Assembly: GCF_009914755.1 (NCBI RefSeq) | Contig: NC_060928.1 | DNA: 64,000 bases | Direction: 5' to 3' (one strand) | Origin: the human T2T-CHM13v2.0 reference genome, Homo sapiens | Shown: in pieces, positions 1 through 64,000 of the stretch | How positions within the stretch are numbered: position 1 is the first letter of the stretch | Layout: each line of letters begins with the position of its first letter | Translations under genes and position numbers: made by a program | The notes under the pieces: generated by a model | Seen by the model: only the letters and a program-made list of their open reading frames with translations | Databases searched by the model: none | What the model was told of the DNA's origin: nothing

Positions 1-1420
1 CTGTCCTCACATTTCAAAACCAATCATTGCCTTCCCAACAACTCCCCCAAAGTTTTAACTCATTTCAGCATCAACTCAAAAGTCCATAGTCTAACATCCC
101 ATCTGAGACAAAGCAAGTCCCTTCTGCCTATGAGTCTGTAAAATCAAAAGCAAGTTAGTTACTTCCTAGATACAATGGAGGTATAGGTATTGGGTAAACA
201 TGTCTCGCATTCCGGTCATGCTGATGCAAGAGTTAGGTTCCCATGGTCTTGGGCAGCTTCGCCTCTGTGGCTTTGCAGGGTACAGCCTCCCTCCTGGCTG
301 CTTTCATGAGCTGGTGTTGAGTGTCTGCAGCTTTTCCAGGTACACAGTGCAAGCTGTCAGTGGATCTACTATTCTGGGGTCTGGAGGACAGTGGCCCTCT
401 TCTTATAGCTCCACTAGGCAGTGCCCCAGTAGGAACTCAGTGTGGGAGCTCCAACCGCACATTTCCCTTCTGCACTGCCCTAGCAGAGGTTCTCCATGAG
501 AGCCCTCCCCCTGCAGCAAACTTCTGCCTGGGCATCCAGACATTTCCATACATCTAGGCAGAGGTTCTCAAACCTCAGTTCTTGACTTCTGTGTACTCTC
601 AGGCTCAACACCATGTGGAAGCTGCCAGGACTTGGGCTTGCACCCTCTAAAGCCATGGCCCGAGTTGTACCTTGGCTTCTTTTAGTCATGGCTGGAGTAG
701 CTGGGACACAGGGCATCAAGTCCCTAGACTGCACACAGCATGGGGACCCTAGGCCTGGCCTAAGAAAACATTTTTTTCCTCCTAGGCCTTCAGGCCTGTG
801 ATGGGAGGGGATGCTTTGAAGACCTCTGACATGCCCTGGAGACATTTTCCCCATTGTCTTGGTGATAAACATTCGGCTCCATGTTACTTATGCAAATTTC
901 TACAGCCGGTTTGAATTTCTCCTCAGAAAATGGGATTTTCTTTTCTATTACATTGTAAGGCTGCAAATCTTCCAAACTTTTATACTCCCCTTATAAAACT
1001 GAATGCCTTTAACAGCACCCAAGTCACCTCTTGAATGCTTTGCTGCTTAGAAATTTCTTCTGCCAGATACCCTAAATCATCTCTCTCTCAAGTTCAAAGT
1101 TCCACAAATCTCTAGGGCAGAGGCAAAATGACACCAGTCTCTTTGCTAAAATATAACAAGTCACATTTGCTCCAGTTCCCAACAAGTTCCTCATCTCCAT
1201 CTGAGACCACCTCAGCCTGGATTTCATTGTCCATATTATTATCAGCATTTTGGTCAAAGCCATTCAACAAGTCTCTAGGGAGTTCCAAACTTTCCCACAT
1301 TTTCCTGTCTTCTTCTGAGCCCTCCAAACTGTTCCAGCCTCTGCCTGTTACCAGTTCCAAAGTTGCTTCCACATTTTTGGGTATCTTTTCAGTAGTACTG
1401 CACTTCTGGTACCAATTTAT
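1..1420 (-). mobile_element. THE1 (ERVL-MaLR) internal sequence, continues left of window
   Basis: Resembles THE1-int consensus (reverse) and abuts the THE1 LTR. Confidence 0.85.
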
Positions 1421-1789
1421 TGTATTAGTCCATTTTCATGCTGCTGATAAAGACATACCCAAGCCTGGGCAATTTACAAAAGAAAGAGGTTTAATGGACT
1501 TACAGTTCCACATGGCTGGGGAGGCCTCACAATCATGGTGGAAGACAAGGAGGAGCAAGTCACATCTAACATGGATGGCAGCAGGCAAAAAGAGAGCTTG
1601 TGCAGGGAAACTCCCATTTTTAAAACAATCAGATCTCATAAAATTCATTCACCATCATAAGAACGGCACAGGAAAGACCCACCCCCATAATTCAATCACC
1701 TCCCACCCAGTTCCTCTCATGACATGAGGGAATTGTGGGAGTTACAATTCAAGATGAGTTTTGGGTGGGGACACAGCCAAACCATATCA
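1421..1789 (-). mobile_element. THE1 LTR (THE1C-like), 5' LTR of the element
   Basis: Reverse complement reads TGATATGGTTTGGCTGTGTCCCCACCC...GACTAATACA with TG...CA termini. Confidence 0.9.
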
Positions 1790-1939
1790 CTGGGACTGCC
1801 TCCTTCAGAAACCTGTGTAATTTTAAATTTGTAACATTCAGCACTGATCACATGAAACAGAATGGGGTGGGTATAACAATCATCATTTTTGTCTATAAAG
1901 AGGAATGATGAATAGAGAAAACACAGGCCCAGGCGGATT

Positions 1940-2090
1940 CTGAGTACAGTCCTGCTGTCCTACTAACTAATTAGCTTGCAACTTTGGGCAAGTTCCTTTA
2001 CCTCTCTGGATATTTTTCCTTAATTGAAAAATAGGAATAATAATCATTTTCTCTTCCTCATAGGGTCATGATGAGTACTGAGGTGATATA
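1940..2090. mobile_element. MIR fragment
   Basis: actttgggcaagttcctttacctctctg...aaaataggaataataat core-like text. Confidence 0.55.
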
Positions 2091-3804
2091 TGAGTATGAC
2101 CTTTTTAAAAATTATAAATTTCTATAAAATATTATTACTGACAAGTATCAGTGGATGGCTACTTTGTACAGAAATGTGATCCTGGAGGCAGATTTACAAA
2201 ACAAGGGTAAAGATAAGTTCCAGCCCATGAGGAATTTATTGTCTATTTGGTTATATGACAAAAATACATAATACAATTAGTGATCAAAACAATATCAACT
2301 TATGCATTTATTGAATAATCCATCAATCTGTATCATCATCCATCCATCCATTCCATTAAACACAGATATGATGAACACTGAATTGTGGGTTAAAGTTAGA
2401 AAACAGAAGAGTAATTAATATGGAGGGTAGGGCATGAGGGAGCCAATGGATCTCATCTGTCTCCTTTTGAAATCCTAAACTAATTTAGAAATACACTGGA
2501 ATCAGAAAGGGATCCAGATATCCCTTGCACTAAGGGTAAAACCAGACGGCAGAATGCCACTTGAACCCAAGACCAGATGGTTTCCTATTCCATTTCTCAC
2601 GAATTAGGTTCCCCATCTAGACATAAGCTAAGCGGCTCTGGTGTATTTACCAGGTGGAATGCCAAGCAGACCATGCAGGCCAGTGAACAACCTCTCCTTG
2701 GAGACAGCTAAGACAGGACAGCTAGGGGCCACTGCTTAGCTTTGCAGGTAACCTGGACTAAGGAACTTGGGCTCCAGCTGACTCTCCAGTCAGACATGTC
2801 CTTCCTTCTCTCTTGGGAAGCAGCCAGTAGGACTGGAAGGGTGGGTAGAGAAGGACAGATGGTTTCCTTTCAATACTTTTGAGAAGCAAAATCTTCCTAT
2901 CATACAAGCAGAAATAGGAAAGTCAAGAAAGAAGAGTTCTACTGACAGGGGCTTGTCATAAAGCATCACAGAGCAAAGGAAGTTAGAGAAGGAAGAAGTC
3001 CAAAGGGGCTGACATCTTCCAAGGGCATTTATTGGAGGGCTATGTTTTGAACACAACAAAACATGAAGAATGTCTTAGACTGCACAAGAAAGAAGCAAAG
3101 GGGATTAAGTTAAATGGAGGAGATATTATATCTATCTGTTATTCCATAACAGGTCACCTACTAAGTTTATTGTTGAATTGTATACCTCAGTCTTTTTTAA
3201 AAATGTAATTATTGTAACCTTCCAATTATTCAAAACACAGTGCTTTTCTTTCACAATTAACATTTTTATCATTGTATTTATTTACTTTAACCTTTTCCTT
3301 CATTTATTCAGTCTGTCTCTTGCCAAAAATAGCTTTTCCATTATTCCATGAAATAGGCTTGCCTTTAAGAAAAAAAAAATTAAATGCCTACAGCCTCTAT
3401 TTTCAGTCTTACTTCCAAACAGACTTTCCACCTAGGAGTTTCTGGCATGATGCAAGAGCAAGGCAATAGGTCGGCAGGCGAAGATTGTTTTGCTCATGTA
3501 CTGTTAATCCATTTTCTTTCTCCTCTCTGGCTATGCTGAAAGTGACTTAGGGACCAGAACTGGATTACAGTCTTCTACTTAGCAGTGTGCCTGGCACATA
3601 GAAATACCTCAATAAAAGCGCAAATTGAATGTCATTAAAATGACTTTGCTGCGTGTATTAAAAGAAATTCCTTCTTTTCTATGCCTATCTCTGACTCAGC
3701 TGTCTATCCTGCAAAATACTAGCTTTCCTTAGGTTCTGGTTTAGTCCTGGCATCCACATAATGGAAAACCAAGTCAGAGTGCCAAATCAAAAGTTGGCAA
3801 TTAC

Positions 3805-4117
3805 AGCTAGGAGCAGGGGCTCACACCTGTAATCCCAAAGCTTTGTGAGGCTAATGTGGGAGGTTTGCTTGAGGCCATGAATTTGAGAACAGCCTGGACA
3901 ACATAGTGAGACCCCCCTACCTCTACAAAAAATAAAAAGGTAACCAGACATGGTGGCACATGCCTGTGGTCCCAGCTACTCAGGAGGCTGAAGCAGGAGG
4001 ATCACTTGAGCCCAGGAGCTCAAGGTTGTAGTGAGCTATTATCACACCACTGCACGCCAGCTTGGTTGACAGAGCGAGACCTTGTCTCTAAAAAATACAT
4101 GCATACATGCATACATA
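3805..4117 (+). mobile_element. AluJ-like element with (TACA)n microsatellite in the tail
   Basis: Dimeric Alu; flanking caaaagttggca repeats as probable TSD. Confidence 0.9.
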
Positions 4118-4707
4118 CATACATACAAGGAAAAATGTTAAGAAAACAAAAGTTGGCATTTCCTTGGGCCCTTAACAGAGCCTTGATGAATTTATGCCTC
4201 AGAGCGCTTGGATCTGATGCTAACTTCACCCGGCAGGATCGACCAACACTGATCACCCGTTTGAGTCAAGCCCAGTTGTTCTTTGGTTAGAAATACTATG
4301 CTATTGACTCAAATGATGGATCATGCGCCCTCCTATTAGAGAATTTAAGAGTTTTATTTAGAAGGGAGTTGGTATTCAGCCCTGCCTTTTTGAATGTTTT
4401 TTTTTTTAATTACAGAGGGGGAAAAGGGTAGTTTTTAAAAGTGAAATATTCTGTTCCTAATATTGTCTCAATATTAGGATGTTCTTAAATTGAGATGAGA
4501 CAATTAAAGACAGAAAAATGCAAAAAGGAATTAGCTGTCATGCAAAGAAAAACTGTTAAACTTCCAATAAGAAAGAATACAATTTAATACATCTTAAGAA
4601 GTAATTAGTGCAAAAGTAAAAAATTAAAATGCTAGATAGGACATTGCAGGTAAAACATAAACAATATAAAATGCAGTTTGCCTAATCATGATAGCAAAGT
4701 AGGGTTA

Positions 4708-5016
<309 letters not shown>

Positions 5017-6019
5017 GTTGTTGAAAAGCAGTACAAACATCCCTCTTCCTTCTCTCTCTTTCCTTTGTCCTTCCTTCCTTCCTTCCTTCCTTTTTTATTA
5101 CTTCCATCCTTAACTAAAAAATACTTAACTAAAAGTCTACTATATTCTTAGCTGTGCTAAATTCTGGGAATACAGAGGGAGCAATCTTAGCTTGGCCATA
5201 GAGAGACTTTGTGCCTTGGCTGGAAAGACAGAAATGGAAGCAGGTGTTAAAGGCCCTGCAATGTGCAGGAGCCTCCCTTTTTCAGAACTGCATACCCACT
5301 GGAGGACTGTGTCATGATTCCAAGCTCCCGCAGAGGTACCACTAGATAAAACTGTCACTTTCCCATCATTGTTCTCACCAGTTTTTCACCAAAGCATTGT
5401 TAATCTGCTGCGTTCTAAGCACTTCACTACACAAGACTCTCTTGGTTGCATATGACAGAAACCCATCACAAACTAGCTTAAGCAAAGAGGGAACTTAGTG
5501 GCTCAAAAAACTGGAAAGGATCTGGGAATAAATCATAAAATGAAGGAGAACCTTTAGGAAACAAGGTCTCAGGGGCTAGGACCAGGGATTTGATGCCGGC
5601 AGGCCTCTCTTCCACCCCTCTTTTCTCTGATTCTTCTTGAATACTGGTGGGCCTCATTCTCTGCAATTGCAGGCATGACAGAATTCTCTACACATAAGGG
5701 GATGTGTCCTTTGATAGCCTAAGCTTAACAACTCCAGAAGGAAAGAATCATATTTTTCCCCACAGTTCACATTATCAATACCAAAAAATAAACTCTAGTC
5801 AGTGGCAAGTGGATCATTATCCACTAACCTCATGTCCAGAAAACATGGCATGTTTCCAGAAGACGGGAAAGGAGAAATCTTCCCAGGGAAGACCAGAATA
5901 ATAATTCTAGAATCTACTGCAGGCTCTGAGGTGGACCCAGACTTTGTTGCTATTATTTTTTCAGGGCAAATGTAGAAACTTGTATTTTAAACTTACCAAT
6001 GATTATTAATTTTCTGTAC

Positions 6020-6317
6020 ATTTTTGTTTGTTTGTTTTGAGACACAGCCTCGCTCTGTTGCCCAGGCTGGAGTGCAGTGGTGTAATCTCGGCTCACTGCA
6101 ACCTCCGCCTCCTGGGTTCAAGCAATTCTCTGCCTCAACCTCCCGAGTAGCTGGGATTATAGGCACCCGCCACCAAACCCGGCTAACTTTTGTATTTTTA
6201 GTAGAGACGGGATTTCACCATCTTGGCCAGGCTGGTCTTGAATTCCTGACCTCGTGATCCACCCGCCTTGGCCTCCCAAAGGGCTGGGATTACAGGCATG
6301 AGCCACTGCACTCGGCC
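6020..6317 (-). mobile_element. AluS
   Basis: T-rich lead followed by antisense Alu consensus. Confidence 0.93.
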
Positions 6318-6334
6318 TTCTGTAAAATTTTTAA

Positions 6335-6682
<348 letters not shown>

Positions 6683-6789
6683 TCAATAGATAATCCATAT
6701 TCATCACCTCTTAGCATTTCAGTTTTCAGTTGAAGACTAAAAAATCAAATCAATTTTAAAGTTAAAATATACTCTAAATATTATCCCTC

Positions 6790-7813
6790 CTTGGGAGTAA
6801 TTGTTGCTATTGTGTTTATGATAGTCATCAATAAATAAGAAAGGAAAACAGACGCAACAAAAAGAAAGACAAGGAACTAGGTGTCTTTCTCCCTAATAGG
6901 AAGAGAGTTGAGGTCTTTTGATCCAGTTAGCCCAATGACTACTAAGTGTCCTGAAACACTTTTACACTTGCTTGAGCTGAGTCTAAGGCAGAGACCACTA
7001 GCAGGTTTTGGAACTTAGGCTAATGCAGATTTGTGGAAGGAGATGCAAAGTACAGGTGACCTAAGTTGCATTACAAGTAAATAGAACCACTCTACCCACG
7101 TTATTTACTCATACCAAGAAGCGTACAAGATGGAACCTGAGAGCCACACCCTGAGTGATCTCATAACTCTGGAACCCCATAGGTAAGAGGCAAGGCAAAG
7201 CAAGAATGAGCAGCTGCAAAGCAATTAGAGAGGAATTTTCCATTATGTCTGTGGTTTGAAGTCTAGTTGTACATGTATTTGTGAGGTGGAAATTTTTAAT
7301 TAATCCAGGTAATCTGGGTTATAAAACACAGAGTGGTCACATGGAGATTAAAAACTTCGAATACTAATGCAGTTTATAATTGAATACTTATACCTGAATG
7401 AAAGAGAAAAAAAAAATGGCCCTCCATTGTTGCAGTCTGAAGTGTAGGGATATTAATGACCAGATCTGATCTCTGAAAGGCCACCCAGGGCTTTCATAAG
7501 ATACAAAAGACCAGTGGAAGCTGATCCATGTCCCAGTGGTTTTTCCTTCTATAAATCCAAGTGAAGATTCTTGGAAGAAATTGTTGTTACTGTGTTCATA
7601 ATAGTTCTCGATATATAAGAAAGGGAACAGATACAACAAAGAGAAAAGGAACTAGAGGTCTTTCTCTCTAATAGTATGGGAGTTGTGGTCTTTTGGGCAG
7701 TCTAGCCCAGTGGCTGCAAGGAGTCCTGGAAGCTTTTTATACTTGGTTGGGCTAAGCAAAAAGCAGAGACCACCAGCAATTATTGGAATGTGGGGTAATG
7801 CAGATTTGGGAAA
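6790..7813. repeat. Old diverged direct repeat, about 250 bp x2 (about 6790-7038 and 7570-7813)
   Basis: Colinear blocks at about 780 offset, e.g. aattgttg, aaggaactag, gcagagaccac, taatgcagatttg. Confidence 0.8.
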
Positions 7814-9218
7814 TACAGCATATTCCAGAAAGTACTGCAATATAGTCAATTCATCCTGATTTGAGCCTAAAATATTTGTAAGCACATTCCAGTTTTCAAG
7901 GGCATTTTTAAAATAAAACAATCTGTTCAAAACTTATAATCATAGGACTCTAATGCTGGAATCCCCTCTTCTGGGCTGGGCTTCCTACCTCCCTCTGCAC
8001 ATCCCAGACTTCATGCTTTTAGATCCTAGGGCTGTCTTCCCTTCTAAATTGATTGCTGCTTGAAGACAGGCTGTATCACACTGTAGACATCCATTAATCT
8101 TTGTTGAGTAAATGAGATGATGCGTGTGAAATGCCTGATATGATACCTAGTGATCTACGAAATGCTAATTTAATCTTTTTCCTTAGCCTCCTATTTCTAC
8201 ACATGAAAAATTAGAGGCCCAGAGATGTATAGTGACTTGCCCAAGGTCTCAGAGCAAGTTCAAGGTAGAGCCAGGCCTAGAATCCAAGTCTCCTAGCCCA
8301 GATCTAGCATGTTTACATAACACCATGCAAAAGAATTAAATGAAGAGTTTGCTGAACATGTTACCCATAATTTAGGGAGAATAAAAGCTTCTTTTCTGAT
8401 TAGAATTTTTACACTTTTCCTTTAAGCTCATGATTTGTAAATAATTCACTTATGCCACATTATCATTATCATACATTATCATTTTCTAGATAAATAGCTC
8501 ATCTCTGCAAAAAGGAAGGATCAAGTGATGTCTCAACCACCATATCCTTACTATAGTCAGTCTTTATAATGAGAAAAAATAAAGGCACAAAATCAAAGAT
8601 GTCTCCTCTCCACCCTTGAGCTCCCACCCACAGTAGCTGTAGTAATCAAAGTAAATATCTTGAGGATTTTAAGGAAGAAAAGCAAAGAGATGTATCTGAT
8701 ACATTATATACCAAACGATCCAAGACATTCCTATTGGAGACTTCTGTTTCTGTTTTCTACACACTTGGCTCAGCTGCACAGCCCCCACTCTTATTTTGCA
8801 AACCAACATCCCTCCTCCCCATGAAGACTGAGTGCCAGCATGATGCTCAGTTAGGTAGATGTCCCTTGCTGCTATCTACAAAATGAAGCCTTCTCCACAT
8901 GTTTTAAAATGTAAATACATGGGGTATGTCCAGGATCCAAATAATGATCGGTTTGAACTAGAATCTATGCTCCTCCCAGTAAAAGAATTTCAAGGTCACC
9001 AGCTACAAAACCCAAGATTCCAAGAAACAAGGTAGTCTGCATGAAAAAGATTAGAACTACAACTTAGGCAAGTAATGAAACCTAAAAGACTTAGGAAAGC
9101 AAGATTGAAATGGTTTCTTTTCTAACTCCCAGTCTTTCATTTTGCTGTTCAAATATTCAAAAAAGAGCTGGCCTCTAAAACCTGGAAATAAGTAATCAAG
9201 CATTTTTCACCTGACTAG

Positions 9219-9602
<384 letters not shown>

Positions 9603-10457
9603 TGAAAATTTCTAACAGCAAAATGTTCATGCCCCTCTTTCACATGTTTCCTCGGTTTAGGATGTGTGATACATTATCCAGCTAGAGACAAAAGGGAAAG
9701 ATAGAGTTGGTATACATGTGATGTGTACAAATTTATTGGCACACACTCGCCCTAAACAGAAGACTTTCTGTAAACAGTACAGCACCCACCAGAAGTGGGT
9801 GTTAGGTGGAAGATATGTGGCTATTACTTGCTTCCGTGATCTCAGAACCTGAGAAAATTGGTGGCTTGAGAATATCTGTCCTTAGAAACATTCTCATCTT
9901 GATATTTATTACCCCATCGTGTAGCACTTAAACACAAGTCAGTGTTTCAACTGATGCTCAAAGGAATGGCTAAGCATTTGGATTTATTCCCAATGTGACA
10001 CTATCCCATGGGATTTTTGTGGGTAATTTTGACTATAGGCAATTTTGGTCTCACGCCCTGACTTTAAAACCTTACTGCCCAAAGAAGAGATAACTTCACA
10101 ATATCTCGTTTTACGAGTCTGTAATTTTATAGTTTCTTTATATCACAAGAATACCATCATATGTCCTGGACCCAGACAAACATGCTTTTAGCTTTGGAAG
10201 AAAACTTGGTTCTAAGATATACACATAAAAGTAATATTTTCATAAGCAGCTTGATTTTCTGGGCCATGGAACAAGGATGGACATACACTATGCTTTACTA
10301 ATCCAGTTTCTTCAAGAACAGATGAAACAGTTCTCCATCATAATTCATTTATGTGAAAGTCTGGAGACAGCCAGATGCTTGAACATCCGTTCCATTCACA
10401 GACTGATGGCACCATTTTGCCCAGGAGAAGTGGGTGGGTCCAGTTGCACTGCAGTAG

Positions 10458-10610
<153 letters not shown>

Positions 10611-10673
10611 TGAGTAAAGTTTGTTAAGTGTAACTACTTTTTTTCCCGTTAGATGTGCACTTGTTAGAGTTTA

Positions 10674-11374
<701 letters not shown>

Positions 11375-11699
11375 TCATATCTGCAGGTATCAACATGGAT
11401 AAGGAATCATATCATGTATACCATTCTGCAACTTGCTTCTTTATATACAATGCATCTTAGACATTTTCCTGTTACAGTGCATGTAGATTTATATCATGCT
11501 TTAAAGGCTGGAATTATGTAGATTTATTGTAGTTTGTATAATTCTCAACTGATACGCATTTGCATTTCTATTCTATTTTTTATTATTTAAATTCTACTGT
11601 AATTCTACTGTAATTTAAATTCCTAAATATTATATTTGTGTACCTGTATGAGTACTTCCACAGAACAAATCCTTAGAACAGGAAATAATAAATCGAGGC

Positions 11700-12152
<453 letters not shown>

Positions 12153-13834
12153 AGAGGCATTTCAATGTATACTTTTCTTTTTGCAATTTAGCTATGAGTT
12201 GGAAATTCTTCCAGCAAAGTAGAAATTAGTGAAGTTTGTAACCTATAATTGCAAAAATATGGAGTATATTTTTAAATAAAAATTATTTTTTATATTAAAA
12301 GGAAAACATATTGCAGTCTCCTTGTGAGAATAATTTTTGTTTTGGCATACATTAAGAAAAAAGTGACAAAAAGCTATTCTGAAAGCAATTGTGATTTTAT
12401 ATGGAACTGTCTTTATTGGTCACTATTTGAAAAACATCAGAAATACGTGTGAGATCTAGAGACAATGCCCAGCAGAGTCATGGACAGCAGACCCATTACA
12501 ATAATTCTGTGCCCTTGGAGATGAAAGTCTTTGAGATTTAGCATTTCTGACCCAGTAAAAGAGATTTCCATCCCTTGCTGACTTTTCACTAGGTGGTAAA
12601 ACAATTTCTAAGCAGATGGTCTATTGCTGGATGTTTCATCACATGGATCCATTTCCTCAAGCCCCCTGGGATCTGATCAGCCACCCCCGAGAACTCCCCA
12701 CCTCAAGCATCTGCTGAGCCCTCCACTGGTGCAGTTAACCCGGGCCAGCACCATAAAGCATTTTCCATTTTATTTTCCATAGCGGCATCATGACTACATT
12801 CCTTATCCTCTGAACGGAAACCAGGATGTAGAAGGAAGAAAACATGAATGGTCATGCAACATAGGAATATTTTACTTAACCTCTCTGTAGGGTCTTTGCC
12901 CTCAGATGTGCTCAGTCTTGAACACATAAAAATTCTATGACCCCAAGTCCCCATCCAGCTACTACTTTATCTCTATATTTCCTTTAACAGCCAAACACCA
13001 GGAAAACATTTGCTATTCATACTATCTCCGCTCTCTCCCATTTCCAAACCATCCTATCTCACTCCTGTGCCCAACTTTCCTCTGAAGCAAATCTTGCCAC
13101 AGCCCCTGGGGACCTCCACCTGGGAAAGTGGAATGGAACCTCTCAGCCTGCTCAGTGCTTGAACGCAGACACCATCCCCACGCATTGCCTGTCAGGACAG
13201 CCTGCATCTCCACACACCACCCTGTCCTGGGTGTCCTCGTCCCTTTCCAGCCATTTGTCCTTCTCATCATTCTTTGACCATCATTCTCCTCTGTCCAGCT
13301 TATACGTGTTCCGAGTCTCAGGTGTTACTGTTGTTTTCTTTTTACCCCCTTTTTTAAATTGCATTTTCTCCTGAAATGAATCCACTTTGTGGCTTTAAAC
13401 ATCACCCAGATGCCAGTGGCTCCCAAAGTTTCATTTCTGAGCAGGAGTCCACTGCACCGTCCAGACCCCATCGATATCAGATTTCAGAAGACTGTTCCTG
13501 ACTCCCTAATCAAAATTGCCTTTCCCTCTTCCTCCCCAGCTCTGGTCACAAATTTTAATTAAATATTATTTTGTAATTTTCTGCTTCTTTAGCTCGTATG
13601 CAAATTTTTCTTGCTAAGAGCTCTTTTTAGCATTTCTGGGAAACTATCTTTTTTTTAGATACTAAAAAAGAAAGTAGAAAATATATCAGAAAGCCTGAAG
13701 ATGTCATGTAACTCAGTAAAATAATTTTATATTGTGGTTTTTAAAACTGAAGCAGGGGTGATAACAGCTAAAGGCATAGGAGACGAACTGACCACCTGAT
13801 GGTGACAGATAAGATTTGTAGGCCTCTTACTTGG

Positions 13835-14040
13835 TATCGGGCAAGGTTCTAAGCACATTATGCGGATTAGCTCATTAACTCCTCCAAGCAACCCAGTGCA
13901 GTCAACTCCTACCATACCCATTTTACAGATGTGAGCCAGCAAAGGGAAGTAGCTTACCCAATCCAGCTAGTAAATAGTAGAGCCAAGATTCAAACCTGTG
14001 TAGTCTGGTTGCAACAACTGCACCCTTAACCACAATGCTT
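13835..14040. mobile_element. MIR
   Basis: ccccattttacagatg...aagattcaaacc...cccttaaccac MIR core. Confidence 0.65.
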
Positions 14041-15036
14041 TACTGGTCCTCAAAGAGAATATTTCTTATTCTAGTTTGTTGCTTTTTTGCTTTTCTAAGG
14101 GCTTCAGAAAGTCCTAGATCTTGACTACCTAACCACTATCATTTTCTGCCATCTTCCTTTTCTACAGCTACCAGTTGATCTACTAGAAACCTAGACCCCC
14201 TTATTTCTCTGTACCACTAAGTCATCACACGTACAACCTCCAGACTTAGGCCTGCCTTCTGGAGGTCATGAGGTGCTAATTTGTGAAATGCTACATCCTT
14301 GGTTCCTCATGATACTTTCTTAGACAAACCTCACACTGATATCATTTATGTATGTGTCCGTCCCCTGAGCTAAACTATAAACTCCCTGAGGATGGACATA
14401 TGGAGATATCTTCTGTCTCTTAGACACTTCTAAATCCCGTGGAATGACTCATGGCACTTGTTCAAAAATTTAGTAATTGTCTCATTATGCAACAAAATGC
14501 ATTTGGTATCTAAACATGGCTATCATTTGTAAAAAGAACTTAAAGTAAGGTATTAAATAAAGATGAAACCATTTGCAAATGATGCCTCTTCAGATCAAGC
14601 CAAAAATATTGGTAATCTAGTGAATATTGAAAATCTCCAAGGCATGCAATAACAATACTTCATCTCCTCAGTGTGGAACTTGTGATTTGTGTTAACACAG
14701 GAAGACTTTACATGTATTTGTTGCTAACTAGGACAGCAGCATACTTTGCTGTGTTTATAATAATTTAGTCCATGAGAACTGCCTTTGTTTTCTTACCTTC
14801 AAAGGTGACTATTTGTTGAAGGATGCATAGTTTTAATACAAATTTTTTAAGTACTTAAAGTCAGATCTGCCTAAAGAGAACAAAATCAAGTAAATCTCTC
14901 AAGACAGGTTGACATCCTATTGTCTTTACATTCACATTTGTATTTAGTTTTCTGTACTTGTTTCAAAATACGGTAGCTATCAAATTGAATATACAATCAC
15001 TGTAGCATTATTAATTTCTTTTGCAAACACACCTGA

Positions 15037-15216
<180 letters not shown>

Positions 15217-15229
15217 TAGGCTTTTTTGA

Positions 15230-16370
15230 AAAATTATTTTATTGGGCTATATCATACATTAAGAAAAATGTATAAAACATGGATACAGTTTTAAAAGTAA
15301 TTACAAACAAATATGCATGTAACCACTTCCCAGGTTAAGAAATAGAACATTGCGTACCTGAGCAGCCCCTCCCAAATAACATTCTCCTCAATCCCCAAAA
15401 TAACAACTACCTAGACTTTTGTGATCATTGTTTTCTTGCTTTTATACTTTTGCCAACTATGTGCAATCTCTAAGAATATATAGTTTAATATTGCCTGTAT
15501 TTGACTTATACATAACTGAAAGTATGTTGTGTGTATTCTTTAGGGAATACATACATGCTTCTTTTCTTCAGTACTGTGTTTGTGAGATTCATCTACTTGA
15601 CAGCACATAGCTGTAGTTAGATTTCTTTGCTTTACAATACTTCATTATATGAATATAGCCAAACTTGTCCATTTCTGTTGATGGGCATTTGAGTTTATTC
15701 CATTTTCAACTGTTACAGAAACCACTTCTGTACTTTTGGCATTTTTGTACTTGTCTTTTAGGGTACATGTGCCCAAGATTTCATTTCAACTTTACATTGC
15801 TGATTCCAAACGTATTCCAGAAGTTGTGCTGATTCATGCCTTCATGGGGGTTCTCGTAGGTGCTTATCACCCATATCATGCCTATCACTTGGTGGTGTTA
15901 ATTAACATTTTGCTGACCTGCTGACATGTTTTAATTTATATTTTCCTGACTATTCATGAAGGTGAGCATTTTTTCATACATGCATTGACTATTTGGATTT
16001 CCTCTTTTGTGAGGTGTCTCTTCAAGGCTTTGGTCACTTTTTGGACTGGATTATTTATCTTGTTATCTTTTTTGGTAATTTGTAGGCATTCTGCATATAA
16101 CATGGGAATTTGTTAGTGGTGTGTATTGCAGATATCCTCTCCTACTCATTAGTTGTCTTTTTACTCTCTTTTTGTTGCTTTTTGATGGATACAAATTCTT
16201 AACTTTAAAAAGATAAAATACATTAGTTTTTTCTTTTACTGTTGGTGCTTTTTAAATGCTTCCCCTGAGTCATATAGATATTCTATGATATTGTCTCCTA
16301 TAACCTTTATAATTTTAGCTTTCACATTTCATCTTTAATTTATTTGGAATTGACCTTCATTTGTGGTGTG
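15230..16370 (-). mobile_element. Old L1M fragment(s)
   Basis: Antisense L1M 3' text, e.g. gttgatgggcatttgag, tcctcttttgtgaggtgtctcttcaag. Confidence 0.6.
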
Positions 16371-16528
16371 GAGAAAGTAAGCTTTGATAATATTTCTGCT
16401 ACCTAATTCACTAGACTTTTATATATGCTTAAGAGTACAGCTTATCACAACAAGAGCATCTATGCTGCTGGTGTTGGTCCCTTTCTGATTGTTTCACCTG
16501 GATAAGTGTTGTACCCATATACTGACAC

Positions 16529-17022
16529 AAATAGTAACAAATGTGGGCAGTTATCAGACCTATTGCTTTGAAAACAGCCATATTACAGCCAAAGATAGCT
16601 ACAAATTGTAAGTTTTCTTTGGCTGTAATTATAAAATTGAAAGAAAAAAAAAGCTTAGTTTTCAGGACAAGTATAAGACTGTGTGATCTTTGAGACTAGG
16701 GACCCTGTTGTCGTTGTATATCTGGTCCCTACCAGAGCACCTGCCACTTAGTATCTGCTCAGTTAATGTTGGTTAACAATAGTAACAAATTTAGGCAGTT
16801 ATCTGACACATTGCTTTGAAAACAGCCATATTTCAGCCAAAGATAGCTGCAAATTGTAATTTTTCTTTAGCTGTAATTATAAAATTGAAAAAAAAAAGGT
16901 TAGTTTTCAGGACAAGTGTAAGACTGTGTGATCTTTGAGAGCAGGGACCCTATTGCCATTGTATATTTGGTCCCTACAAGAGCACCTGCCACTTAGTATC
17001 TGCTCAGTTAATATTGGTTAAC
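16529..17022. repeat. Head-to-tail tandem duplication, about 247 bp x2
   Basis: Copies about 16529-16777 and 16778-17022 both run aatagtaacaaat...ctgctcagttaat.ttggttaac, roughly 90% identical by eye. Confidence 0.95.
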
Positions 17023-17166
17023 AAATTCAAATATGCTACCCCACAAAAATAATGGCTGTCTCCCAGAAATTCCAGTGTTTGTGCTTTCGAATTCCATCTC
17101 CTAGGCTGAGCCTCCCACAGAAGCAGTACAGAAATCCTTGCCAGATTATTTTCTCTCTCCCTCCCT

Positions 17167-17238
17167 CCCATCATCCCTGCTGCTAACTCTCCCTCCATCC
17201 CGCCCATCATCCCTGCTGCTAACTCTCCCTCCATCCCT
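17167..17238. repeat. 36-bp tandem repeat x2
   Basis: cccatcatccctgctgctaactctccctccatcc(cg/ct) twice. Confidence 0.9.
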
Positions 17239-18060
17239 CCCCTCCTTCTTTTTGAGTTTATAGGGTAAACTAAATTTATAGGCATTTTACCCATAAGGTC
17301 ATAACACTCCTTCCCCTGATAAGTGGCTATCTTCCAAATTCTTTTGGAGTACCCTTTTTTCACATTCTTGATTCATCTAGCCACCTTATAATAAAGCATA
17401 GTTTTTCCCACAAAAAAAAAACTATTCAAGTTTATTCATGCTTTTGAATAACAATGAGAAAAGTGAATGGTTTTCTGTATATCAGAGATGGAACATAATT
17501 TTGAAGCCGAATTCCCCCTGGTGTTTATAAATTTCGGGTACCACTGTGCATCCAAAGTGACTTATTTGGTAGTCATCCTAGAGAGCTGCAAGAGCTTGTG
17601 CCTTGGGGGACTGTAAACTGCTTAAACTCCAGGCGATATGTGTCCATAAGCAAATATTTGTCAGCTTTATGCACTTGTCTAAGTTTATGTAAAATGGATT
17701 ACGAAGCTTAACTGCCTTGGGGGAAATAGTGCAGTCAGTATTCGGCACCATCTCCAAAGTGCTGGGTGGGATGGATGAAGTCACCACACATTTGCCGCCA
17801 TCTACCAGGAGAGCCATGCTGTTCATCAACATGTTAAGGGCTCTGAAAAGATGACCAGCAAGGAACCTTTCACACTTATTTAATCCAGTGTTAATATGGC
17901 CACAATATCTTTTCCTGGTGGTACATCTCACAGAACTAATGTCCTACAGAACACACTGTGGGAAACGGTGGTTTGAACTGGGCTGATCTCCTGGTGGAGT
18001 ATAAGCAAAATCATCAAAGAAAAACCCAAATCCTCCATCCAAAGTCAAAAAAGTGGTTTC

Positions 18061-18366
18061 ACCATCATTCTCAGCAAACTATCACAAGGACAGAAAACCA
18101 AACACCGCATGTTCTCACTCACAGGTGGGAATTGAACAATGAGAACACGTGGACACAGGGCGGGGAACATCACACACCAGGGCCTGTCGGGGGTGGGAGG
18201 GTTGGGGGAGGGATAGCATTAGGAGAAATACCTAATGTAGATGATGGGTTGATGCATGCAGTAAACCAACATGGCACATGTATACCTATGTATCAAACCT
18301 GCATGTTGTGCACATGTACCCTAGAACTTAAAGTATAATTTTAAAAAATTAAAATTAAAATTTTTT
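18061..18366 (+). mobile_element. 5'-truncated L1PA 3' UTR
   Basis: accatcattctcagcaaacta...ctagaacttaaagtataa; TSD aaaaagtggtttca on both sides. Confidence 0.93.
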
Positions 18367-18799
18367 AAAAAGTGGTTTCAGGGACTCAGTAGCAACAAAA
18401 TGAAGCAGTTCCTCAGAGACTTGAAGAAGTCATAAAATAACTAATGAAATTTCCACCACTATCAGCTGAGAACTTACAGGCCCCATGTCAGCACACCACA
18501 CAGATCATTTAACACAGAGAGGCATGGCTGCTCAGTGTTCAGTGGGTTGGGCTCATATTCAGCCCTTCCACTCACCAGCTGTGTGTTCTTGGGAACTTAC
18601 TTAACTTCTATGTGCCTCTGTCATCTCATGTATACGATGTGGATAATAATAGCATCTGCCTCACAGGATTGTGAGTTTACATGTGCGACATTTTTAGAAG
18701 AGGAACTGGCACATAGCAAGTCCAATATAAGTATTTGCTGTTATTATTGCTCTCTTACTTAATTTCCAGAAATAACCAAGGGACTACAAATTATTTTAA

Positions 18800-18985
<186 letters not shown>

Positions 18986-19675
18986 TAGGGCTGGCCAGGA
19001 AGGGTCTGGGAGGGCAGCCTCCAGTACAGGAGTGGGGAAACCAGACTGGCAGACTAGGGTATCCTGTGGCTCCCTCTGTCTCTTCCCCGTCCCCTGGCTA
19101 AGGGATAAAAGGATGAATGAATTGACTGGCTAATGCATTTGCTTAAAAAGCCACCCAGCTGACTGATACCAGAGCCAGCTGTGTCCACAGAGAATGCTAT
19201 GGTAGCACTCTGTGCCTATTTAAGTAATAATGTAGTAATCACTAATGCATGTGTCCAGCACTGTGCTGAGTATCTTACATGCATTATTCCATTAAATGTA
19301 GGGATTGATGCTTCTGAGTTTCCTTCAGAAAATTATATAACTTTATGCACATGACCCTACAAAACTGAGTCCAAGGGCAACAAATAATAGATCAGGTGGG
19401 CCTGCAATGCTCACTGTGCTTACATGCCTTATTTTAATATTTCAAGATGTGTACTTCGCCTTGAAAACCAAAATTAATGATCACATGAATACCTACCATT
19501 TTTTAAGCTCTTTCCAGGGACTAGGCTGTATGACAAATGCTTTTTAGGCATTTCAACAGTCTCATTTCAACAGCCCTGGGAGAAATTTCCTGGGCTCCAT
19601 TCTGTAGATGAAAAAACTGAGGCACAGAGAGGTCAGGTGGCTTAGTGACCTGCCTGATTACACACTTCTGGTTGA

Positions 19676-20020
<345 letters not shown>

Positions 20021-20162
20021 TGAGTGGATGCTCCGACTGTAAATGAGGCTGACATCTGATACACATGTTCACGTGGGCACATGCACACACACATGCACGA
20101 CATGGGGAGTGTACACTTACTGACCTACACGAGCATCAGGAGTATCATTAACTCTAAATGAA

Positions 20163-20229
20163 TATTAGGTTGAACCACATGAAATTGCTGACATTTGCCC
20201 ACTTTAGGTGATTTCATATGATTCACCTA
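20163..20229. mobile_element. MADE2 (mariner MITE), degraded hairpin
   Basis: tattaggttgaaccacatgaaattgc...atttcatatgattcaccta inverted termini. Confidence 0.75.
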
Positions 20230-20721
20230 CCTCATGCATCTGCACTGGCCACTCAGGAGCACACTGGAAAGCTCCCTGTAGGAGAAGCATCCCAGTTGCA
20301 AATCTCTGCCTGCTCTTCACAGTGGCTGTCTGTGTGGCTTTTGATTTGAGTCCCTTATCTGTAACCTCAATGAGTCCTTCAGTCCACTGGTAGCATGTCC
20401 CACCTTTCTGGCACAGGCACGGATGCCTTTCCTTGCCCCTTCCTTGATTTCAGCTGCTCCAGGGATCAGCTTTTCTCCTTGAAGACCCCCCAGAAAGTTG
20501 TGGGTGGTATTTAAGTCAGGCCATCTGAAGCACACCCTCCAGATTTGATAAAAATACATGTCTAGTCATTCTCACTTGATGCCTAAGAGAAACATCATTT
20601 GATTTATATACATTTGTACATATAATAATTCATAAACATACATTTGTAAGTTCATCTTTTTAAAAATTATAACATAATAAAAATATTTTTATGTTTCCTA
20701 TTTATTCTTTCCTTCACTGAA

Positions 20722-21165
20722 TAGCCATGGTTCTCAAAGTATAGCCCCGGAATCAGCAGCATCAGCATCACTGAGGACTTGTTAGAAACATAAACTCAGG
20801 CCAGGCATGGTGGCTCATGCCTGTAACCTCAGCACTTTGGGAGGCTGAGGCAGGAGGATCGCTTGAGGCCAGGAGTTGGAGACCAGCCTGGGGAACAAAA
20901 TGAGACCTCACCTCTATTGAATAAATAAATAAATACCCCAAACATTTTTAATACCTCACATTGAAATAAATATGTTTAAGAAAGATTAATAAAAACTAGC
21001 CAGATAATTAAAGTCAACCAACTAAACAGAAATTTAAAAAATAATTTTAAAAAAGAAAGAAATGCAAGCTCACAAGTTCTACCTGAGACTTACTGAACCT
21101 GAAACCCTGAGGTGGGGCCTAGAAAACTGTTCTCACAAGGTCTCCAAGTGATTCTGATGCATGTT
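20722..21165. mobile_element. MER5A split by an Alu monomer (FLAM-like, about 20799-20934) plus A-rich sequence
   Basis: ggttctcaaagt...cagcagcatcagcatcac on the left; gtgattctgatgca on the right. Confidence 0.7.
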
Positions 21166-22701
21166 ATGGTATATCATCATTAATTAAAGGGAGTCCATTA
21201 AAATCATCGATACCACAAAATCCCAGGCTTAGTTCTCCAGTAAATAGAAGATCTATCATGAATACAGGGACTGTTGTACACTGGAATCTTCAATATCCCA
21301 ACGTGAAAAATGAGAATTCAAATAAAGTCAGTCAGCCTCCGAGTTCATTAAAACGTGGGAGTTAATTAGGATGTCATTATAAGACTTCTCACAGTCTTGG
21401 TTTCAAACTTCTGCTAATGTTCTAATGATTGATTTATTCTAATGATTGATTTATTTTAAAATTATAGCTTTTTGTGCATTTTCATGTGTTCCCTCAACTT
21501 CACATATTAAGATATTATACATAAACTATTCCCCTGCACTAAGTAAGCAATTTTCAAGGCACAAGTACCATACCCTATAATTTTAATTTTGACATGAATG
21601 TTCAAAATATGTGATGACACAGCATGCTTTCTAAAAGGAAAATTTGGGCTTGATTTGGTAATCTTTTATGAGTGGAGTCTAAGTCTTCAGTGTCTTGGAT
21701 ACTTCTTGCAAATTTGCTGTGAAGTGTCCTTTATTAAAAAAATGCTGAAGTAATTTGAGCTATTTCATCTAGAATAAGTCTAAATTATAGACATGTAAAA
21801 AGTTAAAACTACCACCCCCTTTAATTACTAGAGAATTTCTGTTTGGAATGATGAAGAAGCTCTGAAGATGGATAGTGGTGATGGTTAGACAACATAGTAA
21901 TTGTATGTAATGCCACTGAATCATACACTTAAAAATGGTTAAAGTGATAAACATTACGTTATGTTATATATATTTTCCACAATGGAACAATTTTTAATAA
22001 ACTACCACCCCTCCCCCAAAAAAAACCTAAGCTTGTTTCAAATTTTGATGCCCTAACCTTTTCCTTTCCTCAATTAGCTTGAATTGCTATTGACTTAACC
22101 AATAACTGGCATTTTTTGGTGGATGTCTATACACATATGTACAATAAAATTAAAGACCAATGGGAGGTTGTTTTTTTTTTTAACTTTCTGATTCAAATTA
22201 TCTTTAAAAATAAGGAATATTTATTAATACTCTGCATCCATTGAACATTCACTTACTGTCTGAAAATGTTGAGAAAAACTTGGTATCTTGGAAAAATGAA
22301 CTCGATCTAACTGCTACAATATGCTGCTGTATTTTTAGAATAAAACTTCTTACTCAAATATAAATCATTATTATCCCCTTTGTCTTGAATTTATTCCATT
22401 TAACAAGGAATATGTGAATTTAAAACTTTGGGACACAAATGTAAAGCTTGCCTGAAAAACCTGAGGAGACTGTAGCACAACAATGAATGGACTCTAGTTC
22501 TTAAATCCTCTGTGCCCTTTTCAGTGTCTGTTAATGGCTTCTCCATAAATTCCATACTACTCTGCAAGACCTGTGGCTCCTCTGGTTAAATGAGGGCTGA
22601 CATGATTGGGAGAGTTGCCTGCAGTGTGTCTTGTTCTGTTCAGTTCTTATTTATCATATATTTTGGTGATCTTAGTAAATTATTACTAACTCCACCTGTG
22701 A

Positions 22702-23298
<597 letters not shown>

Positions 23299-23684
23299 TT
23301 ATAAATATGTCTCGATAGAGTCTCAAGCCTCTTCCTTGGCACATCTGTTCTTAAAGTCTTGGAAGAAAGAGATCTGTTCCCCAACTCACCTACTGAAAAT
23401 GCTGGCAGAATAACTCTGGCCACAGTGCTCTGGAGTGTCTGCCTTGAGATGGGAGAGGGGTGCTGAAGGGGGTGGGGCACAGGGAGATCTCCAGCTCATT
23501 CATTGAAGACATATTTCAACATCACCCTCTACAAGGACTCTAGTGTAATATAACAGAGAAATCAATTATGCCGCAATCATGGGAGGTTATGATGTGGGAA
23601 AGATACAGGTGCTAGGATCCCCCAAAAATTAATAAATCTCCTCACTAGCCTAAATCCCACCATTAGCAATATATTTATTTGAGT

Positions 23685-24136
23685 CTATTTTAGTTTCCTG
23701 GGGAAACTAAACTATAACAAGGAACCACTAACTTGGTGGCTTCAAAACAACAGAAATGTGTTTACTCACAGTTCTGGAGGCCTAAAGTCTGAAATCAAGG
23801 CGTCAGTAGGGCCATACTCCCTCCAAAAGCTCTAGAGGAGTATCTTTCCCTGCCTCTTCCAGCTCCTCCTGGCACTTAGAGTTCCTTGGTTTGTGTTAGC
23901 GTAACTCTAATCTCTGCTTCCATCTTCACATAGCCTTCTCTGTGTCTCTCTCTGTGGGTCCTCTTTTGTCGCTTATAAGAACACTCTTATTGGATTTAGG
24001 GCCCACCCTAATCTAATATGATCTTATCTTCATCCTTAACTAATGATATCTGCAAAGACCCCATTTCCAAATTAGGTCGCATTCTGAGTTTCTGGGCGGA
24101 CATCAATATGTGGAGGATGCTATTTAACCCATTACA
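23685..24136 (-). mobile_element. MLT1 LTR (ERVL-MaLR)
   Basis: aacaacagaaat...ctcacagttctggaggc...gattagggcccacccta-like MLT1 text. Confidence 0.75.
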
Positions 24137-27100
24137 GTGTCTTCAGTCTTGCTTGTTCTTTCGGTGACTCTTCTCCCACAATGCTAACAGGTCTCTCTTA
24201 TGATCCTAACAGGCTTGTTAACTAGGATTGCAGCTTTGTGGCATGCATGCCCTTGTTTCCCCACCACCACCCAGGCAGAAATCACAGATCCTCATCCATC
24301 ACTTAGGCAGAAATTTCTAACTCCCCTCCACCACCCTTGCCAGAAAGCAATAATTGATGGTGCTATTTTTGTTGTGTTTTCCCACTGAGCCTGAATATAA
24401 TTTTAGAACTCTTCTCAATACAGTACTTCAGGTAGCCACTACCTATTCCTAGTGAGTATGACTGACAAAGTCTGCAGGTACCATCATGGCTGTATAATTA
24501 ATAAAATATTTACATACTCTGTACTGACTGATAAATAGCTGCTGCCCTGACCTTCCCAGATGCCATCCTGGCCACATAAGCCCCACTTCAAGGACCCCCT
24601 GGACCTTACCACAATTGACCAATTAAAGGGGGTGGCTGACCAAGGCCAGCGCCTCCAGGGTCCTGTTCCCAAGCTGTGGTGGGCAGCTCTTCTAATGAAC
24701 CCAGGAGGTGGGTTCAATACTGTGTATTGTTCAGTATTTTGAATATCAAGCCCCGCCTAGATCTCAGTAGTTAAAAACCTTCTACAACCTGTAGAGGACG
24801 TTCGTGACAGCTGGGATGTGTTCTTTTGACAGTGGGAAGGAAGCACTGAATGGAAAGAGAGGAAGCGGTGCCAAGAAATAAGAGGCAGAACCTGAAAGGG
24901 CCGGCACTGGGCACCCAAGGTCAACCGCCTTGGCTTAGAATTCCTTCAGTGCCTGTGGCAGTTCTGTCCTGTACCTTTTAATCTGTGATCTGGGGGGTGG
25001 GTGAGGGCAGGGGTGGTCCTCATTTACAAAGCACCAAGCATCAAGACTCAAGCAAAATTCCTTTGCTGTATTGATAACAGGATTGATATCTGCATAGCTG
25101 AAATTTTTTTCTTGAAATTTTAGAACTTTAGAATTTGGCTTAGTCTTGTCACTCATATAACTCTTTAAAGTGCCACGTAATTTTTTTAAATGTCTGTGTA
25201 TTCTGAAACTTGAAAAAAAACAAACTTTTTTGGCTGCTAACTTAAACATAATATGAGTGAGAGGAGAAAGCAAGTAGAAAATGGTTTTAGAAAGGGGATT
25301 GGAGTTGGAGGTTTGGTGAAAACCTGAGATTTTCTTAAGCCTGAAAATTCACTTTCTGAATATCAACTGGGGGAAAATAATTTCTATTAATGCTTACTTC
25401 TTCCTTGATTTATAACTCTGAATGAACACAGAGAATGAAATGAGGTGATTTTGTCTGCAGGTAAAAGTAGAGAGTTGCCCAACTCTGCACTGGAGAGGAG
25501 AACTGGGGCAGCCTTCAGATACGTGGTCACTGGACACAGCCCCTGTGAGGTCCCTGCCCCTGCTGTGGGGTCCACGTGGACTCTCTATTCCATCTGCTCT
25601 GGGGCTTCTGCTGAGGCTGATGGCCTGGAACACTTGAAGGGCTCCTCTTCCTCTGTCCTCTTAGCAGTGTCAGTGGGGTCTGTTATCCTGCTTCCTGAAT
25701 TTCAGCTAATCTCTCCATCTCATCACCACTCACTGGGATGTACAATTATTTGAGCCACTTAAACTATGTACATCATCACAACTGGAAGACCATTCAATTT
25801 CAGATATGTTTAAATGATAAAGTCTATTATACTATATACCACTAACAACGGATTAAGAGCAGCCTTTCTTAGCCAGGGATTCCCTGCAGGGATTCCTTTC
25901 CATTTGGATGGAACATTTAAAATCTGAATGCCTTGCTAGGGAGAGTTGAATTCTGAAGCCTCCCATCTTCACTGCTTCCCACATCAACCTGTCTGCCGTG
26001 CCCCTGAACACATTCACTTAAATTTTAAAGTAAGACTTACTGCACACAAAACATTGTCTAAACTAAGAATAAAACTTGACTGAGAAAGTAAAGAAACGCA
26101 AACTCCAGAAGCACACTTGCCGCTCCTCTGTCACCTGCCCTGAATAGAGGAGGAGCTGCAGGGGCCCACATGAGTCCCTCCCTTTCTGCAGGCATCAATA
26201 GTGAAGAGGTCAGTATTCAGAGTTCTGCCTCCTAGTCTGACATCCATCATCAACTCATCCTCCCTGTTCCTCCCCTACAGAGGAAAAGCTGATATCAGGA
26301 AGACCAAGATTAACATGAGAAGACCGGATAGAGAGCTAGAAGGAAGAGCAGAAGACAGTAATGAGGCAGGCAGGAAGGAAAGGAAGTGGGCCAGGAGACA
26401 CCCACTGGCAGACTCAGAAAGACAGGAGAGAAGGCAAGAAGGCCTCCCCTCCTGCAGGTGCCCAGCCATGCCTCCACTGATGGGTGAGAGCTCAGACTAC
26501 TACCCAGGCAGCCTGTGAAACACACTCCCACTATGGGCACTTCTGAATGTTCTGAATTACTTTAGAGGGAGAGACTATCTTCTGTCTCCCACAGCACACC
26601 AGTATTTTATTTCACATATATTCTAAAATGTAAACAAAGCCTTCAATACTATCTCCTGCTTATTGCCTTGAATATTAGCTTGCTGTGGATGTTACAGTCA
26701 AAATAATTTTTGAAAAACCAATGTGACAATACTATGAAATAAATTTTTAAATAAAAAAGCAAAGTTACCCAGAATATTATCCAGAATATATTCATAGGCA
26801 ATAAGCTTGGTCCTAAAAACTAAATCATGTAATTTTTTAAAAAGTTATAAATTAAGGGAGTTTTGACTAAGTTCTTAAGCTATTTAAAGGGATTTGATAA
26901 CTGCCCAACTCTCATACCACAATGGCATAATGGCATAGTTTTTTAAGACTGAGTAGTGACTACAGATTAAATTAATCTAGGAGATACTGTATTTCAAGTC
27001 TCTAGTCATAGTAAGTACTCTGCTATTTGGAAATTTTCCACATGATTGCTAGATTTAAACTAGGGAAGAATTACTGGCAACTTTAGGAGGGTAGAAAAAC

Positions 27101-27707
27101 TCACCTAAAATACATCTGTTAATGCCAATGCTATCAAATTCTTAACTTTAAAGCATAGTATATTTCAGAAAAAGTTCTAAGATTCTCAAAACTATAATGC
27201 ATCAATTGATAACTCAGCAACCAAGTGGTCAATGTTTTCTGCTTGATTGTGAAAAGCCAACTGCGTATCTAAGCCAGGGTGTTGTGGAGAATTGGAAGCC
27301 ATGTATACAGAGGGGCACATAGGACCCTGCCTCAGGAGTTTCAGTCCAGCTAGGATATAAGGGAGAGCTACAAAGAATCAATACTCACTGGTGCATAGAT
27401 GTTAACGACCTTTGAAAGGAGCAGTGTAGACTGTGATGTTTGATTTCTTGCATGTTTGTAACCATAAGGCTCAGAGCTTCTAGCCAGGCTTGAGATAAGA
27501 ATGCCAAGGCAGTTCTACAAGCAGAAGGTAAGTCCAAAGGCTGGCACAGAAAGCCAGGAGTGAGGGGATGGGCTCAGGGCCTGGCAGTAGAAATGGGAAG
27601 ATGGGAAGAAGGAATTAATTAAAGTAAGATTGGAGCCAGAATTGGTGGAATCCACAGAGCTTGATGACAGTTTAACTTGAGGAAGTAAAAAGGGGAGAAT
27701 CAGAGTT

Positions 27708-28204
<497 letters not shown>

Positions 28205-29049
28205 CTACATTCATCTTCTCAACACCAAAACAACTAACAACAGTGGTATAATATTGCTGGGTGCCTTTTAAATTTTTTAACATTATCATTTTTCCTTATT
28301 AGTCAATCCTGTTAAGCTTTTGTATTCCTGGCATGTGGATTGAGATAGGGAAATTCTCCTTTTAACCTACTTGGTGATGGCCCAGCTTTCTCTTCTCAGG
28401 GCCTTTCCTAATTCTCTGGCTCATCTGAGGAATAACTCCTCTATCAGAGTGGGAATAACAGTCATGTTTGGAGAAGTGTCCTTGTTTACCCTCGCCTACC
28501 TCACTTTTGTGGTTGCTGTTGGTTCTTTATGGACCCAAGTCCAAAACAGATGTTTTCACATACATCTTACTTGCCATGCTTTAAACTGGATGACAGCAAG
28601 TCAGACTGCTGATCCCAGAAAGCCCTGCTGTGTGCAGTTGGAAAGGTCAGGTGGTTGAGGGCTGGTAGGAAGTCGGGTGGCGGCTGCAGGGAAGATGGGT
28701 TGCATGAGGCAAGAAGACAGGTGTGGTCATCTAAAGGTAAGACAATGAGGGTTTGAATGAGACAAGGCCTGTGAAACTGGGAAATCTCTAGGAAATGTTT
28801 ACTAAGTGTCTACTGCAGGAACACAATATTTACATATGTTATCTCGTGTTATCCCGAAGAAAGCCATGGGTACTATAATGGGAGAATTCCCATTAAAAAA
28901 AAAATCTTCCTTGCTTTATTTCTCTGACAAAATGACAGGTATAGAAATGTCTGCAGGAAAAAAACATGCTGGTTACATGCTATCATTTTAGATGGGAAAA
29001 ACAAAACTTGTGATTCTTTTCTTTTGTACCTTTACAATATTCTGTGATT

Positions 29050-29430
29050 TTTTAAACTTTTTTATTGATACATAATAATTGTATGTATTTATGGGGTACA
29101 TGTGGTATTTTGATACATGAATAGAATGTATAATGATCAAATCAGGGTATTTAGAATATCTATTACCTCAAACATTTATCATTTGTGTTGCAGACATTTT
29201 AAATCTTCTCTTCTAGCTATTTTGAAATATACAGTAAGTTATTGTTAACTATAGTAACCCTACTGTGCTATCAAACACTAGAACATACTCCTTCTAACTA
29301 TATTTCTATACCATTAACGAACCTCTCTTCATCCTCCTCCTCTACCTCCTCCCTTCTCAGCCTTTGATAACCATCATTCTACTCTTTTCTTACATAAGAT
29401 CAGCTTTTTAGGCTCCCACATATGAGTGAG
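29050..29430 (-). mobile_element. L1MA 3' end
   Basis: ttgatacataataattgtatgtatttatggggtacatgtg...gctcccacatatgagtgag. Confidence 0.8.
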
Positions 29431-29640
29431 AGGCCAGGGGTGCTGCTAAGCATCCTACAACATACAACTCACCACAACAAAGAATTACTTGGCCTGAGAA
29501 CCCTCAGCATCGTTGAGAGAAAACAAAAATGAAACTAAATTATACAGAGATCTACTTATAAATACCTACTTAAAGCCCAAAGTACCCATTTCCTAATTTT
29601 TAAAAATAGCATTTCTTCCTAGCATTTAAAAGAACTTCTG

Positions 29641-29950
29641 GGCCAGGTACGGTGGCTCACCCTGTAATCCCAGCACTTTGGGAGGTCATGGCGGGTGGAT
29701 CACCTGAGGTTGGCAGTTCGAGACCAGTCTGGCCAACATGCAGAAACCCCGTCTCTATTAAAAATAGAAAATTAGCGGGGCGTGGTGGTGCATGCCTGTA
29801 ATCCCAGCTACTCAGGAGGCTGAGGCAGGAGAATTGCATGAACTCAGGAGGTGGAAGTTGCTGTGAGCCGAGATCACTCCATTGCACTCCAGCCTAGGCA
29901 ACAAGAGCGAAACTCCGTATCCAAAAAAATAAAAAATAAAAATAAATAAA
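29641..29950 (+). mobile_element. AluS
   Basis: Full Alu; TSD taaaagaacttctg. Confidence 0.94.
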
Positions 29951-31422
29951 AGAACTTCTGCTATCTTAAGAGAGTAGGAAATAAAGATTGGGGAAATTCT
30001 GGATTTTTTTTTTTTTGGCTTTGTCAGATAGAATCCGTTTTTTTCTCATTAAAAAAATCTGATAAATATCTCCTGAGACAGTAACACCAACTAGCAAACC
30101 CTCCATTTCCCTAGAGTCCATGATTGCCTCTGCCTACAGACTTGGCACCAAGAGCCCCCATTCAGTTCCTCTCTAGGCACCAGCTAGGAATGTGGCTCCA
30201 GAAACTAGGAATAAGCCGCCTTCCACTGACGTCCTCAGAAACACCCTTTATGTGATCACTTATGTTTTATTGGTCATCACCAGGCATGGTGACCAGCACA
30301 GGGAACACCCATGAGGAGTAAAAACCACCTTTCATAGCCTTTCATAGGATTGTGGTGAAGATTAAACAAGGTACCACTCCGAAAGGCCCTTAAGTCCCTG
30401 TGCTTCCTACAAAAGGATGTCTCAATAAATTTTTGTCTCAATTAATTCTGGCAAAAAAAAAAAAAATGTGGTTTCTTTCATTTCAAACAAAATGAAAGAA
30501 AACACATCATTTTCTTGGGAAAAGACTTCATGCCAATGAGTTTGTAATTTAAGAGGTCAAACCAAGGTCTCCAGTGCAATAAATGATAACTACTACATGT
30601 TCTTTAAGCTGTAGAAGATTATAGAATTATAGGCTCTTAAGAGTGTTGGGTCAAGCAACAAATGGCACTCCTTGTCCCATCAGAGTTGTGAACCAATAAA
30701 AATATAGAGAACATTTTTTAAAAGAGGAAGGGTCACTTATAAATTAATAGAGGCTTGAGGAACATATCAGTCAATTACAACATATGGAATATATTTTGAT
30801 CCTGATTCAAACAAAATGTTACAGAATTTTTTGAGGCTCTCAAGGAAATTTGAAACTTACTAATAGTTGAGGTTATTAAGGAATTATTATAAAAATGGTA
30901 TTGTAATTATGCTTTTTAAAAATATCTATTATAGATACATATTGAAATATTTACAGATAAAATGATGTCTAGATTCAAAATAATGGAGGGGAGGGGAGTG
31001 GTTGACAGTATAGATGAAGTAAGATGGTCATAACATAGTGATCATTGAAGCTGGGGGTGACAGGTCTGTGGCATATTATTATTCCTGCATTATATGTGTT
31101 TGAAATTTTCCATAAAAGACTTTTTAGTATAGATCAAAATATTGCCTTTTTAACTGATAAAGATGAATTTAGAGAGTGTGTTTTAAGTGTGCCACTTACG
31201 GGCTTCCTGCTGAACTCCTGCCTATTAGAATAGCTCACAGCAAAATTAAGTCTGGGGTCCTGAATTCAGTACCTGTGCAATTTCTGCCTTTGTCTTTGAC
31301 CCAGTGCCCCTCCATGATCAGCCAGCCATCTTGCAAAGGTGAGTGATGGATACTGGGGAGGCAAGGCCAGGATAGTAGCCAGTCACCACTTCATCCTCAC
31401 TCCTGGACAAGAATTCAGATCA

Positions 31423-31746
<324 letters not shown>

Positions 31747-32612
31747 TCATCTTTGTGCATTCAAGTGGTAAGTGGAAAATATTAACTAGTGGGGGACTAT
31801 TACATAAGAAGAAAAATATAAAGATTAATCAGTGGAAATAAAAGTAGTAAAATCAGCATTTTTCAAAAAATGTAAACCAGTCACAGAGACCTCATGTACA
31901 GAAAGAATAAAACACAGGAAAGAAGCCAGGAGAACTGTGGAATATTATGTCATATTGCCACAAAAGTGAAGTGTGCCAAGAATACAGGGGATCGAATGGA
32001 GCCAAGGGTCCAACTGAGGCTGGATTGTGTATTCTTAAACGATGGTTGCCCTGCAATGGGGCCCTTCACCTCATGGTGATGGCATCATAATGAGACACAC
32101 TGCAGTGATCAGTAGCAGAGCTGCTGATGGTCTAATTGGCTCCATCTAGGAGAAGATCTGAGAAAAATCTGGAGTTTCAGCAGCTAACAAATAAAATGAG
32201 GCCTGAAAGAGAAGAACTTGATAGATTTACTAAAAATGTAACACTCTGGAGTGCTTCTGCATATGGAGCTTCTCCGACTGACTTGGAGATTGGTGCAGAT
32301 AATAAGCCATCTGGGGGCATGTCCTTACTGTCCCACCCATTCCTCCTGATGGCATTACTGTCTGAATACAACCTGAGCCTGGAAAAGGAGGAGGCCCATT
32401 CTCCTAGCAAGCCATATATTGGTTTGGAATAAAAACAATTATCCTCGCCTGCTACTTTGATTAGCCTCCCTACCCAGAAGATTAGTCCAGGCAAGAAAGC
32501 TGGGTGTCAACAACTTGACCACAAACAGTTGTAAGCTCATCTCCATGGAAACCATATAGTAACACAACTCAACTTTCCACAATGAGATGAGCCCTTAGGG
32601 CTGGAACAGTGA

Positions 32613-32873
<261 letters not shown>

Positions 32874-34405
32874 TAATATCTTCAATGGTTCACTGTTTCA
32901 TTGTCAGATTTGAATGTGTATATATCTATTTCACTTCCCAGACAACCATAGAATTATAAAATTGATATCAAAAATTCAAATTCAAACAATGATGCTATGC
33001 AACTTTTTGCCAAGTTGCTTTTTATATACTGTTGGTGACAATGTAAGTGCATATAACTGTGCAACTATGAAGTAGTTTGGCAGTGTAAGTTGAGAACCTT
33101 GAAAATGACCTTTGGTGCCTTACTTTTATTTCTAGGAATCTTTCCTAAGAAAATAATTTGAAAGGAGGACAAACATGTATGCATAAAAATGTACATCACA
33201 GTGTTGTTCATAAGCCCAAAAAGTTTGAAATAATTATAACAGGGAGATTTTTAATTAATATTCTCTCATCTCCTTCTATAATTCCGATTGGATATATGAT
33301 GGATCTTCTCACTCCTTCCTCCATGTTTCTTAACCTTTCTTCATTACCTTTGCTGTCTTTTTCTTTCACTGCTACAATCTATATAATTTCTTTAAATTTG
33401 TCCTCCAAGCCATGAATTCACTTTTTGGCTGTCTCTTATTATTGGAACTAATCCTTTCTGTTTTTCCTTCCAATTACTGTATATTTCAACTCTAGAAATT
33501 ATGCTTAGTTCTTTCCCAATCAGTGTGGTCAGTTCTGACAGCTTTTTTTCCTTTCCTCAGACTCTCAATCATTTCTTTTATACATTCATTCATTCATTTA
33601 AATATATTTAAAATATTCTTAAATATTAGGTATCTGATCATTCCAATACCTATCTACTTATTGGTCTGATTCTGTTGCCTCTTGTTTATGGTGTCTTGCT
33701 TCCTCATGTGTCTGTTTTTTTATTGTGACTTATATCTGGAACTTTATTTGCATTATTTATTTAAGGCCGAATCCAATCCTCAGGTCCAGAGACTTAGGTT
33801 TTAGTTCCAGCTCTGATATTGGCAAGCTGTGAGACTCTGGTAGTCTTGTAACCTCTTTGCATATCATTTTCCTCATTTATAAAATGGATCTATTAATAGC
33901 TCCTTTAATGTCTTATAAGGTTATTTTGAAGATCAAGATAGGATGTTCAATATGAAGGAAAGATCTAGAGTTACTTCATTTAGTGCTTGAAAATCTTCTC
34001 CTTTAGTTGATTAAATAACTGCCCAGAGCGTTTTTACCATTAAATTCCCATCGGTAGAGGCCAAATCAGTGAGAGTTTACTGTAGCCACAACAGCTTAGT
34101 AATAATTAACATGTGTTGTGTGATCACTATTTGCCAGGCATTGTGTAAGTGCTTTGCAAATATTAACTTATTTAACTCCTGTTCCTCACGTCTGTCTTAG
34201 GGTGCTTGCACTTGTTCCTTCTGCCAGTAATGCTCTTTTCCAAAACAATACACCTCTACCTCCACTTCTTCATTTTCTTCAGCCATTTACTCAAAAGTCG
34301 CCTTCATTGAGGCTTTCCTGGCCACCCCTTCTAAAAGTTTATCCCCTCTCCACTCTCCAAAGCACAAATTTTCTATATACCTTCCCTAATTTGTTTCTCC
34401 TTAGC

Positions 34406-34508
34406 ACTTACATACAATCTCTAACATACTAAGTATTTCTCTTAGTATACTAACATACTTACATACAGTCTCTAACATACTAAGTATTTCTCTTATTTCT
34501 CTTAGTAT
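34406..34508. repeat. Complex local duplication (about 38-bp unit x2 with reshuffled pieces)
   Basis: acttacataca(a/g)tctctaacatactaagtatttctctta twice. Confidence 0.85.
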
Positions 34509-35023
34509 TGCTTCTCTCCCTGACTCAAATATACACCCCATGAGATCAGAAGTTCTTTTCTTTCTCAGTTTTTAGAACAGGGATTCTTAACAGTTTTGCT
34601 TCTTTAGCGCTATCTTCAGTGCCTGCAATAGTGCCTGGCATGAAGTAGAAGCTCAAATAAGTACTTTGAATGACTAAGTAAATAAATGTCTTTGAAATAA
34701 CTCTGCAAAGAAGGTGCTATTTAGTATCCCTGATTTATACATTAAAAACTATGGCTCAGAAAGTTAACTAATTTGTCCAAGGTCACAAAGCTGTGAAGCA
34801 GGTGGACCCACTCGAGAGTGCGTCATGAGAATGTCTACTCTCTGCCATCAGAGACAGAGCTGAGCAGCTGTCAGCATCATCACCTGAAGAAATTCAGTGA
34901 CACTGGCTTGAATCATGTGCTCCATCTTCATCACCCCCACCCACTCCAAGTTCCATTTGTCTACTATCTGCTTTCTTGCCAGGACTAGGCTCAGTCCCTC
35001 TTTCTAAACAGCATCCTGTTTAA

Positions 35024-35188
<165 letters not shown>

Positions 35189-36271
35189 TAATACATGGCA
35201 AGAGTAAATTGATGAGCAATGTCAGTGTTATCATTAAAGATACCCAAGGGGAAAGAAAGCTTGCAGTATCATATTCTTTCCTTTTATTGTCAGGTGCCAG
35301 TATTTTCAAGAGTTTTTTATTCTTAAGGTAAAAACAAAAAATGTTTTATAATAACCTCTAGTCCAAAAAATTAAAATATTAATAGCCTAAGAAATATTAA
35401 GTGTTTATCGGTATTCGATACAGTGAAAAGAACTTAATCTTCACAGTAACTCTAGGAGGTATTCTCTCCCCTATTTTACAGATGGGGGAGATGCACAGCA
35501 TCACAGTTGTATATATTTTGCCCTTAGTAAAGGTTTGTTGCTAATGATGATTGGTGTAGGATCTGCTGTTTACATGAAAGTCCCCATTCTCCAGCCTCCT
35601 CCCTTGATCGCTATATCCTTGAGTCTCTACTCAGAACAGAAGAAAGGCACTCTGGGCCTCACCCTAGGCCAGCCCCTCCCTGTGTTTGATGGTTGTCCCT
35701 GAAGCTTAGATTGTGGTAGCCCGTGGCCTGGGTCTTCCTCTGTCAGAGCCTCTCTCTGTCATTCCCCAGTAGATGTGTCTACAGTCAATCATTTCACCAT
35801 TCCAGGCCTCAGTTGCCTCATCTCTAAAATAAAAGGATTCATTGTGATCATGAAGAAGACACTTTCCAAGTCACAGGCTGTCATGTTCAACTTATGGAAA
35901 AACAGAATTGGGCTCGTTTAGTTCCCTTGATGCCTTCAGTCCCCATAACGACCACACATGTCCATGTGATAAAAACCACAAGGAGATGCTGCTATTTGCT
36001 TTCTAAGTCAGAAGCCACTTCCAGTGGAGGCCTGACTATGCCTTTGAATGTAAGAAGTCTGCATTCATTTCACTTGCATTTAGTGCTAGAAAAATCTCCT
36101 GGGGAGTAAAGCTTTCAACTCCTCAGAATAGAAGGTAAAACACAATGTGAGTAACAAGATATGCAGGACTATTAATAAAGCCCCAGCTCAACCTTGCTGA
36201 CTACTGTGGCTTCCTTTGATCTCCAGGTGTCCAAAGCTGGTGCTTAAGTTTGTTGTTTAGTAGTTGGTTTT

Positions 36272-36562
36272 AGGCTGGGCACGGTGGCTCACGTCCATTA
36301 TCCGACTATTTTGGGAGGCCGAGGCAGGCAGATCACATGAGGTCAGGAGTTTGAGACCAGCCTAGCCAACATGGCAAAACCCCATCTCTACTAAAAAAAA
36401 TAATAAAATTAGCTGGGCATGGTGGCGCATGCCTGCAATCCCAGCTACTTGGGTGGCTCAGGCATGAGAATCATTTGAACCTAGCAAGTAGAGGTTGCAG
36501 TGAGCTGAAATCGCACCACTGCGCTCTAGCCTGGCCGACAGAGCAAGACTGTCTCAAAAAAA
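36272..36562 (+). mobile_element. AluS
   Basis: Full Alu; TSD agttggtttt. Confidence 0.93.
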
Positions 36563-36900
36563 AGAGTTGGTTTTGTTTCTTTTTCTTTTGGTTTGTCCTC
36601 AGCTATAGTGGGCCCCAGTGGCCTGGGATGTGAGGCTTTGTGGGCTTCCAGCACCAGATACAGAGGCCCCTCTTCACTGGCCAGAATCCAGGGACCAAGG
36701 GGCACTTTTATGCACTGGACAGAGTTGTAGGAATTAGTCATATCTGCAGTCCTTCCATTCCTGTTTCTTTATTGTCCTTATGTTTAATAGCCATCATCAT
36801 GTAAAGAAAAATGACAAAATCCTTCCTTATGATAACATTTTCTCTCATGGAGGATAATAGCTTCCTCAAGTCATGCTGTCTCTAGAATTTGAGGTCCTGA

Positions 36901-37200
<300 letters not shown>

Positions 37201-37334
37201 TGAATGCCAAGTTTGAATTCCAGCTGTGCTTCTTGCCTGGCTATGGGACCCAGGCAAGTATTCAGTGCTTCTAAGCCCTGTGCTGCTGTCATAGCGGGGT
37301 CATGAGGAAATGAACAGCTGCAGATAAACTCTTA

Positions 37335-37640
<306 letters not shown>

Positions 37641-39185
37641 CCCCTTTATCTGGGCACACAATTTGTGAGCAGTAAATATTGTTGTTGTTGTCACTCCTAC
37701 CTCCAACCTCTGTAAAACTCCTAAAGGTTTTATATCCCCTTCTCCAGAGAGGAAGCTGAGTTCAGAAACTCAGCGTTATTTGCTTAAGGTCACTCAGCTA
37801 ATAAGTCGATTTGATTTCAGGACACTTGCTTTTTTCATCACAACTTAAAGCACTGATGGGGCATTTTAGGGAAAATTTGTTTTGTTTTCTTGTTGTTGAT
37901 TAATTAGTTATCATTTAGGTTTCACTTAAGTATTTACCAGATAAATTGCTCAGATCTACCATAATATTCAAAATTCTTTCTTCAATGAATTTGCAAATAA
38001 ATTGGAACATTAGTTTATTTTTCTTGGTATCGAATACAATTGGTTTTATTGGCAACTTCATTATTCACACAAAGCCATAATAAACAAGTAGGTAATCCAG
38101 AGGGTAGCCCTAGCAACACATCCTTATGATCATGGCTATCAGTATGTGTTTATCAATAGGATAATTGTAGCCGGCATGAACATTTTCATTTTGGTTCTAG
38201 TTTTTCCAAGTCCCATAACAAACCTTGGTTTATTCTGACTTTTATCTTTATAAACTCTCCTAAAGCATGATACACCTTAGTGTGCCTAATAGAAATATTT
38301 GGAAGATTGGGTCATATTACCTAAAATGTAGTCTATTCCATGTAAAGTTTTCAAATCACATTTCAATAGACACGTCACTTTCATTATTTTCTTTTTAACT
38401 ATATGTTTTCCCATCAAAGAACAAAACGGGGATTGCCTTCTTGACTGGTCTCTTGCTATGAACCAGGATTGCCTTTCCCATGCAAGGCCCCAGCACATCT
38501 TGGGGCACTAGCTTTTCCTCTGCTCAGGAGGAGGTTACAGCCAGCAAAGCACCAAGCAGAGAGGCAGGCAGCACCTGGGTGAGGTGCAGTCCACATCTGC
38601 TCAGCTTCTCAGAGGTGCCAGACTTGGCCTTCTTGAGACAATGCACAGGGGCCTTGGAGGCTGGCTGGGCTGGATCCATCTCTGGCTAACTTTTCTCAGT
38701 GACCAAGGCTGTGAGGTGCTATTCAGGGACAGGAAAGCATGGCTGTGGAGCCAAGTAAAGCTGACCAGCTGCCTCTGAGGCCTTTATCTGCATATGCACA
38801 TGACATTAAAAAGTCATATATTCGATTTTATATACGATATGTATATGGGTAATCTTATTTCTAGTAGGCACCTCGTAATACACTGTAGTCTGGCACAAAT
38901 CTCTCCTTTTTCAGTCTGTATATTTGTGTAATAACACTACTAGGGAAGCATGAACACCAAAAGTGAAACATATAATTTTTATTGTTTGGAAAATGATTTG
39001 TGGTATTGTTTATAGCTACTAAATGAATATAATAGCATGTGACTCATTATTATTATATTTTAAAGTATTTTGTCTTTCAAGTCTTTTAATCTAAAACTGT
39101 TAAATGTTCCTTGACACTCAGTGCCAAGTTTCTTTGGATGAGATCTGACTGTCATCTGGAGTTTTGCATTTTCCGTTTTTTATAG

Positions 39186-39443
<258 letters not shown>

Positions 39444-41046
39444 TAGGTATACTACTGTATATGTATTTTGTTTTTGTTATGTTGTCACTAGCAATAGCGG
39501 TTTCTCTTTTATTTCACTTTTATACATAACCTTTCCATGCTTTTTCTTGAATTCACCATTTAAATAATCTCTCTGCCTCAATATAATGATATATAAACTA
39601 ATCAGTAACCAGGATTCTGAGTCAACTGAACTGCATACAATTAGAATTGTAGGGTTGAAAAATATCTTAGAGGTTAATATGGCTAATAATATGGCTAGTT
39701 AATTATTAACATGGCTAATTATTGAATGCCTTAGTCAGGAATTCAATTCCATTTTAATGCAGTATGTACTAAGTGTCATGTACTCAGCACACTGGTAAAG
39801 CACTACAGGGAAAACTAGAGGGATAGGATCTGAATAGCCATGGGATGGGTGGGGCATGAAGGAGGTAAAGGAACAGGGCTGGGCATCCATCCTGGTCAAG
39901 GGCAGCAGGAGGAACAAAGACTCAGAGGAGGGCAGATCGCACCTCCAGGTGTGGGGTGGAGGAGCCTTTGAGGAACTGCAGGTAACAGGCCTGTGTAGGT
40001 GGGGCAGGCCAGTGAAACCAGATGCATGCACTTTTTTTTTCTTTTTCCCTGCTTTTCATGAGCTGTAGACACATGCACTTTTATTAATACTTAACAAGGT
40101 AAATGGAGAGCCATCAGGAATTAGTACCAGGAAGATTTTTCATGGCAAAACTATTCTTGAAGAATATGGTTGGTTATTTGGTTCTTCTCTGTATTAGTTT
40201 GGACTTTGATCACAGGAGATAAAAGCCAATTTTGAACTACCTTAGGCACCAAGGGAAGTTTACTGGATGATGAAATCTCAAAATAGCATTAAATATCTAA
40301 AAACGTGTGAATGGCATGAGTGCATCTGTGCCTGGCCTGCTACCAGGACCCTTCTCCATCCTCTCTAGGCTTCTTTGATGTGTTGGCATCATGCTCCTCC
40401 TTTGCAGACAGGTTTTCTCTACTTGACCACATGGTCACCAACATCATACAAGTTCACATCTAGTATCTTCAGCCAGCAGAGGTGTGTCCCCCGAGCCTGA
40501 GTTAGGTACCACTACCAGGCATTCAACTGTGACCAAAGAGTGGGATTAGAGGAGAACATAGCAGTTCCCAGGGCACACACATAATTTTGTTGACAGAAAA
40601 GGGGAGAGGCCTGAGCAGACAAAGCCAGATGTATGCATCACTCTCCTCCAAGCAGATGACCTGGCTCAGCTACAGCCAGATGTTATATGATTATGGTAAT
40701 GTGTTAACTGAAACTTTACTTAAAACAGAAAAGGCAAAACTTAAGCAGGAGCTTTGGCTAAATTGCTTGGAAGAGCTTCTCTGTGGCCTCTATTTCTTCC
40801 TGACTTAACGTTTTAACTTGTAACTACTATACAGAATTCTCTTCTACTAGTAAGGCATTTCAGCCACCTGTCTCAGAATCCTGGTTACTCTATCAAAGAC
40901 CAATTCTGAACCAAAAGTTAGGAAGAAGGTGGAAGAAATATTTAAAACCACAAGTTATAACTTAAATCATATGTGATAAATAATTACCTGATCTTAAGAA
41001 AAGCACCAGAGAGTGCTTTAAAATCATTGCCTCTTTTTAATTTTAG

Positions 41047-41154
<108 letters not shown>

Positions 41155-41686
41155 TAAAACTGTCTTCATAGGGAGAAAAGAGCCAGCACCCTAAGGTGGA
41201 AAGTCCTCTACTCTTTTAAATATCTATGTGAGCTTATGCAAGCCACTTAGCTTGCATAAATTTCCTCATAAACACAAATATATAATTGATTGACAACTAT
41301 CATCACCTTTCAAATATATGAAACAACCAGGCTATGTTCTGGTTTATTATAAGCAGTTACCTTTTAATGGGTCATGATTACAAGGGATTCAATTTCTAAG
41401 TCATGTTTTTTCTAATATTTGAATGTTGCATTGCGTTACAATGATTACCTTTGTAATCAGAAAAAAACAAAAGTTTTTAAACCATATACTAACTGCCCTT
41501 ATGCACTAGAAAACTAAAAATTAAAGCTGAAACATCCTTTCGTTTGTCCTTTTTCCTTCTTTCCTTCCTTCCTTCAATAAACTTAACTTGCCACAAATGC
41601 TAAGTGACTACAGTGCATTTTCCCCATCCAGTGTTATCTACCCTGTGGCTCATGTATTATTTTTTAAAATGAATTATTTAAGAGGT

Positions 41687-42029
<343 letters not shown>

Positions 42030-42412
42030 TAGGAAGTGAATCATTCTGGATAAGGGAATAACTTAAGAATCAGTTCTTAAGTATGTGTGTTTTGAGACTG
42101 GCCCTATTTTTTGTAATGGTTAATTCATTATTTCAGCAAATTTTGCCATCTTATATGCCGGGAACTTTACCAGGAACTCCAATATTGCAGTAAGCAAAAC
42201 AGGAAAACCCCTGACTTTAGGGAGCTTACAGTCTAGTACAGAAAGCTAGAGGGTTTACAGCAAGAGGAGACTAGCATTGCAGAGGAAAGTAACAGTTGGG
42301 CTGGAGGACTGGGGGGACACTGAGATGACATTAGGGTAAAAACTTAGAGTGTGGAGAGTGAACTACGAAGTTTAAATAATAACATTTTAAATAAGCTGAT
42401 TTCTTTCCCCAG

Positions 42413-42504
42413 GTTAGAGAATCAGTGATAAATCGTTTCTTAATTGCAAAACAATATTTTCTTCTTGCTGATATGATAGTAGAAGAAGAAGTTCCCAATA
42501 TCAG
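42413..42504 (+). CDS. CC2D2A: CC2D2A exon (92 nt) VRESVINRF...EEEVPNIS
   Basis: ttctttccccag|GTT ... ATCAG|gtaaaa. Confidence 0.95.
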
Positions 42505-45216
42505 GTAAAAATAATCAAAGCCATTATTATCAATTCTTATAAAAATTATTATTTATACTCTATTATATGAAAGGTATCATATAAGATTTTTAAAAATCAT
42601 CGTATGGTATGCATTTGGGCCAGGAATAATGTGTTAAACCTGGTTAATACCTGATGATGACATTAGTTGAGGGATTTCTACTAGAACAAGTCTTCCTAGG
42701 GCCTCTCCCATTGCATTCCAACAAACCCCATCTCACCTCCCCTACTTCCAAATCAACTTCATTAGCCTTTGCCATTTTCTCATTCCCGTTGAACTAAACC
42801 TGACAGCATTTCCCTCCTGCAAGTACTTCTCCTGTTTTCCTAGTCTCCCAGTGCCAGACATTCCCTTACTCTCCTGTCGCATGGCAGTAGAGGTGGCTGA
42901 GACCCCACCCACAAGCTTCTGGGGTGGACGAGGAAACCTGGTTGCAGCACCACAGCTGGTGGGCAGAGAGCTGGTGCATGTGCTTGGTGAGAGTGTAGAA
43001 CAGCAGGAAAGATTTGATATTCACACAGATATTGGGAATTGACTGTATTTGCTTGATTGACTCATTAGTTTGGATAATTGTAAATTGGCTTCAACTAGGG
43101 GTGTGGATATAGAAAAGATGAAAGATAATTTCCCATACTGGTGGTCTTGTGCAGGCCACATGACCTTTTCTGTGATTAAGTCTCTTGGTCTCCTAAAAAG
43201 GTTTTTTCTATGCATATACTTTCTCTCCACCATCAAGTTGGGAAGGAGACAAAAAAAATGTGCAATCCATAGCAGCCCCTTTCCACATATAGAAAGGAGG
43301 CTACACCCACATAAATCCATGCAAAACCTCTCTCTCTATTCCAGGCCCACAGTCCAGTCATTGAATGTTTTCAAAGTCATGAAAATTACACTTAGAATAG
43401 ATGATGATTTTTCATATTGTTTTTTTTTTCTTTTCCTTCCTTTTTTTCTGCTTTACTTTCTGCATTAAGTTCTGAAGGCTCAGGGTATGTTCTTTCTTCT
43501 TTTAATTTCAGTTCCTTCTTGGCTTTAAGATGTTTCTGTATTTGATGGTCCTGGCTGACATGGTGCTCCCATGCTGACTGCTATGGAGACATCAAAGTCT
43601 CAGGGAGGACTTACCTCCAGGGGAGGGAGGAAGCATTGACAATGGAAGAGTGTTGTCATGTTAGGACCTCTAACAAAGTTCTGTCTCTGAGGCCCCCTAG
43701 TTTGGGTTAGGTAGGTGTCCTGGCAGAGTGATTAAAAACATGAGCTATATAGTCACAGTGACCTGAGTTTGAACCCCTGCTCTCCCTCCTACTACTAAGG
43801 AACCTTCAGCAAATCATAACACCTCTCGTAGCCTCTAATTTCTTCATCTGAAATACAGGGTAAATATTATATGCGTAAAGATTAGAAATGTTATATGTAA
43901 GGCACCCAGCACTCTTCTCAATACATAGGAGGTGCTTATAAATGGTAGCTATTTTGTGTAAAACCTTGGAGAATAAACAGGAACAACAGCTCCTGGAATC
44001 CTGGAACTTCCTTGGGTTTCCTTATAGGAGCTGTCAGCAGCGCCTAGACAGGAGCTGCAGAGACCTCAGCCTCAGCTGGCATGTGCCTCTTGCAAAGAGG
44101 GGCTCCAGTCAAGAGGTCACTTAGCCAGCTCTGATCCTCAGGAAGGAAGCAGAGAACCATGTGCATTATAGCCTGTGGCCAGCTCTGCAAAGCTGGCTTT
44201 GTTCTTTGGCTGTTTCACACAGCCATTAACATCAGCTTCCAGATACAGTCACATCTTTGTTTCTGTTTAGTTTCTGGGCCAGAATTTATTTGGTCCATGA
44301 ACGTTTCTCCTATGATTCACTGACTCTGTTGCTTTCATCTTCCAGGAAGTGTTTCTTGCATATCATCTCCGTGAAAGGTAGAGACATGAGAGAAGGAGTC
44401 TCTTGCTTCTCCCCTAACCCCTTCCTCCTCCCTATACCTCCTCCTCTTCTTCCACCTTAATCACTGGCATCAACCCAATAGTTACCATTTTAGGACATCT
44501 ACTAAGTGCTAGAGCAGTGTCAGGGTGCTTTACACACACTTCCTTATTCAATCCCTTCAACAATCCAAAGAAGTAGGTATCATTATCCACATTTTACAGA
44601 TGATGAAACAGAGACTTAAAGAGGTGAAATGATTTGCCCAAGGGCAAAGAGTGGAGCCAGGATTCACACCCAGTTCTAACTCCAGAGTGAAAGAGATAAC
44701 CCAGGAACTGCCTAAGCAGCTGTACACACCCACTGTCATGTGAAGGGAGCAGGCTAATAGGAGCTCAAGAGGTTTGGAAGAGAGAGTAACCCTTCCAGCT
44801 GGAGTAGCTGAGTCTCTGGGGGAGGTGGACACTGGCCCCAAGGGATGGGTAAAACTGCAACCAACTAGGCAGACAAGGAAGATGCAGGGAGGCATTCCCT
44901 CTGCAGGACTGGCCCAAGCAAATGTGAAGGATGGGAGACCATAGGCATGTTTGAGGAACTGGTGGGTGAGCAAGGTAGAGATAAGGCAGGAAATGTAAGG
45001 GCCAGAGCATGGCTTCTCTTCCTTGGATAAGCAGCAGCTAGAGTAAGTTTTAACAATCCATGCAGTAGGATCTCGCCCATTTGGGAGAATTTCTAGACTA
45101 TTTCCACCCACCTTCAAAGGACAAGGAGTTTTTCAGGGGCGTGTGCAGGACCATGGGGCAGAGTTCGGGAAGTCGTCTCACAATTTTGCAGACCTTTCTT
45201 TTTCTTAGAGTCCTGA

Positions 45217-45405
<189 letters not shown>

Positions 45406-46112
45406 TGAGAGCCCTCCCAACAGCCCGAGATGCAGTGTGCAGCATCCCAGCCAAGTCAATCGCTCCTTTACAGCATACTCACTCTCATTCTTAACGTGGT
45501 TATTGTTCAGCAGGGGACTGAGGGTTCTTGCAAAGCCAAGGCCCTACTGTTTGCAAGTAATACATTCCAATTCCATCAATTCAGGCTAAAGAGGGGATTT
45601 ATTAAGAACATCTCAAATAACTCGGACAAGAGGTATAGCTGAATTACAAGGGAGACTGCAGGGATAAGATAGTTCTCCTGAGGCCCCGTGGTCTCTCACT
45701 TGCCTCACTCTGAGTTTGCTTCATTTTTCTCCATGTGATGGAAGTGGCCCATGCAGCTAGAGTACCACCAATTAAGCGTCATTTTCTCCAGAGAAGTCTG
45801 AAGGTGCTAACTTGGCCAGGTGTTGATCCATGGTCTAATCGCCGATAGCCAGAGAGACAGGGTCAGAAGCACCAGCCCCAGAGATAGGAACAGATCTCAG
45901 AGAAGTGGGTATGAGCTGGGGAGAGTCACAAAAGGTGTCTGTCCAAGGTTCTGAAACATATGTGCTGTGAACATAAAAACGTGGCTTCCCTTTCATCTGT
46001 TCGGAGAAATGTGTTATGACTACTAGAATTCACTACACCAGGGGTAACAGGGAGCCTTCAGCCATTGGGAAGATGAGTCTGAGGAAACAGAGAAGGAAGG
46101 ACCAAAAATTAA

Positions 46113-46262
<150 letters not shown>

Positions 46263-46524
46263 TAGTGCCCTTACCAGTGTAATGGGAGAAAGTAGCACTT
46301 AATGTGCATTCACCATGTTTCAAGCACCATGGTAGGCAGGTTCACATATAAGATTTCATTTAACTGTTACTGCTATTACTATCTCCACTTCACAAAAGGG
46401 GAAATGGAAGTAAAGAGAGTATAAGTGGCTTGGCTAAGGTCATTCAGCCCTAACTGTTTCCTTGGAAGAGCACTGTTCCAGCCCTTGGTGTCTTTTCTCC
46501 CTAGGTTCTTCCCCTTTAATTTAG

Positions 46525-46857
<333 letters not shown>

Positions 46858-47496
46858 TCCTACATATTTGTGTGTATGTGTGTCTTTACATTTTTTAACT
46901 AATTCTTTAACCTATTAGAGAGCATCTACAATCATCAACTATTCCTAATGCTTTGTTACTTGTAAATGTCCATATAAGCTCTTGAATCTGCTGTGGCATT
47001 GCTTTCCTGAGCTCACAGCCTACCCTTTCACCCTGATTGCCTCAAAGCTCAACTGGGGTGAAAAACTATTTTTTAAAGAACATATAGGTGCTTCTTGTAG
47101 TTTTCACCTCCATAGACTATTTTTAAGTGTTAAATCATTTTATTCAACTAAATTAAGGGAGCACAGTTGATCCTACATGCTACACATTCAATGCAGATAC
47201 ATCGAGACAGCTCAGACATCAACTGTTCCATTAAGCCTGCCCAAGTCTTTACCATTTACCTTTGCACTCATCCACATACGGTTTTTTTTTTTTTTTGCCT
47301 CCCTCACTGTTCTAATACAGCCTCTGACCATCCCTCTAGTCTAATACCTATCTCACTTTATTGAGATGATTTGTTTATGTGTCTGCCTTCCAGTCTAGTC
47401 TGCAGTGAAGTGTTATCTTCATCTTAAAAGCCCAAAGTCTAACATGGGGCCTAAAATATAGGTACTAAACAAATGGGTTTTTGGGGGTTTTTAAAT

Positions 47497-47793
47497 TTTA
47501 CTTCTTAGACCCAGGGTCTTGCTGTGTCACCCAGGCTGGAGTGCAGTGGTGCAATCACAGCTTACTGCAGACTTGGAAATCCTGGGCTCAAGAGATCCTC
47601 CTCCCTCAACCTCCCAAGTAGCTAAGACTACAGGTACACACCACCAAGCCCAGCTAATTTGTTTTATTATTTTTTTAGAGATGGGGTCTCATTCTGTTGA
47701 CCAGGCTGGTCTTGAACTCCTGGGCTCAAGCGATTCTCCCACTTTGGCCTCCCAAAGTGCTGGGAATACAGGCATGAACCATTGCATCCAGCC
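47497..47793 (-). mobile_element. AluJ
   Basis: Antisense Alu consensus. Confidence 0.9.
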
Positions 47794-48571
47794 ACAAGTG
47801 TTTGTTTAATAAAGTAACTGATGGTTTTCCAAAAAGAAAAGAGCTTTTCTATGGTACCTGTTGCATTAAATGTTCCAATTACCTTTGTCTGAAACCTTAG
47901 CTGTGAAAGGTGATAGTCTATAGAAAGAGACTATTTGTATTTTGCCCAGTGATGAATGTGAAATACTTGGCAAACCATAAGGTTCAATACAAATATGCAA
48001 GTATGTTGTTAGGGTGATGGTGGAGGTATCTGGAAGAGACTCTCTGGATTTGATCTTCATTTGTTCCTTTAAGAACAGCAGTTGAGAAGGGAGAAGAGGA
48101 TAAGACTCGCTGATCCTAACTCAAGCTAGGAATCCCTGCACCTCCCTTTCCTGGTGAGGCTTGGCAGGCCCCAGGAGATTCCTTGCCTGACATGTGTAGC
48201 TTGGGGTTATTGGAGAGTGCAGGTACAAAGAACAGACAGTGGGGAGAACCTGGACTGGATGGAGATGGGGCAGGCTGGTCAGGAAGCTCAGGATCTCCTA
48301 TCTGTGAGGGATTGAGGCTCTCATCTATGGAGGGAAAGGCAGGTCCCCCATTCAGGCGCCCCCTAGAAGGGAGGAGAAAGGAGACATTTTCCTTTGTTCT
48401 CAGCACACAGGCCTGGGCATGGAAGTTGGGGAAGGCTCTAGCAATCTCTAGGTGACTCTGTGGGGACCAGAGCATACTAAAAAGCCTTCTGCAATGTCAA
48501 CAAGCATAAGGGAGAATGTTTGTCACCACAGCCACCAGGGCCATACATCTTTGGAAAAAAGCATCTTCTCA

Positions 48572-49191
<620 letters not shown>

Positions 49192-49232
49192 ATTGTCTTC
49201 TCAATATATAATTAGACTTCCTCTATCATTAA

Positions 49233-49436
<204 letters not shown>

Positions 49437-49558
49437 TAGTCTGCTCTCTGCTTCATTTTCTTTGGAAACATACTACTTAGTAAATATACTCTATTTTTGC
49501 TAAGAATAAAATAATTTGACTAACCATTGGGAACTCAGAATTTGCTCTTGATTTTAAG

Positions 49559-49668
49559 GTTTTAGTACGTCCCTTTGTAGAAGTCTCTTTTCAACGAACA
49601 GTTTGCCATACGACTACGGCTGAAGGACCAAACCCTAGCTGGAATGAAGAACTAGAACTTCCATTTAG
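49559..49668 (+). CDS. CC2D2A: CC2D2A exon (110 nt) [11 protein letters not shown]...[16 protein letters not shown]2 core
   Basis: gattttaag|GTT ... TTTAG|gtaagc; C2 motifs PFVEV and NPxWNE. Confidence 0.97.
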
Positions 49669-50262
49669 GTAAGCATATTTTCCTCTTTAAAGAACTATAG
49701 GACATTTTGAAGAAATGTGAAGAAAGCAGGCTCATGAGAAACGGCTAAGGTGAAGGATTTTGTAGCTAGTGAGCGGCAACAAGATCCAGGTGTCCTGACG
49801 CCAAGTCCCATGCTTTTCCTCTTGTACCACAGCTGACTCCCTTCAAGAATAAAAATGGAAAAATGTCCAACTTTTAAAACCCCAGATTCATTGTTGGGAC
49901 ATCCTATGCTCCTCCAGGCTCTGGCTTCTTAAAGCCCAAAGTTTTTCATTCCCTTGACCCCAATGACCTACACTGCTTTCCTTTCTTCCTCATGTCCCCT
50001 CAAGTAAATCTGAAACTCCTTAGTTCCCATAAATCATACTTTCTTCCTCACCAGAAATAAATAGGCATTTCAGAAGTTTGGTCAAAGGATTTTAGATATT
50101 TAAATGGTTCTTATTATTTCAGTACTTGAAGCAACCTTGGAGATTATCTAGTCCAACCTCTACCTTTATGGAGAAGAAACTAAAACCCAAAAAGGGAAGG
50201 TGACTTACTTAAAGCCACACAGTAAATTAGAGACAGAGCAAGGATTAGAACTACTTAAGTCA

Positions 50263-50495
<233 letters not shown>

Positions 50496-51115
50496 TTAAG
50501 TCAGAAGAAGGTAACAGCTACCACTATTATGCACAGAACAGCAAAAAGAACAAGAAAACATAAAGTCAAATGTTCAACAAAATACACCTATTACCCCAGA
50601 CACCAGCCCTGCCATGCAGAGGCACGGTTGCTCCAGGCTTAGCTAGACTCAGAGTGGGTTATGTTACAGGAGACCTTACCCCTGTATTGCTTTACTTATA
50701 TACAGAAAAGGTGAGTGTGAGGCAGGGACCATTAGACCAACCAGCCAGTAGGAGGTTTATCACTGGAGAGTGGTTTTGCTGGAGAAGCACCCTTCTGGGG
50801 CCCATTTGCTTAGGAAGTCCATATACTAGCTCCAGTGTCAGCTGGAAACCTTGTAGCCTGTCCACTAAGCTAGCTCAGTCCTGGCAAGCTGCCTCCTTGA
50901 AAAGCTTACCACAAGGGTGTGGGGGAATATGAGACTCACCAGGACAAGCCAGCAGAGGGTTTGTCTCTGCATAGAGTCTCTAATGTAATGCTCTGTCCAT
51001 TTGAATATAGGTATTATAGTATCCCTGTACAAGAGAAATCCTAGAAATGAAAGCAATGCTTTTAATTCTAACATCTATGCTCATATTTGGGTATTTTTCA
51101 AATGCTGACATTTGA

Positions 51116-51286
<171 letters not shown>

Positions 51287-51347
51287 TAAGAAAGACACTT
51301 GTATTCACTTTCATATCCTCTACCCACTACATAAGTTCCAATCACAT

Positions 51348-51878
51348 TGTTACCAGAAAGGGGTCCCGATCTAGATCCTTTCTTGGATATCACACAAGAA
51401 AGAATTCAGAGCGAGTCCACAGTGCAAAGCAAAAGCGAGTTTATTAGGAAAGTAAAGTGGTGAAAGAATAGCTACTCCATAGACAGAATAGGGTGTTCTC
51501 GAAAGTAAGAGGAAGAATGCATTTACCCTAGGTACAATGCTTGTTTAGATATAGGATAAAAAAAGATCATGGGAAGATGTGCTCTGCTACAAGAGTTTGT
51601 GATAAAGGATTCGTTTTCTAAATTACTGTATTTTGCAAGAATCTATTTATTATATTTAAAGCAAAATTAGGAATGCCTCTGTTCTCAAGATATCGGGATA
51701 TCAGGACACTCCTAAGTCTGGGTCTGTTTAGTAAATATTATCAGTCTGTTCCCTTAACTGTAAACATCTAGAGGCCAGGAATGCCTAACTTTCTGGGAAT
51801 GCAGCCCAGCAAGTCCCAGCCTCATGTTTCCTAGCCGTCACTCAAGATGGAGTCGCTTTGGTTCAAACGCCTCTGGTA
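51348..51878 (-). mobile_element. Solo MER41-family LTR (ERV1)
   Basis: Reverse reads cagaggcgtttgaacca.agcgactccatcttga; other end tgttaccagaaaggggtcccgatc; 4-bp TSD acat. Confidence 0.85.
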
Positions 51879-52279
51879 ACATTTTCCATCTTTCTTGTGT
51901 TTGAAATATTTGAAACTTGACATGTATCAATGGGGACAGGGGAGAGGGAGAAGGAGCTAGTTTTTTTATTTTCACTTGACTGTCTGCACTGTGCCAGGAA
52001 TTGTACTAGGTGCTTTACGCACATTGTCTGATTTAATTCTAAATAATCCTATAGATTGTTAAATCTCTAGTTTATTGATGAGAAAACTGAGGTTCAGAGA
52101 GGTCAAATGACTTTCCTAGGGCCACAAAGCCATTATGTATCTGTACCAGAATTTGATTAGGTCTATCTAATATAAGTTCATATGCTTTCAGCTAAAATCT
52201 TGCTGCTTTCCTGCTGCCAGATTAATTAAATGAGTTTCTGGAGTTCTTAAGCAATTATTACTTCCCACCCTTCCTTTAG

Positions 52280-52387
<108 letters not shown>

Positions 52388-52454
52388 TAAAGTTAGAGGT
52401 CCATGAGAGCAGGGAATTTCTCTATCCATTTTTCCTATTAAAACGTTCTTTGTG

Positions 52455-52822
<368 letters not shown>

Positions 52823-53395
52823 TTAACACTGGAAGAATATATATGCAAAGCCCATAGAAGGCTCAAAAGAAACAAACCTCTAAAGCCATTGATCTTCTGT
52901 CATATTTGCATTAAGTATCTATGTTCCTTACAATTAGTAGTTAATGTATGACTGTTCAAATCTGATAATTTTTTAAATATTAAATAAAGGTAAAGAATAA
53001 GGTGGGATAAAGTGGAAACTTGTCAAAACAACAAAGGTGGAATGGATAGATGCCTGAAAGTAACTTGAAGAAAACAATCAGGGCAGTTGAAAGCCCATTC
53101 AATCAAGTGCTTTCCATTAATATTTCTACAAGTCCTCACTATTTAAAACATGAAAAATGCAGAGACACGCTTAACAAAGACACCCTTCTTCAGAGTTAAT
53201 GGTTTGATTAAGGGGATCCATTAAGTTGACAACTCTTGAATGACTTAGTAGCTCTAATCTAGGACAGTTAAAGGTTCTGAAATCGCTTTGAAGTCCCAGT
53301 ATTAAGTCTATGGCAACAGGAGGCTTTGAATCACTGTAATGTCCACACAGGGTAAATGCTGTCTGGACCACAGACTCTCCATTAAAACCAAGACC

Positions 53396-53503
53396 AATGG
53401 TGTGAACCCGGGAGGCAGAGCTTGCAGTGAGCTGAGATCGCACCACTGCACTCCAGCCTGGGCAACAGAGCGAGACTCCGTTTAAACCAAAAAAAAAAAA
53501 AAA
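53396..53503 (+). mobile_element. 5'-truncated AluY-like 3' fragment
   Basis: aatggtgtgaacccgggaggcagagcttgcagtgagc...poly(A); TSD aagaccaa. Confidence 0.88.
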
Positions 53504-54531
53504 GACCAAAACTCAAGTCTGAGAGGCTTGAATTGGTTGGTATCCCAAGAATCAATTGGAAATGCAATCTTCCCTAGGCAAAAGGGATTAGCTACAGGTT
53601 ATGCAGTGACATGTTTGTCAAAATAATTTACATTTCCTTCTCTGAATAGATTTTAAATGGAAAAAAAAATTCAAGAGCACATTATTTTGCAAATCACACT
53701 GCCTGTGATAGTTGTTTGGCATTGCTAAATTTCACATTTGGGAAGGTATTCAGAAATAATTACTCTAAACTCCTTGACAAGTGAATTTCCTTCACTATAT
53801 TCTGGTAATATCTGTGCTCTGTGTGGGTGTCTCTAAAACCCACTACCTTCTGAGGCAGTTTGCTCTCTTTCCAATAGCTCTGTCATAAAAGTTTTCCTTG
53901 AACTGTGCCATAATCTATATACTTCCCTGTAATTCCTATTCTTAGGTCCTGGTTCAATTCTCTGGAGCCACACATAACAAGTAGAAACCTGATTCAACAA
54001 TAATAATATTAATAACAATATTTATTAGGTGCATATTATATGTTATTGCCGGGTAGTTTATACATCACCTCAATTAAACCTCACAACACAATTGGCATTG
54101 TCATCCTCATTTTATAAATGGAGAAACAGAAGCCTAGAGAGGTTAAGTAACTTGCTCAAATCACAAAGTTTACAATAGAGGTGGGATTCAACTTGTACTG
54201 GCTTTCAATATACTATCATTGCTTATGCCTGGGAAATGAGGTTGGTAAAAGCAGAGAAAACTATTGAACTTTTTTGTTTCTATGTTTCAGTACATTTTGG
54301 AGAATGACTTTATTACTTCTGTCATTTAAAAAGTTTGACTCCAAAGTGCATGCTCTCAAGTGTACCCACATTTGGTAATGTCTAAAGACATTTTTGGCTC
54401 TCACAACTAATAAGAGTTGGTACTGCCACTGACATCTAGTGTGCAGATGCTAGGGATGCTGCTGAACATCCTACAATGCACAGGACAGACCTCCATAGCA
54501 AGCAATTATCTGGCCAAATATCTATAGTGCC

Positions 54532-55518
<987 letters not shown>

Positions 55519-55971
55519 TAACATTTGATCTAAGCTTTGGAATATAATTAAAATTCTGAAAAATGGAGATGGGAAGTTGGGCATTCTAGAAATGGGGAAT
55601 GGCCAGTAGCCAATATTTATTGATTGCTTACCATATGCTGGACATTTTTCTTAGTGTTTTATATCTATTCATTCACTACTCATAACAATCCCACAAAGTA
55701 GATACTATTATTGTCTCTTTTTACTAATGAGGAAGCCTCAGATTCCTCATTTGTAAACCAAGTTTTGAACCCAAAACTGCGTTTAAACCAAGACTTGAAC
55801 CTAAGCAAATTGTATATTCAGTACACCCTCTGCTAAACAATGAAAAGAAGGCAAGGAAGTACAGAGCCCTTTCTGGCGAGTGCTTAGAGAGATGAGATTA
55901 GAAAGATGGGATTGGCTTTGAATGCCAGTCTGAGCAATTTTGGTTCAATTTATTAAACAATGAGGAGTTGA

Positions 55972-56352
<381 letters not shown>

Positions 56353-56794
56353 TAGATAGAATGGTGGTGAGAAAACAGATGTGTGGGTTTGTACTTTCAC
56401 TGAACCAGTAATCGGGTCAATCAGCAATATGTTTATATTTATCTTGCTTTGCCTAAAACTTAAGACTTTTAGTCAAAGCAAGACAAATATAAACATGCTC
56501 TACTTCTAGAAGAATGTTCTCAATGTGAGGAAAATGAAATATCACAAACTAGAATATCAGATTGCTCTTTTATTTGACAAGTATTGGCAAGAATACATTT
56601 CCATGTCTGATCTTACATCCTTGGCTATGGTATGCATTGAATCAATTCATAGGATCATAAGACTAGATGACCTTCATGAGTCACCTCAATTCATTTCATG
56701 AAATAAATATATGTACAAGTATGCTTTTAAACAGCTCTAGAAAAGAGTTTCCAGAACTTTCACTGGTTAGCAACTGTCCCTGAACCTTCATTAA

Positions 56795-56925
56795 ACCTAT
56801 TTATGCCTACTGTTCCATTACTGGAACGCTACGCATGTGGGAGTTATTTATATCCTACCTCTCAAGGTCATTTCCAAGGTCTGATTGCAAAAATTCAAAA
56901 AATTGCAACCTCAGGCATAAATGTG
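56795..56925 (+). mobile_element. MER85 (piggyBac/PGBD3-derived MITE)
   Basis: TTAA on both flanks; TIRs atttatgcct / aggcataaat; internal gttccattactggaac. Confidence 0.9.
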
Positions 56926-58491
56926 TTAAGAAATAAATGTCTTCCTGTAACATAGTTGTATAGCATTTATACATACTGCCCTCATTGGATTTGGGAGAAT
57001 ATATTGATGGTGACCTCTTATTCATATGTAAACAAATACAGTAATAACATCAACAACAACCACCATGATGTACTGAATCCGTACTCTGTCCTTAGCACTA
57101 TGTCAAACCTTGGATGCATGTTCTGACCTGAATATGCATAGGTGTCTTGGACAAGGGGTCTCCAACTTACAGAAGAGGAAAATAAGCTTCAATTTATGCA
57201 GGGTGACATAGGCAGAGGTAACACATGTCTGTCTGACTCTAAACTGTACATATTCAGCATATATTTACTGCACATCTTCTGTGTGACAGACATTTCTTAG
57301 GCACTGGGAGTACAGTAGGCTAGAAAAGCAAATAAAAATTCCTCCAAGCTTACATTCACATGTAAGCGTAAGTTGTTAACTACTAACCTATAGTGCACAG
57401 ATTATTGTGCTTACTCTAGTCTATCCATTATAATTAAGACTTAGATAGAGATGGAAAAAAACAAACATACTCCTTTTTTTCCAGTATTACAATTTGGTTC
57501 CCAGAGAAAAATATCATCACTATCTCCCATCTGCAATGCACTGAAATTTAAATTAATTGTATATTTTGTCAGTAAAACAGTGCTTCTCTAGATATATGCA
57601 TTTCAAAATATTTTAGAAAGGGAAAATATATTCTGAATGTTTGTCTTCATGTATAATATAAATTCAAATGAACGCCAACAAACATGTTTACACACAAAAA
57701 TACTTCCAGACAAAAGATGATTTTGCTGTTTCTATGTATATGTAACAGAAGAACAGGCAGTCAGCTAGGACCCCACCTTGGGGGTGTGTTTCTAAAACAC
57801 GTGAAAGCAGTCTATCCTGGCAGAAACGATGAAAGCCCAAGACTCCTCCACGCTAGGCATCCCTCACGGGCCCTGACTTCTTACTGCAGGACTTTAAAGA
57901 GGCCTCCAGGGCTCTGAACCACAGTCCTCAAGTCCTGCAGCCTTCCTTCCCTAAAGCTATTAAATGGCAGTCAGATTCTGCCTTTGGTGGCAGGTCACTA
58001 CCGCACTGTGGCTGTAGAAAGCATTTATCTTAGACCTCTAAAATGAGGGCTTAAAAAACCCCTATGGAAGGCAGATTCTTTGTGGCTGTTTGATAAGGAA
58101 GGCATGTTGATTGACAGAACCCTTATGTCCAAAAGAGGCAGTGGCAGAAAACACTGCTCAGTGATTCACTTGCAGACAATTCAGGAAAGAGAAGGTCTCA
58201 TCCTAAAATTATAGGGTCAACAACCTGGAATTGTTTTTCCACTTACAGCAATACTTCCTGGATTAGCAGATTAGAGTCTCTCCTCTACCACCATGCCATA
58301 TGGAACCATTCCATAGGATGTTTTAAACATATCTACCAATGGAAAATTTTTAAAGATGGGTAGAAACTCCTGAAACTCTTATTTTAATATCACTTACATG
58401 ATCTTGTTAAAAATGTTTTTTTAAAGATTATCTCTGTTACTAAAGCCTGCCTCTTGTTTCTTTTTCTTTCTTTCTTTCTTGCCTCTGATAG

Positions 58492-58512
58492 ATGAGTAAC
58501 ATGCTTAAGAAG
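58492..58512 (+). CDS. CC2D2A: Candidate alternative 21-nt microexon of CC2D2A (MSNMLKK)
   Basis: Long pyrimidine tract, then ttgcctctgatag|ATGAGTAACATGCTTAAGAAG|gtactaag. Phase 0-0 fits the flanking exons and there is no stop. Confidence 0.7.
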
Positions 58513-58869
58513 GTACTAAGTATTTTGTTTTACTATTTTATTGGTCAATAGTTATTAGGCTTTAATTAGCTGCTTCTGTCCACTGCCACCTGAGGGACAG
58601 GTGTTATGTCCTAACGTATGTGTAATGCCTGGGCATTGAATTACAGATGTCTCCAGTTCCATGAGGAATGTCCTGCCTTATCTTTTGGCCCATTTCATTT
58701 TACCAGAAAGACTGTTAGTTAGCTTTGAATCTAAGAAGTCATCAGTCTGAATGTCACCTGCATACTGGGAGCTAGCTCTACTCTTTGCAAATCTATAAAA
58801 CCCACGAGCTGCTTCTTACAGTGTATCTCTGAAAGTTATTTCTGGTGGGTTGGGGCTGTCTCAGTACAG

Positions 58870-59183
58870 CTTTTCTTTTTTGTTGTTGTTTTTTGTTTTT
58901 GAGAGAGGGTCTTGCTCTGTCACCTAGCTGGAGTGCAGTGGTGCCATCACAGCTTGCTGCAGCCTCGACCTCTTCAGCCCAAGTGATGCTCCTACCTCAG
59001 CCTCCCAAGTACTGGGACCACAGGCATGTGCCACTAGGCACAGCTAATTTTGTTTATTTTTTTTGTAGAGTTGAGGTCTCCTTTTGTTGACCAGGCTGCT
59101 TTCAAACTCCTGGGCTCAAGTGATCCTCCGGCGTCAGCCTCCCAAAGTGCTGAGATTACAGGTGTGAGCCACTGCACCTGGCC
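58870..59183 (-). mobile_element. AluJ
   Basis: Antisense Alu consensus. Confidence 0.9.
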
Positions 59184-60526
59184 AGTGTAGCTTTTCAAAG
59201 GCAACATACACCCATTCAGTTTTTTATAAATGTTTACATTAGAGGCCAAAGAATTGAGCCAGTCAAGAACCTTTCAAATTTTCTGTTGAATCAAACTGAA
59301 ATTTGTCAGCTCCACCTTAATTTGTTTCATCATAAGTGACCCAAATTCTTTCAGTATTTAACTTCTCCTTGGCACTTCTTAGATCACTAACATAGCATAC
59401 TACTAATCCTTAAATTCCTGTTTCACACCATAAAATGGCATCTTGGTGGCCTAGACAAGTATTAAAGACTAAATGCTTACCATGTGTATGCTAGGTGTAC
59501 ATAAGGAATATTCAAACACAGGCCTCAAGAAGGACTGCTTATAGAGGCAAGTGACTCAACAGAACATTCCAATGAAAGTGGTAGAAAAAGCTTTAGACAC
59601 ACTTTTTTTTTTTTAACTTGGAAGGCCAATAATCAGTACTGATTCAAGATTGTTGTTGTTCTTTTGGACAGTGCCTATAGCTGCCTCTCTTACATGCTCC
59701 CACAGCACTGTAGGTCTCAAGTCCCTGATTGCTTATTAATGTTCCCCTGTAGACTAAAAGTTCTTTTGGAGGATTCTTCCATACTCATTTATCCAGAGTG
59801 CCTGGAATTTTTCAGACTCCCAACATTTTTCAAAACTTGGATGAATGAGTAAATGAAATAGTTTAGAGGAACACAGATGAATTCAACTGTGTCCTTTTTT
59901 GCACATCATTCTTGTTTTATAATTCTCCATTTTTCCACAATTACAATTACTCCTGGACTGACCATTCTACATTAGAAATCTGTGATACACCTACACCAAA
60001 GCTGTATGAGCTTACCTCTTTCACTTAGTTACATATTCATCGTAACTTTTATTAGGTAGCTACTGTCTTGGCACTATGCTCAGCAGCAGGCAGTTATGAC
60101 TGTGATGATGTTAAGATTTAGATGTCAAGGGACATTTTATGAGAATATATAGGAGGCTTCTGGAGATATCTCCATCCTAAATAACCCCTACAACCACTAC
60201 TCCAACTTCTTAGGGTATAGTAATCAAATCTGGAATAGAAGCCACAGTTCAGCCCCAATATAAGGGGCAGACAAGAACAATTGGGATAATCTAGATTCTA
60301 TTTGAGGTCATAAAAAGTAATGAAATGTTTTCCATTGCCTCATTCATTCACTCATTTGTTAAATACTTACTATGTGCCAAGTAGTATTCTCCACACTGGA
60401 GATAAAAAAACAAAATCCCTGAAGTCAGGAATCTTACTTTGTGGGAAAGACTGAGAAAACAAATATATCACAATGTCAAAAACATTTTCAAGCACTGCCT
60501 CTAAATTCTGTTTTAAAATTATTATT

Positions 60527-60829
<303 letters not shown>

Positions 60830-61069
60830 CCCAAAATTAATTTTTAAAATAAAATTTTCAATTTGTTCTGAAATCCTTTAAAATGTAACCAACTATGAAA
60901 ATATTTTTATACAAAAAAAAATTTAAAAATATTTAAAGACCCACTCTTTTTCATGTTATTTTTGTTAGTAGCAGCTTTAGTGGGGGAAATGACAATATGT
61001 GTGTAAAGGAAATCTACATTTGTTCTGTTTCATCTGCTTTGAGTTACTTTTTAAAAGTCTGGGAATTGG

Positions 61070-61229
61070 TGGCTGGATGTAGTGGCTCACGCCTGTAATC
61101 CCATTGCTTTAGGAGGCCAAAGTGGGAGAATCACTTGAGCCCAGGAGTTTGAGGGTACAGTAAGCTGTGTTTGTGCCACTGCACTTCAGCCTAGGTGACA
61201 GAATAAGACCCTGTCTCAAAAAAAAAAAA
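61070..61229 (+). mobile_element. Monomeric Alu (FRAM/FAM-like)
   Basis: About 150-nt monomer and poly(A); TSD aaaagtctgggaattg. Confidence 0.85.
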
Positions 61230-61820
61230 GTCTGGGAATTGTTTGCTCATCTTGGCTCAGAGAACCAAGATGAGCAACCAGTTATTTAAAATAATTCTTA
61301 TACATTTGATGTTTCTAGTTCTGCCTCTTTTTTCCTTTGAGATCCATTACTATTAGTTATTTCACTGCTTATGGACTTGAAACATTTTAACACATTGATA
61401 TAGATCCATAAATTTGCTGCCCATTTAACATGAGTTGCTTAAGATTTACATATGAGATGTTAGATTTTCTGGGGCCGCCCCCCAGCCTGCACACTTAAAA
61501 CCACCATCAAAATACACACAAAACTCTACTGCCTAATTCTAGCCTCATCAATCAGAATTAGTACATCACAGTTTAATTTTCATAGATTATTAATGTAGTA
61601 GTTTCCATATGGCTGCTTACCTGCTACTTTATTTCAATCCTGTCAAATATATTTTAAGTATTTAATGAGTCGGTCTAATTTTCAAACTACAAATTTAATT
61701 TAAATAAAGCTGCAGGGACACCAGGACATGACAGCTTTGTAAGGAGTCAGTCATATTCCCAAACCATACATTTCCTGCATGTTGACTGTGGAATCTGAAC
61801 ACGTACTTTCTCTCTTGTAA

Positions 61821-62072
<252 letters not shown>

Positions 62073-62246
62073 TAGTCAATAAGTGCTGTGCTAAAACTGT
62101 TTTCACATTTCAATATATTGCCATTTTAATTACCATATTTCATAGTGCTTAAGATGTTAACTATATCGAGATCATTAATGACAAAAGTAATGATTAAAAC
62201 ATTTTTATTAACATGAGGTTTTCTTCCTTTAGAAAAGTCTGAAGGC

Positions 62247-62548
62247 AGCCGGGCAGTGGCTCATGCCTGTAATCCCAGCACTTTGGGAGGCCAAGGCGGG
62301 CAGATGACTTGAGGCCAGGAGTTTGACACTAGCCTGGCCAACATGGCGAAACCCCATCTCTACTGGAAATACAAAAATTAGCCTGGTGTGGTGGTGCATG
62401 CCTGTAGTCCCAGCTACTCGGGAGGCTGAGGCCTAAGAATAGCTTGAACCTGGGAGGCAGAGGTTTCAGTGAGCCAAAATTATGTCATTGCACTCTAGCC
62501 TGGGTGACAGAGCAAGACTCTGTCTCAAAAAAAAAAAAAAAAAAAAAA
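62247..62548 (+). mobile_element. AluS
   Basis: Full Alu; TSD aaaagtct(g/a)aagg. Confidence 0.93.
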
Positions 62549-64000
62549 GTCTAAAGGTACCAGGGATGACAGTTTCCATATGTTGGAAAATTAACATATG
62601 GAAAATGCTTTACACTTCCAAAATGTATTACATAAACATGTTTTCATTATGTATTCTCAATCACTTTGTTAGGATTTGAACTGATGCCTCTGACTTCAGA
62701 AGTTATACACATTCAACTGTACTAAGATAACTATCCAGTATTACGCCTAATGCTATATGCATCACTGAGTTCAAATTAAGCAAAATTTATTTCAAATATT
62801 TAAGTATTTTCAGCATTTAGACCATCATTCCAAAGTACTTCCACACTGGGCCATTAAATATGCATGCACCATTCTCTGGCTTCAGAGCACCATACCCATC
62901 ACAAACTTGTGTGAATCAGAAGGCATATGTTAACCAGGCTAATTTTATGTGGATACCATAACCCATAACTGCCTTTGGAGAGTGGATAATATAGGAAGTT
63001 ATTGCTACTAATAGTCACTAATATACTAATTTAGAAACAAGGTAATGATATATCTTTTTGTAGATATAGATGTATCAAAAAAAACCCCACTTTGTGTTCT
63101 ACATTTCATTTGCTTTTTATATTACACAATTTTTATAGAAAACAATAATAGGGACTTCTATTCTACCTAGCATAGTAGATGTACAGAAAATTTCTCCCAG
63201 TAGAGAACACTTAAGAGTGATGAATAAAATATCTAATAAGTCATGGCTGAAATGAAAGTAAAGTGATAGGGAAAATATAAGAGACAAGAAATAAGAAAGG
63301 AAGATTCTACAATGATGAAAGCTTGAAATAGTGTTTGCTCTCAGGTCATCTGATAATTCCTAATGACTATAGCTGGGTTTCAATGACCACAAGGCTGTGG
63401 GACACAGGGATAATGCATGGGGCTACAGCAGCCTGGAAGACTGAATTAGAGACTCAAATGCAGAGTTGGGACTCTTCAGGATAATACCATCAATGGATAA
63501 ACTAGGAAATGCCCTGTCTAAAGAAGGAACACTGCCTGTCTCAGTCTTGACTTTGGATGGAAGAGAAAAAAAGAAAACTTTCTAACACCTACTCTGTATT
63601 TACTCACATTTGAGACTGGAATTTATACTACCTGTATAACCCAAAAAAACTTCAACTGAAAATCTAGTTGAAAGTATTTCCTGTTGGTAATGCCCCTAGA
63701 TCCCTGTTGAAAGCAAACATAAATACCACAAATATTCCTAGAAGAATGCCCTTCTAACTCAGCCTCAAAAAAATTCCACAGAAAAAAATTCCAAGAAACA
63801 TGAACATACAATGAAAGATCATCAATGAAGAAGTAAATCACCATAAAGAAGGTAAGAGTTCATTCACAAAAACAACAAACTGAAGAATCAGGCCATAGTA
63901 ACTCCAGACAGGAGAATTATTGGATGTAAAATATAACATAGACATGTTTAATATATTTAAGAAATTTGGGGAATTTAAAGTATAATTAAAAAACAATAGA

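What the first reader, a model, noticed from the sequence alone, without database searches (positions are those of the whole stretch)
58440..58570. Hidden 21-nt in-frame microexon (MSNMLKK) with SRRM3/4 and Musashi-type cis-code
Seen: about 30 nt of nearly pure pyrimidines (58451-58480), TGC at 58480-58482 (12 nt before the exon), AG at 58490-58491, 21 nt ATGAGTAACATGCTTAAGAAG, a weak donor AAG|gtacta, a U-rich stretch, then three TAGs (58549, 58556, 58567). It is phase 0-0 and would give ...[22 protein letters not shown] just after the C2 domain. It is absent from the ORF track and from the canonical protein as I recall it. Known: UGC close to the 3' splice site marks SRRM4/SRRM3-dependent neural microexons, and UAG clusters downstream of exons mark MSI1/2-activated photoreceptor exons. 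I recall Cc2d2a among ciliary genes with photoreceptor-specific exons, so this may already be described, but I cannot confirm it is the same exon. Inference: a retina/neuron-specific transition-zone isoform that standard exon panels may miss.
Basis: partly seen in the sequence, partly recalled or inferred. Interest (0 to 1): 0.85.

Follow-up and report, generated by a model that had tools for sequence, protein, structure and literature searches.

The report
Known CC2D2A photoreceptor 21-nt microexon

Summary
The sequence features are all present at the stated coordinates. The 21-nt exon 58492-58512 is in frame and inserts MSNMLKK between GESIREK and FESQEDEK.

It is the published human retina-enriched microexon VastDB HsaEX0012804. 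Ciampi 2022, Dataset S1, gives hg38 chr4:15576604-15576624, 21 nt, retina PSI 94 against 0.91 elsewhere.

The mouse ortholog (mm10 chr5:43728271-43728291) is also 21 nt, with the same 177-nt and 204-nt flanking exons. It was described as photoreceptor-specific in 2016 and falls in Msi1/Msi2 knockout retina. Deleting it by CRISPR gave no visual phenotype. The mouse knockout guide RNA matches the window only once, across this exon's 3' splice site.

In published data SRRM4 expression raises human inclusion in 6 of 6 cell lines with values. SRRM3 or MSI1 alone in HEK293 gave 0. MSI1 knockdown lowers it in human retinal organoids.

It is absent from the RefSeq models in the hub table, so it may still matter for variant interpretation. 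Novelty: already known. Interest is low.

The parts
56038..56214 (+). Upstream constitutive CC2D2A exon (177 nt, phase 0-0), ending ...GESIREK
   Evidence: Hub annotation. Frame checked. Same 177-nt length as the mouse upstream exon in the rMATS rows.
58438..58444 (+). Candidate distal branch point TACTAAA (branch A about 58443, 48 nt before the AG). Inferred only.
   Evidence: Read. The last AG upstream of the acceptor is at 58444, so an AG-free zone runs 58446-58489. No experimental support was seen.
58450..58479 (+). Long CU-rich polypyrimidine tract with six TCTT motifs of the PTBP1 type. It contains a (TTTC)4.5 repeat at 58463-58480.
   Evidence: (88% pyrimidine). The preprint 10.1101/2021.08.04.454918 reports PTBP1 motifs upstream of 'CC2D2A exon 30' (passages).
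58480..58482 (+). UGC motif 12 nt upstream of the exon, between the pyrimidine tract and the AG (SRRM3/4-type enhancer position)
   Evidence: Ciampi 2022 reports UGC enrichment upstream of retina microexons.
58490..58491 (+). 3' splice site AG
   Evidence: Conserved in mouse according to the guide RNA match.
58492..58512 (+). 21-nt photoreceptor-specific microexon encoding MSNMLKK (VastDB HsaEX0012804)
   Evidence: Ciampi Dataset S1 gives hg38 chr4:15576604-15576624, 21 nt. That is 18,112 bases from the CHM13 position, against 18,118 for the second microexon. The mouse knockout guide matches 58485-58504.
58513..58518 (+). Weak 5' splice site AAG|GTACTA (5 of 9 consensus positions)
58548..58569 (+). 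Three UAG triplets (58549, 58556, 58567), 37-57 nt downstream of the exon. The first lies in AUAGU, which fits the Musashi consensus [GA]U1-3AGU (consensus recalled).
   Evidence: Musashi binds the proximal downstream intron of the exons it activates. The preprint reports MSI1 motifs close to the donor of 'exon 30'.
61857..62060 (+). Downstream constitutive exon (204 nt, phase 0-0), starting FESQEDEK
   Evidence: Hub annotation. The mouse RT-PCR reverse primer matches 62023-62042 with 3 mismatches. Same 204-nt length as the mouse downstream exon.

Best explanation
Window 58492-58512 is the human copy of the known photoreceptor-specific 21-nt cassette microexon of CC2D2A (VastDB HsaEX0012804; the mouse ortholog is at mm10 chr5:43728271-43728291). 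The exon is poorly defined on its own, because it is very short and has a weak donor. Its long CU-rich tract probably places the branch point about 48 nt upstream and offers PTBP1-type sites. It is therefore skipped in nearly all tissues.

In photoreceptors two activators act together. SRRM3/4 works through the UGC 12 nt upstream of the exon. Musashi 1/2, which is very abundant in photoreceptors, works through the UAG cluster 37-57 nt downstream. Together they bring inclusion to about 90%.

The product is CC2D2A with seven extra residues (MSNMLKK) in a region without an annotated domain, C-terminal to the C2 domain.

Shown in published data: the tissue pattern, the SRRM4 response, the Musashi dependence and the lack of a phenotype when the exon is deleted in mouse. 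Inferred: direct binding at these particular motifs, PTBP1 repression, the branch point, and any role of the peptide. My best guess is that the peptide's effect is subtle or neutral.
For: Identity:
- Ciampi 2022 Dataset S1 lists CC2D2A HsaEX0012804 at hg38 chr4:15576604-15576624, 21 nt, retina PSI 94 (3 replicates) against 0.91 in 18 other tissues.
- That position is 18,112 bases from the CHM13 position of 58492-58512.
- The second listed exon (15 nt, hg38 15561588-15561602) falls on an AG/GT-flanked 15-mer at 43470-43484, an offset of 18,118.

Mouse ortholog:
- It is 21 nt, with 177-nt and 204-nt flanking exons as in human.
- Ciampi gives retina 87.98 against 1.76 elsewhere.
- Wild-type inclusion is 0.78-0.91 against 0.23-0.34 in photoreceptor-less Aipl1-/- retina.
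- The mouse knockout guide Cc2d2a-1 matches the window once, at 58485-58504, across the AG and the first 13 exon bases, with 12 of 13 exon bases identical.
- The mouse RT-PCR reverse primer matches the human downstream exon.

Regulation:
- SRRM4 dPSI is +32, +25, +57, +23, +22 and +43 in 6 of 6 lines with values; one line is NA.
- Msi1/Msi2 double knockout gives 0.70-0.86 falling to 0.39-0.48, FDR 3e-6.
- Major reduction in the retina-wide Msi1/Msi2 knockout.
- Splicing is affected only when all four Musashi alleles are lost.
- MSI1 raised inclusion in N2A cells.
- An MSI1 morpholino lowered 'exon 30' in human retinal organoids, and the authors report MSI1 motifs near its donor and PTBP1 motifs upstream.

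The cis features in the window fit this account.
Against: - MSI1 overexpression alone gave dPSI 0 in HEK293 and in HepG2, and SRRM3 alone gave 0 in HEK293. Neither is sufficient there.
- Ciampi 2022 concludes that retina microexons are largely unresponsive to MSI1.
- The published human RT-PCR for CC2D2A in that paper uses primers flanking the 15-nt exon, not this one. The human SRRM4 response of the 21-nt exon therefore rests on RNA-seq values only.
- The UAG cluster is only modestly enriched (3.8% of 60-nt intronic windows).
- I saw no CLIP evidence for binding at this exon.
- MSI1 knockdown in organoids also lowered CRX, NRL and NR2E3, so part of that effect could be indirect.
- Deleting the exon in mouse, alone or together with the Ttc8 and Cep290 exons, gave normal ERG and histology up to 12 months. 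No function of the peptide is shown.
- I inferred the hg38-to-CHM13 mapping from offsets, exon lengths and primer or guide matches. I did not obtain it by liftover.
Confidence: 0.93

Rival explanations
1. The exon is driven essentially by SRRM3/4 alone. The downstream UAGs are incidental in human, and the Musashi effects are indirect, arising through photoreceptor maturation or gene expression.
For: MSI1 alone gave dPSI 0 in HEK293 and HepG2, while SRRM4 gave +22 to +57 in 6 of 6 lines. Ciampi 2022 states that SRRM3/4 is sufficient for most retina microexons and that they are largely unresponsive to MSI1. Three TAG in 100 nt occurs in 13.5% of intronic windows. MSI1 knockdown in organoids also lowered CRX, NRL and NR2E3.
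Against: Induced Msi1/Msi2 knockout in mature mouse photoreceptors lowers inclusion by 0.32. The authors describe these retinas as still morphologically normal at the stage they sampled for protein levels. MSI1 transfection raised inclusion in N2A cells. The neighbouring 15-nt CC2D2A microexon has no TAG within 177 nt downstream, and 'exon 24' was not MSI1-dependent in organoids. That is the contrast expected if proximal UAGs matter.
Confidence: 0.15
2. The exon is a functionally neutral insertion. It is conserved only because harmful changes within it are selected against, and it gives CC2D2A no photoreceptor-specific function.
For: Mouse exon knockouts, single and triple, have normal ERG and histology to 12 months. 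The authors themselves raise this reading and note that the Cc2d2a exon is absent from several species. The length is not fixed: the zebrafish counterpart is 15 nt. No Pfam or PROSITE domain overlaps the exon or its neighbours.
Against: Inclusion is near-complete and switch-like in photoreceptors of human, mouse and zebrafish eye. The authors state that conservation is traceable to fish. In the 13 exon bases covered by the mouse guide, 12 are identical to human. Laboratory conditions may hide a subtle phenotype.
Confidence: 0.45
3. The motif combination is a chance pseudo-exon that is not spliced in human tissue.
For: It is not in any of the 8 RefSeq transcripts in the hub table. 1226 frame-preserving AG...GT candidates exist in the window's introns.
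Against: Published human retina PSI is 94 for a 21-nt CC2D2A exon at the matching position. The mouse ortholog is validated by RT-PCR. The mouse guide matches here. Only the 2 published exons among the 1226 candidates combine a strong pyrimidine tract with a proximal UGC.
Confidence: 0.01

Closest known systems
CC2D2A retina-enriched microexon HsaEX0012804 / mouse MmuEX0009427 (Murphy 2016; Ciampi 2022; Matalkah 2022)
   Same: Same gene and same intron, between the 177-nt and 204-nt exons. Same 21-nt length. The hg38 coordinates sit at the offset expected from CHM13. The mouse knockout guide matches across the acceptor.
   Different: Nothing found. This is the same element. The human exon encodes N where the mouse guide sequence implies D at residue 3.
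Second CC2D2A retina microexon, 15 nt (HsaEX0012807; window 43470-43484)
   Same: Same gene and in frame (inserts SEGSG). Long pyrimidine tract (90%). UGC 9 nt upstream of the exon. Retina PSI 95.4 against 0.59. SRRM4-responsive.
   Different: No TAG within 177 nt downstream. 'Exon 24' was not reduced by the MSI1 morpholino in organoids. In mouse it was not significant in the Aipl1-/- comparison.
Photoreceptor-specific microexons of Cep290 (21 nt) and Ttc8 exon 2A (30 nt)
   Same: Ciliary genes with switch-like photoreceptor inclusion that is Musashi-dependent. Deleted in mouse in the same study without phenotype.
   Different: Different genes. For TTC8 (BBS8) exon 2A, a splice-site mutation causing nonsyndromic retinitis pigmentosa is in print; I saw only the reference title. 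No such variant report for the CC2D2A exon appeared in searches.
SRRM4-dependent neural microexons
   Same: Length of 27 nt or less, a UGC close to the 3' splice site after a pyrimidine tract, and activation by SRRM4 expression.
   Different: Not included in mammalian brain (mouse PSI_Neural 8.4). Inclusion needs the photoreceptor context.

Membership tests
Retina-enriched microexon (RetMIC, Ciampi 2022) | Exon of 27 nt or less with much higher inclusion in retina than in all other tissues | not testable with these tools
   No RNA-seq is available here. Published values: 21 nt, retina 94 against others 0.91, maximum in others 13.42. The exon is on the authors' list.
Retina-enriched microexon (RetMIC, Ciampi 2022) | The window element is the listed exon (coordinates, length, splice sites) | tested here: met
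   Length 21 with AG and GT present. Offset to hg38 is 18,112, against 18,118 for the second listed exon. The mouse guide and primer match at the expected places. No formal liftover was run.
SRRM3/4-dependent microexon | UGC within about 20 nt upstream of the 3' splice site, next to a pyrimidine tract | tested here: met
   TGC at 58480-58482, 12 nt before the exon, directly after an 88% pyrimidine tract.
SRRM3/4-dependent microexon | Inclusion rises on SRRM3 or SRRM4 expression, or falls on their loss | not testable with these tools
   Published: SRRM4 dPSI +22 to +57 in 6 of 6 lines with values, and SRRM3 in HEK293 gave 0. A zebrafish 15-nt cc2d2a exon (DreEX0019277) falls by 55 in srrm3 mutant eyes at 5 dpf. 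I could not verify that it is the ortholog of this exon.
Musashi-activated photoreceptor exon | UAG motifs in the proximal downstream intron | tested here: met
   Three TAG 37-57 nt downstream, one within AUAGU. Three or more in 60 nt occurs in 3.8% of intronic windows.
Musashi-activated photoreceptor exon | Inclusion depends on MSI1/MSI2 | not testable with these tools
   Published for mouse: falls by 0.32 in the double knockout, with further support. Published for human organoids: reduced by an MSI1 morpholino. MSI1 alone in HEK293 and HepG2 gave 0.
Musashi-activated photoreceptor exon | Direct Musashi binding downstream of this exon (CLIP) | not tested
   Matalkah 2022 has eCLIP data. I did not find or read a peak for this exon.

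The most novel reading that the evidence does not exclude
Clean skipping of the exon is harmless in mouse. However, about 94% of human photoreceptor CC2D2A transcripts include it, and it is missing from the RefSeq models. A stop, a frameshift or a splice-site-shifting variant inside 58490-58518 would therefore truncate CC2D2A in photoreceptors only. It would be filed as deep-intronic. This would give nonsyndromic retinal dystrophy without Joubert features, as reported for the retina-specific exon 2A of BBS8/TTC8. Searches found no report of such a CC2D2A variant.
Probability: 0.2. Interest if true: 0.5.

Novelty: already known. Interest (0 to 1): 0.15.

Why it matters
The biology is already in print: the exon, its tissue pattern, its regulators and a mouse deletion. 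The remaining value is practical. None of the 8 RefSeq transcripts in the hub table contains the exon, and a long-read atlas reports that the most abundant CC2D2A isoform in human retina is a novel, uncatalogued one. I did not check whether that isoform contains this exon. Variants in or next to the exon may be read as deep-intronic in patients with unexplained retinal dystrophy. The case also shows that a simple cis-code picks out both true CC2D2A retina microexons among 1226 frame-preserving candidates in this window. That code is a strong pyrimidine tract, a UGC near the acceptor and an open frame.

Tried and rejected
- Second mouse knockout guide (downstream intron): no match in the human window within 3 mismatches. 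This is uninformative.
- RNA structure over 58430-58580: no signal (z = +0.81; 155 of 200 shuffles fold at least as well).
- Rbfox GCAUG motifs within 200 nt on either side: none.
- Pfam on single exons: only one marginal C2 match, in exon 49559-49666 (22.2 bits against a cut-off of 22). Two weak sub-threshold matches in other exons (DUF1869, DDA1) I take as chance. The spliced protein could not be scanned or folded, because joined sequences are not accepted. The structural setting of the 7-residue insert is therefore untested.
- Vertebrate conservation could not be computed, because no vertebrate genomes are held. I relied on published coordinates and primers. Supplementary Fig. 6 of Matalkah 2022 (the alignment) and the SI Appendix of Ciampi 2022 are PDFs that I could not read.
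- Two reviews added nothing on this exon.
- Pseudo-exon by chance: rejected (see rival explanations).
Full report
**Observation.**
- A pyrimidine tract at 58450-58479.
- TGC at 58480-58482.
- AG at 58490-58491.
- The 21-mer ATGAGTAACATGCTTAAGAAG at 58492-58512.
- The donor AAG|gtacta.
- TAG triplets at 58549, 58556 and 58567.

The 21-mer translates to MSNMLKK. I joined the annotated coding exons of the window in a script. The single open frame shows that exons 56038-56214 and 61857-62060 are both phase 0-0. Adding the 21-mer gives ...[22 protein letters not shown] with no stop.

**Is it more than chance?** I scanned 49,905 intronic bases between the annotated exons, leaving out 60 nt at each intron end. 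There are 1226 AG-(3n, up to 27 nt)-GT candidates that keep the frame open.
- Only 5 have at least 80% pyrimidines in the 40 nt upstream.
- Only 2 of those 5 also have a TGC within 20 nt of the exon: 58492-58512 and 43470-43484.
- I set the thresholds after seeing the candidate, so this is a description and not a blind test.
- The TAG cluster alone is modest. Three or more TAG occur in 3.8% of 60-nt and 13.5% of 100-nt intronic windows. None of the 19 annotated exons has three in its first 100 downstream bases.
- The donor matches 5 of 9 consensus positions (consensus recalled). That is the lowest value in the set and is shared with 2 of the 19 annotated exons.
- The last AG before the acceptor is at 58444, leaving an AG-free zone of 44 nt. 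TACTAAA at 58438-58444 is a plausible distal branch point; this is inference only.
- A perfect (TTTC)4.5 repeat forms part of the tract.
- The RNA shows no unusual folding (z = +0.81).

**Identity with a published human exon.** Full-text searches found a body of work on a photoreceptor-specific Cc2d2a exon. I read Dataset S1 of Ciampi et al. 2022 (PMC9303857) as supplement passages.
- It lists two human CC2D2A retina-enriched microexons in hg38.
- HsaEX0012804 is at chr4:15576604-15576624, 21 nt, with retina PSI 94 (3 replicates) against 0.91 in 18 other tissues and a maximum elsewhere of 13.42.
- HsaEX0012807 is at chr4:15561588-15561602, 15 nt, with 95.4 against 0.59.
- The window is CHM13 chr4:15500001-15564000. 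The 21-mer lies at CHM13 15558492-15558512, which is 18,112 bases from the hg38 entry.
- At nearly the same offset (18,118), the window holds an AG/GT-flanked 15-mer, TTCTGAAGGCTCAGG, at 43470-43484. It is also in frame and inserts SEGSG.
- Two exons of exactly the listed lengths, at offsets that differ by 6 bases over 15 kb, make the mapping secure, although I ran no liftover.

**Mouse ortholog.** The supplement of Murphy et al. 2016 (PMC4991804, supplement passages) has an rMATS row for Cc2d2a at mm10 chr5:43728271-43728291.
- The exon is 21 nt, with a 177-nt upstream and a 204-nt downstream exon. These are the same lengths as the human flanking exons.
- Inclusion is 0.78-0.91 in wild-type retina against 0.23-0.34 in photoreceptor-less Aipl1-/- retina.
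- The RT-PCR primers are listed for that same exon.
- The main text (passages) calls it a switch-like photoreceptor exon whose inclusion MSI1 promotes in N2A cells.
- Ciampi's mouse sheet lists the same coordinates (MmuEX0009427), with retina 87.98 against 1.76 and PSI_Neural 8.4.

Matalkah et al. 2022 (PMC9509328; passages plus supplementary files 1, 2 and 9) give the same coordinates for their primers.
- Their rMATS row shows inclusion falling from 0.70-0.86 to 0.39-0.48 after induced Msi1/Msi2 knockout in photoreceptors, FDR 3e-6.
- Their reverse primer matches the human downstream exon at 62023-62042 with 3 mismatches.
- Their knockout guide Cc2d2a-1 matches the human window once, at 58485-58504 on the minus strand, with 3 mismatches. 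None was expected in 100 shuffles.
- The match spans the acceptor AG and the first 13 exon bases, of which 12 are identical. The one exon difference implies D in mouse where human has N.
- The second guide has no match within 3 mismatches.

**Regulation in print.**

*SRRM3/4.*
- Ciampi Dataset S6 gives dPSI values for the 21-nt human exon. SRRM3 gave 0 in HEK293. SRRM4 gave +32.2 in HEK293, +25.0 in the DU line, +57.2 in HCT116, +23.4 in HeLa, NA in MCF7, +22.0 in MDA and +43.5 in SH-SY5Y.
- SRRM4 therefore raises inclusion in 6 of 6 lines with values.
- The section I read concludes that SRRM3/4 suffices for most retina microexons, that MSI1 may modulate them, and that UGC upstream and UAG downstream are enriched.
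- The CC2D2A RT-PCR in that paper uses primers at 42445-42470 and 45258-45278. It therefore tests the 15-nt exon and not this one.

*Musashi.*
- Dataset S6 gives MSI1 dPSI 0 in HEK293 and 0 in HepG2. MSI1 alone does not raise inclusion there.
- The preprint 10.1101/2021.08.04.454918 (passages) reports that in human retinal organoids an MSI1 morpholino lowers 'CC2D2A exon 30' but not 'exon 24'.
- It reports that exon 30 has MSI1 motifs close to the donor and PTBP1 motifs upstream, while exon 24 has its MSI1 motifs further downstream.
- This fits the window. The 21-nt exon has TAGs at +37 to +57 and six TCTT upstream, while the 15-nt exon has its first TAG 178 nt downstream.
- Sundar et al. 2020 (PMC7948980, passages) report a major reduction in retina-wide Msi1/Msi2 knockouts.
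- A 2026 paper (PMC13175383, abstract and passages) shows that one Musashi allele is enough to keep 'Cc2d2a exon 32' included.

**Function.**
- Matalkah et al. deleted the exon in mouse by CRISPR. ERG and histology stayed normal to 12 months, both alone and combined with the Ttc8 and Cep290 exon deletions.
- The authors discuss whether such exons are neutral, and note that the Cc2d2a exon is absent from several species. Their Supplementary Fig. 6 is a PDF that I could not read.
- In zebrafish the alternative exon they assay is 15 nt. Their primers read as the counterparts of the two human flanking exons; this is my reading of the primer sequences.
- The authors' computed inclusion there is 92% in eye, 55% in brain and 0% in muscle (n = 5). 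In that spreadsheet the raw-volume row labels look swapped relative to the inclusion row, so I used the inclusion row.
- The length is therefore kept between human and mouse but not to fish.
- Ciampi's zebrafish tables list two 15-nt cc2d2a exons. One of them (DreEX0019277) falls by 55 in srrm3 mutant eyes at 5 dpf. It is probably the counterpart of this exon, but I could not verify that.

**Protein context.**
- A Pfam scan of single exons gave a C2 (PF00168) match only in exon 49559-49666: E = 1.7e-4, 22.2 bits against a cut-off of 22, profile positions 22-56 of 104.
- The next four exons gave nothing. The insertion point is therefore about 125 residues after that match.
- If the rest of the C2 model ran ungapped, the insertion would fall roughly 75 residues past its end. 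This is inference.
- Ciampi Dataset S4 reports no Pfam or PROSITE domain in the upstream, alternative or downstream exon.
- 'Just after the C2 domain' is thus only loosely right.
- I could not scan or fold the spliced protein.

**Mechanism.** A 21-nt exon with a 5-of-9 donor and a long CU-rich tract is too weakly defined to be used by default, and PTBP1-type motifs may add repression (inferred). SRRM3/4 acts through the UGC next to the acceptor, and Musashi acts through the proximal UAGs. Photoreceptors have both at high levels, which explains the near-complete inclusion there and the skipping in mammalian brain. The tissue pattern, the SRRM4 response and the Musashi dependence are published results. 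Direct use of these particular motifs is inferred.

**Verdict.** The one point still open is practical. The exon is missing from the 8 RefSeq transcripts in the hub table. A long-read atlas of human retina (PMC11450717, one table row read) reports that the most abundant CC2D2A isoform there is a novel, uncatalogued one; I did not check whether it contains this exon. My searches found no report of a disease variant in this exon.

Noticed in passing
window 43470-43484 (+), with flanks 43430-43490: A second CC2D2A microexon absent from the RefSeq table: the 15-nt TTCTGAAGGCTCAGG. It is AG/GT flanked and in frame (inserts SEGSG between ...VPNIS and ILGLS...). It has a 90% pyrimidine tract and a TGC 9 nt upstream of the exon. 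It matches the published HsaEX0012807 (retina PSI 95.4 against 0.59). It has no TAG within 177 nt downstream, in line with its reported independence from MSI1.
   Followed up: yes
window 58463-58480: A perfect (TTTC)4.5 short tandem repeat forms the 3' part of the polypyrimidine tract and runs into the UGC. Length variation here could change the spacing between branch point, tract and UGC. I did not check whether it varies among people.
   Followed up: no
window 42445-42470 and 45258-45278: The human CC2D2A RT-PCR primers of Ciampi 2022 flank the 15-nt exon, not the 21-nt one. The gel in their Fig. 3B therefore does not bear on the exon of this finding.
   Followed up: yes
Matalkah 2022 supplementary file 2, sheet for Suppl. 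Fig. 6: In the zebrafish RT-PCR table the raw-volume rows labelled 'skipped' and 'included' appear swapped relative to the authors' computed inclusion percentages, for both Ttc8 and Cc2d2a.
   Followed up: partly
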